Shown here one piece after another: positions 1-64,000 of a DNA stretch of 64,000 nucleotides. Made by a program: the position numbers and the translations under genes. The stretch spans positions 71,548,001 to 71,612,000 of the forward strand of contig OX597820.1 in NCBI GenBank assembly GCA_951406725.2, read 5' to 3'. This DNA comes from Octopus vulgaris. Taxonomy: Eukaryota. Position 1 is the stretch's first letter. Each line of letters opens with the position of its first letter. The notes beneath the pieces are model-generated. The model was not told where the DNA came from. It saw nothing but the letters and a program-made list of their open reading frames with translations, and searched no databases.

Positions 1-129
1 TGGTCAATCAGTCTGCAGCATCTGTAGTTTTTTCTTTGTCCTCGTAGTAGTAGTTGATGATGATGATGATGACGACGATGACGATGATTACACTGCTATT
101 CCAGTAATAAGAAATGTTCCACTGCCTAA

Positions 130-465
130 TTCATTCTGCAAGGGACTAACATATAATTCTGTTATTGTCTCTTGTTTATGTTCTACTTGGCTCGATATCT
201 TAGCATCTCAACAGTTATCCCTGATGGCCAGGCTCCTTTCCCCTGCCTTCACATCTTTAATGACCATTTCAACCATATTGCTGTCAATTTCAAAAGTTGA
301 TTCATCTGTTAGATCTACTTGGGCCTTTTTTACTTTCTTTACACTGTCATTTTATTCAGCAACCTCTTGTTGTAACATTTCCAAACCTCCTCCCTCCTCC
401 TTGCTACCAGTGAGAGTGAGTGTGATGCTATCATCATATACATTCTTTCCACTAACCTGATTCAG
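130..465 (-). mobile_element. Old RTE LINE ORF remnant (APE-RT linker), left part of an element interrupted by a MULE
   Basis: Minus-strand translation gives EVWKCYNKRLLN and DSNMVEMVIKDVKAG..PSGITVEML, matching ETWRHHYERLLN and MVDKAIKGMKTMKAPGPSRITVEMLKIS of the RTE at 27684-28322; frameshifted. Confidence 0.65.
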
Positions 466-729
466 ATCCACAGGAATCACAACTTTGCATAAAATGACTG
501 TTCATTGAATGACATTTTATTGAAATGACTTTTTATCAAAACATTTATTGAATAATTTCCTAAGTATATTATTTTTTACAATAATTTTTTTGTCATCAGT
601 TATGTGAGTTGTGATTGTTGTTTAATATAACTGTGTAGACATCAAAACTTCAGATCAACCAATAGACAACATGGTACAAATATGTCTTCCCGTATCTGCT
701 TGATATTGATTATTTTTGCCCATAGCTGA

Positions 730-1980
730 GATGGAATATGTGTTGAGTAGAAGAGGAAAATATAAGATAATTCTTAATGGCTTTTCATATTTGAGTGACA
801 AGACAGTTAACAATACAGGAGATGTGACAAGTACTTGATATGTAGAAGCTAAATGTTGACTGATGTAAAGGAAATTCAAAACCAACCAATTGACCACGAT
901 CGTGAGCATTTGAAGTGGAAAAGTTAGTGTCTAAAATATGGGAAAAACTTGCTTACCTGGACAAGCAGACATTGACTGTCATCCAAGGTATGATACAGAA
1001 CTTTTCACTATAAGCTGCTAGTAATCTTTAAAAAAATAAGTTTTAATATAGATGGTTCACAGAAAGAAAGTAAAGGGCAAATAGACAAGCAGCATAAAAC
1101 AACCAGAGAAGAAGTTTTATTAAAAGAGGATGATGAAAATATTTTTTATATTTCTGAATTGCAAAGAAATCTAGACTGGCTTGTCCAAAATGATGGAAAA
1201 TTTGCTCTTGCTTCAGATGATAATCAATTATATATCATTCACTTTCTGTATGGCTCTTTTATTGTTTCTTTGCTTATGCTAAAATTGGTGCTGAAAGTTA
1301 AATCCTTTGAGTTATCAAAAAAACAAAGACCTGGCATTTCACCTGAGACAATGATCATTGACTCTGGAGTAATTGCATTTAAGACATTTTCTAATAACTT
1401 CTTCCTACAGTTGAAGTTTTTAAATATTGTTTTTCTTTTTTCAATTTTGAATTTTGTTATTATAAACGTTAGCCTATAGAGATTTCCCAATAAAAATTTA
1501 GAACATACTCGTATGATAAAATCCTGTAAAGCTCTGGCATTTGTGCTAGATGATGTATAAAAATTTCAAGTGCAAAAAATGTAGAGCAATAGGGATGAAC
1601 ATCTGCTTGGAGTTTTCATAGATTATGTTAAAATTATGTGGAATGGACTTGTTGGATATGAAAGATGACAGCCAAGATTTCTAATATGATGCTGGTATGT
1701 ATATAAAAATGTATTGCAATGTTCTACTCATAGCAGTGATGATTGTTACGCTGCATTTAGTAAATATATTGAAATTGTGCTGCCTCATGGGGAAAAAATG
1801 AAAATGTGAATAAAGTACAAGAGATATTTAATGAGTAAACTGGCTGGTGGTATTGATAACCCCCCCAAGAGAAAGAAATGACTTGTAGTGGATTAGTGAG
1901 TAAAGATCATTGTATTTGAATACCATGCTGTTAATAATCAAATAATTAATTATCTATAATGTTTATGCACATAACTTATA
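730..1980 (+). pseudogene. Decayed FLYWCH + MULE (Mutator-like) transposase
   Basis: MEYVLSRRGKYKIILNGFSYLSDK then RRCDKYLICR (FLYWCH-like). ORF 1159-1479 has RNLDWL..DGKF..QLYIIH..PETMIID..AFKTFSNNF (MULE DGTF/QLYTIH/IDFE motifs). Ends with AHNL near 1975. Many stops and frameshifts; element ends approximately 470-2285. Confidence 0.7.
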
Positions 1981-2289
1981 AAATTGGTAGTTTCAAATTT
2001 TTTAATGCGTTATTATTATTTAATCATTTTTTTGGAAGGAAATTCAAGTTTTATTTTCCATTTAATATGCTCTTATAAAAATTATTCTATATTTAAAATA
2101 TTCTACTTCAAAAATTATTCTTTAAAATATAATATATTCTGTTGTGTCTGGGGAGAAAATCCAAAAACGAAATATAATATATTTGCAAAATATAGATGTC
2201 ATTTTAATAAAAAGGCATGCTATATGATCTACTAATCTGGAATCTCAAGCTATAAAGTCATGCTATATTATCTACTGATCTGGAATATC

Positions 2290-3150
2290 ACACTCATTTT
2301 GTTTCTATAACAGAAACCTCTTCTTTCAGCTTCTTTTGTTCTTGTTTGGTATGCTCAGCATGTACCTTCTCTTCTAGTTGTCTAATATTGTTCCTGTTCT
2401 TTCATTTTCCATTTATTTCCCAGGGTCTCCTTTTTCTGTTCTACTTCACTACCATGTTACCTTCTGCTTGGCTAGAAATTGCCCCATACACAATTGGTTT
2501 GTGGCTCACAGCAGGATGTCTCACAGAAACTCCTAGCTGTTTATATGTTATAGTCCTCTGTTTTGTCTTTTTGATAAACATTTCACTTAATGCTTCTTTG
2601 AACCTAGAGCTAACAAAGGGATCTTTCAACTGCTATAGCTTTCTTCTCTATATTGTTTTGTGTTTCTGAGTAGCTCTTACTCTAATGTTGACTACTAGTC
2701 TATATTGAGTGGCATATTCTTCATTGGGAAAATACTTAGTATTCACTAAGATTTATCTATCCCTTTTTCTGGTGAGTTCATCATCATCATCATCATTTAG
2801 CGTCCGCTTTCCATGTTAGCATGGGTTGGATGGTTCAACTGGGGTCTGGGAAGCCAGAAGGCTGCACAAGGCCCAGTCTGATCTGGCAATGTTTCTACGG
2901 CTGGATGCCCTTCCTAACGCCAACTACTCCGTGAGTGTAGTGGGTGCTTTTTACGTGCCACCAGTACAGGTGCCAGACGGGGCTGGCAATAAAAATAGAG
3001 TCATAAAATCTATTTGGTTTTTCTGTTCAACTGAGTAGCAGGTGACCAAGTGTTTTCCAGTTTCTTGAAGCTAGTGTTACAAAAATTTTGGTCAAATATG
3101 TCAAAGAACTGAGAATCTTGGTCCTTCTTCATTATGTGTATCATGCAGTA
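2290..3150 (-). mobile_element. Old RTE LINE remnant (APE C-terminus and linker), interrupted at 2779-2988
   Basis: Minus-strand FCNTSFKK..LVT..QIDFM and KYFPNEEYATQYRLVV..QLKDP resemble ICNSNFKK..QIDYI and KTFPGEECTPQHRLVV..KLKDP at 27260-27515. Confidence 0.65.
2779..2988 (-). mobile_element. Young 5'-truncated RTE 3' end
   Basis: (CAT)n tail followed by ttccatgttagcatgggttgga...ggatgcccttcctaacgccaac, shared with the other RTE 3' ends in the window. Confidence 0.9.
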
Positions 3151-5616
3151 CCTTCATATACACCAGCCATGATTGTTGCAATCTGTTTTTGAGTGAAACA
3201 GCATGAGGAATTTGAAGAATTCCTTTTACTTTTTACTACTATCTGTGCTTTAGGTTTGCTCCAGATGCTAACTGGGATTTCTCAGCAACACAACAACTTA
3301 TATTGTATAATAAGGGAACTTTTATGTTTGAAATACAACCAAATCTTTCTCAAAGTGCACCCATCATCTTAAATAAAGAGAAAAATCATATTGAATAATG
3401 TAGCATATTCCTAAAAAGACTTAGTGATTACAATTGGAATGCTTTTGATCATAAGTTTACTCAATCAGAATTAACCCATGGATAATCAGCAACAATAATA
3501 ACAATTGTTAAATGTTCTTTGATCTTTCTGGGATTCAGAGTGCTATACACTATGAGTATTGATACACTTATACACATTTTCAACATCCAAGAAGCACACT
3601 AGTTGCTAACTACTAAGGTAAGAAATATGAAGGAAAACCTGATTTAGATGAGAGAAAAATTTAGTTAGCATCATTCCAAATATGAGTTCTGGTTTTTTCT
3701 TCTCATTGATTTGTCACCTGAAGAGGAATATTACTCATGGAATTTATGAGTTCTACTAGACTGAGAAGATTGATGCTAATAATATTCAGTTTGAATCTGT
3801 TTATGTCAACATGGACAGTTTTGTCAAGAGTATGGAGTTGTAAGTGAAACAAACTAGTGACAGTGTATTTACCTTCACTGATGATTACTTCAGAGGATTA
3901 CTTGTGAAAGCTGAGTTAAGATACATGTTCTCTATTGAGAACAAAAAATGATGAATTACTAGCTGGTGGTTGGGGATTTTAGAGAGTGGTTGAGAGGAAA
4001 TGAGAAAAGAAATCACGAAGGACTGTAACTGGAAGTGTTAGTTACCAATATCCACATGAATGCTATTAATGATATGCAAAGTAGAACTAAAGAAAGTGCA
4101 GACACCACCTTTATAAAAATATAGCTTGTTTATTACCTGAAGCTCAAAATATCTTTTGTTGCCACTACACGTATAGTTATTCACAGATACCAGTATACAT
4201 TTACAGAACTTCAAAAATCAACATCATTGGATGAATAATCTCCCTTCCATTTAGTCTGGAAAAATATAAGAACCATATGTTCAAAAGTGGCAACTGCATT
4301 AATAATCTCAAACACTATGCTGGAATACACATAACCTAAAAGTGCACAGAAACAGCAATTGTTGTATTCCAACTAGGTCCATTCCAACTGCCTTTGCTGT
4401 AACTGTCATTAGAATCTCAGTGACACCAAAACAGAGTGAACAACAAAGAGATAGCATCTTATCCAAATTGCAATGCTGAACCTTATACAATAAATAACTT
4501 TATGTTGGAGGGTACAGCATAGTCCTGGAAATGGAGGTATGGAGTATTTGAGGAAGCAAAATGCTGTGGATTGCACTTATGTGATTGACTGATGGTCAAC
4601 ATTGTATTAGTTTCATTAATCTGAGGTGCCTAAGTGCTAAACAATAACAGAAAATACTGTAATAAGCTTAGGAATGTAAAAGCATACCAAAAAGAAATGT
4701 AATTATCAAAATCATATATTATATTAAGTACCAAAGTGATGTAAAATGCTAAAAATATAAATATAAAGCAGAAGACAACTTGTAGCAGCAGAGACAGTTT
4801 TATATGTATAGTTGATAGATAGTTATAGTGTAGCTGGGAAAGCCTTTTCATCTTAGAAATCTGTAAAAAAGCAAGGATAAAATTTGTTGTTGAATACTCT
4901 CAATTAGCTCTGACTAGGTTGTGGCACAAAAGCAGTTAATTAGAAACCTTTTAATATTCTAATGTAAATCTTCCATAAAATGATTTAACTTCATAACTTA
5001 AAGTAAGAACAGGATACATGTGAGAGCATGACACTATGAATTTCCTAAGTAAATAAAATCATTCTTCTCATGATTTAACTTTTGGCTGTAAATTTCTGAA
5101 ATTGTCAATGATCACCATTAGAGAAAATAGAATTAGTTGATTAAAATGAATGCTGAGAATACTGACATATCAGCTTGGTTTCAAATACAAACCAATGTTT
5201 TAAACATTAAAAGAGAATTTAAAAACAAATGATTGCCATTTTATTCTTATGACTCAATAAAAAAGAAACTATAGTCCAAGTTGCTTTAGTAAGAAGCTTA
5301 GAAACATAAGCATCATTCATTAAAAAAGACAAAATGTTTTTTAGGTTTCCTACATTTTCCTTACAGTTCAGTAATAAAATATTTAGTCTCAACTATACTG
5401 AATGTGGGATAGTTCTTAGTTTGAATAATCTTACATGCAAAGCTAACTGCAAGTTCATCACTGAGGTATATATTTTAAAATGCTATAACATTACCTTTTA
5501 GCATAGCTCCTGAATGTTTCGGTGTTGCTTGATGTTAAGTATGGTCATATCAGCAATCATTTCCATTGCTAAGTATACATATGTACACACCATATATCAT
5601 CGTCATTATTATTATC

Positions 5617-6766
5617 AAGTGCCACACCCTGGCAGTTGAGGGGACCTGTGGAAGAGGTAGACCCAGGAAAACCTGGGTCGAGGTGGTGAAGCACGACCTT
5701 CGAACTCTAGGTCTCACCAAGGAAATGACCAGAGACCGAGACCTATGGAAGTATGCTGTGCGTGAGAAAACCCGGCAAGACCAGTGAGAACAATCAAAAT
5801 CAAATCATATATCAGAAAGCAGGGGTTAAGTGACCCATCTGTTCGTGTCCGCTGTCAGCCTCGTCTGGCACCCGTGCCGGTGATACGTAAAAGCACCATT
5901 CGCTCATGGCCGTTTGCCAGCTCTGCCTGGCCCTGTGTCGGTGGCACGTAAAAGCACCATCCGTTCATGTTCGTTGCCAGCCTCGCCTGGCCCCGTGCCG
6001 GTGACACGTAAAAGCACCGTCCGTTCGTGGCCGTTGGCCAGCTCTGTCTGGCCCCGTGTCGGTGGCACGTAAAAGCACCATCCGTTCGTGGCCGTTTGCC
6101 AGCTCTGTCTGGCCCCGTGTCGGTGGCACGTAAAAGCACCATCCGTCCGTGTTCGTTGCCAGCCTCGGCTGGCCCCCGTGCCGGTGACACGTAAAAGCAC
6201 CGTCCGCTCGTGGCCGTTTGCCAGCTCTGTCTGGCAACCGTGTCGGTGGCACGTAAAAGCACCATCCGTTCGCGTCCGTTGCCAGCCTTGGCTGGCCCCC
6301 GTGCCGGTGACACGTAAAAGCACCATCCGTTCGTGGCCATTTGCCAGATCTGTCTGGCCCCGTGTTGGTGGCACGTAAAAGCACCATCCGTCCGTGTCTG
6401 TTGCCAGCCTCGGCTGGTCCCCCTGCCGGTGACACGTAAAAGCACCGTCCGTTCGTGGCCGGTTGCCAGCTCTGTCTGGCCCCGTGTTGGTGGCACGTAA
6501 AAGCACCATCCGTTCGTGTCCGTTGCCAGCATCGCCTGGCCCCGTGCCGGTGACACGTAAAAGCACCATCCGTTCGTGGCCATTCGCCAGCTCTGTCTGG
6601 CACCTGTGCAGGTGGCACGTAAAAACACCCACTACACTCGCGGAGTGGTTGGCGTTAGGAAGGGCATCCAGCCGTAGAAACACTGCCAGATCTGACTGGG
6701 CCTGAGGAAGCCTTCCAGCTTCACAGACCCCAGTTGACGCTAAACGATGATGATGATGATGATGAT
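5617..6766 (+). mobile_element. 5'-truncated RTE LINE: ORF C-terminus, repeat-containing 3' UTR, (GAT)n tail
   Basis: KCHTLAVEGTCGRGRPRKTWVEVVKHDLRTLGL..DRDLW (typical RTE C-terminus), conserved 3' end and GAT tail. Confidence 0.92.
5853..6630 (+). repeat. 13 x ~60-bp GC-rich tandem repeat in RTE 3' UTR
   Basis: Recurring core ggtgRcacgtaaaagcacc and gccag-N-ctggc; two variants mostly alternate. Confidence 0.95.
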
Positions 6767-7740
6767 TGTCCTCCTCCTCCTCCTCATCATCTCTTCTATT
6801 ACATTTTCCTCTGTATATTCAGTATCACTGGGAAACTAAACAATTAGTTTGACATAATTAATTCCATTATCAACTGTTACAAGCATTTTGTGGGTGCAAA
6901 AGATAAAATTAAATTCAGTAGACTCATGCTAGAATTTAAAGTGGAGAATCTAAGACAGTCTAAAAGCATTCAAAGTGTTTTTAAACAGTATCTTCTGCAT
7001 TAAGCTTTAAATGAAATTTTGAGACCAGGATTTCTTCCAAGATAAGATCTTAATAAAACCTAACTTGCCCATATGAAATGCAAAACATGAACAAATAATA
7101 GTAATATTGTTATTCTCTTAACTATATGGCTATTTGTATTTAACTAAGTCTAAATATTACAATTAAGCTTAATACAAAAATATTGATTGAAAGAATTGTG
7201 ATAAAAATATATTTCATATGACTATGGATGGTTAGTAGGGTAAAATTATTTAAGGTATACAATTTCTTTATTTTAATAGCCAGAGGAACCCCTGTCTTTA
7301 AAATGCTTATTTTAGAAATATCTTACATGGCAGAAATGGAAACAAATATAAAATAAGTATATTATCTCCTTTTTAATTAACAAAGATGATCAATATTGTA
7401 AATTAAAACAAAAATAGAAATGATTTAAGGTAGGAAATGCGAAGCAATTTTAGCTAATAGAAATAGCTATGAAAATAATACAAAATAAAGACAATGACTT
7501 TTGAATATTTTTTTGGTATATTCAAAATGAAGCAAAAGTAATATGGGCTTCATAGATAAAGTACTGAAAATGAATATGAAATAAATTGGTACATTTTGTT
7601 TTCATGAAAAAATTATTTCCCTAGATTTAAAAATAACTTGGTAAATATATTTTATATGTCATTTTACTGAAGTAAAACTGCTCATATTTTCAGTCACGTA
7701 GGTACTCTCTTTGTTCTAATGTTATAAAATTTAGCTTACC

Positions 7741-8040
7741 AAAGCCTTGTGAGTGATTTAATCGACAGAAACTGTAAGAATCCCATCATGTGCTTAAGTG
7801 TGTATATGCTTGTATCTCCTTGTCTTGATATGGCTTGATACTTGTAAATGATTGCCTCTATAATATAAGTAGTGTCATTCATTTCCAATATTCTGTGAGA
7901 ACATGTTTGGCCATGCCAAAATATTAGCTTGCTTGGAAACAGATTAGTTTTGCCAACAACAGGGGCATCTAACCATATAAATCTATCTCAATAAAGTCCA
8001 CCCAACTCATGCAAGTATGGAAAAGAAGCCATTAAAATGA
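7741..8040 (+). mobile_element. Decayed SINE-like repeat ending in an RTE-like 3' tail
   Basis: aagccttgtgagtg..gaaactg..cttgcttggaaac..gggcatc..catgcaagtatggaaaag; related copies at 35290-35613, 39240-39458 and 63840-63965. Confidence 0.55.
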
Positions 8041-8109
8041 TAGCCAACTGGAAATGGTAACTTCCTAGACATTGGTTTCACTACTTTGATATCAAATTAA
8101 GAGTAGTCC

Positions 8110-8975
8110 TAAAAAGTTTACAAAGTGTAAAATCTGGTATCATCCTTGCTTCACCAATAATATTAAAACTCTGATTCTAAAAGTCTTTTAGGAATTTCTG
8201 GATAGAAATTTCCCTCCTCATATTATGGAATTTTAATAAACTGTTAAACTTCCATATTCTGCTACCCACAGTCTGGAAGTACTTATAGCAGTTTCTTATA
8301 GAAATAAAATATGAAAATATTTTAGCAATTTACCATTATTTAGTCAACAGTCTTATATAGTTTCTCAATGTTCTCTGCCTAATTATTAAGTTCACAAAAG
8401 AAAGAATCCTAAAGCGAAACCTGTGACAGGACTATCAAATGATACTATCAACCCAAGAAATCTTGAAATTAATAATCTAACACCTACTTCTCCTACTAAT
8501 GTACTTGGTAAATAAACCAACAACTCAATTACACCTGAATTACATAATACAGACTGGGTGTTCTAAATAGTCACTCAGATTCCTTAACAATGAACATAAA
8601 TGTTCTAAGAAGAAGGATTGTCAATTGGATGGAGATTGTGCCCGTGGGAACGTAGTACACAAGTGTGTTGCTGCTATGGATTAAACTATTTGCTTTTACA
8701 TTGGATTGACAATCCAGTTAAGAGGAGAATTTTTATCCATTGACATACCTTAACTTAATTTAAATTTTCCTCATTGCTAGATATATTTCCTCCCTAAAAT
8801 TCAAGAATATTGTTTGCCATATTAACTATTTCATGGTAACCATAGTGAAACTCTACCAAGAAGGTACTCTGCCTACATGAAGTCTGGGAATTTTATTAGC
8901 TTAAAAGGAACACATGTTAAAGCAAATGCAACAAATTGTTAAGTAATTGCAAGCATACATTAAAATTTCAGAATT
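8110..8975 (+). mobile_element. Penelope-like element remnant (linker + GIY-YIG endonuclease)
   Basis: KIWYHPCFTNNIKT..FLDRNFPPH..TVKLPYS, then from 8601 CSKKKDCQLDGDCARGNVVHKC..FYIGLT, ending LLSNCKH..KF. These match PLE motifs WFNPPF, CPLDGKC..VVY..YIG and SKCRH. Confidence 0.8.
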
Positions 8976-9172
8976 TTCTAACAAAATGTTTATTTTTATT
9001 AGAGTTACAAATCTTCATCTCCCTGTCTCTTTCCATAATTACTATGTTTTATTAATGAATGTACTTAACTTATAATTTTCACGTTTCAGTTTTATATTTT
9101 TTTCATTCCAAAGTTATTACATGCTAATTTAATTAACAACAATGTTATCTTAAAGTTTAGTGACAAGTTTCC

Positions 9173-9445
9173 TCAAGTCTCAAGAATCTTTCTTAGGAAC
9201 ATTGCAGAATTAAGCATTGCACTTTCCTGCAGGTCAACAATGCAAGTCTCAATTCCAATATCTTTCAATGTCTTAAGTAGTAGTTTGGGTGCTGTGCCAA
9301 GCGCACCAATTACCACAGGAATAACTGTTGTCTTAACCTTCCACAATCTCTCCAACTCTGGCTTGGTCTTGATATTTCTCAATTTTATCAATTTCTTTGG
9401 TTATTTCTGTTATCATATGGTATTGCAAAATCTGTGACCTTGTTG
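9173..9445 (-). mobile_element. R4/Dong-like non-LTR retrotransposon 3' fragment (RLE C-terminus)
   Basis: DFAIPYD..KEIDKIEKYQD and ELERLWKVKTTVIPVVIGALGTAPK..LQESAMLNSAMFLRKIL. Confidence 0.8.
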
Positions 9446-9824
9446 TCGTTATTATATATACCCTTAAAACAAATCAATGTCTGAAGTAAGTCTCTTACAC
9501 CATTAAACAAATTCTCCAAAAATTTCTTTACCTTATATTTTATACTTAATTCAATATGTTTTTTTACCTTCTTTTTAATATATCTGATCGTATTTTCAAA
9601 TCTTATTTTGCATCATTTTCCATGAAACTACTTTCTTTATTCACTTACCTTCACCTTGTCATGTCTCAGTCCACCTTAATTTTACTTTATTTTGTTTATA
9701 CTTTATATCATTTAAGCCCATCTTTGCTGTATTTCAGCTTATCTAAAGTCTATATTGCAGCATCTATTCACATGCCTTGTTACTTCACTAATATGTTTTA
9801 AATGTGTGTGTGCATGCACATGCA

Positions 9825-9858
<34 letters not shown>

Positions 9859-10625
9859 TGCACATTTATGTTCATGCATATGAGTTGATCTCTGTGTATG
9901 AGTCTTCATCGCCTAGTTCACTTTTAACAGTGAGACGACAGTGACATTGCAAATGTGGCCAAACACACTCCAAGTGACATGATCTGAACTATTTAACATT
10001 AAAAATTTTTTTTTTTATTTAACTTTACTATCAATTTGATCTTATATTTTGGCTCCCCATTTTCTTTTTCTTCTTTCTTTTTTCATATAATCCTCTTCCA
10101 GATGCCTGGTTATGGAAGGGGAAAAGGAGATAAAGAAGGAAAAGTGTTCTGTCCATTTTTTACTTTATTTTTTCACATTTCTCTTTTTTTTTCTTTTTTT
10201 ATGTTTATATTTTTCTCTTTCTTCTTCCTTTTCTTTTTCTTTTTCTATTTAATCTCTGCCATTCAGATATATTGTCCGTTTAATCAGGTATTTATCTATC
10301 TGTTTACTTATGTACTCAAATTCTCCATATCCTCTTCTTCATATGTATCTCTACTTTTACTTTTACTACCCATTTTTTCTACTCTATCTCTTTTCCCCCT
10401 TCCATCTCCTTTTTTCCTATATCATCTCTTCCTCTCTGCTTTAAAGCAGGTTTTCTATAACCATTCCAAGTGCTATAAATAAAGCAAACTTTTGTTGACC
10501 ATTTATATTTTGAACTACCAACTGAAAAAGGTAGCACTATGTAAGGGTATCTTACATAAATTAGTAGATATGTGTATTAAATGCATTCAAAATATCAATA
10601 TTTGATTTTGTGCTTGTCTTGAAAT

Positions 10626-11510
10626 ATCATCATCATCATCGTTTAATGTCTGCTTTCCATGCTAGCATTGGTTGGACGATTTGACTGGGGTCTGGCGAAC
10701 CAGATGGCTGCACCGGACTCCAATCTGATCTGGCAGAGTTTCTACAGCTGGATGCTCTTCCTAATGCCAACCACTCCGAGTTTGTAGTAGGTGCCTTTAT
10801 GTTCCACCGGCATAAGGACCAGCCAGGCAGTACTGGCAGTGGTCACACTCAGATGGTGCTTTTTATGTGCCACCTGCACAGGAGCCAGTCCAGCGGCACT
10901 GGCGACGACCTTGCTCAGATGTTTTTTCATGTGCCACCAGCACAAGTGCCACTAAGGTGACGCAGGTAACGATCATGCTCGAATGGTGCTTTTTACATGC
11001 CATTGGCACGGAGGCCAGCTTGTTGCTCTGGCAACGATCACGCTTGTATGGTACTCTTAGCGCTCCACTAGCATGGAAGCCAGTCATCGAATTTGATTTC
11101 GATTTCACTTGCCTCAACAGGTCTTCGCAAGCAGAGTTTAGTGTCCAATGAAGGAAAGGCATGCATAAGTGGGCTGGTTACACCCCTGGCATAGGCTATG
11201 AGGTTATGGTCTCACTTGAGCTTGCCAAGTCTTCTCAAGCACAGCATATTTCCAAAGGTCCCAGTCACTAGTCATTGCCTTGGTGAGGCCCAATGTTCGA
11301 AGGTCATGCTTCACCACCTCATCCCGGGTCTTCCTGGGTCTTCCTCTTCCACAGGTTCCCTCAACCGCTAGGGTGTGGCACTTTTTCACACATCTATCCT
11401 CATCCAGTCTCACCACATGGCCATACTAGTGCAGTCATCTCTCTTGCACACCACATCTGATGCTTCTTAGGTCCAACTTTTCTCTCAAGGTACTAACACT
11501 CTATCGAGTA
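10626..11510 (-). mobile_element. 5'-truncated RTE LINE (ORF C-terminus + 3' UTR with ~5 diverged hairpin modules)
   Basis: ORF 11204-11416 CVKKCHTLAVEGTCGRGRPRKT; (CAT)n tail at the left end. Confidence 0.92.
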
Positions 11511-11789
11511 CATATATATATATATATCATCATCATCATCATCATCATCATCATCGTTTAACGTCCGCTAGCACGGGTTGGACGGTTTGACCGGGTCTGG
11601 GAAGCCAGGGGCCGCACCAGGCTCCAGTCTGAATCTGGCAGAGTTTCTACGGCTGGATGCCCTTCCTAACGCCAACCACTCCGTGAGTGGATTGGGTGCT
11701 TTTTACGTGCCACCTGCACAGGGGCCGGAGGGTCCGGCATCGTCACGATCGGTTCGAGCATTTTAACGTGTCAGCGGCACGGGGGCAAC

Positions 11790-12130
11790 GAGGTCCGGGG
11801 TACTTTGGGGATCCAGGGTACTTTGGGGATCCGGGGTACTTAGAATGAGTACGTAGTAACAACGAATAGAAATATTAAGTCACTAGCTGGCTGTCTTTTC
11901 ACAGTGAAAGCATGAGGAGAAGGGGTAGTGGGGGGAGGAGGGAGTAGGCGTACCCGGTGTAGTGACGTATCCGGTGTAGATGGTGAGGACAGGGTATACT
12001 GGTATTGGTGGTGTGGGGTGAGGAACAGTGTTCACCAGTATTGGTGGTGTTGGCGGTGAGAACAGTGTTCACCGGTATTGGTGGTGGGGGTGAGAACAGT
12101 GTTCATCGGTATTGGTGGTGGGGGTGGGGG
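11790..12130. repeat. Short G-rich tandem repeats (~18 bp x3 at 11793-11841; ~33-39 bp x4 at 11982-12125)
   Basis: ggggatccggggtacttt units and ggtgagaacagtgttcaccggtattggtggtg units read directly. Confidence 0.8.
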
Positions 12131-12138
12131 GCGGGCGT

Positions 12139-15100
12139 GAAAGATGGAAAGAGAAGGGAAGAGATGGGATTACGGCTTGAGGTAGCCTAGCCTAAGGTTA
12201 AATTTTGTAGAGAGAGAGATAGAAAGATAAATCAAGTTATGGCGAAGGCTTGAAAGTAGCCTTAAAAGGTTAAATTTTCGTAACAATGTATGAATAAACG
12301 TAGTAACAACGAATAGAAATATTAAGATAAATTTTTAAAGAACTTGCTGCGGACATCGGTCGGGAGTTGAAATTGAAGAAGTAAGTTAGTTGAATTGGGA
12401 ATTTAAATTGTAGAATCGTAATGGTAAGAGGAGGAAAAAAGACCGCCAAATGGCTGAAAGATGGAAAGAGATGGGAAGAGATGGGATTACGGCTTGAGGT
12501 AGCCTAGCCTAAGGTTAAATTTTGTAGAGAGAGAGATAGAAAGATAAATCAAGTTATGGCGAAGGCTTGAAAGTAGCCTTAAAAGGTTAAATTTTCGTAA
12601 CAATGTATGAATAAACGTAGTAACAACGAATAGAAATATTAAGATAAATTTTTAAAGAACTTGCTGCGGACATCGGTCGGGAGTTGAAATTGAAGAAGTA
12701 AGTTAGTTGAATTGGGAATTTAAATTGTAGAATCGTAATGGTAAGAGGAGGAAAAAAGACCGCCAAATGGCTGAAAGATGGAAAGAGATGGGAAGAGATG
12801 GGATTACGGCTTGAGGTAGCCTAGCCTAAGGTTAAATTTTGTAGAGAGAGAGATAGAAAGATAAATCAAGTTATGGCGAAGGCTTGAAAGTAGCCTTAAA
12901 AGGTTAAATTTTCGTAACAATGTATGAATAAACGTAGTAACAACGAATAGAAATATTAAGATAAATTTTTAAAGAACTTGCTGCGGACATCGGTCGGGAG
13001 TTGAAATTGAAGAAGTAAGTTAGTTGAATTGGGAATTTAAATTGTAGAATCGTAATGGTAAGAGGAGGAAAAAGACCGCCAAATGGCTGAAAGATGGAAA
13101 GAGATGGGAAGAGATGGGATTACGGCTTGAGGTAGCCTAGCCTAAGGTTAAATTTTGTAGAGAGAGAGATAGAAAGATAAATCAAGTTATGGCGAAGGCT
13201 TGAAAGTAGCCTTAAAAGGTTAAATTTTCGTAACAATGTATGAATAAACGTAGTAACAACGAATAGAAATATTAAGATAAATTTTTAAAGAACTTGCTGC
13301 GGACATCGGTCGGGAGTTGAAATTGAAGAAGTAAGTTAGTTGAATTGGGAATTTAAATTGTAGAATCGTAATGGTAAGAGGAGGAAAAAGACCGCCAAAT
13401 GGCTGAAAGATGGAAAGAGATGGGAAGAGATGGGATTACGGCTTGAGGTAGCCTAGCCTAAGGTTAAATTTTGTAGAGAGAGAGATAGAAAGATAAATCA
13501 AGTTATGGCGAAGGCTTGAAAGTAGCCTTAAAAGGTTAAATTTTCGTAACAATGTATGAATAAACGTAGTAACAACGAATAGAAATATTAAGATAAATTT
13601 TTAAAGAACTTGCTGCGGACATCGGTCGGGAGTTGAAATTGAAGAAGTAAGTTAGTTGAATTGGGAATTTAAATTGTAGAATCGTAATGGTAAGAGGAGG
13701 AAAAAAGACCGCCAATGGCTGAAAGATGGAAAGAGAAGGGAAGAGATGGGATTACGGCTTGAGGTAGCCTAGCCTAAGGTTAAATTTTGTAGAGAGAGAG
13801 ATAGAAAGATAAATCAAGTTATGGCGAAGGCTTGAAAGTAGCCTTAAAAGGTTAAATTTTCGTAACAATGTATGAATAAACGTAGTAACAACGAATAGAA
13901 ATATTAAGATAAATTTTTAAAGAACTTGCTGCGGACATCGGTCGGGAGTTGAAATTGAAGAAGTAAGTTAGTTGAATTGGGAATTTAAATTGTAGAATCG
14001 TAATGGTAAGAGGAGGAAAAAAGACCGCCAAATGGCTGAAAGATGGAAAGAGATGGGAAGAGATGGGATTACGGCTTGAGGTAGCCTAGCCTAAGGTTAA
14101 ATTTTGTAGAGAGAGAGATAGAAAGATAAATCAAGTTATGGCGAAGGCTTGAAAGTAGCCTTAAAAGGTTAAATTTTCGTAACAATGTATGAATAAACGT
14201 AGTAACAACGAATAGAAATATTAAGATAAATTTTTAAAGAACTTGCTGCGGACATCGGTCGGGAGTTGAAATTGAAGAAGTAAGTTAGTTGAATTGGGAA
14301 TTTAAATTGTAGAATCGTAATGGTAAGAGGAGGAAAAAAGACCGCCAAATGGCTGAAAGATGGAAAGAGATGGGAAGAGATGGGATTACGGCTTGAGGTA
14401 GCCTAGCCTAAGGTTAAATTTTGTAGAGAGAGAGATAGAAAGATAAATCAAGTTATGGCGAAGGCTTGAAAGTAGCCTTAAAAGGTTAAATTTTCGTAAC
14501 AATGTATGAATAAACGTAGTAACAACGAATAGAAATATTAAGATAAATTTTTAAAGAACTTGCTGCGGACATCGGTCGGGAGTTGAAATTGAAGAAGTAA
14601 GTTAGTTGAATTGGGAATTTAAATTGTAGAATCGTAATGGTAAGAGGAGGAAAAAAGACCGCCAAATGGCTGAAAGATGGAAAGAGATGGGAAGAGATGG
14701 GATTACGGCTTGAGGTAGCCTAGCCTAAGGTTAAATTTTGTAGAGAGAGAGATAGAAAGATAAATCAAGTTATGGCGAAGGCTTGAAAGTAGCCTTAAAA
14801 GGTTAAATTTTCGTAACAATGTATGAATAAACGTAGTAACAACGAATAGAAATATTAAGATAAATTTTTAAAGAACTTGCTGCGGACATCGGTCGGGAGT
14901 TGAAATTGAAGAAGTAAGTTAGTTGAATTGGGAATTTAAATTGTAGAATCGTAATGGTAAGAGGAGGAAAAAAGACCGCCAAATGGCTGAAAGATGGAAA
15001 GAGATGGGAAGAGATGGGATTACGGCTTGAGGTAGCCTAGCCTAAGGTTAAATTTTGTAGAGAGAGAGATAGAAAGATAAATCAAGTTATGGCGAAGGCT

Positions 15101-18100
15101 TGAAAGTAGCCTTAAAAGGTTAAATTTTCGTAACAATGTATGAATAAACGTAGTAACAACGAATAGAAATATTAAGATAAATTTTTAAAGAACTTGCTGC
15201 GGACATCGGTCGGGAGTTGAAATTGAAGAAGTAAGTTAGTTGAATTGGGAATTTAAATTGTAGAATCGTAATGGTAAGAGGAGGAAAAAAGACCGCCAAA
15301 TGGCTGAAAGATGGAAAGAGATGGGAAGAGATGGGATTACGGCTTGAGGTAGCCTAGCCTAAGGTTAAATTTTGTAGAGAGAGAGATAGAAAGATAAATC
15401 AAGTTATGGCGAAGGCTTGAAAGTAGCCTTAAAAGGTTAAATTTTCGTAACAATGTATGAATAAACGTAGTAACAACGAATAGAAATATTAAGATAAATT
15501 TTTAAAGAACTTGCTGCGGACATCGGTCGGGAGTTGAAATTGAAGAAGTAAGTTAGTTGAATTGGGAATTTAAATTGTAGAATCGTAATGGTAAGAGGAG
15601 GAAAAAAGACCGCCAAATGGCTGAAAGATGGAAAGAGATGGGAAGAGATGGGATTACGGCTTGAGGTAGCCTAGCCTAAGGTTAAATTTTGTAGAGAGAG
15701 AGATAGAAAGATAAATCAAGTTATGGCGAAGGCTTGAAAGTAGCCTTAAAAGGTTAAATTTTCGTAACAATGTATGAATAAACGTAGTAACAACGAATAG
15801 AAATATTAAGATAAATTTTTAAAGAACTTGCTGCGGACATCGGTCGGGAGTTGAAATTGAAGAAGTAAGTTAGTTGAATTGGGAATTTAAATTGTAGAAT
15901 CGTAATGGTAAGAGGAGGAAAAAAGACCGCCAAATGGCTGAAAGATGGAAAGAGATGGGAAGAGATGGGATTACGGCTTGAGGTAGCCTAGCCTAAGGTT
16001 AAATTTTGTAGAGAGAGAGATAGAAAGATAAATCAAGTTATGGCGAAGGCTTGAAAGTAGCCTTAAAAGGTTAAATTTTCGTAACAATGTATGAATAAAC
16101 GTAGTAACAACGAATAGAAATATTAAGATAAATTTTTAAAGAACTTGCTGCGGACATCGGTCGGGAGTTGAAATTGAAGAAGTAAGTTAGTTGAATTGGG
16201 AATTTAAATTGTAGAATCGTAATGGTAAGAGGAGGAAAAAAGACCGCCAAATGGCTGAAAGATGGAAAGAGATGGGAAGAGATGGGATTACGGCTTGAGG
16301 TAGCCTAGCCTAAGGTTAAATTTTGTAGAGAGAGAGATAGAAAGATAAATCAAGTTATGGCGAAGGCTTGAAAGTAGCCTTAAAAGGTTAAATTTTCGTA
16401 ACAATGTATGAATAAACGTAGTAACAACGAATAGAAATATTAAGATAAATTTTTAAAGAACTTGCTGCGGACATCGGTCGGGAGTTGAAATTGAAGAAGT
16501 AAGTTAGTTGAATTGGGAATTTAAATTGTAGAATCGTAATGGTAAGAGGAGGAAAAAAGACCGCCAAATGGCTGAAAGATGGAAAGAGATGGGAAGAGAT
16601 GGGATTACGGCTTGAGGTAGCCTAGCCTAAGGTTAAATTTTGTAGAGAGAGAGATAGAAAGATAAATCAAGTTATGGCGAAGGCTTGAAAGTAGCCTTAA
16701 AAGGTTAAATTTTCGTAACAATGTATGAATAAACGTAGTAACAACGAATAGAAATATTAAGATAAATTTTTAAAGAACTTGCTGCGGACATCGGTCGGGA
16801 GTTGAAATTGAAGAAGTAAGTTAGTTGAATTGGGAATTTAAATTGTAGAATCGTAATGGTAAGAGGAGGAAAAAAGACCGCCAAATGGCTGAAAGATGGA
16901 AAGAGATGGGAAGAGATGGGATTACGGCTTGAGGTAGCCTAGCCTAAGGTTAAATTTTGTAGAGAGAGAGATAGAAAGATAAATCAAGTTATGGCGAAGG
17001 CTTGAAAGTAGCCTTAAAAGGTTAAATTTTCGTAACAATGTATGAATAAACGTAGTAACAACGAATAGAAATATTAAGATAAATTTTTAAAGAACTTGCT
17101 GCGGACATCGGTCGGGAGTTGAAATTGAAGAAGTAAGTTAGTTGAATTGGGAATTTAAATTGTAGAATCGTAATGGTAAGAGGAGGAAAAAAGACCGCCA
17201 AATGGCTGAAAGATGGAAAGAGATGGGAAGAGATGGGATTACGGCTTGAGGTAGCCTAGCCTAAGGTTAAATTTTGTAGAGAGAGAGATAGAAAGATAAA
17301 TCAAGTTATGGCGAAGGCTTGAAAGTAGCCTTAAAAGGTTAAATTTTCGTAACAATGTATGAATAAACGTAGTAACAACGAATAGAAATATTAAGATAAA
17401 TTTTTAAAGAACTTGCTGCGGACATCGGTCGGGAGTTGAAATTGAAGAAGTAAGTTAGTTGAATTGGGAATTTAAATTGTAGAATCGTAATGGTAAGAGG
17501 AGGAAAAAAGACCGCCAAATGGCTGAAAGATGGAAAGAGATGGGAAGAGATGGGATTACGGCTTGAGGTAGCCTAGCCTAAGGTTAAATTTTGTAGAGAG
17601 AGAGATAGAAAGATAAATCAAGTTATGGCGAAGGCTTGAAAGTAGCCTTAAAAGGTTAAATTTTCGTAACAATGTATGAATAAACGTAGTAACAACGAAT
17701 AGAAATATTAAGATAAATTTTTAAAGAACTTGCTGCGGACATCGGTCGGGAGTTGAAATTGAAGAAGTAAGTTAGTTGAATTGGGAATTTAAATTGTAGA
17801 ATCGTAATGGTAAGAGGAGGAAAAAAGACCGCCAAATGGCTGAAAGATGGAAAGAGATGGGAAGAGATGGGATTACGGCTTGAGGTAGCCTAGCCTAAGG
17901 TTAAATTTTGTAGAGAGAGAGATAGAAAGATAAATCAAGTTATGGCGAAGGCTTGAAAGTAGCCTTAAAAGGTTAAATTTTCGTAACAATGTATGAATAA
18001 ACGTAGTAACAACGAATAGAAATATTAAGATAAATTTTTAAAGAACTTGCTGCGGACATCGGTCGGGAGTTGAAATTGAAGAAGTAAGTTAGTTGAATTG

Positions 18101-18851
18101 GGAATTTAAATTGTAGAATCGTAATGGTAAGAGGAGGAAAAAAGACCGCCAAATGGCTGAAAGATGGAAAGAGATGGGAAGAGATGGGATTACGGCTTGA
18201 GGTAGCCTAGCCTAAGGTTAAATTTTGTAGAGAGAGAGATAGAAAGATAAATCAAGTTATGGCGAAGGCTTGAAAGTAGCCTTAAAAGGTTAAATTTTCG
18301 TAACAATGTATGAATAAACGTAGTAACAACGAATAGAAATATTAAGATAAATTTTTAAAGAACTTGCTGCGGACATCGGTCGGGAGTTGAAATTGAAGAA
18401 GTAAGTTAGTTGAATTGGGAATTTAAATTGTAGAATCGTAATGGTAAGAGGAGGAAAAAAGACCGCCAAATGGCTGAAAGATGGAAAGAGATGGGAAGAG
18501 ATGGGATTACGGCTTGAGGTAGCCTAGCCTAAGGTTAAATTTTGTAGAGAGAGAGATAGAAAGATAAATCAAGTTATGGCGAAGGCTTGAAAGTAGCCTT
18601 AAAAGGTTAAATTTTCGTAACAATGTATGAATAAACGTAGTAACAACGAATAGAAATATTAAGATAAATTTTTAAAGAACTTGCTGCGGACATCGGTCGG
18701 GAGTTGAAATTGAAGAAGTAAGTTAGTTGAATTGGGAATTTAAATTGTAGAATCGTAATGGTAAGAGGAGGAAAAAAGACCGCCAAATGGCTGAAAGATG
18801 GAAAGAGATGGGAAGAGATGGGATTACGGCTTGAGGTAGCCTAGCCTAAGG

Positions 18852-18854
<3 letters not shown>
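12139..18854. repeat. Tandem array, 317-bp unit, 21 full copies + ~62-bp partial, near-identical
   Basis: Unit starts at 12139, 12456, 12773, 13089, 13405, 13721, 14038, then every 317 bp to 18793. Confidence 0.98.
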
Positions 18855-18887
<33 letters not shown>

Positions 18888-18900
18888 GATATATGTATAT

Positions 18901-20270
18901 CATTATTATCATCATTATCATTTAATGTTCAGTGCTGGAATGGGTTGGATGGTTTGACAGAATCCAGTTTATTCAAAGACTGCATCATCCTCCAATGTCT
19001 GTTTTGGTATGGTTTCTACGGCAGAATGTTATTTTTAATGTCAACCACTTCACATCATGGAATGGGTGCCTTTTTCATGCTACCAGTACTATGGAGGTCA
19101 CCATACAGTACACAGGATACAAACCATGAAAGAGGTGTAGGAGTCAGCTTCATACTTAGGGAGAAAGAAATTACTATGAAAAAGTGGGGAGCAGAGCATG
19201 TTCTTGTAGAGGAATCCAAAGGCTATTCACATTTAGAAGGGTAAAGAGGAAGAGAGAAAGAGTAAATGATCAGTAGAAGCTACCAGAGAGAGATAATACC
19301 GTGGAGATGTCCAGATGGTCCAACAAAGCACAGACTGAGAAGAAATGGGTGGGTGATTTGCAAGATTGTATGGGTAGAATGAGGGGATGCAGGGAAAAAA
19401 TCTTTGTTGTTCAAAGTGGTAGTAGCTCCCTCAACTTTTCCAACCAGTTCTTACTCTAGCTGCTATACTTTCAGAGCAACCACCCACTTGATAATTACAT
19501 GTCCTAGATAACAAAAGCTATCAATTACTTCATATAAACCATTTTGAGCAATTAAGGTACTCAGTTTCAGGTGTGCTTGTAGATAATGCTCCACTGCATT
19601 TATCACATATGAAACTTATATTCTTGGATAGTCTGCCAGTGATTCCACTACATTTCTTGTATGTCTATGGCTTACATTGAGTACAATCTAAGGAGTTAAA
19701 TAGCTGCCTTTTTCTTAATTATCACACAAGCCATTTCTCTGAAAGTACCATGGTCTTGTCTTTTTTCCTACTTACTAAAACCTTCACCTTGGCCAGGTTT
19801 CTCTTAGCGCCTCTTCAATCCAGGTTTAGCTTCTAATGCCTGGAATTTTTTCTCTAATTCCCCAACAGATTCAGCTATGACAACTGCATCATCAGCATAT
19901 AAGAGTTCTCATGGGCAATCAGTCTCCTCAATGATGGATTGTAGGACTATGTTGAATAGGAGAGGACTGAGGATTGAACCTTGAGTTCCTACCTTCATGC
20001 TAAATTCACCATGAAGTTACTATTCTCTCTCACTTTACTGTATCCTTGTACATAACTTGAACTACTCACACAAGCCATTAATATACACCTAGTTTGCTCC
20101 AAGCCTACCAAACTTTTGAGAATGGTACCCTGTCAAATGCTTTCTTCAAATCAAGTTTATTCTTAGCTAGATATTTCTCCTGCAGTTGCCTCACAAGTAG
20201 ATTGCATCTGTGGTGTTACTTCTGGGGACAAAACCAAATTGTGCTTCATCCAGGTCTACTCAGAATTTTA
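18901..20270 (-). mobile_element. Old RTE: diverged 3' tail, purine-skewed UTR-like segment and RT remnant
   Basis: Diverged tail at 18901-19090; minus-strand EVIDSFCYLG (~19510), ELLYADD (~19900) and KAFDRV (~20135). Confidence 0.7.
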
Positions 20271-21175
20271 TTTTTTTGCACGAATGCTTGTTTTCAAACT
20301 GACGACTGTTATGATCCAGTCAGTACTGATAATGCAATTGAATTGCAAATGTCAAGAAGCATTTTATTCAGTATTTGTGTGCATTCTTTCAATGGCTTCC
20401 CTCTGTTCATCGTTTGTTACTAATTTTGTTTTGTAAACTTTATCTTTTAGATATCCTTTTAAAAGATGTTTAGTGGGGGTGAGGTCCAGTAAAAATGGAG
20501 TATGTTCTACTGAGCCTCATCATCCAATCCACCTGTATAGCAAAATCTCATAAAGGTAGGCCTTTGCATTACTATGGCAGTGTATGGGTGCTCTATCTTG
20601 CCGGGAATAAAACATCACACCTTCAAAATCATCTTAAATGCTTGGCATGACAGATTGCAACAGGAAGTCAAATTAAATGTGACTAGTCATAGTACAATCA
20701 AAATAAAAGGCCAATTAATCTTTTTTGATGATAAGCATCACCATTCAGTAACTACTATGGCACTGGCATAAGTACCTTTTATGTGGCACTGGCACAGGTA
20801 ATTTTCTACAAGGCACTGCTATAGAGGCATTTTACATGGAACTAGCACAGGGCTCTTGCAAGGTAAAAACCTTTTAGCTGGGAGGGGAGCATTAGCAATT
20901 TTGCTGTGGTGGACAGATCTTCTTGATTACAGCAATGTGCTAGATAGCTCAGTCCTTTGTCATCTCCTTAAGAAGGCCCAGTGTTCAGAGATCGGCCTTC
21001 AGTACTTAATCCCATGTCTTCTTGATCTCCTTCTTCCATGCATTCCACCTACTTTAAGTGATTGGTACTTTTTTATACAGCAGTCTACAACCAAACCAGC
21101 ACAGTTTGCTCTCTAAATTGTGTATACATTTTTTTTTTTGGATACCATGCACATATATATATGTGTGTATATATA

Positions 21176-21668
21176 CATCATCATCATCACCATCATCATT
21201 TAATGTCCATTGTCCACACTGGCATTGGTTGAACACTTTGACCAGGGCTGATAAGCTGGGTGGGTGGGGGACTGCACCAGACTCCAATCTGATATGGCAT
21301 GGTTTCTATGGCTGGATACTCTTCCTAACACCAACCACTCTGAGAGTGTAATGGATGCTTTTGCATGCCACCAGCATGGATGTGAGTTGCATGACACAGT
21401 ATCTGCCATGGCTATGACTTCACTCAGCTTGATGGGTCTTCTTCTCAAGCACAGCATATTGCCAATGGTTTCGATCATTCTATGAGTCCCACTGGTTAAA
21501 AGATCATGCTTCACCACTTCATCCTATGTCTTCTTGGGTCTACCTCTTCACCAGGTTCCCTCCCCTGTTAGAGATCAGCACTTCTTCACACTACTGTCCA
21601 CATCCATACACATCAAATAACCATACTAACACCACATCTGATGCCTTTTATGCCTAACTTTTCTCTTT
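21176..21668 (-). mobile_element. 5'-truncated RTE 3' fragment
   Basis: (CAT)n tail, conserved 3' end, and RGRPKKT*DEVVKHDL on the minus strand; an older fragment lies at ~20770-21095. Confidence 0.85.
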
Positions 21669-21766
21669 TAATGGATTTTTTTCTGTTTCAAAGAACAATA
21701 AGCCACAAAAGATTATTTTATATTTCACAGTAAGGCAGCCAGGATTGCCAGGTTTGTGAATAAAAA

Positions 21767-22204
21767 TCCGAGTGTTAAGGAATGGAGCAGATAAAATCTG
21801 GGCTACATATGTTTACATAGTGAGCAGAACCTCAGAAGTGGTAACTATCCAAGCAAGGTGTATACCGCAGGTTACTCTTCAGGCCAAGAGTATTTTGATT
21901 AAATGAAGTGTACATTGTTGTTAGGAAGTCCATGTTAATGCATGGAGGATTCGATCTGAATGCTCGAGTATTCTGTGTTAACATGGGCCCCTTAATGACA
22001 ATGTAATGTGATAACTGTGTGCCATTCTGATTGAACCTTCCATGTGTTAACATGGGCCTCTTAACAACAATGTAAATTTGATTTAATTAAGATACCCTTG
22101 GCCTGAAGGGTAGCCTGTGGTATACACCTCGCTTGGATATTTACCATTTCGCTATAAAACATATGTAGCCTGGATTTTATCTACTCCATTCCTTAATTCT
22201 TGGA
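21767..22204. mobile_element. Foldback/MITE-like element with ~190-bp inverted arms
   Basis: Left arm ttaaggaatggagcagataaaatctgggctacatatgttt..tatccaagcaaggtgtatacc..cttcaggccaag is the reverse complement, with mismatches, of 22020-22204. Confidence 0.85.
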
Positions 22205-23773
22205 AGTGTGTGTGTGCGCACATGTACACAGTGTGTAGTTATTCATTGTTGTGAGAGAATTTATTTTTTCTGGAATAGTATATCTCAAAGCGCGCCATAA
22301 AACCATTAACAATATCAGCCTTTGACTTTTTCTATCCAATATTTATATGCCATTGTTCTTAGCTTTATGTGTGTGCTTCAAGATACCATTTTATAAATAT
22401 GCATACATGGCAAATACTTTAGTGACAATTTAGTCATAAGGGAGTAGGAAGTTAATGGGTAATATGTATAAACATGAGTTTCAGATAGCTGTTTGATGGA
22501 AAAGATATAAACTTCAAAAAATGACAATAATGGTGTCAAAATCATTTAGTACTCTAATTGTAATTACTCTGAAATCATAGACATGCAAAGACTGTGATTT
22601 GAAAACTGTAAGTGATTAGAATACCAAACAATGTTGTTAGGGAAATGTATTTTGAAAGTTATTTTGTGTAGTTGTTCAGTGATTAAACCAGTATCTATAA
22701 ATGTCTGCATCAATACACTATAAAAAATTAAGATAAAGGAATCAAGATCAGCATTAAGATTACAGTTTTGAAAATTAACTGTATAATGAAATTATTTCTG
22801 TAATTACTCTATACTGTCAATAATGCAAATCCATTCACTGTCTCATTTAACAGCATGCACTCTAATATAGACGATAAGACCCTTACCATTTCCCTTAACT
22901 TTGCACACACACTCACACACATGCACACACATGCATAACCCCCACACACACAGTCACTATTAGCATCATCATCTAAATGCTACCTAAACATTTCCTAAAA
23001 TATTGCCAACTATAACAACATCTGTCAGCAAGAAAATTGCAATCAAGATTCCTTTGACATTATCAGGACACAATCACAGCATATATCAATAAAACAAATT
23101 TGCATCACAATATCCATGTACAAGAACAACATACAATTAGATATCTGAAAGTTGCTACAAATGTTAAACCTTACAATTGATGATCTCTCTTGACGTTGTC
23201 ACATATGTAGCATTGCTGAGGTTACATCTCAAAGACTAAATTTCCACTTCAGAACCAGAAAATACTTTAGTGCTGATAAATTTTTGGCTTTCTGGAATGC
23301 TTAATTGTGTCTTTCATTGGAATGTTACTCAGTGGATAAAGTGGATGGCTCCTCTCCAGCACTGGTGCTACAATAAAGTGCTCACTATACCATGTAAAAT
23401 GCTTAATGTTTGGAAAGGTAACAAGTCATAGAATCCAAGTCCAAAATAAGCAAGATGCAATCCTTTGACTCATCTAGGTGAGCAGTATTTTCAAAGAGCA
23501 GTATTCTCAAATATGTTCTGACTCCAACCATGGCAACAAGCACAAACTATACCAGCATGGAAAGCAAATGTATGTGTATTATCTAGGTTGATCCAGAGCA
23601 ACAATCCATTGAATCAGCCTAAAGACATTATTTCACCCTCCCTCAGCTTATATATTTTGTTGTTATGATTTTGTCTTTATTTGCCATTGTAGTATTTTGT
23701 TATGTTGTATAATTGTGTCAGGAAGACATTCGGCAAGAAATGGAAACAGAATTGAAAGAAAATGATAATGAAG

Positions 23774-23828
<55 letters not shown>

Positions 23829-23864
23829 TAATAATAATAATAGCAACAATAACAACAACAATAA
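23774..23864. repeat. (AAT)n/(AAC) microsatellite
   Basis: Read directly. Confidence 0.95.
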
Positions 23865-25799
23865 CTATGATAGTAATATATAGGAGATAGAAATATTTTA
23901 ATGTTGCAGAAACATAATGAGAAATTTAACAGTATATAGGCAATGATTTAAATATATTACTGTACTATATTTTATTTAAAATAAATGTTACTAAAAGATA
24001 TGAATGAACAAACACACAGAGAAACACACACAGACACATGTGCACACACAGTACTGCTTTCAATCAATAACATTTATTATATTACTTGAGTTTCATTCAA
24101 TTACATATCTATTTATTGAATTACTATTTCTTTTAACTTTAATTAAGACTACATATCAATTTCTAAACCAAATTCAGATGAAATCTACACTGTTATTTTT
24201 CATGATATAACTATGGTTAATATAAAGGAGTTTTAATTTACCAGCTTTCTCTTAAGTCACTAAATCTTGCTAAATTAGCCAACTTTCATACAGCAGTATG
24301 AAGGAAATGACAAATGTAGTCATGTCTTTAAATTAAAATGGATAAAACTGATGTTCTCTGCAATTAACAAGTGGTCATTTCTTCATTTTGACAGTTAATT
24401 GTGGTGTTCATAATGAAATTATCCACATTCATAATATTGTATATTAACTTACACACAAGGCCAAGTATTTTGCAAACACTGCACTGGGCTGGTACTTTGT
24501 CTTATCACTCATGTATGAGTGAAAGGCAGCTTAATTCACATTATTGATAATTAATTCCTGCAAATATACACAAAAAAAAGACATCTCTTTGTCATTTATT
24601 GTTGGCTAGTTTAAAATTTTCAATTTATAATTATCTTCACCCCTATTTTATAATAATGTAGCTTAATGTTGTTAGTACCTTTAGATCTACATAATATTAT
24701 TACTCTTTATGAGGAATTTTTATATCTCACTGTTTAAAATATGAGTTCTAGATTATTGCTGGTTTAAAACATTTTCTTGCCAAATTACCAGTCAGTTACA
24801 AATAGCTTAAATATTTTACTTAAGCTTAGCGCCATTTTTCTTCTTTTGGAATTTACCAATAATATATATTTCTGACTCAGCATTTTATGCAAACATTTAT
24901 GGAAATGCTTATGATCTTAACAATATGTGCTAATTTGTTTTAATCCATCTTTCTATAAAACAAACTTGTTTAGTGAATTCGATCTGAATGTATTAGTTTG
25001 TAATATAGATGGTTTGGATGCAATACTCCATTTTCTTTTTTTTTCAAGACAGCAGCGAAGAAAATAGATGCCAGATTATTTATGATCAAATTTTCTAATA
25101 CATATTTATGAAATCTTGTTAATGTAGCACAAATATTATTAAAATTCTCTTTGCATGTTTTTAAATTTGAAGCCAACTAAACTCCTTATTTCAGGAGTTA
25201 CAATAGAAGACTTTTGAACAAATTAAAATAAAATTCTAATAAGTCATTATTTATTTCATATTGTCATGGTGAAAATATAACAAAGCAAATTAATCAAGTA
25301 ACAATATTGTTGCTCTTCCACATCTCAATTTCAAAGTTTCCCAGAATGTTATTAAAGATGAATTGAGAAATAAACAATAAAATGCTAACTCATATTTTAG
25401 GATTGTCTGTACTTTGACAAATAGATAATAAAACATTTTGCAGTATTTTAAACACAGCTACGTGATATATTGTGTTGAATTATTTCTTACTTAAACTCAA
25501 CTATAATTTCTCTTTCTTATATATTTCTACAAAAATAATGTGGGCATTATCAGTTAGTTGACCATAAGTCAGAAGAAAAGAATACTCAATGTGGGAAAAA
25601 GAGTGGTTATACTTTTACACCACTGAGGAGTATGTTGATGGTTGTGGCCTAAGATTTAGACTTCATGTTGACTGTTGCACTTGACAGTATTGATAACTCT
25701 TCCAACATGCTGACCAGAAGTGCATAGCCTCTTTTATGCTGAAGGTGTATATAGAGCAAGCAAAGTTTGCAATGCTTACTTCCATTTAGATATGACCCA

Positions 25800-25970
25800 G
25801 GTTATTCTAGCAATTTTGTGCCAAAGGTGTCCAGTATAAAGAGGCTTATGAGGTTGCAGATGTCCATGCTGTTGAATACTCTCATCATCTCATCAAACAA
25901 GCCATCTATTTTGGTTGGTCTGTCCCAAGGTGAACCTTTATTAAACTGTAGGATTTTCTGTCATGCATTA
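25800..25970 (-). mobile_element. Penelope-like reverse transcriptase remnant
   Basis: Minus-strand FNKGSPWDRPTKIDGLFDEMMRVFNSMDICNLISLFIL resembles PLE [27 protein letters not shown]. Confidence 0.65.
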
Positions 25971-26736
25971 TTACAGTTATATAAAGTATATATATTTATA
26001 TAGTGCAATTTACACTCCAGATTACTTGACAAATAACCTGCATTAAAAACTCTATGTGAATTTTTGTTTGTATTGTAATTTTATTCCATGTTATTAAGTC
26101 CAGGTTTGATTGTTCCACAGAGTATAATTAGAAGAGAAACCAGAGCATGAGAGGTTCTTTGTAAGATATTTAATTACACCAGTTCGTTTTATTCACATAA
26201 GGTGATTGTTAGTTACATAAAGCAAAATTAAAAATTACATAATGTGCACTTGTTGCCAAATCATATGAGACATGTAATTATGAAATGCAATATCGGTAGA
26301 GAGAACATGTGATAGTAGCAGTAAACATTGAGGAGATGGCTTGCAGCTGTAGAGTATAGATAGTGGAGGTAAGCTATAAAAAAAGAACACATTTTACATA
26401 AAAAAGGGACATATTTTACATAGGACACACAATGCTCAAGCAAATATATATGAAAGGGAGTTATCAGTATGTCTACGAAATAAAGTGGGCATTAACTTCG
26501 GTGCAGTTTCATTGTTTCTTCCTAACTATTGTTTTTCTGTGATGTACATTAAGGTTTGACTGTCATAAAATTTAGTTCAACTGTGTGTTGTAGATATATC
26601 AATTCTAGCAGACATAAATGTACACATATAATAGATTTACACCTAGACAAGTATGTCCACGCAAAGTGACATATACATACATATATGCATATGTGTATTT
26701 GTATACACACATGTATATTCATACATACATATATAT

Positions 26737-29700
26737 ATTGACACATTGAAAGGCAGGTCTGGTGAGATAGTTGAGATGCTTGAATGGAGACATGTAGATT
26801 TGTGCTGCATCCAAGATGTAAGGTGGAAAGGAAGTTCTGCTAGATTCCTCACAGGCAAAGAACATAGGTATAAGATTTTCTGGGCAGGGAATACTGACAG
26901 GGTTAGGGGCATGGCTATACTTCTTGAGGAGAAATAAGTTGATAGGGTAATCGAGGTAGTCAGAGTCTATAATAGAATACTTAAGGTTAGATTAGTGCTG
27001 CAACATAGATTAGCAACCATTATCTCAATTTATGCCCCTGAGCCAGGGCTACCTGTTGAACAGAAAGACTGATTTTATGACACCCTCTTGCAGACTACCT
27101 CATCATCGAATGACAGGGACCTTCTCTTTGTGGCTGGTGACTTCAATAGGTATATTGGACAATATCCAGGGAGCTCCCATGGTGAACATAGTGGCTATGA
27201 ATTTGGTTCCTGAAATCAGGAGGGAACCAGGCTGTGGAGTTCTGTGATGCAAATGATCTTATGATCTGTAATAGTAACTTCAAGAAACCTGCTAGTTACC
27301 TGTTCACCTACCAGTCTGGTGGACACACATGTCAGATTGACTACATTCTTGCCAGGAAACAGGAAATATGGCTACTTATAAATGCCAAAACTTTCCCCGG
27401 TGAAGAATGCACTCCACAACACAGGTTAGTAGTTACTGACTTCAGTATTAGGGCTAAATAGCTGCCCAGAAGACGACCAGCATGGAAAAGAAGAGTCTGG
27501 AAGCTTAAGGATCCTGTGAATTGACAGAGATTTAGAGGCATATTACTTGAAGCTTCTGATAAAAAAGAGGAGGATATAGCATCACATAATGTGGAAGACA
27601 ATTAGAGGTTCATACGGGGTAACCTGTTGAGAGCTACTGACCAGATCTGTTGATGATGCAAAGTCCCCTCTCAGCCTAAAGTAATGTGGTGGTGGAACAA
27701 TGTAGTTGACAGGGTCATTAGGGAAAAGAAACAAGCATGGAAGGACTGGAAGAAAGGTGGTAGCAGGGAATTGTATCAGATAGCCAGAAGGGAAGCTAGG
27801 AGACAGTTTTACTTAGCTAGAGGGGAAGCAGATAAGATAAAATTTGCCAATGTTCTGCATTGCAAGGACCAAAGACTCGAAGTGTTTTGTGTTGCAAGAC
27901 AGTGTGTGAGAGAGAATCATGATGTCATAGGAGAAAAATGTGTCCCCATGATTGATGGCTCACTTGCATTTAATGAGGCTGCAAAGAGAGAGACTTGGAG
28001 ACACCACTATGAAAGGTTGCTAAATGAAGAGAATAAATAGGAGGAGAGTCTGCCAAATGTCGACCCAACATAGGGACCAGCTATTTGAATTGACAATACT
28101 TTGGTAGATAAAGCAATTAAGGGTATGAAGACAATGAAAGCCCCTGGCCCATCAAGAATCACTGTAGAGATGCTTAAAATATCTGGCACTGTAGGCTATA
28201 GTCTAGCCACCCATATAGTCAACCAGGTGATACATGAAGGAGTCATACCCAATGACTGGTGTAGCAGTACCATATTCAACTGCTACAAAGGTAAAGGTGA
28301 TACATTAGATACGAATAATTAGAGAGGTATCAAATTGTTGGATCAGGTAATGAAAGTCATGGAGAGGGTCATAGCCCAACTAATTATGGAGAGAGTTAGT
28401 TTAGATGAGATGCAGTTTAGGTTTATGCCAGGGAGAAGCAAAACTGATACTTATATTTCTGATAAAACAGCTACAGGAGAAATTCCTAGCCAAAGATAAA
28501 CCTCTATACTTGGCTTTCATTGACATAGAGAAGGCATTTGATAGGGTCCCCTGATCCCTTATCTGGTGGTCAATGTGGAAACTTGGGATAGATGAGTGAT
28601 TTAGTGAGAGCTGTACAAGCCATGTACAGGGATACTGTCAGTAAGGTGAAGGTTGGCAATGAGTATAGTGAAGAATTCTGGGTAGGTGTAGGTGTAGGGA
28701 GTCCAGCAAGTATCATCAATGAATAAGCCCCCTCTTATTCATCATAGTCCTCCAAGCAATAACAGAGGAATTCAAAACAGGATGCCTCTGGGAGCTCCTC
28801 TATGCTGATGACATTGCTCTAATAGCTGAATCACTCTCAGAACTAGTGGCGAAGTTTCGGGTGTGGAAGTAAGGTCTAAATTTAGCAAAAACCAAAGTCT
28901 TAATAAGTAGGAAGGCAGACAAATCACAAATCCCTTCAGGTAGATAGTCCTGCTTGATCTGTAGAAAAAGTATAGAAAAAGTATAGTTAGATCTACTCAG
29001 TGTAAGTTATGGACACATAAGAGGTGCAGCAATATCAAAGGAAGCTTAACTGGGAAGATAGTTTTAGTGTGTGACAAATGCACAATGGCAATAAACACTG
29101 AAAATGTGCAGAAAACAGCTTCCATCACATGCCAAGGGAAAAACTAGAAGTAGTTGAAAGCTTTCATTACTTAGGTAACCAAGTCAGTAGATGGGCTGGA
29201 TGCTCTGAGAGTGTGGCTGCTAGAATAAGATTAGCTAGGGCAAAGTTCAGAGAGCTCCTACTTCTACTGGCAACAAAGGGCCTCTCCCTCAAAATGAAAG
29301 GTAGACTGTCTGACACATATGTGTGAACAGTCATGCTACATGGCAGTGAAACATGGATTGTGACTGCTGAGGACATGTGCAGGCTTGAAAGAAATGAAGC
29401 TAGAAAAGTTGGACATAAGAAGCATCAGATGTGGCATGCAAGAAAGGCAACTGCACTGGTATTGTCATGTGTTACGCATGGATGAGGACAGCTGTGTGAA
29501 GAAGTGTCACACCATAACAGTGGAGGGAACCGGTGGAAGAAGTAGACCTAGGAAGACCTGGGATGAGGTGGTGAAGCAGGACCTTTGAATGTTGGGCCTC
29601 ACTGGGGCAATGATGAGTGACTGAGACCTTTGGAGATATGCTGTGCTTGAGAAGACCCAGCAAGCCAAGTGAGATCATAACTGTGGCCTATGCAAGTGTC

Positions 29701-30143
29701 GCCTAACCTGCACATTTAATAGTACCCTTCAATTGCGAGGCAATATGCTGTGCTTGAGAAGATCTGCTGAGTCAAGTGAAATTGTTGTCATGGCCAATGG
29801 CAGTACTGCCTGACTGGCACCCCTGCTGGTGGCACATAAAAAGCACCATTTGAGAGTGGTCAATGTCAGTGCTGCTGGACTGGCTCCCATGCCGGTGACA
29901 CATAAAATGCACCATTTGAGTATGGTTGATGTCAGTGTTGCCTGACTGGTCTCTGTGCTGGTGGCACATAAAAGGCCCTCAATACACACTTGGAGTGGTG
30001 GGTGTCAGGAAGGGCATCCAGCTGTAGAAACCTCACTAGATCAGATTGGAACCTGTGGCAGCCTCCTGGCTTGCTAGTCCTCAGTCAAACCGTCCAACCC
30101 ATGCCAGCATGGAAAGTGGATGTTAAATGATGATGATGATGAT
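26737..30143 (+). mobile_element. Near full-length degenerate RTE LINE (APE endonuclease, RT, PHD-like finger, 3' UTR, (GAT)n tail)
   Basis: TLKGRSGEIVEMLE..DLCCIQDVRW, AGDFN, QIDYIL, QHRLVV (APE); KAPGPS, RGIKLL, EKAFDRV, LLYADD at 28795-28812; VESFHYLG; RPRKTWDEVV. Multiple stops and frameshifts. Confidence 0.95.
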
Positions 30144-33048
30144 ATATACATATGTGTGTGTAGAGAGAGGGAGAGAGCCATATATATATATATATATATA
30201 TATATGTATTTACCAAGAGTGATATGTAGTGGGACTGAACCCAAAACTATGTGATTGAAAAGGAATCTTCCTTACCACACAATCATGCTTGTATCCATAT
30301 ATATATGTGTGTGTGTGTGTATGTGTTAACATATGTGTTTGCATGTACTCCAGCAGTGGCAGCCTGGTAGCTATTTGCAATATCAGTGAATGTATTATTG
30401 ACTGTTTCCTATCGCAGAGGCAACAAATCTCAACTAGGCATATTTTTCCTCTTTAAATGGAATGGCAATCAGATGATACAATTTATATACAAATAACATA
30501 CGTATCTTTCAAAATTGTATCTACTTGTTATATAACGTGAAACAATATTGTTGTGCACCTTTACATGAACCATAGGGCTCTACCTGAAAGGTAGGTGAGT
30601 TATAATAAATAGTGGGGATGAACAAGTTTGTTACTGAGTTGTAAGGTACATCAAAATGTGAGAAAATATGGATATTTTTAATCAAAAATTATCAAAATTT
30701 GCAGAAAACGTTTCCCCGTGATAGAACTGAAGGTACAATGTAAAACATTTAGTCAGCTTAAACATTACAGTTGACATTATTCTAAATGTTTGATTTTCTT
30801 TCTCTTTTGACTTGAGTAATTTTTATCTTAAAGATAAATAAAATGATGAATAAAAATATCATTTAACCTTTCGATTATTTTTGCATAAAATACAATAGAA
30901 ACTTCTTTCATAGAAATATACTTTATAAGTTGTATAGAGCCATTATTTATTCACATAAAACTTGAACACAGAATAAAGAAAGCTAATTTACAATTTATAT
31001 TTCTTTGGTTCATAATAGCTGTTATAGAATTATCATCATTTCAATCAGTATTCTCTTTGATGTATCAAATGAAATGCTCAGATTTTTTTTGTATAGTATT
31101 ATCAAATTTTTCGATAAAATTTTCTACTATGACAAGATATGGAAATGTCATAGACGAATTTTGCAGCATATGTCTCAGACTAGGACTTCCTGATTTACAT
31201 AATCCTTGATCCTGTCTCAGTTTCATAGGAAACTGGAAAGAAGCAGCCTTTGCAAGTTGATAAGCACATCAAATGAAGAGAAACATGTAACCATGCAAAA
31301 AGGGAATGTGTGAGAGTATATACAGCATTTGTTTGACTTTCTCTCAAGACATCTAATGAAATACTTTTACTGCAGGGAGATATGTTGACACTTTAATGAC
31401 ATTCTCATTAAGGTTGATTCATTGCTACCATTATAAGTTTGCTTGCATCACCTTTAAATAATCAATGTAATTGGCCTCACTAATGTAAGTACACTGTAGT
31501 TTATTAAGGAATTTCTGTGTTCTTTGATTTACTGACTTTTCCAGTTAATGAAGACCTATAGTCACCTTTCATATTTTGTTGCTCTGTAATGAAATTGCGC
31601 TCATGATAAATATACATATGTTGTAACAAACCTAAAGGAGAGAAAGAGTTTTAATTTAGATTCTGTAATTTTCTTTTATTCACCTGGAGAATGTGACTCT
31701 TTCAATCAAAGATATAAGAAGATAAGGCATACGTTTCATACAAGCCTTTATCTGATATTGTGATTAATAGCCTCCTTTAGACTAATTTCATATTTTCAAT
31801 ATTATAGGAAAGATTCAATTGACACTATTTAAAGCTTGCATCAGGATTGTTGTAGATCTCTTATCTTAGATGATTTTTGTAACATTTCTGATTGGATTCT
31901 AAAATTTAATATTTGTGGTGTATGTAGCTAAAGGCTGCTAAAAAATATTTAACATTTGATTGGCTGACAGTTACACTACTTCAAAATGTGATTAAAAATT
32001 CAGCTCTTAATGTAAATTAATAGGTATTTAAAATTTTAGCTCATTTAGCTTTGGATTTATAAAATATGTACTTTATGAACTATGCACATATTTTTCACTT
32101 CATGTAAGAACTGCTTTTATCAAAAAAATTTATATGAAGCATCATAGTAAACAGAGAAAACATTTTGAATTCACATATCAATCACATTATGTAATTACAA
32201 TTTTTAAGTCTGCAAAAATGAAATGGAAAAAGAATAAGCTATTAGGGAAACAGAATTTCATGCATTCTTATAATGAACTAAAATTTTCTCAATAATCCTC
32301 ATTATCATGTTTTTCAGCACCATGCTTAATGTAACAAGGTAATAAAGACTAAAATATCCATTTAACTACAAGCAGTTGTTAACATGGGGATTTGTCAGCT
32401 GTAGGGTGTAAACATTTTCTAACATTTAAAAGAAATGTATTTAATTTGGTATTGAAGGAATTAAGAGTTAAAGCAAGTAATTAAACATATTAACTCAAGA
32501 TAATATTGGTTGTTATTTTCTTGTTAGGCTATTTATTAAGTTATTACTGATTAATGCAAATTTTTTTTTAAATGAAATAGTAAGGTAAAAAATTAATATA
32601 GTTAGAAAATACAAGCAACAACAATGCATAACCTGCTCTGGCTTGAATAATGAAGAAGAGAATGAAATCATTCCTGTCTCGATTTTGTGAGCAATGTAAA
32701 ATTAGCAAGCATTTAAATAATTTCAAATACAAAATTAAATGTTTTTATACATACAATACAAAAATAATGGTCAAGCTTGCAAACTTCCAATTACCACATG
32801 GTTTTGTTCAGCTTTCACTTTATATTTTCTGATTGAAGATATAATGACAATTGCAGTTGCTTTCAATAAATGTAGAGAATAAATGACTAGCATTAATTAA
32901 TCAAATCTGTTTGAAGACTATTAGTCATTCAGGTGGAAGAACATCCAAATGTTACTTAATTTCTGAAATAAGCCTGTTAAATTCATCATAACACAAAGAT
33001 ATAACTGCTGAGGCATGATTACAACCAGTGGTGCTCTTTCCTTCATTG

Positions 33049-33140
33049 TCATCATCGTCGTCATTTAACATCCGTTTTCCATACTGGCATGGGTTGGACG
33101 GTTTGACTGAGGGTTGAAAAGCCAGAAGGTTGCACCAGGT
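33049..33140 (-). mobile_element. Very short RTE 3' end
   Basis: catcatcgtcgtcatttaacatccgttttccatactggcatgggttggacgg. Confidence 0.8.
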
Positions 33141-33584
33141 TCTTCTTTTTACTGATTTCAGTCATTAGACTGCAACCATACTATGGACTCATCTTCAAAG
33201 AATTTAAAGTCTGGTACTAGTTTCATGAACCTCTAATGAATGTTTTTAAGTTCACCTCTGGAGTGAAGTCTCTTTTAAAATTACCACTCTTTAGTAATGT
33301 AATTAGCTTAAACTCCAAATAACGCCAGCACACAAATACACACACACACACACATACATACAATAAACTTAAGCACACATTTTGCATACTAAATTACATT
33401 TGCCAGGCATTGGGTAAACTGAAACTTTGAGTGAAAATACTTGTACCCTCATTCATATTGGTTTAAGAAACTATTATATTGAGGACATTTATATAATTCT
33501 GCTTCATTAATTTTCTTTGGTATTAAAAAAAATTATTATATAAAGCAGATTTTATATTTCTTTGACCACTTCTCTGACTCCTTA

Positions 33585-33816
33585 CAGTAATCTCTCACCA
33601 TATCATGGTTCACCTATCACAGTTCACCTATTGCAGTTTATTATTCAAGGTTATGTCAATTCCTCCATGGTGTTATTTTGCATTTATAATAAAATAAATA
33701 TATACAAGTTATAAAAATAATAAAAAAATATACAGTATAGTACTGTTTCTACTTTTCAGATTTTCACCTATCGCAGGTTTTGGAACGTAACACCTGCAAT
33801 AGTTGAGGGATTACTG
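33585..33816. mobile_element. Tigger/pogo-like MITE
   Basis: TIRs cagtaatctctca / tgagggattactg, each flanked by TA. Confidence 0.85.
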
Positions 33817-35289
33817 TATATAATTATTATATGAGTCTGCATCTTTAAATCTCCCATCCATTTTCATCATCACACCTAAAAATAAAATTACAGAATTTTA
33901 AGAAGTTTTTTATGAAATACTATAAAACTGTTCTGTTTTATTTAGTATTTCTATATTTTAAATAGTCATAATTGTTTTTTGATTCGTTATATTTTATTTG
34001 TCTATTTAGCATATTAGATTTTTATTATTTCTTTCACATATGTCTTAAGTATCACATTTAGAGAAATAATTTGAATTCAAAAGAACCCTTTGCACCTTAT
34101 TGTTAATGATAAAAAGGGTTTGTAAATACCTTTTAGTGCTGAGAACTTATTTATTTACTAATTAAATAATCTGGAATCCTATACAGAGTAGAAGATAATA
34201 TTGTTTCATTAAATTTCCAGGTTAAAGTATGAAAGCAGAAATTACCATATATAGTTTTTACATTGGTTCGGCATTCAACACAACAGCCCGGAGAAAAAAA
34301 AATGAAATTACCATTATTTTATTATTTAGTTAGAGAAAGAAGGGCCCCTGCAGGTTTTTTGAGACTGGTGAGGTTGAGATAATTAATGTTCAGTCTGAAC
34401 TATTGAAGATTGGTACCTAGAGGGAATTGGATGGAGAAATTTGTTCTACAGTGCTTTAGTTCTGAAAACAATGTTAGAATTGGCTTGAAAAATATGTTCT
34501 TTTGAGAAACAAAGCATCACATATTCTTGAATTGACATTTTATTAACTTAAAGAACAGAGCCCTAATCTTGCCAGGAAAAAAAAAATTACTGTATCTGCA
34601 ACAAAACCTCATTATCTTAAAGTAGTGCTCAAAATACATTTTAAAACAGTTGCTGATAGAATAGCCTTTGTGAATCTTAATATTTTTTTCTTACTGCAGT
34701 GTTGCTATTTCAGATTAGCTATAATTTTTACAATATCACTTATGTTAAAAATGTAAGATTTTTGAGATAAAAAAAAATACTGAAATATATCTGAAAAAAT
34801 TTTTCAGAAATATACATGACTACTAAATATATTTTCAGTAGCTCTACAATTTTAAATTATGTTATTTACATAATTGAAAAATACAGTATTGAGGATTAGA
34901 CAATATTAGAGAGTTTTCAAATGACAAACAATTGATAGCATGTATCTACTCAGGCATAGTTTTGAATACCATTTTTTTTTTTCTCAATTTTGATAAAATC
35001 TTCCTGAATTTGTCTTTCTATCAATTTCTTTAATACGTCTAGGTTGTTTTGCTAAATTCTTGCTTTTTGTGTCTACTGGGTGATAGTAAAATGATTGGTA
35101 GGATTACAAAATGACTGCTTATTTTTTCGGCCCCTTGACATTGCCAATTTATTAGAATATGTATAAGAAAAAACAGCATTTGATTCTTTATGATAAAACA
35201 TTACATTTATTTTATCTTGTTGTGACTTAGGAGGATCGTAATGCCAATAATAATAAACATGTGCACACAAACACTGCTATAGCCCTGTG

Positions 35290-35613
35290 CTGACTATAAA
35301 AAAAAAACCATGTAAGTGAATTTAATAGAAGAAAACTGAAGAAACCTATTGTGTATGTGTGTGTGTGTGTGTATGTGTGTGTCAGTGTGTGTACTCTTGT
35401 CTTGACCTCAGTATTATTGGAAATGAGCATCATTATCATTCAAGTGAGTATTTTCATGTGAAATTATCACTGGTCAGGAAGAAAAGATCAACTTACTTGG
35501 AAACGGGTGAGGGTTGGCAAGAGGAAGGGCATCCAGCTGTAGAGAATATGCCTTAACATATATCATCTAACCCATGCAAGCATGGAAAGCAGATGATAAA
35601 TGATGATGATGAT
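35290..35613 (+). mobile_element. SINE-like repeat with internal (GT)n and RTE-like 3' tail
   Basis: gaaactgaagaaacc-(GT)n..cttacttggaaacgggtgagggttggcaagaggaagggcatccagctgtaga..cccatgcaagcatggaaa..(GAT)n. Confidence 0.7.
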
Positions 35614-35660
35614 ATTTACACGCACATGAATGCATGTACATATGCACACATACATGTAAG

Positions 35661-35708
<48 letters not shown>

Positions 35709-36164
35709 TACACACACACACTTTTCAATTCTGAGTGGTATATACTTCTGGCAATTCTTGGCAGTAATCTATTTGCTGAATGCTAGATGTTCAGCAGTTG
35801 CAGTAAAATTTTCATAAATCAGTTAACTTTGACATAAATTTTCGAGAGTGAAATAGTTTTCAAATAGCTTCTGACAGAATTTCTTGCATCTTACACATTT
35901 TCTGCATTCTTTATATAAAACATAAAATTAATTTTCCTTTCATTATCAGCTTCAGCTTGTGAAACAGATTTATATCTGCAAGGATTCTTGAATAAATATA
36001 TATATTTTGAATTCTACACTAGTTGGTAATTTTTATATGCTCCATGTTTCTTGTATTGAGCACTTTGATTAATTGTTATCACTCTGCTGATTGTAAATGT
36101 TTGAGTGTGTGTGTGTGTGTGGATAGATGTGCGTATACTTATCTCTATGTGTATGCACACATAC

Positions 36165-37890
36165 ACAGGTGAGCTGAGAGATGAACCAAGTATAAAAACA
36201 ATCAGGTATAGTGTGCAAGAATGAAAAAACATAAGATATAGGCTGATATGGTAAAAGCTAATCTCAGGATATTAAACCTTAACACAAGGGATGTCTAAAG
36301 AATACAACTGATGGTGAGACACTGAATGTACTGGAAAGTGCTTTATCAACCTACGCTAGCATAGCTAAGTGAACGTAAAAATGCACAAAGCTAACACTAT
36401 TGCTCAAGCTGCTAGACACAATTTTAAGGCATCCAAATGTTGGATTTACCGACAGAAAAGACATGGAATTTCTTTTACCTTTTTCTAAAAGGTAAGCGTT
36501 GTAGTTCACTAGTTCACATATTTCTCTTTAGAGAACACAAACTAAACATTTCATATTTTGCAGGTGATGTAGCTGAAGCTGAAATCGATGGAGCCCATCA
36601 ATTTCATGAGACAACCATGCAGCTTCTGTTGAAATCGTATCAGCCACAGGACATCTACAATGTCAATGAAACTGGGATCAACTTTTGTTCATTACCAGGA
36701 AATACATGATGTCAATGAGAGTTGGAAGAAAACTGAGGGACAAAGGACCGTGTGACCTTGATGGTGGCCTACAACATGAATGGAGACAAAGAAGACTTGC
36801 TCTTAATCAGGTGATGGTGGCCTGCAACATGAATGGAGACAAAGAAGACTGGCTCTTAATCAGGCTGGTTCACCAAGATGCTTCAAAAATGTCAAAACAC
36901 TTCCGATTCAGAATGACTTTTCAACCAATGCTTGGATGACAGAAAATATCTATGGAAGATAGCTCGGGTCTTGGGATTGTCATTTGGAGGAATTTGGAAG
37001 ACAAGTGGTAGTCCTACTTGACAATTGCTCTTCTCATCTAGTCATTGATGATCTCAAGAATATCACTTTAAAATTTCTTCCACCCAACACAATGTCAGTG
37101 CTGCAGCCCTGTGACATGAAGCTTACTTCAGACATGAAATGCATGAGAAGATCGTTAATGTTATGGAAGACACTGAACACGACATTTGTTCACAAGAAGA
37201 TGCAAAGTGGATCACCATTTTGGATGCCATGTACATGTTAAGCGTAGCTTGGGTGAAGGTCTCTAGCCAGACAATCAAACATTGGATCAAAGCTGGTTTT
37301 GTTTCGGTTGAAGAATCAAATGAAGACATAGATGATAATGAAGATTTGATCCTGCCTTCACCACCAACTGGATTGACTAAAAAGCAATTCAAGAACTGGT
37401 TGTCCATAGATGATGGTGATATTGTTGTTCCAGAGATCACCGAAGCAGAAAAACTAGGTGAGATCATTCATGACATTTGGCAATTGGAGAAGGAAACCGA
37501 AAGACATGAAGATGGCAATTCTGACATTGATGTTGATGAAAGATTTCCGGACTCTCCACCACCAGTTGAAATGAGACACTATCCAACTCAATTAGAAAGT
37601 GGCTTTGAAAGTTTTGATTTCAGTAACATGAATCTTTTTAGAACTCTCAAGGAAAAAATCAATGCAGAATTGTGAGCAAAGTGTCCAGCAAAGCAAACAA
37701 CACTCAACAATTATTTCATTCAATGGCATTGTTTATAATGTTTTTATTCATGTATTCACATATGTATGTATTTTAATAAATATACATGTTTAATCATTTG
37801 GCGAATTTTGTGCCTTCTGTTAATAAATCCATTGCTTAATAAATCCAAAATAGGTGGTCCCAAGATGAATTTATAAAGCAGGGTCTACTG
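36165..37890 (+). pseudogene. Decayed pogo/Tigger transposase with right TIR
   Basis: FKASKCWIYRQKRHGI (CENP-B HTH), YQPQDIYNVNETG, LLDNCSSH, FLPPNTMSVLQPCD (DDE_1), AWVKVSSQTIKHWIKAGF, C-terminal QTTLNNYF; ends gggtctactg followed by TA. Left end uncertain. Confidence 0.9.
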
Positions 37891-38087
37891 TATATATATA
37901 TAGTTGAAATTTACAGGAAGACAAAAGAGGAAGACTGGTGTATGAACGACAAGCAGGTGTATTAGTTTGATGTTCGAGAAAGTGAGAAAGTCTTTTATGT
38001 TTTGAGCCTATGCTCTTCAACAGAAAGTAATAAGAGAAATTAAAAAGAGAGAGAATAAAAAAAGTTGTGGATATATATATATATATA

Positions 38088-39165
38088 GACACCATTGATA
38101 CTCAGAAAATTCCATTACGCTCCTGGGGGAGAAACTTGAAGTAGTTGATAGTTTCCACTACCTAGGTGACCAAGTTAGTAGCAGGGGTGGATGCTCAGAG
38201 AGTGTTACCACTAGAATAAGAATAGCCTTGGCAAAGTTTAGGAAGCTTCTTCCCTACTGGCGACAAAGGGTCTCTCGCTCAGAGTGAAAGGTAGATTGTA
38301 TGACGCATGTGTGTGAACTGCCATGCTTCATGGTAGTGAAACATCAGCCGTGACTGCAGAGGCTATGCGTAGGCTCAAAAGAAATGAAGCTAACATGATC
38401 TGCTGGATGTGTAATGTCAATGTTCTGCATGACAGCGTGTAAGCGCCCTGAGAGAAATGTTGGGCCTAAAAAGCATTGGATGCAGCATGCAGGAGAGACA
38501 TTTGCATTGGTATGGTCATGTACTACGGATGGATGAGGAGAGATGTCTGAAGAAGTGCTACTCCCAAACAGTTGAAGGAATCCAGGGTAGAGGTAAACAC
38601 AGGAAGACATGGGATGAGGTGGTCAAGCATGACCTTTGTACGTTGAGCCTCACAGAGGCTATGACGAAAGACTGAGACCTCTGGAGATATGCTGTGACTT
38701 CGAAGACCCGACAAATGATGTGAGTCCATGGCTTGCAGGACGGCCTGCTGTACTAACCTTGGATCGTAGAGTGACCCGCTGTTCTTGAGGAGACCTATTG
38801 TGTCAAGTACATCAACACCAACATCAAAATGAAAATCAAATGGAAATTGTAGTTAAGATACCTGTGCTGGTGACACGTTAAAAGCACCATCTGAACATGG
38901 CAGTTGCCAGCGCTACCTGACTGGCGTCCATATCGGTGACACGTAAAAGCACCAACCGATTGTGGCCATTTGCCAGCCTCATCTGGCCCCTGTGCCGGTG
39001 GCACGTAAAAAGCACCCACTACACTCTTGGAGTGGTTGGCGTTAGGAAGGGCATCCAGCTGTAGAAGCACTGCCAGATCAGACTGGAGCCTAGTGCAGCC
39101 TCCTGGCTTCCCAGTCCCCGGTCAAACCGCCCAACCCATGCTAGCATGGGAAACGGACGTTAAAC

Positions 39166-39216
<51 letters not shown>
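38088..39216 (+). mobile_element. 5'-truncated RTE LINE
   Basis: LEVVDSFHYLGDQ, MLHGSET, WYGHVLRM, RKTWDEVV; three UTR hairpin modules; long (GAT)n tail; TA repeats on both sides. Confidence 0.93.
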
Positions 39217-39239
39217 ATATATATATATATATGTATGTA

Positions 39240-39458
39240 TGTGTGTTTGTTTCCTTCCATCACTTGACAATCAATGTTAGTGTGTTTATGTCCCTGTAAC
39301 TTAGCAGTTTGGCAAAAGAGGCTAATGGAATAAGTACCTTACTTGGAAACATGTGAGGGTTGGTGACAGGTGGGGAATCTGGCTGTAGAAAATCCACCTC
39401 AGGAAATTCTGTCTGACCTATGCAAGTATGGAAAAATGAACATTAAACTGATGAAGAT
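39240..39458 (+). mobile_element. SINE-like fragment with RTE-like tail
   Basis: tgtttatgtccctgtaacttagcagtttggcaaaagag..taagtacc..cttacttggaaac..gagggttgg..atgcaagtatggaaaa. Confidence 0.55.
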
Positions 39459-39620
39459 CATATGTATATGTGTGTGTGTGTGTGTGTGTATGTATGTAAA
39501 TATATATAATATGTACATATATGTGTGTGTATATATATGTATATATGCATAGATGCATACATATATACATGTATATATATGTCTATATCTATCTATCAGT
39601 CTCTCTCTCTCTCTCTCCCC

Positions 39621-39667
<47 letters not shown>

Positions 39668-40333
39668 AATTTATGTAAATATATATTTATTTTAGTCTCT
39701 TAAGAAGCTGGTTTCTAAATCATATACCATCTCAGTTATTGGAATTTATATTTAAACAACGCTTTAGATGTCTACTATTTGACTTTACTGAATATATGTT
39801 AGATGCTTTATTTTTATGGTAGTGCCCCTCGACTTATTTTGAATAATTAGTAAAGTAACCAAGTTTGCCAAAATATACAGGTTAAAACATAAGTTTATGA
39901 TCTGCATAGAGAATTTGCTGGTTTCAAAGCATTTGTCAATAAATTTTCTCATTCTCATTGATTTTGAATGAAATGTTGACATCTGCTGGGCAGCTGGCAT
40001 CTACCGTAGTTCATGATTTTTGTTTTCCGTCCTAAATAAATATGTCAGACCTGTTGTGTTTGCTTTCATTGGAAGTTTTGTTTGGAATTTTCCATCAATA
40101 TTCTCTGTGTAGGAATGTATGACTGTACTCAATGCCAGAAATATTTTCCTATATTTACCCCAGGAAAGTCCATATGGATGTTATTATATACTGTGTTGTC
40201 AAGAAAAGGAAAAATAATAATTGATAACATACATTGCACAGTAGCTTTTGACCACGTGTGTAATGTATTCCATAGATATATGACATAAATGACATTTGAG
40301 TTACAACATGGGACTTCACTATTTCTTTTGTTC

Positions 40334-40364
<31 letters not shown>

Positions 40365-41124
40365 TGTATGTATGTATGTATGTGTGTGAGTGGGAAAGAG
40401 AGAGAGATTATATGTGACTTTTTCTTTCACTCTGTCATCCCCCTCTCTCTCTCATATTACTCTGCTGATAGGTCTTTCTCTTAGTGTCTCTATCTGTGAA
40501 TATTTATTGACAAAGGAGACTTGCCATGTTTTAGTTTGGCAACCCATGAATGCTGTGTGTCTCCTTATTTTGTGAAGATGCATATGTTTGCCTGTCTTGG
40601 CTAAGTGAATATTTATTTTCTTATGCTACTTTTATTTTTGCAGTTAAGCCATCAGTTTTAAACAACAAATTGCTCTCTTTCTCTATTGGACACCAGTCCA
40701 AGAACAACCATCTACAGGAATGCTGCTACCCAACAACCAGATCATGCTCACCCTCATATTAACATGTGTAACATGTTATCTTCATACCCACATTTACACA
40801 CATATTTCTTTCACATACTAGAAGAAAAACTGCATACTTGGCTGTTTTTTACAACTCCTTTTGATATGTTTATACATTGTGTGTGCATGTACGCCTCTGT
40901 GTGTGTGTGCGTGAGGCTGATATGCCAGGTCAAAGGTAGGACCTAGTATTCATTTCAGAAGTTGCTCCTTGTCCTACTTCACACGTGTTCTCCGTAGTGT
41001 GCAAGACTAAAGAAATGCAACTTATACATACATACATACATACATACATACATACATACATACATACATACATACATACACACACATACACACACACACA
41101 TACATACTTACATATATACATACA

Positions 41125-42228
41125 AATAGTGCAGATGGCCTTCAAATGCTGTATGGTATCATTCGAGATCACCTGCTAAACAACAGCAGCAAAAATAAAT
41201 ATATTAGTGTAGTCCTGAAGAAACACTCTCTTCCTGATGATCTCCTAGACAGCCCCAAAACAGCTGGGTTCTCTTACCTCAGAAAAGACCTGGATGGAAA
41301 GTATTCAGCATACAAAAAAAAAAAAGCCCACATATGGTTATGTTGTCCGGAAGCTTGAAGAAGACAGTAGAATTGATATAAAGTGCAGCCTCTCTTGGAC
41401 ACAAGACCACTACATCACATCACACTTTAAAGGCTATGTGTTTGCAATCCAGGAACAAGAGATTGTCACAAAGTACCTGGTGTACAAGAGAGACAGTAAT
41501 GCTCTTGTAATCCCAAGGTGCAACTGCATGTGTAGGCTATGTCATGTTTCTGTGGAAGATATTATGCATGGGATTAACAGCTGTCCTAAAATATCATCAT
41601 GGTACTACCTCCCTATGTGGCACAATGTTGTTGCTAAAACAATTTACAATGCCATCCACAAAAAAGACTGTCCTGAAATAAACTTAGAAAATCCCTCTGT
41701 TATGGAATACATTCATAAACACCAACCCAAGGAATACTGGTGGAATATTCCCATCAAAACGTCTGTCAAATGTAAACATAACAAGCCAGATATTGTTGTT
41801 TGGAACAGAGGGGCAAAGGTATGTACCATCATAGAAGTTAGCTACCCTGCAGATATACATATCTCTTTAAAAATCAAAGAAAAAGAGGATATCTATGGAC
41901 AACTGCTTTGAAGCCTCCAGCTTCTATATCCAGACTATGAATTCATATTCATATCAATAATAATTGAAGCACTAGGTTTTGTTAGTAAATGCTTAAAGGA
42001 GAATCTGGATAAACTGAGATTTTCAGAAAAAGAAGCTGACCAGCTAATTTGTACATTAGAAGTTCAATCTGTGAGTAGAACAGTAAAAATATGCAAGACT
42101 TTTCTCCAGTTCCAAATGTGAATTTGTCTGTGTTAACTGCATCCCAAAGATGGAGCCTTGTATCTTTGTTGGAAAGTGGATCCCTCCTCAGTGGAAGATT
42201 TATAATCGATAGAAAATAGAAGAGACAA
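41125..42228 (+). mobile_element. R4/Dong-like RLE non-LTR retrotransposon, 5'-truncated
   Basis: FAIQEQEIVTKY, CRLC..EDIMH..SCP (CCHC knuckle), HNVVAK, HNKPDIVVW..IIEVSYP..KEKEDIY (PD-(D/E)xK). Reading continues past the stop at 41911 (SLQLLYPDY..ALGFV..KICKTFLQF) to TGA at 42121. Confidence 0.9.
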
Positions 42229-42240
42229 CATATATATATA

Positions 42241-43095
42241 TAGGGACCACTCACTTGAGTCAATAGCCATAGGGTTGCTAACACATATAAAAATATAAAA
42301 GCAGGACGAGCAGTTGGTAATCAGAAATAGTTGCTGATGCGTTAAAAATGTCAATCAGATTTGGACCAAAACTAGTCGCTTGCATAGTCTGTCATATAAT
42401 ACAGGAAAAAGACACACCCTATCAACCCAAATGAGATGCAGTTCAGCATTGTACCAGGGAAGAGATTCTGCTGATGCCATCTTTTTAGTGGGACAGCTGC
42501 AGGAGTAGAATTTAGCTAAGAGTATAAATCTGTACCTAATTAGCAGTGGTACAGGGTTGTACTAAAAGCTTTGTACTCAGAGAAAGAATGGAGTAGAGGA
42601 AGTTCTAGAAATTATTACCTCTGCTGGCAAGCAAGAGTTTCTTTCTCAGAGTGAAGGACTTTATATTATTTGTGTATTTTGTGCAATATTACATGGTATC
42701 AAAATATGATCCTTGAATGTAGAGGATTTGCAAAAACTGGTGAGAAGTTTAGTAAATATGCTTTGCTAGTTGTGTATTGTTAGTGTACATAAATGATGGG
42801 GTACCAATAAACCTAGAGAAAAAGTGGATACAAGAAGATTTATATTTTGTGTATAAGAGAGAAAACTGTGATTGTGTGGGCATATAATATATATAGACAA
42901 TAGCTGTATACATTTATATGTCATCTCCTAGGTCTCCATTTTCAACAGGTTCCATCCTCTTTGAGTACCCAGTTTTGAAATCTGTGGAAAAGGGAGATCT
43001 AGGGAGAAATGAGATTAAATGGTGAAGACTGATCTGAAGATACTGAACCTTATGAAAAAGATAACAAGGGTCCATGTTGATTAGCAGTTGGCATT
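42241..43095 (+). mobile_element. Old, internally deleted RTE remnant
   Basis: EMQFSIVPG..ADAIFLVGQLQE (RT start); the later part resembles the C-terminal KTDLK.LNL; the 5' part shares gagtcaatagccat with the minus strand near 51450. Confidence 0.55.
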
Positions 43096-43159
43096 CTTGG
43101 AATTATCTACCTTCCTGCTCAATACAGTAGGCTCAAATCCTAAAACATATTGTTTATAC

Positions 43160-44185
43160 ATGTTTGCATGTTCCATGCTGGTACGGATTAGATGGTTTGA
43201 GGGTATCTGATGAGTCTAAGGTCTAAATCATGCTCCAGTGTCTGTTTTGGCCTGGTTTCTATGTTTCAATGCCCTTTCTAATGCTAATCACTTTATTGAT
43301 TGTACTGGGTGGGGGGGGGTGCCACCAGCACAAGTGAGTTTGCCATGAAGCTTAGAAGACAATAAATCCTGAGGGAAGGGATTGGATTTATGCTACGAGA
43401 TGAGGGATTGAAATATGAGACAAAGGAGCAGAGCAGGTTTCTTGCTATAGAGGATACACATGGCTCCTCTCATTTAGAAGAAAAGGTGAGATTGGTGGAT
43501 GGAGATGTAAGATATAAAATAGTGGTGTTGAAGTGTTTGGGTGGCTCCTCAAGATACATGGTGAGTGAAAATGAGTAGGGATATAGGAACCAGGAGTTTG
43601 GATTGGGAGATGCAAGTGTAAGGGATGAGAAATAGGTGGGGAGGTAGACAATAACTGTAAAGATTGGGTAGGGTTGAAGAGTGGATGTAGTGAATGATGT
43701 ATAAGAGGTGGAGGATTACTAATGAGTTAAGGGAGGCAGAGGGACGCAGAAAGAAGCAGGGGAAGAGTGGAATGATGGTAATGATGATAGAGTTGACAGG
43801 GGAAGAATGAGAAAGAGATTACATGTTGGGTAAATTTTGGGTCATGAGAGATAGATAGACAGACAGACAAAGAGGCAGGTGCAGTGAATGGTGAGAGATG
43901 TATGGTAGTGAGGAAAGACAGGTAATTTGGTGGTCCTGTGGTGGCAGAGGTTATCCATGTAAAGTGTGGGTGGAAAGAACAGTATGACTGGCTGAAGAAA
44001 GGATAACAAGTGAAGTGACTCTGAGTAACAAGAAAAATAAGCAGTGTCAAGGAAGAGCTTCCATGTGATAAATGATGAGTAGTGGGGTGTGATTTGAGAG
44101 GACATTAAATGAAAGGCCCATTTATGCATAAACATACTCATGGTGGGATGATTTGAGATGGTGACTGGGTCAAGAGTACCATTGT
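43160..44185 (-). mobile_element. Old RTE-tailed element with long purine-skewed body
   Basis: Diverged tail ttccatgctggtacggattagatggtttg..gccctttctaatgctaatcac; body motif gagcagagcaggtttcttg..agagga..catttagaag is shared with 19189-19240. Confidence 0.6.
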
Positions 44186-44207
44186 GTATATATATATATA
44201 TATATAT

Positions 44208-45562
44208 TGTAAGCTATGGACACATAAGATGTGCAGTAATATCAAAGGAAGGCTAACTGGAAAGATAGTTTTTGTATATGGCAGATGCTCGGGAGCAATA
44301 AACACTGAAAATGCGCAGAGAACAACTTCCGCCACATTCCAGAGAGAAAAACTAGAAGTAGTTGATAGCTACCATTACTTAGGTGACCAAGTCAGTAGCG
44401 GGGGAGGGTGTGCTGAAAGTGTAGCTGCTAGAACGAGAATAGCCTCGGCAAAATTCAAAGAGCTCTTACCTCTGCTGGTGACAAAGGGCCTCTTGCTCAG
44501 AGTAAAAGGTAGACAGTGAAACATGGGTTGTGACTGCTGAGGACATGTGTAAGCTTGCAAGGAATGAAGCCTGTATGATCCGTTGGATGTGTAATATCAG
44601 TGTGCATAATCGACAGTGTAAGCACCTTGAGAGAAAAGTTGGACCTAGGAAGCATCAGATGTGGTGTGCAAGAAAGGCAGCTGCGCTGGTATGGCCATGT
44701 GGCGAGAATGGATGAGGACAGCTGTGTGAAAAAGTGTCACACTCTAGTAGTTGAGGGAATGTGTGGAAGAGGTAGACCCAGGAAAACCTGGGATGAAGTG
44801 GTGAAGCACGACCTTTGAACTTTAGGCCTCACCAAGAAACCGACTAGTGACCAAGAATTTTGGAAATATGCTGTGCTTGAGAAGACCTGGCAAACCAAAT
44901 GAGACCATAACCTCGTGGCCTATGCCAGGAGCATAACCAGTCCACTTATGCATACCTTTTCTTTCTTTGGACACTAAACTCTGCTTGCGAAGACCTGTTG
45001 AGGCAAGTGAAATCGAAATCAAATTCGATAACTGGCATCCGTGCTAGCGGGGTGCAAAGGGCACCATACAAGTGTGATCATTGACAGAGCGGCTAACTGG
45101 CTTCCATGCCAGTGACACATAAAAGGCACCATTCGAGTGGGATCATTACCAGCATCGCCTTACTGGCACATGTGCCCCATGCTAGTAGGGTGCTAAGAGC
45201 ACCATTCAACCGTGATTATCGCCAGAGCAGCTAACTGGATTCCGTGCCAGTGGCATGTAAAAGGCACCATTCGAGCATGATTGTTACCAGTGTCGCCTTA
45301 TTGTCACTTGTGCCGGTGGCACGTGTAAAAACATTCGAGTGAGTTCATTGCCAGTACTGCCTGACTGGCCCCCGTGCCGGTGGCATGTAAAAGCACCTAC
45401 TACACTCTCAAGGTGGTTGGCATTAGGAAGGGCATCTAGCTGTAGGAACTCTGCCAGATCAAGATTGGAGCCTGGTGCAGCCATCTGGTTTGCCAGCCCT
45501 CAGTCAAATCGTCCAACCCATGCTAGCAAGGAAAGTGGACATTAAACGATGATGATGATGAT
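44208..45562 (+). mobile_element. 5'-truncated RTE LINE
   Basis: CKLWTHKMCSNIKGRL, VVDSYHYLGDQ, RWYGHVARM, GRGRPRKTW; about 6-7 UTR modules; (GAT)n tail; (TA)n on both sides. Confidence 0.93.
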
Positions 45563-45596
45563 TATATATATATATATATATATACATACATATTTA

Positions 45597-45790
45597 TAAT
45601 GATTTCAAATTTTGGTTCAAGGCCAGAAAATTCAGGGGATGAGTAAGTCGATTACATCAACCCCAGTATTCAACAGATATTTATTTTATTGACCTTGGAA
45701 GGATGAAGGGCAAAGTCAACCTTAGTGGAATTTGAATGCAAAACATAAAGGCAGATGAAATGCTGCTAAGCATTTCACCCAGCTCACCTA

Positions 45791-45791
<1 letters not shown>
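45597..45791 (-). mobile_element. MetaSINE-like SINE
   Basis: Minus strand: ttcaaattcc (B-box-like), then gttgactttgcccttcatccttccaaggtcaataaaataa, resembling the Meta domain GCCTTTCATCCTT..GGTCGATAAAAT. Weaker relatives at ~50190-50355 and ~60640-60820. Confidence 0.7.
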
Positions 45792-45824
<33 letters not shown>

Positions 45825-45869
45825 ATAATGCTTCCAAAATTCAGTTTTGCCTGAGTGGATGGGTCTTCC

Positions 45870-47125
45870 CATGAAAAATGCATTGTCAGTCATTCCAATC
45901 TCTTGTCATCTCTTCCATGAAGCTCAGGGTCCTGAGGTCAGCCTTCATCACATCATTCCATGTTTTTCTGGATTTTCCTTTTTCTCAAGCTCCATGCATG
46001 TTAAATGTTTGGTACTTTTTTAAACAACTCTCCTCGTTCATACACATCACATGTCCATATCTGTGGAGTCTTTCTTGCACTCTACATCTTTTTTATTTTA
46101 TGCCAATTTTTCTCTCAGCATATATGTATTATGTTGTTCATGCAGAGTTTGCACATCTAATGGAATATACTAACTTCATTTATTTCCAGTCTTCTCAAGT
46201 CCTCTGTATTCAAGGCCCATATTTCACTACAATATAGTATTGTTGTCCTAACACAAGCATCATACAGTCTGCCTTTCTTTCTAAGGGAAAAGACCTTTGT
46301 TGCCAACAACAGAAGTAGCCTAACTTGCTCTAACTACTATACCTTTGGAGCAATCACCTCTGTTGGTAATGAAAGTTTTCAACTATTTCTAGTGCGCCAT
46401 CTGGGTGTTCAAGAGTGTCTGTTTCTTGTGTGCTCATAGTACATAATACTCCAATGCATATATCTCTACTATTCTGCAAGAGATTGCATTATATCTCTTG
46501 TGTATACATAGCTTTCATTGGGTACAGCATATGAAGTTTATATTTATTCCTTATCAGCATCTTGAGCAAAGCCATTTCTTTGAAGTTTCTTCTCTACTTA
46601 TTAAACCTTCATCTTTACTAAATTTACTTTAAAACCTTTCAATTCTAGATTTCATTTCCATGCTTGGAATTTCCTTTCTAATTCCTACACAGATTCAGCT
46701 ATGTGAATTGGATCATCAGTATATAGGAGTTTCCATGGACAACCAGTTGTAAAGCCTTTGATATGACCTTTGGGACTATAATGAATCGAAGAGGACTGAG
46801 GACTGAGCCTTGATGGACTCTAACCCTCATGCCAAATTTGTTACTGAACCTTCTGTTGACTTTGACTCTACTTATTGTATCATTGTATATAGCAAGTACA
46901 GCTCTCATAAGCTTTTTGTCAATACCTTATTTCTTTAATGACCACCAAATTACTGTACATGTTACCCTGTCAAATGCCTTCTCCAAATCAATGAATGTAA
47001 GAATAATGGTGTACTCTTAGCTGAGTATTTATCCTGTAATTGCCTCTAGTAATTTTATCCAGGCATGAAACCAAATTGCATCTCATTTAGGTTTACCCTG
47101 TCACTTTGACTCTTTCCATGACATT
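45870..47125 (-). mobile_element. Old RTE RT and C-terminus remnant
   Basis: Minus-strand DLEKAFDRV, VHQGSVLSPL.FIIV, GCPWKLLYTDD, RKTWNDVMKADL. Confidence 0.85.
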
Positions 47126-50100
47126 TATAACCAGGACAACTTTGTGAGTGATGTATCCTAATTCTTTAGAACAAATGTCTCTGATCAAAAACTTGAATAA
47201 CATCCATTTTTTGTTTGTTCCAACAAATATTGGGCTTCCAGGAGAAAAAGTATTCTCTCTGAAAAGTGAATGGAATTTTGTGCATTCACTATATTTAATT
47301 TCACAGGAAAGGATTTCTTGAAACCACAAACAGACAAATGATCTGTCAAGTGTAGCCATTATCATTGCAATGGTTGCACATCAGCAACATTGGAAAACTG
47401 CTACTTCTGTAGTCTGTTTTGCCTGTGAGAGTTGCTTGTATTTTGGGCACTGCAACATTGTGGCTCATATTGTGGTCAACTATGTCCAAAGATACTAGGA
47501 AGCATACTTGGAAGAACATCTAAAATAAGTGCAGAAGAGCAAGTGTTGTACTTTGACCAGCTGTGATCATTGCCACAACCAACAAACCTACAGGAACAAA
47601 TTGAATAATGAAAGAAACAACTTTCTCAGATTGCCATAATGTATCTCATACAATTTAACATTGCATATCATAGCACAACCAAGTGGAGACATAATATATC
47701 TGGAGTATTGCAGCATTCAGCTGGCTACCTACATTCTGTATGTTCATTAAGATCGACATTGAATACACTACAACCTTTGTTATGCTGCCAACCTTGTAGA
47801 TCAGTTTGAGAAATGGAGAATTGTTTCAATTCCTCAAAAAAATTATTGTTATTTTGTGGTTGCTACTGTTTAAGTGAGTACTGATATTATCTTAGACAAT
47901 GATATTGTAATAATCAAAAGTGAAGGCATAGGACTCATTATCAAAATTGCCATTGGCACAAGTTATATAAATATGAAACCTGGATAAGATTTACAATGTA
48001 AGGAAAATTCTATGTTGCAGCCAACACATTTAAATGTAATGGATTTTATGGACTCTACCTTTGATATTTCTTCAAATTATTGCTGAATATCTCACTTGAA
48101 TGGTTTTTCTGAAGACGTGGATATGATATAAACAGGTATTGACAGTTATAGCATTTAAATGTTTGTATGAAATGAGCTGTGTTTTGGGGATACCTTGCTA
48201 GACACCTTGTTATAGTGCAGTTTTTGTTGTTTTGCATACATTATACAATCAATGTTGTCATATGATTTGTGTCTTATCATAACACTAGTTGTTGACCTCA
48301 CTGGGTGTAGTTATTTTTCTAGTAGTTCAGCACTGTTAAAATGTACAAATTTTGTTGGTTTTGGAAAGATGTACACCAATAACAAAAGAGGTTGAAAAGA
48401 TCAGGAAAAGTGTTAAATTTGTAGAACAATGTAAATCATATGAATAGGCAAAAAGGATGTAAAATATTTAGAAAATCTGAAAAACAACAAAAAGCATCTT
48501 TGTTTTACAAAGCAATACAAAATATTTAAACATATCATCAAAAGTAGGCTAATATCACTGAATTCTTTTTCAGCCTGATAATGTAATTGAAAAAAAAAAG
48601 TTCTATTGAGTACCATTTGAATCATGATGGAATGAAATGTTTCTAAACTATTCATTATCTCTTCTTCTAAAGAATTAGCCAGTCACTTGAATAATGAGTC
48701 TAATGAACAGCTTCTTTCTATAACTGTTTACTTGTTAAAGCTTTAGATATTTGTTTTTTATCCCAAATTTTATAATTAATGTATTCTTGCTATTACTACT
48801 CTAATATAAATTAAACATATGAATAAGTTGTAATGGTTCAATTAGATTTTATTAGATATAATCTAACTTTTACCTCACATTTACTAGTAATTGTAATTCT
48901 TATAGATTTGAATAACATCTGAGGATACCTATTTATATTCTTTATTTACTCTGATTAATTAATTTGTTTTTAATTACATTTGTACCTGCAGCGTAATAAT
49001 ATTTTGCATTATAATCCATGAGATTATCTCTTTTTTACATGATCTATTCAAAATAGAAAGTTGTAAATAAACTCATTCACAGTTATCAACTTAGAATTAT
49101 TTCAGCAGGTTAAATCTTAATATTTTAGTATAAATATTTGGCACCATCATATATGAGAGCTATGATTATAATTATTTGAAAAACTAATGCAAGGAAATGT
49201 TGAATAATTTCTAAGTAGTTATTATATAAATAAATAATAGTTCTTGAGTTGAAAGCATTGATCATTAAATCATTAGTTAAGATTCAGTCTATAACCATAA
49301 ATTTTGGAATTACGAAAATAGAACTTATAATTAGAAATAATTACCTGCTTGTGAATAAAGTCAATTTCATGATCTAATTTTTCATGTCAGAATGGGTTGG
49401 ATGGGCATAAAAATATAATAATTTTTATGAATTGTTTGAGTTAAGCATTTTGAATATATTGAGATTTAACACTTAAAGGATATATTTTATCAGTTAAAAA
49501 TGGCAATGTGAAATTTAGCATATTTATCAACAATAAACATACTGAGAGGTAGCAAAGTTTTGGTACAAATGACTTTAACATTTTCACATCAGAATGAGCT
49601 TTTTATACAAATGAATTTTAAAATATCTATTTCCTAGTCCCAAATTTGATCTTTCAAGTAACCCTAGGAAATTTTGTTCTTACAATAAATTATTGAAAGA
49701 AATAAAGGTATATTCATTCCTCTCTTGCAGTAAAATGCTAAGTGTTGTTATTTCATGTAATTTAGTGACATGATGCAACACCTGGGAAGGTATTTAGGCA
49801 TAACCCTTTCATAATCATATTTCTGTTGAAATACACCACCTTTGCTTCAATAAGCAGCATGGAATTTTGATAGAAGGTTTTAATTTAAATCACTTTAAAA
49901 GAGGAAGTTTCCATCACAGAACCAGTGACAGTCTCAGATAGTTTGGTACAAAAAGGAGTAAGCATCTTTGGTTAGTGACACAGTGTATCAGTCACTTGTA
50001 TTGTTTTCCTTCAAAAATTAATATAGTTGTTTATTTATGATGAAGATAGCAATATTTTATAAAGGTTATTTGGCTTTTAAATGATTCACAAAGACTTTTA

Positions 50101-50431
50101 TGGTCTATTTTAGTTAAAATGATAGTTGTAATGTCAGAACAAAATATTCATGAAAGAATATTAATTCTAGGTAAATTCAGTAGAGCTCTAGACAAATAGC
50201 TTGCCATATTTAGTCATGTCCATTACCTTATGGGTTCATATCCTGTCTAGATCAAATTTGCCATTTATTTATTTATTTATCTATTTATTGCAGTTGATAC
50301 CATTCATGTCTTGGAGTCATCTGTAAATTACATATGCCTTGTGCTTATATTAGAAATTTCTAGATGCCAGTTTTATATGTTCCTATATCAGAGTAAAAAC
50401 AATACCAAAAAAAAATGATCACACATATTGA

Positions 50432-50552
<121 letters not shown>

Positions 50553-50630
50553 CATTTTGTATCTTATGTAAATTTATCTCTATTTTGTATCTTATCTAAA
50601 TTAACTATTGCTTAACCATTTTCTCACACT

Positions 50631-50678
50631 GTCTCCAATGAAAGGATATAATAAATATCCTGGAAACAGCTGTAAGAC
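50631..50678 (+). ncRNA. Degenerate minimal type I hammerhead ribozyme-like motif (Penelope pLTR type)
   Basis: gtct-ccaatga-a-aggatat-aataa-atatcct-g-gaaac-agct-gta-agac: stem I, altered core, 7-bp stem II, GAAA and palindromic stem III. Confidence 0.6.
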
Positions 50679-51269
50679 CTATTTATAAATGTTCTAAAAT
50701 CTTCACAGCCTTGGTTTTATTTATATCATTCTGAAAAAAAAATTTATATACATATTTCTTATTTTTCTTAATTGCTCCTAGTCTGTAATATAACTTCACA
50801 ACAACAGAATCAGTCCCTTGCCATCCTTGCCCAACAGTTTAAACCTATGGTCACTATCAACATACTGTATTAAATCCAATAGAAACAGAATTCATTTAAT
50901 GAAATACTCCTTATAATAACATCTGACAAGACGCTTCTGCAGTGAGGGATGCACCACAACTAGTTGTATACTTATCCACCGGCAAGGATTGATGCAGGAT
51001 GTGTCAAAACAATCAATGTAAGCAATAAAGTTTCCCTTGTATTACATTTTCCATCTTTATCGTTTGTTATATTTGTGTATATATTGTGGCTGCCCCCTCA
51101 TTATCGAGTATCGCCATTGCACGAAGCTTAATCAATGATGTTATCATGCAATGTCTGTGCAAGAAGATTTTTTTTAAAGTGAGGAAGGGCTGTGCACTGA
51201 GTCAATCCCACTCACTAAGCAATAGCAGCCATAATCCGAAACGAAGAACAACTCAACATCATTGGTAAC

Positions 51270-51636
51270 CACTGAGCCACAGGTTTTATGTCGGAGTTAT
51301 CCCAGTTACCTGAGTTATCTTCTCCTAGAAGGATGCCCTAACAAAGGCTAGGAGTCCTTCACTCCAATGGTTTAACCGTGCGATCGGATATTCAGTCCGA
51401 TTATTTCTATGTCCTTGCGCATGATACAGCCTTAAGGCATTTATCAGATGGCTATTGACTCTCAAGAGTTCCTCCGCCCTTTGACGGGTTTTGTTTTTCA
51501 TCCTGCAGGGTGTCCAATAAACACCCTCCTCACCAAGCAAGCTGGGGGGGGGTTGCCAGTTTAGTCACCGATGACCCGACCATGCAACAGGTTGTACTGG
51601 TTACATGTTACCAGTAGCACTCAAAAGTGACCTGTC
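51270..51636 (-). mobile_element. Probable isolated RTE 5' UTR segment
   Basis: Minus-strand ctagcctttgttagggcatccttctaggagaag resembles a motif I recall from RTE 5' UTRs (CTAGCCTTG..GGCA.CC..CTAGGAGAAG). GC-richer than its flanks and abuts (TA)n. Confidence 0.5.
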
Positions 51637-51639
51637 ATA

Positions 51640-51690
<51 letters not shown>

Positions 51691-51693
51691 GTA

Positions 51694-52288
51694 ATCATCA
51701 TCATTATCATTTAACATCTGTTTTCCATGCTGGCATGGGTTAGATGGTTTGACAGAAAACTGGAGACCTGCACCAGGTTCTGATCTGATTTGGTAAGGTT
51801 TCTAAAGCTGGATGCTCTTCCTAACACCAACCACTCTGAGAGTGTAGTTGATGTCTTTTACATGCCACCAGCTTGGGTGCCATTGACCTGACATCAACAT
51901 CAGCCATGACTATGGTCTCACTTGACTTGACAGGTCTATGCAAACATAGTGTATCACCAAAAGTCTTGGTCACCTGTCACTGCCTCTATGAGGCCCAATG
52001 CTTGAATGGTGCTTTTTGCATGCCACCGGCATGGGCCATGACTATGATTCACTTGGCTTGACAGGTTTTCACATGCACGGCATATCACTCAAAGGTATCA
52101 GCCTTGACTATGATCTCACTTGGCTTGATAGGTCTTCTCAAGCACAGCATATCACCAAAGATCTTGGTCACTTGTCATTGCCTCTGTGAAGCCCAAAATT
52201 CTAAGATCGCACTTCAACATTTCGTCCCATATCTTCCTGGGTCTACCTTTTCTACAGGTTCCCTCAACCATTATAGTGTGACACTTCT
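51694..52288 (-). mobile_element. 5'-truncated RTE with duplicated 3' UTR segments
   Basis: KCHTIMVEGTCRKGRPRKIWDEML; (CAT)n tail next to (TA)n; the block gactatg.t.cact(t)g.cttgacagg occurs three times. Confidence 0.85.
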
Positions 52289-53279
52289 GTGTGTGTGTGC
52301 ATGCATGTGTGTGTGCGTGTGTGTGTGTGTGTGTGTGTGCATGCATGTGCATGCATGTGTATGTGCAGCATCTCCTATCCAATAGAAATGGTAGCTTTTA
52401 AGGACATTGATACTTAATTTCTTTTTAACTATATCACTGATTCTTCTCTAACCAGACCATTTGTCATGAACCATTCAATATATCCTTTGTTCTGCAAGAA
52501 ATAAGGCATTATTTTGTATTCTCATACATAGTAAATTTCTGTTTTATTTTAATGGTGCCTGCCTAGCTCATACTGCAATACATGTGAAATGAACTGTAAC
52601 TTCCTGACAGTTACTGGCAAAATTATTCATTTTTGCGGTATAATTTCTCAAGCATACTGTCGTGATAATTGTTTACCGGCATTGTGAGAGACTCAAAGAA
52701 TTCTATCAAAAAGATATCTTTCAAGTTGTTAAATTTTGGTCCTAAGTCATCTTTGATTAAACAGACCTATGATCAGTAGTGTTCCAACCATATCCACCCT
52801 CTTGGTACAGTGCAGTTAGTACCACATTATTCAATCCATCTTCCTTTTCTATGACTATAGGTTGTGATTTGGGGGAGATTTGGCTGCTATATCTACCAGC
52901 TCATGTAACCATGCAGAAATCATCTCTTTGTCAAGTAAAAATGCATGATATCTTAGTTTAATCAATTCAGGAACTCAGTACTATCTTCTCAGTGCAATCC
53001 ATTTTGATGTACTTAGTAGATGTACCGAGAAATTGAAGCGTGTGCACTATTCAGAGATAGCAAATAAGAAAAAATGATATGTCTAGTGTGAGAGGTGATT
53101 GTAATCAAAGTATTGTTACAAGGATAAGAAAGAGTGTACAGAGCATGTAATGTTCTCTCTTAGGTACTTACTTCGATAAGTTTCAGTCAGAATTGGCCCT
53201 GGTCATGACTAACTTAATAGCACCACCTGGAAAAAACTTAATGATATTCCACATTACAGTCCTTCTTTGGCATCATAGC

Positions 53280-53900
53280 CCATTTGAGTGAAGAATCATG
53301 ACTGCTGAATATATCTGGGTTTAGGTGGTTTCTTTGGAATTTTTTGGAGGTATTCATTCAGGAATAGTCTGAATGTTATGAGATCTTTTTCTTTTCTTTT
53401 GCATCTTGGCATGATGTTAAAGAGAGTAGGATCATTGAGGTCAAATAGTTCTGTTTCAGTGTTGTGATGGGAAATGAGCATGATTTTTGTAGAGGACTGA
53501 TGGCTTGGAGAGTTTTGAAGTTGATGCCAACATCAATTGAGCAATGCTGGAATATTTCCAACGTGATACAAATGATATAATGCTCATTGTGGTGTTGGAG
53601 GGAATCAGGTTTGAGCTTCTTGAGCTAATCCCTGTGATCAAGACCTGTCCTGTCTATTGATCTCTGAGGTGCTTCAATTTTTATGATATTGTTTTGTTGT
53701 AGGGAGACCACAGCATATGACAATATTGAAGTAGGGATAGATGAAAGTAGAGCAGAAAAGGATAACGACAGGAGTGTCTCTAAACTTGGAAGTGCTGAGG
53801 ATCAGGAGTACACCCTGCAGGCTATGTCAGCTTTGCTGCTTGTGTGGAAACTCCAGCTTAGGTTGATGTTGACAGGTACTTCAAGATCCCTACAATATAT
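53280..53900 (-). mobile_element. CR1/L2-group LINE 3' ORF2 remnant
   Basis: RDLEV.VNINLSW..H, WSPY..KIEAPQRS, LKKLK..SLQ, PTLFNIMP..FLNEYLQKIP..P..PRY. Confidence 0.7.
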
Positions 53901-55959
53901 GATGCCATAAGGGTTCCTCTGCAAAGACAGGTAATATAAATCATAGTAGAAGTGCAATACTACCTTGGGTTTTGAATGCATGACCATTTGCAGTAATATG
54001 AGAGAAAAATAAGTTCAGTATGATCTATAGAATGGGAAATGCCAACCTGCATGAATACCAAAGCACAAAGGAATTCCCAACAGTTAAAGCCAGGAAAGGT
54101 GACTGTGCTATTATAGATATGTTATACAAATGGGTAACATCTGCTGAGTGAAAATGTGTTGCATATTGCAAGAAAAAGATATTTATAGTGAGAGAAAATA
54201 TGGTAAGACATGGTGAAGTTTGATCCCACAATGTTGAATTTCTCAGTCAAAGAAAATACAATGGTGAAAAGAAGACAAATCTGCTGTATAACAAAAGTTA
54301 ATACAAGTGTTATGTTGGTGCAAGAATTTTGTCTTGGAGACAGATGAAAAATGTTTCAAGAGCTTACTGATCAGCAACATAACCTTTAAATCAAAATCAA
54401 AACTTTCAAGCTGAAGGTTTTTTTAATACTTGTAAGTATACAGAAAGAAAGTAAAAGACAGAAAAATCAAGTTTTATAAATGAAATTATCTTTGAATATT
54501 TTGATTAATACATGTAAAAATTCAAATCTATATTAAATAGTAACTCCTGTAAAAGATTGCATTAAATTATACCAATCATTAGTTGAATTTAATTACTTTA
54601 ATCTGGAAGAAATAGTTAATTTTATAAAGACTCCTTTTGAACAGTTTCAACTCGGTTCCTTTATGTTATCAAAGTTTCTTGAAAATATTTCTATCAATAT
54701 GCATAAAATTTATATTAAAATCAAATTTTTAATTATTATATATCAGGTATTTGGCTTCTACAATGAAAACATTAAAATAACTGGGTTAAACATTAACCTT
54801 TTTGGTTAGTTTTATAAAAGACTGGTTTATTTGAAATAAAAATACTAATTCAAATCAGAATAGAATCCTCTTTCACATTCATCTTTTAAGTATAATTTTA
54901 TTTGGCTTCATTTTCACTCCATTTTTAATTTTAGCATATATTTATTTTTTTTCATTGAAAATTTCTTTTGATTCCTACTCTGAAGGAAATTGATTTCTTG
55001 AAATATTATCTTCCTTAGCATATTGATCTTAAATTTCTGTAAAGCTATACACTATAGACATTTTCAAGAAGATAATGCCATACTTGAGAATTTGTGAAAG
55101 TAAATAAATCCCTTGCCAAACAAGTATAACAAAAGGGGAAAAATTCACCATAATTTAATCTATCACAAACCCCTAATCTGTTGAATACAGTTTTCTCAAC
55201 AAGAGAAAAGATGGGAAGAGTTATAATCCTTTTTAAATTACTTTTTCTGAAAACGAATGAATAACATTACCTTTAATTAAAAAAAGGAAAAATATATCAT
55301 ACATTAAATATTAACCAGTAAAGAGTTTAGATATAATTCAGTTTTCATTTATTAAATTAACTCATATACTTATATTGAATCCATGCATTTATTTATTATT
55401 AACTGAGTTATGCTCTATTTATTTGTTAAATAGTTGATCTTTTCATTCAAACAGGTTATATGAAAACTTCTGTGGTATTTTGATATAAACAATATAACTG
55501 AAATTTAATTTCTAATGCTGTTAGGAATTAAATAATTAGTTAATAATTTGATTGAAAACTTATTAAAATGTGCTATGAAGAAATTATAAAAATAAATCAA
55601 GTTTTTCTAAGTTGCCCTCTTTTAATTCATATTGGTCAAAAATTCACATTGATCTTTTCCTAACAACAAAATCTGTTCTAACAAAAATCAATGCTTTTAT
55701 GAATTAATTAATTTATTCATAACTTAATAAATCTGAGATAACATACAAACTGTTCTATCTCTACTCTTAGGCATCTCTACTGGTCTATTTTTTTTTTTTT
55801 TTTTGAGGATATATTATTGCTAGAGTAGTCTGATAGTTTTCTGCACTCTGAAGCTGCTTGTATTATTAGATGATTAGTATCAGTGTAAAATTCTTTCACA
55901 GCTTTTGTCTGTAGATTTTCTATGAAATTGTGATTAATTCACAAATTTTCTCTTTATTT

Positions 55960-56215
55960 AGTCCAAGGATGAAGGACAGAGCTGTAAGCCTATTGCAGTA
56001 TGGATTCTTCAAGTTTAGGCAGCTAGCAGGAGACCTAGCAGTAGGCCAAGAATGAAATGGTTGGATAATATCTATAGCCTTAGTTGGTCATATTGAGAGA
56101 TCCAACCAGAAAAAAAAATCTAATGATGGTTAATTCTGATAGGATCCTATGGAGGAGATACCTTAGAATGCTTCTCCTGTGAGCTGTCCAGGGACAGTGG
56201 GTAGACAAGATAGAT
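55960..56215 (+). mobile_element. Old RTE-like C-terminal fragment from a different family
   Basis: RRPSSRPRMKWLDNI..DRILWR. Confidence 0.45.
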
Positions 56216-58273
56216 GGACTTACTGCTGTTTGAGAGGAAAACATAAGAAAAACAGGTGGTTTCAAAGTTGGTAGTTATGATACTTGAGAATGCTTATGGT
56301 TTCATTGAGAGTGGCTGCAGAGGTAATAGTAGTAGTGATAGAAAAGACAGAATATAAAGGAGAACAACTCAGAAATGGGGGAAAATAATTTATGACCATG
56401 AGAAAGTGAAATTTTCTCTGTTAGGTAAGTAGAAGTCGTCTAGGTGTGAATTTTCACAGTAGGTGTAACATCCTCGGTGAGGGAACAGTATTCTAACATA
56501 AATTTAACTTCCACTTTGTATAAAGATTTATATTGAAGTATTTTCTGCATTTAGAAAGGAATCAGCTTTTATTATGTGATCTTGGCTGTGTGCTTTGTGT
56601 AGTTATGTGAAGCCATATAAGATGTAGATACTAACATTTTTAGGGGGCATATTAGTATTGTTTATGAGTAGGGAGGGCATAGTTTCACAGGTTTCCATGA
56701 GACATATGTCCATATTTGGAATGAGATTGGGTTGCCATGGTCCTATTTCAGAATTAAAAAAAAGTCTCTGCTCATGAAGGACATTCAGTTTTCTGAACAA
56801 TTTAATAGCATCACTGAAAGGTCAAAGAAAGCCTGTTATATATCAAACCTACATTTGACATACATAAAATTTCTTTACAAAATGTTCAGCTTTCCTTAAA
56901 TACTGCCTTGCTATTGGTTTAATTAATATCAGTGTCTTGTCTCATATTTTTCATACTTTGTTTTGGTATGTCCGTTTATATAAAGATTGTGATTATATTA
57001 TATAATATGTTGAATTCTCTGAATATTGATTGAGTATTTAAAAATCATATATCATAAATACTTCATTAAGGTCATTTAGATACATTGCTAGCTTATAATT
57101 CATCAATTTTAATAACCCACTATTTTCTTTATAACAGTAATGATGTTATGATTGGAAGAGTACATTTTTCTCTAAACGAAATGTACTTTGATACCAAAAA
57201 TGTCTTTCGACAGCCTTGAGAATTCAGAGCTAAATTACCAAATATTGTTACATGCATTTTAAGCTATACCAAAAATAGCCATATAGTAGGAAGAAAACTC
57301 AATAAAACAGTGTTGGTGGCAGTGTGAGTTATAATATGCAAAGAGAGTGAATCAAACATTGACGACGTTATGCATCATATGCACCAAAAGAAAAGTTGTC
57401 CACTAGCTTATATTCTTTAATATATTCCAATCACCAGTCCATCATTGAGTTATTTTCTTTCTGTATCAATTCTATCAATAATTTATCTCATCCACCACTC
57501 TTGTTTCTATGAACTTGCTGACTTTATACTACTGTACCTAAACCCATTTAATGAATCTATCTCTCTTCATACTGTTCACTCAATATGATTCACCTATAAC
57601 ATGCTATTCTAAATACTTTGCCAGTCTTTCATCCTAGATTGACACTTGCTTAGAATTCTCTTTCCTCTCACAATTTCCATTCTACTACTAACCTGAAAAT
57701 AGAATATTAATGGCAATAACCTTACTGATTTACCTCTATTCAGTGTAATGAGTGAGTCTTTGTATGGCCATTCGTCTTGCTAGAAATAGTAGGGAAACCT
57801 CTCTAAGCTCAAGCACAGTTGTGTAGTTAGTTAGGAAGTTTGCTTCTCAACAATTTTGTGAGTTTGATCCCACTTAGGTATGTTTCTTCTATCATAGCTT
57901 GAGGTTAACCTGTGCTTTGTGAGCAGAATTTAGGCACTGAAAAGTATTGGAAATTATGCTGAGTCTTGTGTGTGTGTGTGTGGGGGGGGGGGGGGGTTTA
58001 GTGATAGATGTAATCGTTGATAAAAAAATGCTAAACTGGTGCTTTACAATGAAAATCCTTTTGTGATATTTATTCTAAGCAACTTCTGCAATCTCTTGTC
58101 CTTCTTACCATGTAAAACAAGGATTCAATGGCTGGTCCTTTAGAAACCTGTCACCAACACTACTTTTCTCAAAATGCATGATATAAAATAAAGTACACTG
58201 ACTTAAAATTGGAAGAACACTTTGGACAATGTAGTCACACACACACACACACACACTTGTGTGTGTGTATGGA

Positions 58274-59133
58274 CAGGGTGTTTGGGGTAATTTTGATAGT
58301 TTGCATAAAAGGAAAAGAAAGCACAATACCTGATCCAAAAATAAAAGTATTTTATAAACTCAAAAATTCCAACTAGGTTATGGATGGGGGATAACAGTTT
58401 ACACAAAGTACATGCCTTCAGCTTTCACCACAGCTTCAAGATGACTCTGGGACCTGGCCTGTGGATTCTTCGCCGTTTCTCTGGGGAGATCTTCAAACAC
58501 TCCCTTGATCTTTGCTATCAGCTTGGTCTTGATGTTGAAAACAGCAGTTAGGTGTTTTTCTCAACTATGCCCCGTACATAATAATCTATGAGATTACAAA
58601 TAGGGAAACTAGGTGGCCAGAAATTCTATGACAACCACTTCAAACTCTTTCCAGTAGTACAGCAAGGAGCCAAATCCTGCTGCCAATCATATAGCCTTCC
58701 AGCAGTAACCCTCTCTAGTCAGGATTTGACTACAGTTTACAGCAGCTTCACATAGCCATATGAATTGAGCATAAGGCCCTGTTCAAAGATGTAAGGATGA
58801 ATTCCAATGTGCACGCACTGTCAGAATACCTGCTGTGTTCCTTATTGATGGTCACAACTTTGTAGTCTCTGTTGCAGCAGTCCATGATATATCTTACAGC
58901 TATTACAGTATCCATAGAGCATTGGGCAATAGTCATGATGTTGGTATTTTGATACCCAGCACTAATCTTGATACAAGTAACACTTTTCCAGTATTCAGAT
59001 GTCTTCCAGTCCTCCATGTCAGCTTCTTCTCAACTACAACTTTAATCTTTATGCTCTCCTAATGTTACCAATACATGAAGCTGTTCCTGGAAAATGCAGG
59101 CAAAAAATTTTCAAATTTAGTTTGAACACTCTG
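58274..59133 (-). mobile_element. Internally deleted Tc1/mariner (maT/DD37D-like) transposon
   Basis: Minus-strand WQQDLAPC and FWPPSFPICNLIDY (WPPSSPDCNPLDY-like); degenerate TIRs cagggtgtt / aacactctg. Confidence 0.7.
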
Positions 59134-59146
59134 TGTATGTGTATAT

Positions 59147-59590
59147 CACCATCGTCATCATCATAATCATCATCATTTAATGTCCCTCTTCCATGCATGC
59201 ATGGGTAGGATGGTTCGCAGGGGCTGGCCAGATAAAAAGTCTACCCTATGCTACTGTGTCTATTTTGGCAGGGTTTTTATTGCTGGGTGCTCTTCCTAAC
59301 ATCTGCAGTGAACTCCGGCTAGGTTAGTTTTGGCATGATTTTTACAGCTGGATACCCTTCCAAATGCCAACCACTTTACAATGTGGACTGGATGCATTGG
59401 CAGGGTCACCAAGTAACTCGCAAAACAAGGAATTATGAGAGGGACAGAGGCATTTGAGGAGAGGAACTTGCGTCAGGGGATGACAAAGAGACAGAGGTAG
59501 ATACAAGTGTCTTGCTATAATGGAGGGGGGTATTGGAGGAGGTGTTTCAATATCAGATGATGAAAGGTTAGAGTGTGACAGAGAAATGTA
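59147..59590 (-). mobile_element. Old RTE-tailed element with a duplicated tail segment and purine-skewed body
   Basis: (CAT)n tail; ttttggca..gctgg.t..cttcc.aa occurs twice (59262-59300 and 59327-59365). Confidence 0.65.
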
Positions 59591-60019
59591 TATATATATA
59601 TATAAATACTCACACACACAAAAGTGGGGATAGTTGTTGCTGGAATGCCTTTGGATCAGGGATGACATAGAGCTAAATAACAATAATCCTTATACATAAC
59701 CTTGTATTCTCATATTTGGTATACCAAAGCTATTGCTGTTGTATTCCTTTACATATAAATCAATTAAAAGAATTGTTTCAAATGTAATTTTAAAATGAAT
59801 AAAACCTTAAAGGACTATTTGATAAATTTTGAAGAAAATATTTTTACAATAAGCTCAGGTTAAATGTATTATTGATTGATTGATACTAAATTATGGAAAG
59901 GCATAATATTGTCATTACCAGAGTTTGTTTGGTATGAATTAAAGTTATAAGACTTAATTTTAATCCTTCATCCTTTTAAATCTAGAATATGCATCCAAAA
60001 AATTAAGAATTGTACATTG

Positions 60020-60297
60020 ATCATCATTGTTTAGTATCCGTTTTCTATGCTGGCATGTGTTTGACGGTTTGACTGGGAACTGGCAAGCCAGTAGGCTGCA
60101 CCAGGCTCCAATCTGATCTACTAAGGTTTCTACAGCTGGATGCCCTTCCTAAAGTCAGCCACTCTAAGTGTAGTAGGTGCTTTTTACATGCTACTGGCAT
60201 GGGAGCCAGTCAGGAAGCACTGGCATCAACCATTTCAGGTGGTGCTTTTTATTTGCCACCGGCACAGGAACCAGTCGGTGGGGGCGGGGGACTGGCA
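60020..60297 (-). mobile_element. RTE 3' end with two UTR modules
   Basis: ctgcaccaggctccaatctgatc..ctacagctggatgcccttcctaa..ggtgctttt twice. Confidence 0.85.
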
Positions 60298-61713
60298 TAA
60301 TAAATTTTTTAAATTATTCAATAAACCTTTACATTCCTTTATAGTTTCAGCTTTGATTACTATCTCGTTTATTGAACCAACAAAAATACTTTTATGTGGT
60401 TGCTTGTTCTGCTAGAAACAGATTGACTAATGTGGCTTCAAAGTACAGTGGTTGAAAATAAAATACAACATAGTAATGGCTGGAATGCCTCCATCATAGA
60501 TATATTGGATCAGAAATGACTAGAGGTTAAACATTATTAGCACCTAGATAACAAAGATTGTCAGTCTGATGATATATAAGCTATGACTTTCACTCACATT
60601 CAAGGATGACTCAAATGGTTTTAGGTTCTATTGTAGTTGTGACTAGACATAGGCCCAGTGACACATCAAGGCTGTGGCAGTTAGAGAAAGAGAGGTGCCA
60701 CATAAGCAATGGGCTGGTATTTTACTGACCTCTGAAAATATGAAATGCAATGTTGAGCACAGTGCAATTATAATTCAGAATGCAATGAGCTGAAGTAAAT
60801 ATCGTAATGCATTTTATTTGAAGCTCTCGTGTCTTTTTGTTAATTAACAATCTAGTGTTATTATGCTAATGAAATTGATTTATTATTTTTTCTATAAATA
60901 CATTTTTTACTGATTATATTCTTTAGAAAAGAAACTTGTTCATTTGATCTAATTTTGTGGTATTTATAATATATATGGCTAGGAAAAAAATTGATATATA
61001 AGTAATATTTGGAGAAACCCTAAGGGAAATAACAAATTCTGGTATCTCTACAATATAGAAATTGAGGGTAAACATCTGAATAGAATAATAATTTCTCTAA
61101 TATAAGTAAATTTTATCATTTCCTAAACTTCATAAACAGAGATTTAAAAATCAATATTCATTATAAGGAGTAAGCGGAATACAAACAGACTAAGAGTCTG
61201 AATTGGAGAAAAGATTCTTAATAGGTATTGGCAGATGGTTTCATTCTGAGAGTATAATTTACTGTGCATCTTTTCCCATAACTATCCCTCATTAGTACTA
61301 CTAAGTAAAGATTAGAAAGTTTTCTGAGTTAAAATTCAAAGTGGTTTGACCAATAGGAAGCAACCATACTGTTTGATATATATGTACTTGCTTTTGATAT
61401 ATTTTCTTTCGTACATCTTTCTGTCCATTTTCCCATGCTAGCATGAGTTAGGTGGATATGTTACTGTAGTGTTGTTTTGCAGCTGGATATCATCCCTATT
61501 GCTAAGCCAAGGCTATCTTTCACATAAAGGATCTCTTATTTCTTGTGGCTTCCAATGGGTGAAGCAAACACAAAAGTAAACAAATGCATTGACACACACT
61601 AACACAAATTGTGATCTGAGGGTAGCATGTCTTCCATATGAACTCTTTATAAAAATCTAACTCCTTACACTTAGTTTTGCAGTCTTTCTTAACTGAACTG
61701 AAACAATGATATA

Positions 61714-61929
61714 CAAGAGGGTGCTGAAAAGTTGCTGGCTTTAAGGGTATTGTAAAAGGCCTGGTTGGAGCCCAACTTTCCGAGTTCTTCTACCAGGCTT
61801 AGAAAAACTGAAGAACTGCTGCAACAAATGTGTGAATGTGAGAGGGGAATATGTTGAATAAAATCATAATTAACTGATCCTCCTGTATTTTCTTTTACTC
61901 AAAGCCTGAAACTTTTTAGCAACTCCTTG
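61714..61929 (+). mobile_element. Mariner-derived MITE
   Basis: TIRs caagagggtgctgaaaagtt / aactttttagcaactccttg with TA flanks; internal GLEKLKNCCNKCVNVRGEYVE* matches the mariner C-terminus. Confidence 0.85.
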
Positions 61930-62669
61930 TATTAGCTAAGAACAATTCCTCACAATAAATTTAATCAAACCAGTAATTGCAACATAATGGACACAAGCTT
62001 CTTTTATCAAACTGGGAAAATTGCCTCCATTATCCTTTTCTTTTCAACCTCCACCCATAAACATACTTTCTGCTTTTGCTCTGTCCTTCCTCCTACAAAT
62101 ACATACCTTCTCTTCCTTAAAACTCATGTACACCACACCTAGTTTCTATTTTTGAAATTGTATTCTCTTCATCATTCTCTGGGATTTGTAAACTAAGTTG
62201 CTTTTTTTTTAAATCATGACTAAACATGGGAATTTATAAACTGTATCCCCAAAACCTTCCCAAGTCACTTTCTTCTACTATCAGCTTGAGATATTTGTTA
62301 ACAAATCTTTTGTGGCAATGTTGATAAACAAGTTTACATTTGATAAGAAGATACTCCATATTAGAACAATCTATTTCTGTTACACAAGCAAAATACATTA
62401 ATTTAAGATTTCTAAAGTAAACTTAATGTGTTTAAGGAAAAGTATTTTATGTATTGTCATTTAAATAAGTATTGAATGTACCTTATGTTTTCATAACTCC
62501 TTACTTTATCCTCAATGTAATGTCTAATACTTTATTGTGTGTAAGTGTGAAGGAAAGCCTCTCTCTATGTCATAAAGAAGAGCCATAGTTGTTTCTAAAT
62601 TTCAGATTTGTTTATTATTTATTTATTGTCATCATTTTAAATGTCATGCCCATCTTAAAGTTCTGGAAC

Positions 62670-63005
62670 TTAGTGAAATCAGAGGTATTGCTTTCAGTCA
62701 TGTTTGTTTGTTTGTCTGTGGACAAGATATCTTAAGAACCAATTCTGGTGAAACTTTCAGGGATGTTTGGCCTTGTGACTGGCATGAACTGATTCAATTC
62801 TGGGATTGATCCAGTACCGGACAAGGGTTCTGGATTATTTTTCCTGATTTTTACTTAACTTTTGAGAGTGGTTGTTTTCATTTTTAGTATTCTTGTTTGT
62901 GAGAGCAGTCAAGTTTATTTCAGATATTCTCATTTTAAAAATCATCTCTGGCTGATTGTTGTGAGGATGTTGGTGTTGCCTTGGCTGAGGTTTGTGCTCT
63001 TGCTT
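62670..63005 (+). mobile_element. Possible DINE/HINE-like (Helentron-associated) non-autonomous element
   Basis: gaggtattgctttc..(TTTG)n tctgt..gaaactttcagg..gatcc..ccttggctgaggtttgtgctct follows the layout I recall for these elements. Confidence 0.45.
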
Positions 63006-64000
63006 AAGATTTTGCTTTGGTTGTGTTGTACTCTGGTCTAACCATAGCCTTGTGAAGGGATTTGGTTGAAGAAAGCTTGTTATATACACATACATGTACA
63101 CACACACACACACTCTCTCTCGCATTTACACTCACACACTCTCTCACATTTACATATACACACACACATGCATGTGTATGCTTGTGTGAGTGGGTCTGTA
63201 TGTCCCTGATCACATGTGTTTGTTCACTGGTTGTAAACATCAGCCTCACAATGGTGTGACTTGCTTGCAATCCAACATGAAAGCACATCTTGACCTCTTG
63301 GCATGTTGTATCCTCTATGGGATTGTGGGTGTGTAGAAGTTGAAATAAATTATGAGGGAAGTTAAAAATGGGGAAATTTGATGATTGAAGAACAAGGATT
63401 GAGTAGAGCTGATCATAAATATATTTTGGAGAGAAGATAGGGAATAGTAGGTAATGTCTGTAGTGATTAGGTAAGGTTGAGGAGTGGATGTATAGAATGA
63501 TAGACAAAGGTGGAGAAGTGATTAATGATACATATGAATTTGGAGGAAAGGCAAGGGAAAGAAGGTGATGACTGACAATAAAGGAGGAGTAAAAGACAGT
63601 AGAATAGTAATAATAAATTAGTAGATAGGGGAATGGATGAGAAAGAGTGAAGTGATGTGTGTGCGTGTGTGTGTGTGTGTATCTGTACAAGCATATATAT
63701 TTGTGTCTTCTCATTGTCTTCATACTGTTTGCATGTTGTGTATAAAATAAAGTCATTGTCTAGACAAATAGCATCATGATTTTTTAAAATTCAACCATGG
63801 AAACATATCTAGACATTGAGCCATTTGTTGCTTGAAAGAGTAGGGAAAACTTCAACTTACTTGCAGGTGAGGGTTGGCAACAAGAAGATTCAGCTGTATA
63901 AAAAGTTTTTGAAACCAAGTTTTGTCTGTCCTATGTCAGCGTGGAAAAGTGGATATTAAAACAATGGAAATGTTTATTGTGTGTGTGCGTGTGTGTGTGT

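Follow-up and report, generated by a model that had tools for sequence, protein, structure and literature searches.

How a retrotransposon tail comes to be joined to a long array of near-identical tandem units is the question raised by an insert on contig OX597820.1 of Octopus vulgaris (GCA_951406725.2; assembly of 2.8 Gb in 227 contigs). The window, meaning the whole stretch of DNA analysed, comprises 64,000 nucleotides at positions 71,548,001-71,612,000 of the forward strand. A preliminary description, made from the sequence alone, had reported a (TA)n-flanked insert with about 21 near-identical 317-bp monomers and no coding capacity. It proposed either a non-autonomous element mobilised by an RTE and carrying 5' arrays like those of L1, or a truncated RTE whose 3' UTR had been multimerised, possibly from a circular RNA template. 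The layout was borne out by TRF, which placed the array at 12138-18854 (period 317, 21.2 copies, 99% matches), with (ATC)10 at 11526-11555 and (TA)n at 18853-18900. Among the 21 full units, 16 are identical, two carry one substitution and three lack one A; the units are AT-rich, with 36% GC. The features are as follows, in coordinates of the window.

11512-11527, unstranded: (TA)n target on the tail side, read from the sequence.
11528-11554, minus strand: (GAT)9 microsatellite tail, the 3' end of the element, like the tail on RTE-B copies.
11555-11770, minus strand: RTE-B 3' UTR with a 9-bp private deletion after 11565 (family tail compared with 15 RTE-B copies; window alignment).
11771-11851, minus strand: residual final codons of the RTE-B ORF, with 18-bp repeats reading STPDPQ (RTE-B comparison).
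11851-11882, minus strand: private junction, where 391 bp of the family head give way to a monomer-copied 29-mer (11851-11879) plus 3 nt.
11883-12137, minus strand: RTE-B 5' UTR remnant (tether), with a 34-39-bp repeat at 11982-12126.
12114-12137, minus strand: GC-rich boundary motif CGCCCGCCCCCCACCCCCACCAC (215 exact matches genome-wide, control 0); the preceding CGGTG is deleted in the window copy.
12138-18854, minus strand: 5' array of 21.2 x 317 bp, 5'-truncated within a unit.
13708-13740, minus strand: unit 6, with two differences typical of unit 1 in the family.
18855-18900, unstranded: (TA)n at the truncated 5' end.
10626-11509, minus strand: neighbour outside the element, an older 5'-truncated RTE copy that shares the TA tract and is 84% identical to RTE-A.

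Several of these features belong to this copy alone. The 29-mer, proposed earlier as the link between body and array, does recur exactly in every array unit (E 4e-9); it is not a link for the family, as the private junction that contains it (391-bp loss plus 29-mer) has a single match genome-wide and is thus unique. Seven private k-mers of the window copy had no match in any other locus compared. In the assembly sequence, a further 13 bp, CGGTG among them, are missing from the copy where head and array meet, and it bears several small private deletions; it is probably a dead-end copy. Its tail matches other RTE 3' ends within the window. The signature in unit 6 may possibly reflect a jump back by five units, or else consensus noise. 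In three DNA runs from two organisms (X1 and X2 from one, X17 from the other), summed contig depth was far greater for the monomer than for the body (contig depth is not equivalent to copy number), and a 317-nt back-joining junction was present in one DNA run (X1). Given this depth and the 317-nt joint, the array class is not an invention of the assembly; the unit count stated for the locus is that of the assembly sequence.

The origin of the insert was traced to an autonomous LINE, RTE-B. Among the 40 head/array junction loci fetched, 14 lead into an RTE ORF, 25 into a short tail and one into a gap. The RTE-B ORF is uninterrupted, at 1,073-1,130 aa, in 11 of the 16 loci fetched, contains RVT_1, endonuclease and PHD domains, and differs among copies at 0-10 of about 3,150 bases. 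Its C-terminal motif is one that we take to carry the RTE label. RTE-B lacks ORF1, encodes AP endonuclease and RT in one ORF and ends in a microsatellite tail, in agreement with the RTE architecture as set out in the accessible text of bioRxiv 10.1101/2022.11.04.512097. The best 120 homologues (54-63% identity) have a like architecture and come without clade names, and the PDB relatives are L1 and R2 only.

Compared with RTE-B, the family lacks about 3,145 bp (3,133-3,146 against 14 copies), from just past the ATG to near the ORF's end, and the gap at this founding deletion was filled with 49 nt copied from the 5' UTR. The remaining parts follow the parent closely: the tail is identical at 248-250 of 251 positions to 15 RTE-B copies, the 5' UTR at about 98%, and the RTE-B monomer differs from the 317-mer at 21/300 positions (identity about 93%). 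The 5' end of RTE-B is likewise an array, with units of about 339-391 bp located upstream of the ATG in intact copies, which refutes the earlier suggestion of a truncated RTE with a multimerised 3' UTR. The alternative offered with it, a non-autonomous RTE-mobilised element with L1-like 5' arrays, is supported: both ends derive from one autonomous LINE, the middle is gone, and the copies were amplified after the deletion with the marks of target-primed reverse transcription (TPRT), as in bipartite non-autonomous LINEs. A second, independent deletion derivative is represented by L239. We consider it probable that the window insert is a young non-autonomous LINE that arose by internal deletion of RTE-B and kept its 3' tail, 5' UTR and 5' array, having likely been copied in trans by the RTE-B protein from a long RNA that contained the array. 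The identity of the tails and the existence of intact parent copies make such trans-mobilisation likely.

The absence of coding capacity holds, whereas the body is no longer anonymous, since 11771-11851 is the remnant of the RTE-B ORF end. A coding body was considered and rejected: three head/monomer frames gave no Pfam match, and the body is explained as 5' UTR plus ORF end. In searches for a head derived from tRNA, 7SL or 5S RNA, no tRNA and no Rfam match at gathering score were found. RTE-A was also rejected as parent and replaced by RTE-B, as its tail is only 81% identical and its monomer unrelated.

The family is dispersed throughout the genome. Exact matches numbered 178 for the deletion junction, 109 for the intact RTE-B ATG junction and 131 for the head/array junction (control 0 in each case), so that the insert is not a one-off local amplification. 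The monomer 27-mer had 1,177 exact matches; among the 100 listed, 12/12 clusters adjoin an RTE-B-type head, and in this descriptive sense the earlier notion of a retroposon that seeds satellite arrays stands. The preliminary description had asked whether other loci combine tail, body and monomers within (TA)n, and this is the case. All 37 loci picked by monomer (17) or body (20) share a common 963-bp head (tail plus body) in one orientation at 97-100% identity, and in 36 of them an array comes next, its length ranging from 0.5 to more than 24 units. When loci were picked by the tail, 20/20 ran on into the body, and 12 of the 20 stopped short of the array. A (TA)n tract was observed at the tail in 33/58 loci and on both sides in 26/58. 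Target-site duplications of 15-61 bp, containing C or G, enclose tail and array in 8/58 loci, the best being the 61 bp of L059. A 5' inversion with 1.2 inverted units was found in L039, which also has a private extra T in all units. The array median is 792 bp among the 40 junction loci; six exceed 10 units, three of these being ended by a gap or the fetch limit. The longest arrays have at least 37 units, with about 125 units at C2:127.45-127.49 Mb; N gaps occur there and in C1:134.55 Mb.

Arrays of this kind are not confined to one family. RTE-A, a second autonomous family, encodes 1,059 aa that are about 75% identical to the RTE-B protein, and has units of 600-617 bp, at least 22 of them in three copies. 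The boundary motif in its full form, CGGTG-CRCCCGCCMYCCCACCCCCACC, likewise had 215 exact matches genome-wide (control 0), and 19 of the 30 boundary-motif loci fetched carry arrays. These 19 arrays comprise three monomer clades without mutual similarity (z<=5 between clades, >=18 within), all of which stop at CGGTG ahead of one GC-rich motif; the preceding unit ends in CGGT in 16/19 arrays. The motif occurs once, in the tether, and is absent from the units; at the boundary are what we take to be GC-box, CACCC and CCAAT-like elements. Units of the third clade, 344-545 bp long, adjoin other non-autonomous heads related to the RTE-B 5' UTR, and no autonomous partner was found for this clade.

The arrays are homogeneous within loci and differ between them, with 20 array-wide unit types among 34 loci. 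The heads of L040 and L037/L048 are identical, yet 62C>T is present in 14/15 units of L040, whose unit 1 is unlike units 2-15. Such whole-array switches between identical or near-identical heads were observed in L040, in L216 and, for RTE-A, in L112 versus L123. Both these switches and the swapping of unrelated monomers before one fixed boundary are explained by fast turnover from few units. Private substitutions decrease from 0.087% in the head to 0.032% in unit 1 and 0.010% in units 3 and beyond, the gradient from unit 1 to distal units being borderline (p=0.056); all these homogeneity contrasts could be inflated by consensus polishing or G-run errors. Within-array divergence in young arrays is 0.067% when pooled, noisy units included. 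Strictly locus-private array-wide substitutions are rare (2/65 loci); the private-variant, gradient and end-phase tests pool some RTE-B loci with the non-autonomous loci.

Comparison of 36 units in an older array of RTE-B, at C1:134.55 Mb, revealed variants common to ordered blocks of units, such as 3-5/13-15/19-21 and 8,9,12/25,26,29, and the block test gave 10 against 1.4 expected (0/20,000 shuffles). The same test was non-significant in the other three of the four arrays (L081, p=0.27; a127, p=0.40; L034, p=0.51). Comparison of the head tree with monomer type supported 2/31 branches and gave 23 changes against 27.8 when shuffled, a signal that is too small. Inspection of the array-wide variants revealed no RNA-editing bias. 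Aperiodic mosaics (L034, a127, distal L055x, L084x) were rejected as biology, as they fit consensus noise.

The 5' ends of the copies are scattered. In a curated set of 69 ends (seven mis-called ends removed, two re-entered by hand, censored ends excluded), the best 30-nt window within the unit held 14 ends (p=0.22), and no pile-up of the mouse L1 kind marked a transcription start. A rougher test with 74 uncurated ends gave p=0.011-0.027, with ends broadly over-represented at phases 160-220 and 290-316. By analogy with the monomers of rodent L1, the array units likely form a chain of promoters. The element is absent from contigs of the runs recorded as RNA, an observation neutral as to expression, and run X13, whose RNA label is guessed, displays a DNA-like depth pattern.

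The following course of inheritance is proposed. If the units carry promoter activity, transcription would begin upstream within the array. Target-primed reverse transcription, entering a (TA)n tract, would take the (GAT)n tail as its starting point and halt at a random point, so that each daughter would receive a random piece of the array. Lost units would be restored by duplication of multi-unit blocks through out-of-register pairing of units. As the driver of this regrowth, we place events within resident DNA arrays, either slippage or unequal exchange, slightly ahead, at somewhat below an even chance, and out-of-register re-priming by the RT follows as a serious possibility; both processes probably occur. 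It is more doubtful that the reverse transcriptases of these RTEs renew the element's front end at each insertion by returning to the template within a preceding unit and landing preferentially at the CGGTG/GC-rich boundary, such that any captured upstream sequence would become a multi-kb homogeneous array. Were this true, the RTE group would amount to a machine programmed to produce satellites from exchangeable units, common to autonomous and parasitic lines, and would surpass mouse L1 by far as a system in which to settle the regrowth of LINE promoter arrays.

It is rather unlikely, in our assessment, that most of each array is generated during insertion by the RT, which on reaching the RNA 5' end would hop repeatedly to a preceding unit, often beside CGGTG, with DNA exchange playing a minor part. 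The single fixed boundary across three unrelated clades would suit such a process, as would the recurrence of the unit-1 signature inside arrays (window unit 6, L045, L195), and templated inserts, of 49 nt in the founding deletion and of 29 nt in the deletion private to the window copy, point to a hopping enzyme. Array lengths are, moreover, roughly memoryless (6/40 above 10 units versus 6.9 expected), and arrays of 20-40 units stand on copies with a median of 0 private head substitutions. However, the mutation-rich ordered blocks of the older copy are most simply understood as DNA events after insertion, the mosaic patterns may be consensus noise, and private array-wide variants are few, although 2-3 is close to the number predicted from the singleton rate.

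The ordered multi-unit block duplications also disfavour a single RNA circle, the template that the preliminary description had entertained. In this explanation, each array would arise by rolling-circle copying of a single 317-nt RNA circle, joined to a linear head, as has been suggested for retrozymes. The near-perfect internal homogeneity of young arrays, the scatter of 5' ends and the difference between unit 1 and units 2-15 in L040 are compatible with it. We nevertheless consider it very unlikely: neither strand contains the hammerhead CUGANGA core, no Rfam match reached the gathering score, and the monomer has no credible HDV fold, a simple descriptor giving one poor antisense match, in the tail only. 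Folding of the sense monomer is weak (-20 kcal/mol when circular), unit types are mixed within arrays, and arrays lie upstream of the ATG on full-length autonomous elements. More improbable still is that the arrays are an independent satellite or an assembly artefact to which RTE pieces became attached. The N gaps in very long arrays with mosaic units nearby, and the lack of read placement across the window's array, would fit an artefact; against this, the 37/37 loci share one head and one orientation, the 12/12 clusters among the monomer matches listed are head-linked, duplications bracket tail and array as a single unit, monomer depth far exceeds body depth in the three DNA runs, and locus-specific unit types are not derivable from a global consensus. 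The reading as an RTE-B derivative with an inherited, regrowing array is preferred.

Elements with comparable parts are found in other lineages. In Dictyostelium, TRE5-A elements carry tandem A-modules. As far as described in the accessible text of PMC3159450, TRE5-A.1 and TRE5-A.2 resemble the octopus elements in that an autonomous element is paired with a non-autonomous one, much of an ORF has been deleted and a promoter module (in octopus a likely one) stands at the 5' end; mobilisation in trans has been shown in Dictyostelium. Unlike the octopus family, TRE5-A.2 keeps ORF1 and targets tRNA genes. Animal non-LTR retrozymes, in the portions of PMC7229834 available, are likewise dispersed tandem arrays of non-coding units, of 170-400 nt. 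The octopus units differ from these in having no hammerhead, in having an RTE tail and parent instead of a Penelope link, and in being arranged as a one-sided array behind a fixed head. For octopus itself, PMC9115989 and PMC13282606 describe, in their main texts, RTE families that are also recently active; the element of PMC9115989 has a 3' UTR that is mostly microsatellite, unlike RTE-A or RTE-B. The word "monomer" is absent from both main texts, and their supplements and repeat libraries may hold these sequences.

The closest structural relatives are the bipartite non-autonomous RTE LINEs described in the main text of Kojima 2018 (PMC5786205), which include RTESINE1/2, WALLSI3, MAR4_MD and Bov-A, as well as RIME and NARTc. 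The octopus family is like them in consisting only of 5' and 3' parts around an internal deletion, with a microsatellite tail, no ORF and no small-RNA head. It is unlike them in that its 5' part holds units in tandem, up to tens of them, giving inserts of many kb; the word "tandem" does not appear in that main text. Taken separately, bipartite derivatives of RTE are known, as are the monomer arrays of rodent L1. The literature searched revealed neither their combination, nor the array lengths, nor one fixed boundary shared by unrelated units, nor any description of RTE 5' tandem arrays or of the present family (supplements, Repbase and most subscription papers lay outside the search).

With mouse and rat L1, as presented in the available text of PMC6454616, bioRxiv 10.1101/2022.08.06.500894 and PMC5381506, the layout is shared: tandem units in variable number lie upstream of a tether and ORF, and the tether-proximal first unit is distinct. 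In both systems, unrelated monomers replace one another and arrays grow by blocks, with unequal crossing-over and RT switching as candidates. In contrast to rodent L1, the octopus carrier is a single-ORF RTE-type element, its units are AT-rich, and non-autonomous lines carry arrays too. According to the same partial sources, 99% of mouse L1 promoters have at most 10 monomers, versus more than 10 units in 6/40 octopus arrays and more than 20 in several; mouse L1 5' ends cluster at the start site, whereas the octopus family has no significant cluster (p=0.22). Mouse L1 daughters lose 0.6-1.8 units, and how 5' monomer arrays regrow against truncation is stated to be open for mouse L1 (PMC6454616; 10.1101/2022.08.06.500894, in the text available). 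The octopus elements show one way for satellite-like arrays (about 1,200 units in the 317-bp clade alone) to be scattered through a genome by a LINE, arrays that would be annotated separately as tandem repeats. They extend the L1-type design to a single-ORF RTE-type group with two autonomous families, several deleted lines and hundreds of very young copies. With longer arrays than mouse L1, three unrelated units at one boundary and an easily tagged non-coding version of about 1 kb plus array, they make the regrowth question testable.

More than ten RTE tails lie in the window, and two further RTE copies stand out:
Window 5835-6629: 13 copies of a 61-bp RTE 3' UTR repeat, the expanded tail of another RTE copy
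Window 26735-30143, plus strand: decayed, near full-length RTE, 81% identical to RTE-A, the second autonomous RTE
Between RTE copies at one fetched locus (L098:4376-6063), fragments of a LINE were observed, which we take to be of the restriction-endonuclease type. In the 317-bp monomer, position 65 (window 12189 and its equivalents) is a hot spot, with an array-wide state that can be any of the four bases, depending on the subfamily.

Elsewhere in the searched assembly (G000), at G000:C2:127.45-127.49 Mb (L055, L109, L130, L148, L149), a single head, comprising the tail and body of the non-autonomous element, is followed by ~125 units (40 kb); this array contains a 100-N gap, and its distal unit types are mixed. 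A chromosome-scale contig begins inside a 317-bp array that runs off its very start (L040, G000:C25:1-4853), representing either an assembly break or a chromosome-end array. In another case (L215/L236, G000:C19:2.582-2.588 Mb), RTE-B, the autonomous parent, is intact with a rearranged array, which runs into a second, inverted 5' UTR and a tail, forming a head-to-head structure. Additionally, RTE ORF matches recur every ~7.8-7.9 kb at G000:C13:65.42-65.45 Mb (5 copies), C29:9.51 Mb (2) and C9:116.61 Mb (2), a spacing that suggests large tandem units with an RTE inside.

Further non-autonomous lines were represented by L155, L158, L166, L174 and their relatives, with units of 344-545 bp. In some of these, the tether, the 5' UTR part behind the array, carries an expanded 18-bp CCACCACCAATACCACCC repeat. 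No autonomous partner of lines of this type was found among the G000 loci examined. Furthermore, L239 (G000:C1:127.049-127.051 Mb) is an RTE-B deletion derivative of independent origin, with 360-bp units. Its deletion junction encloses a short (CCCTAA)n run, which, judged by its sequence, reads like a telomere repeat.
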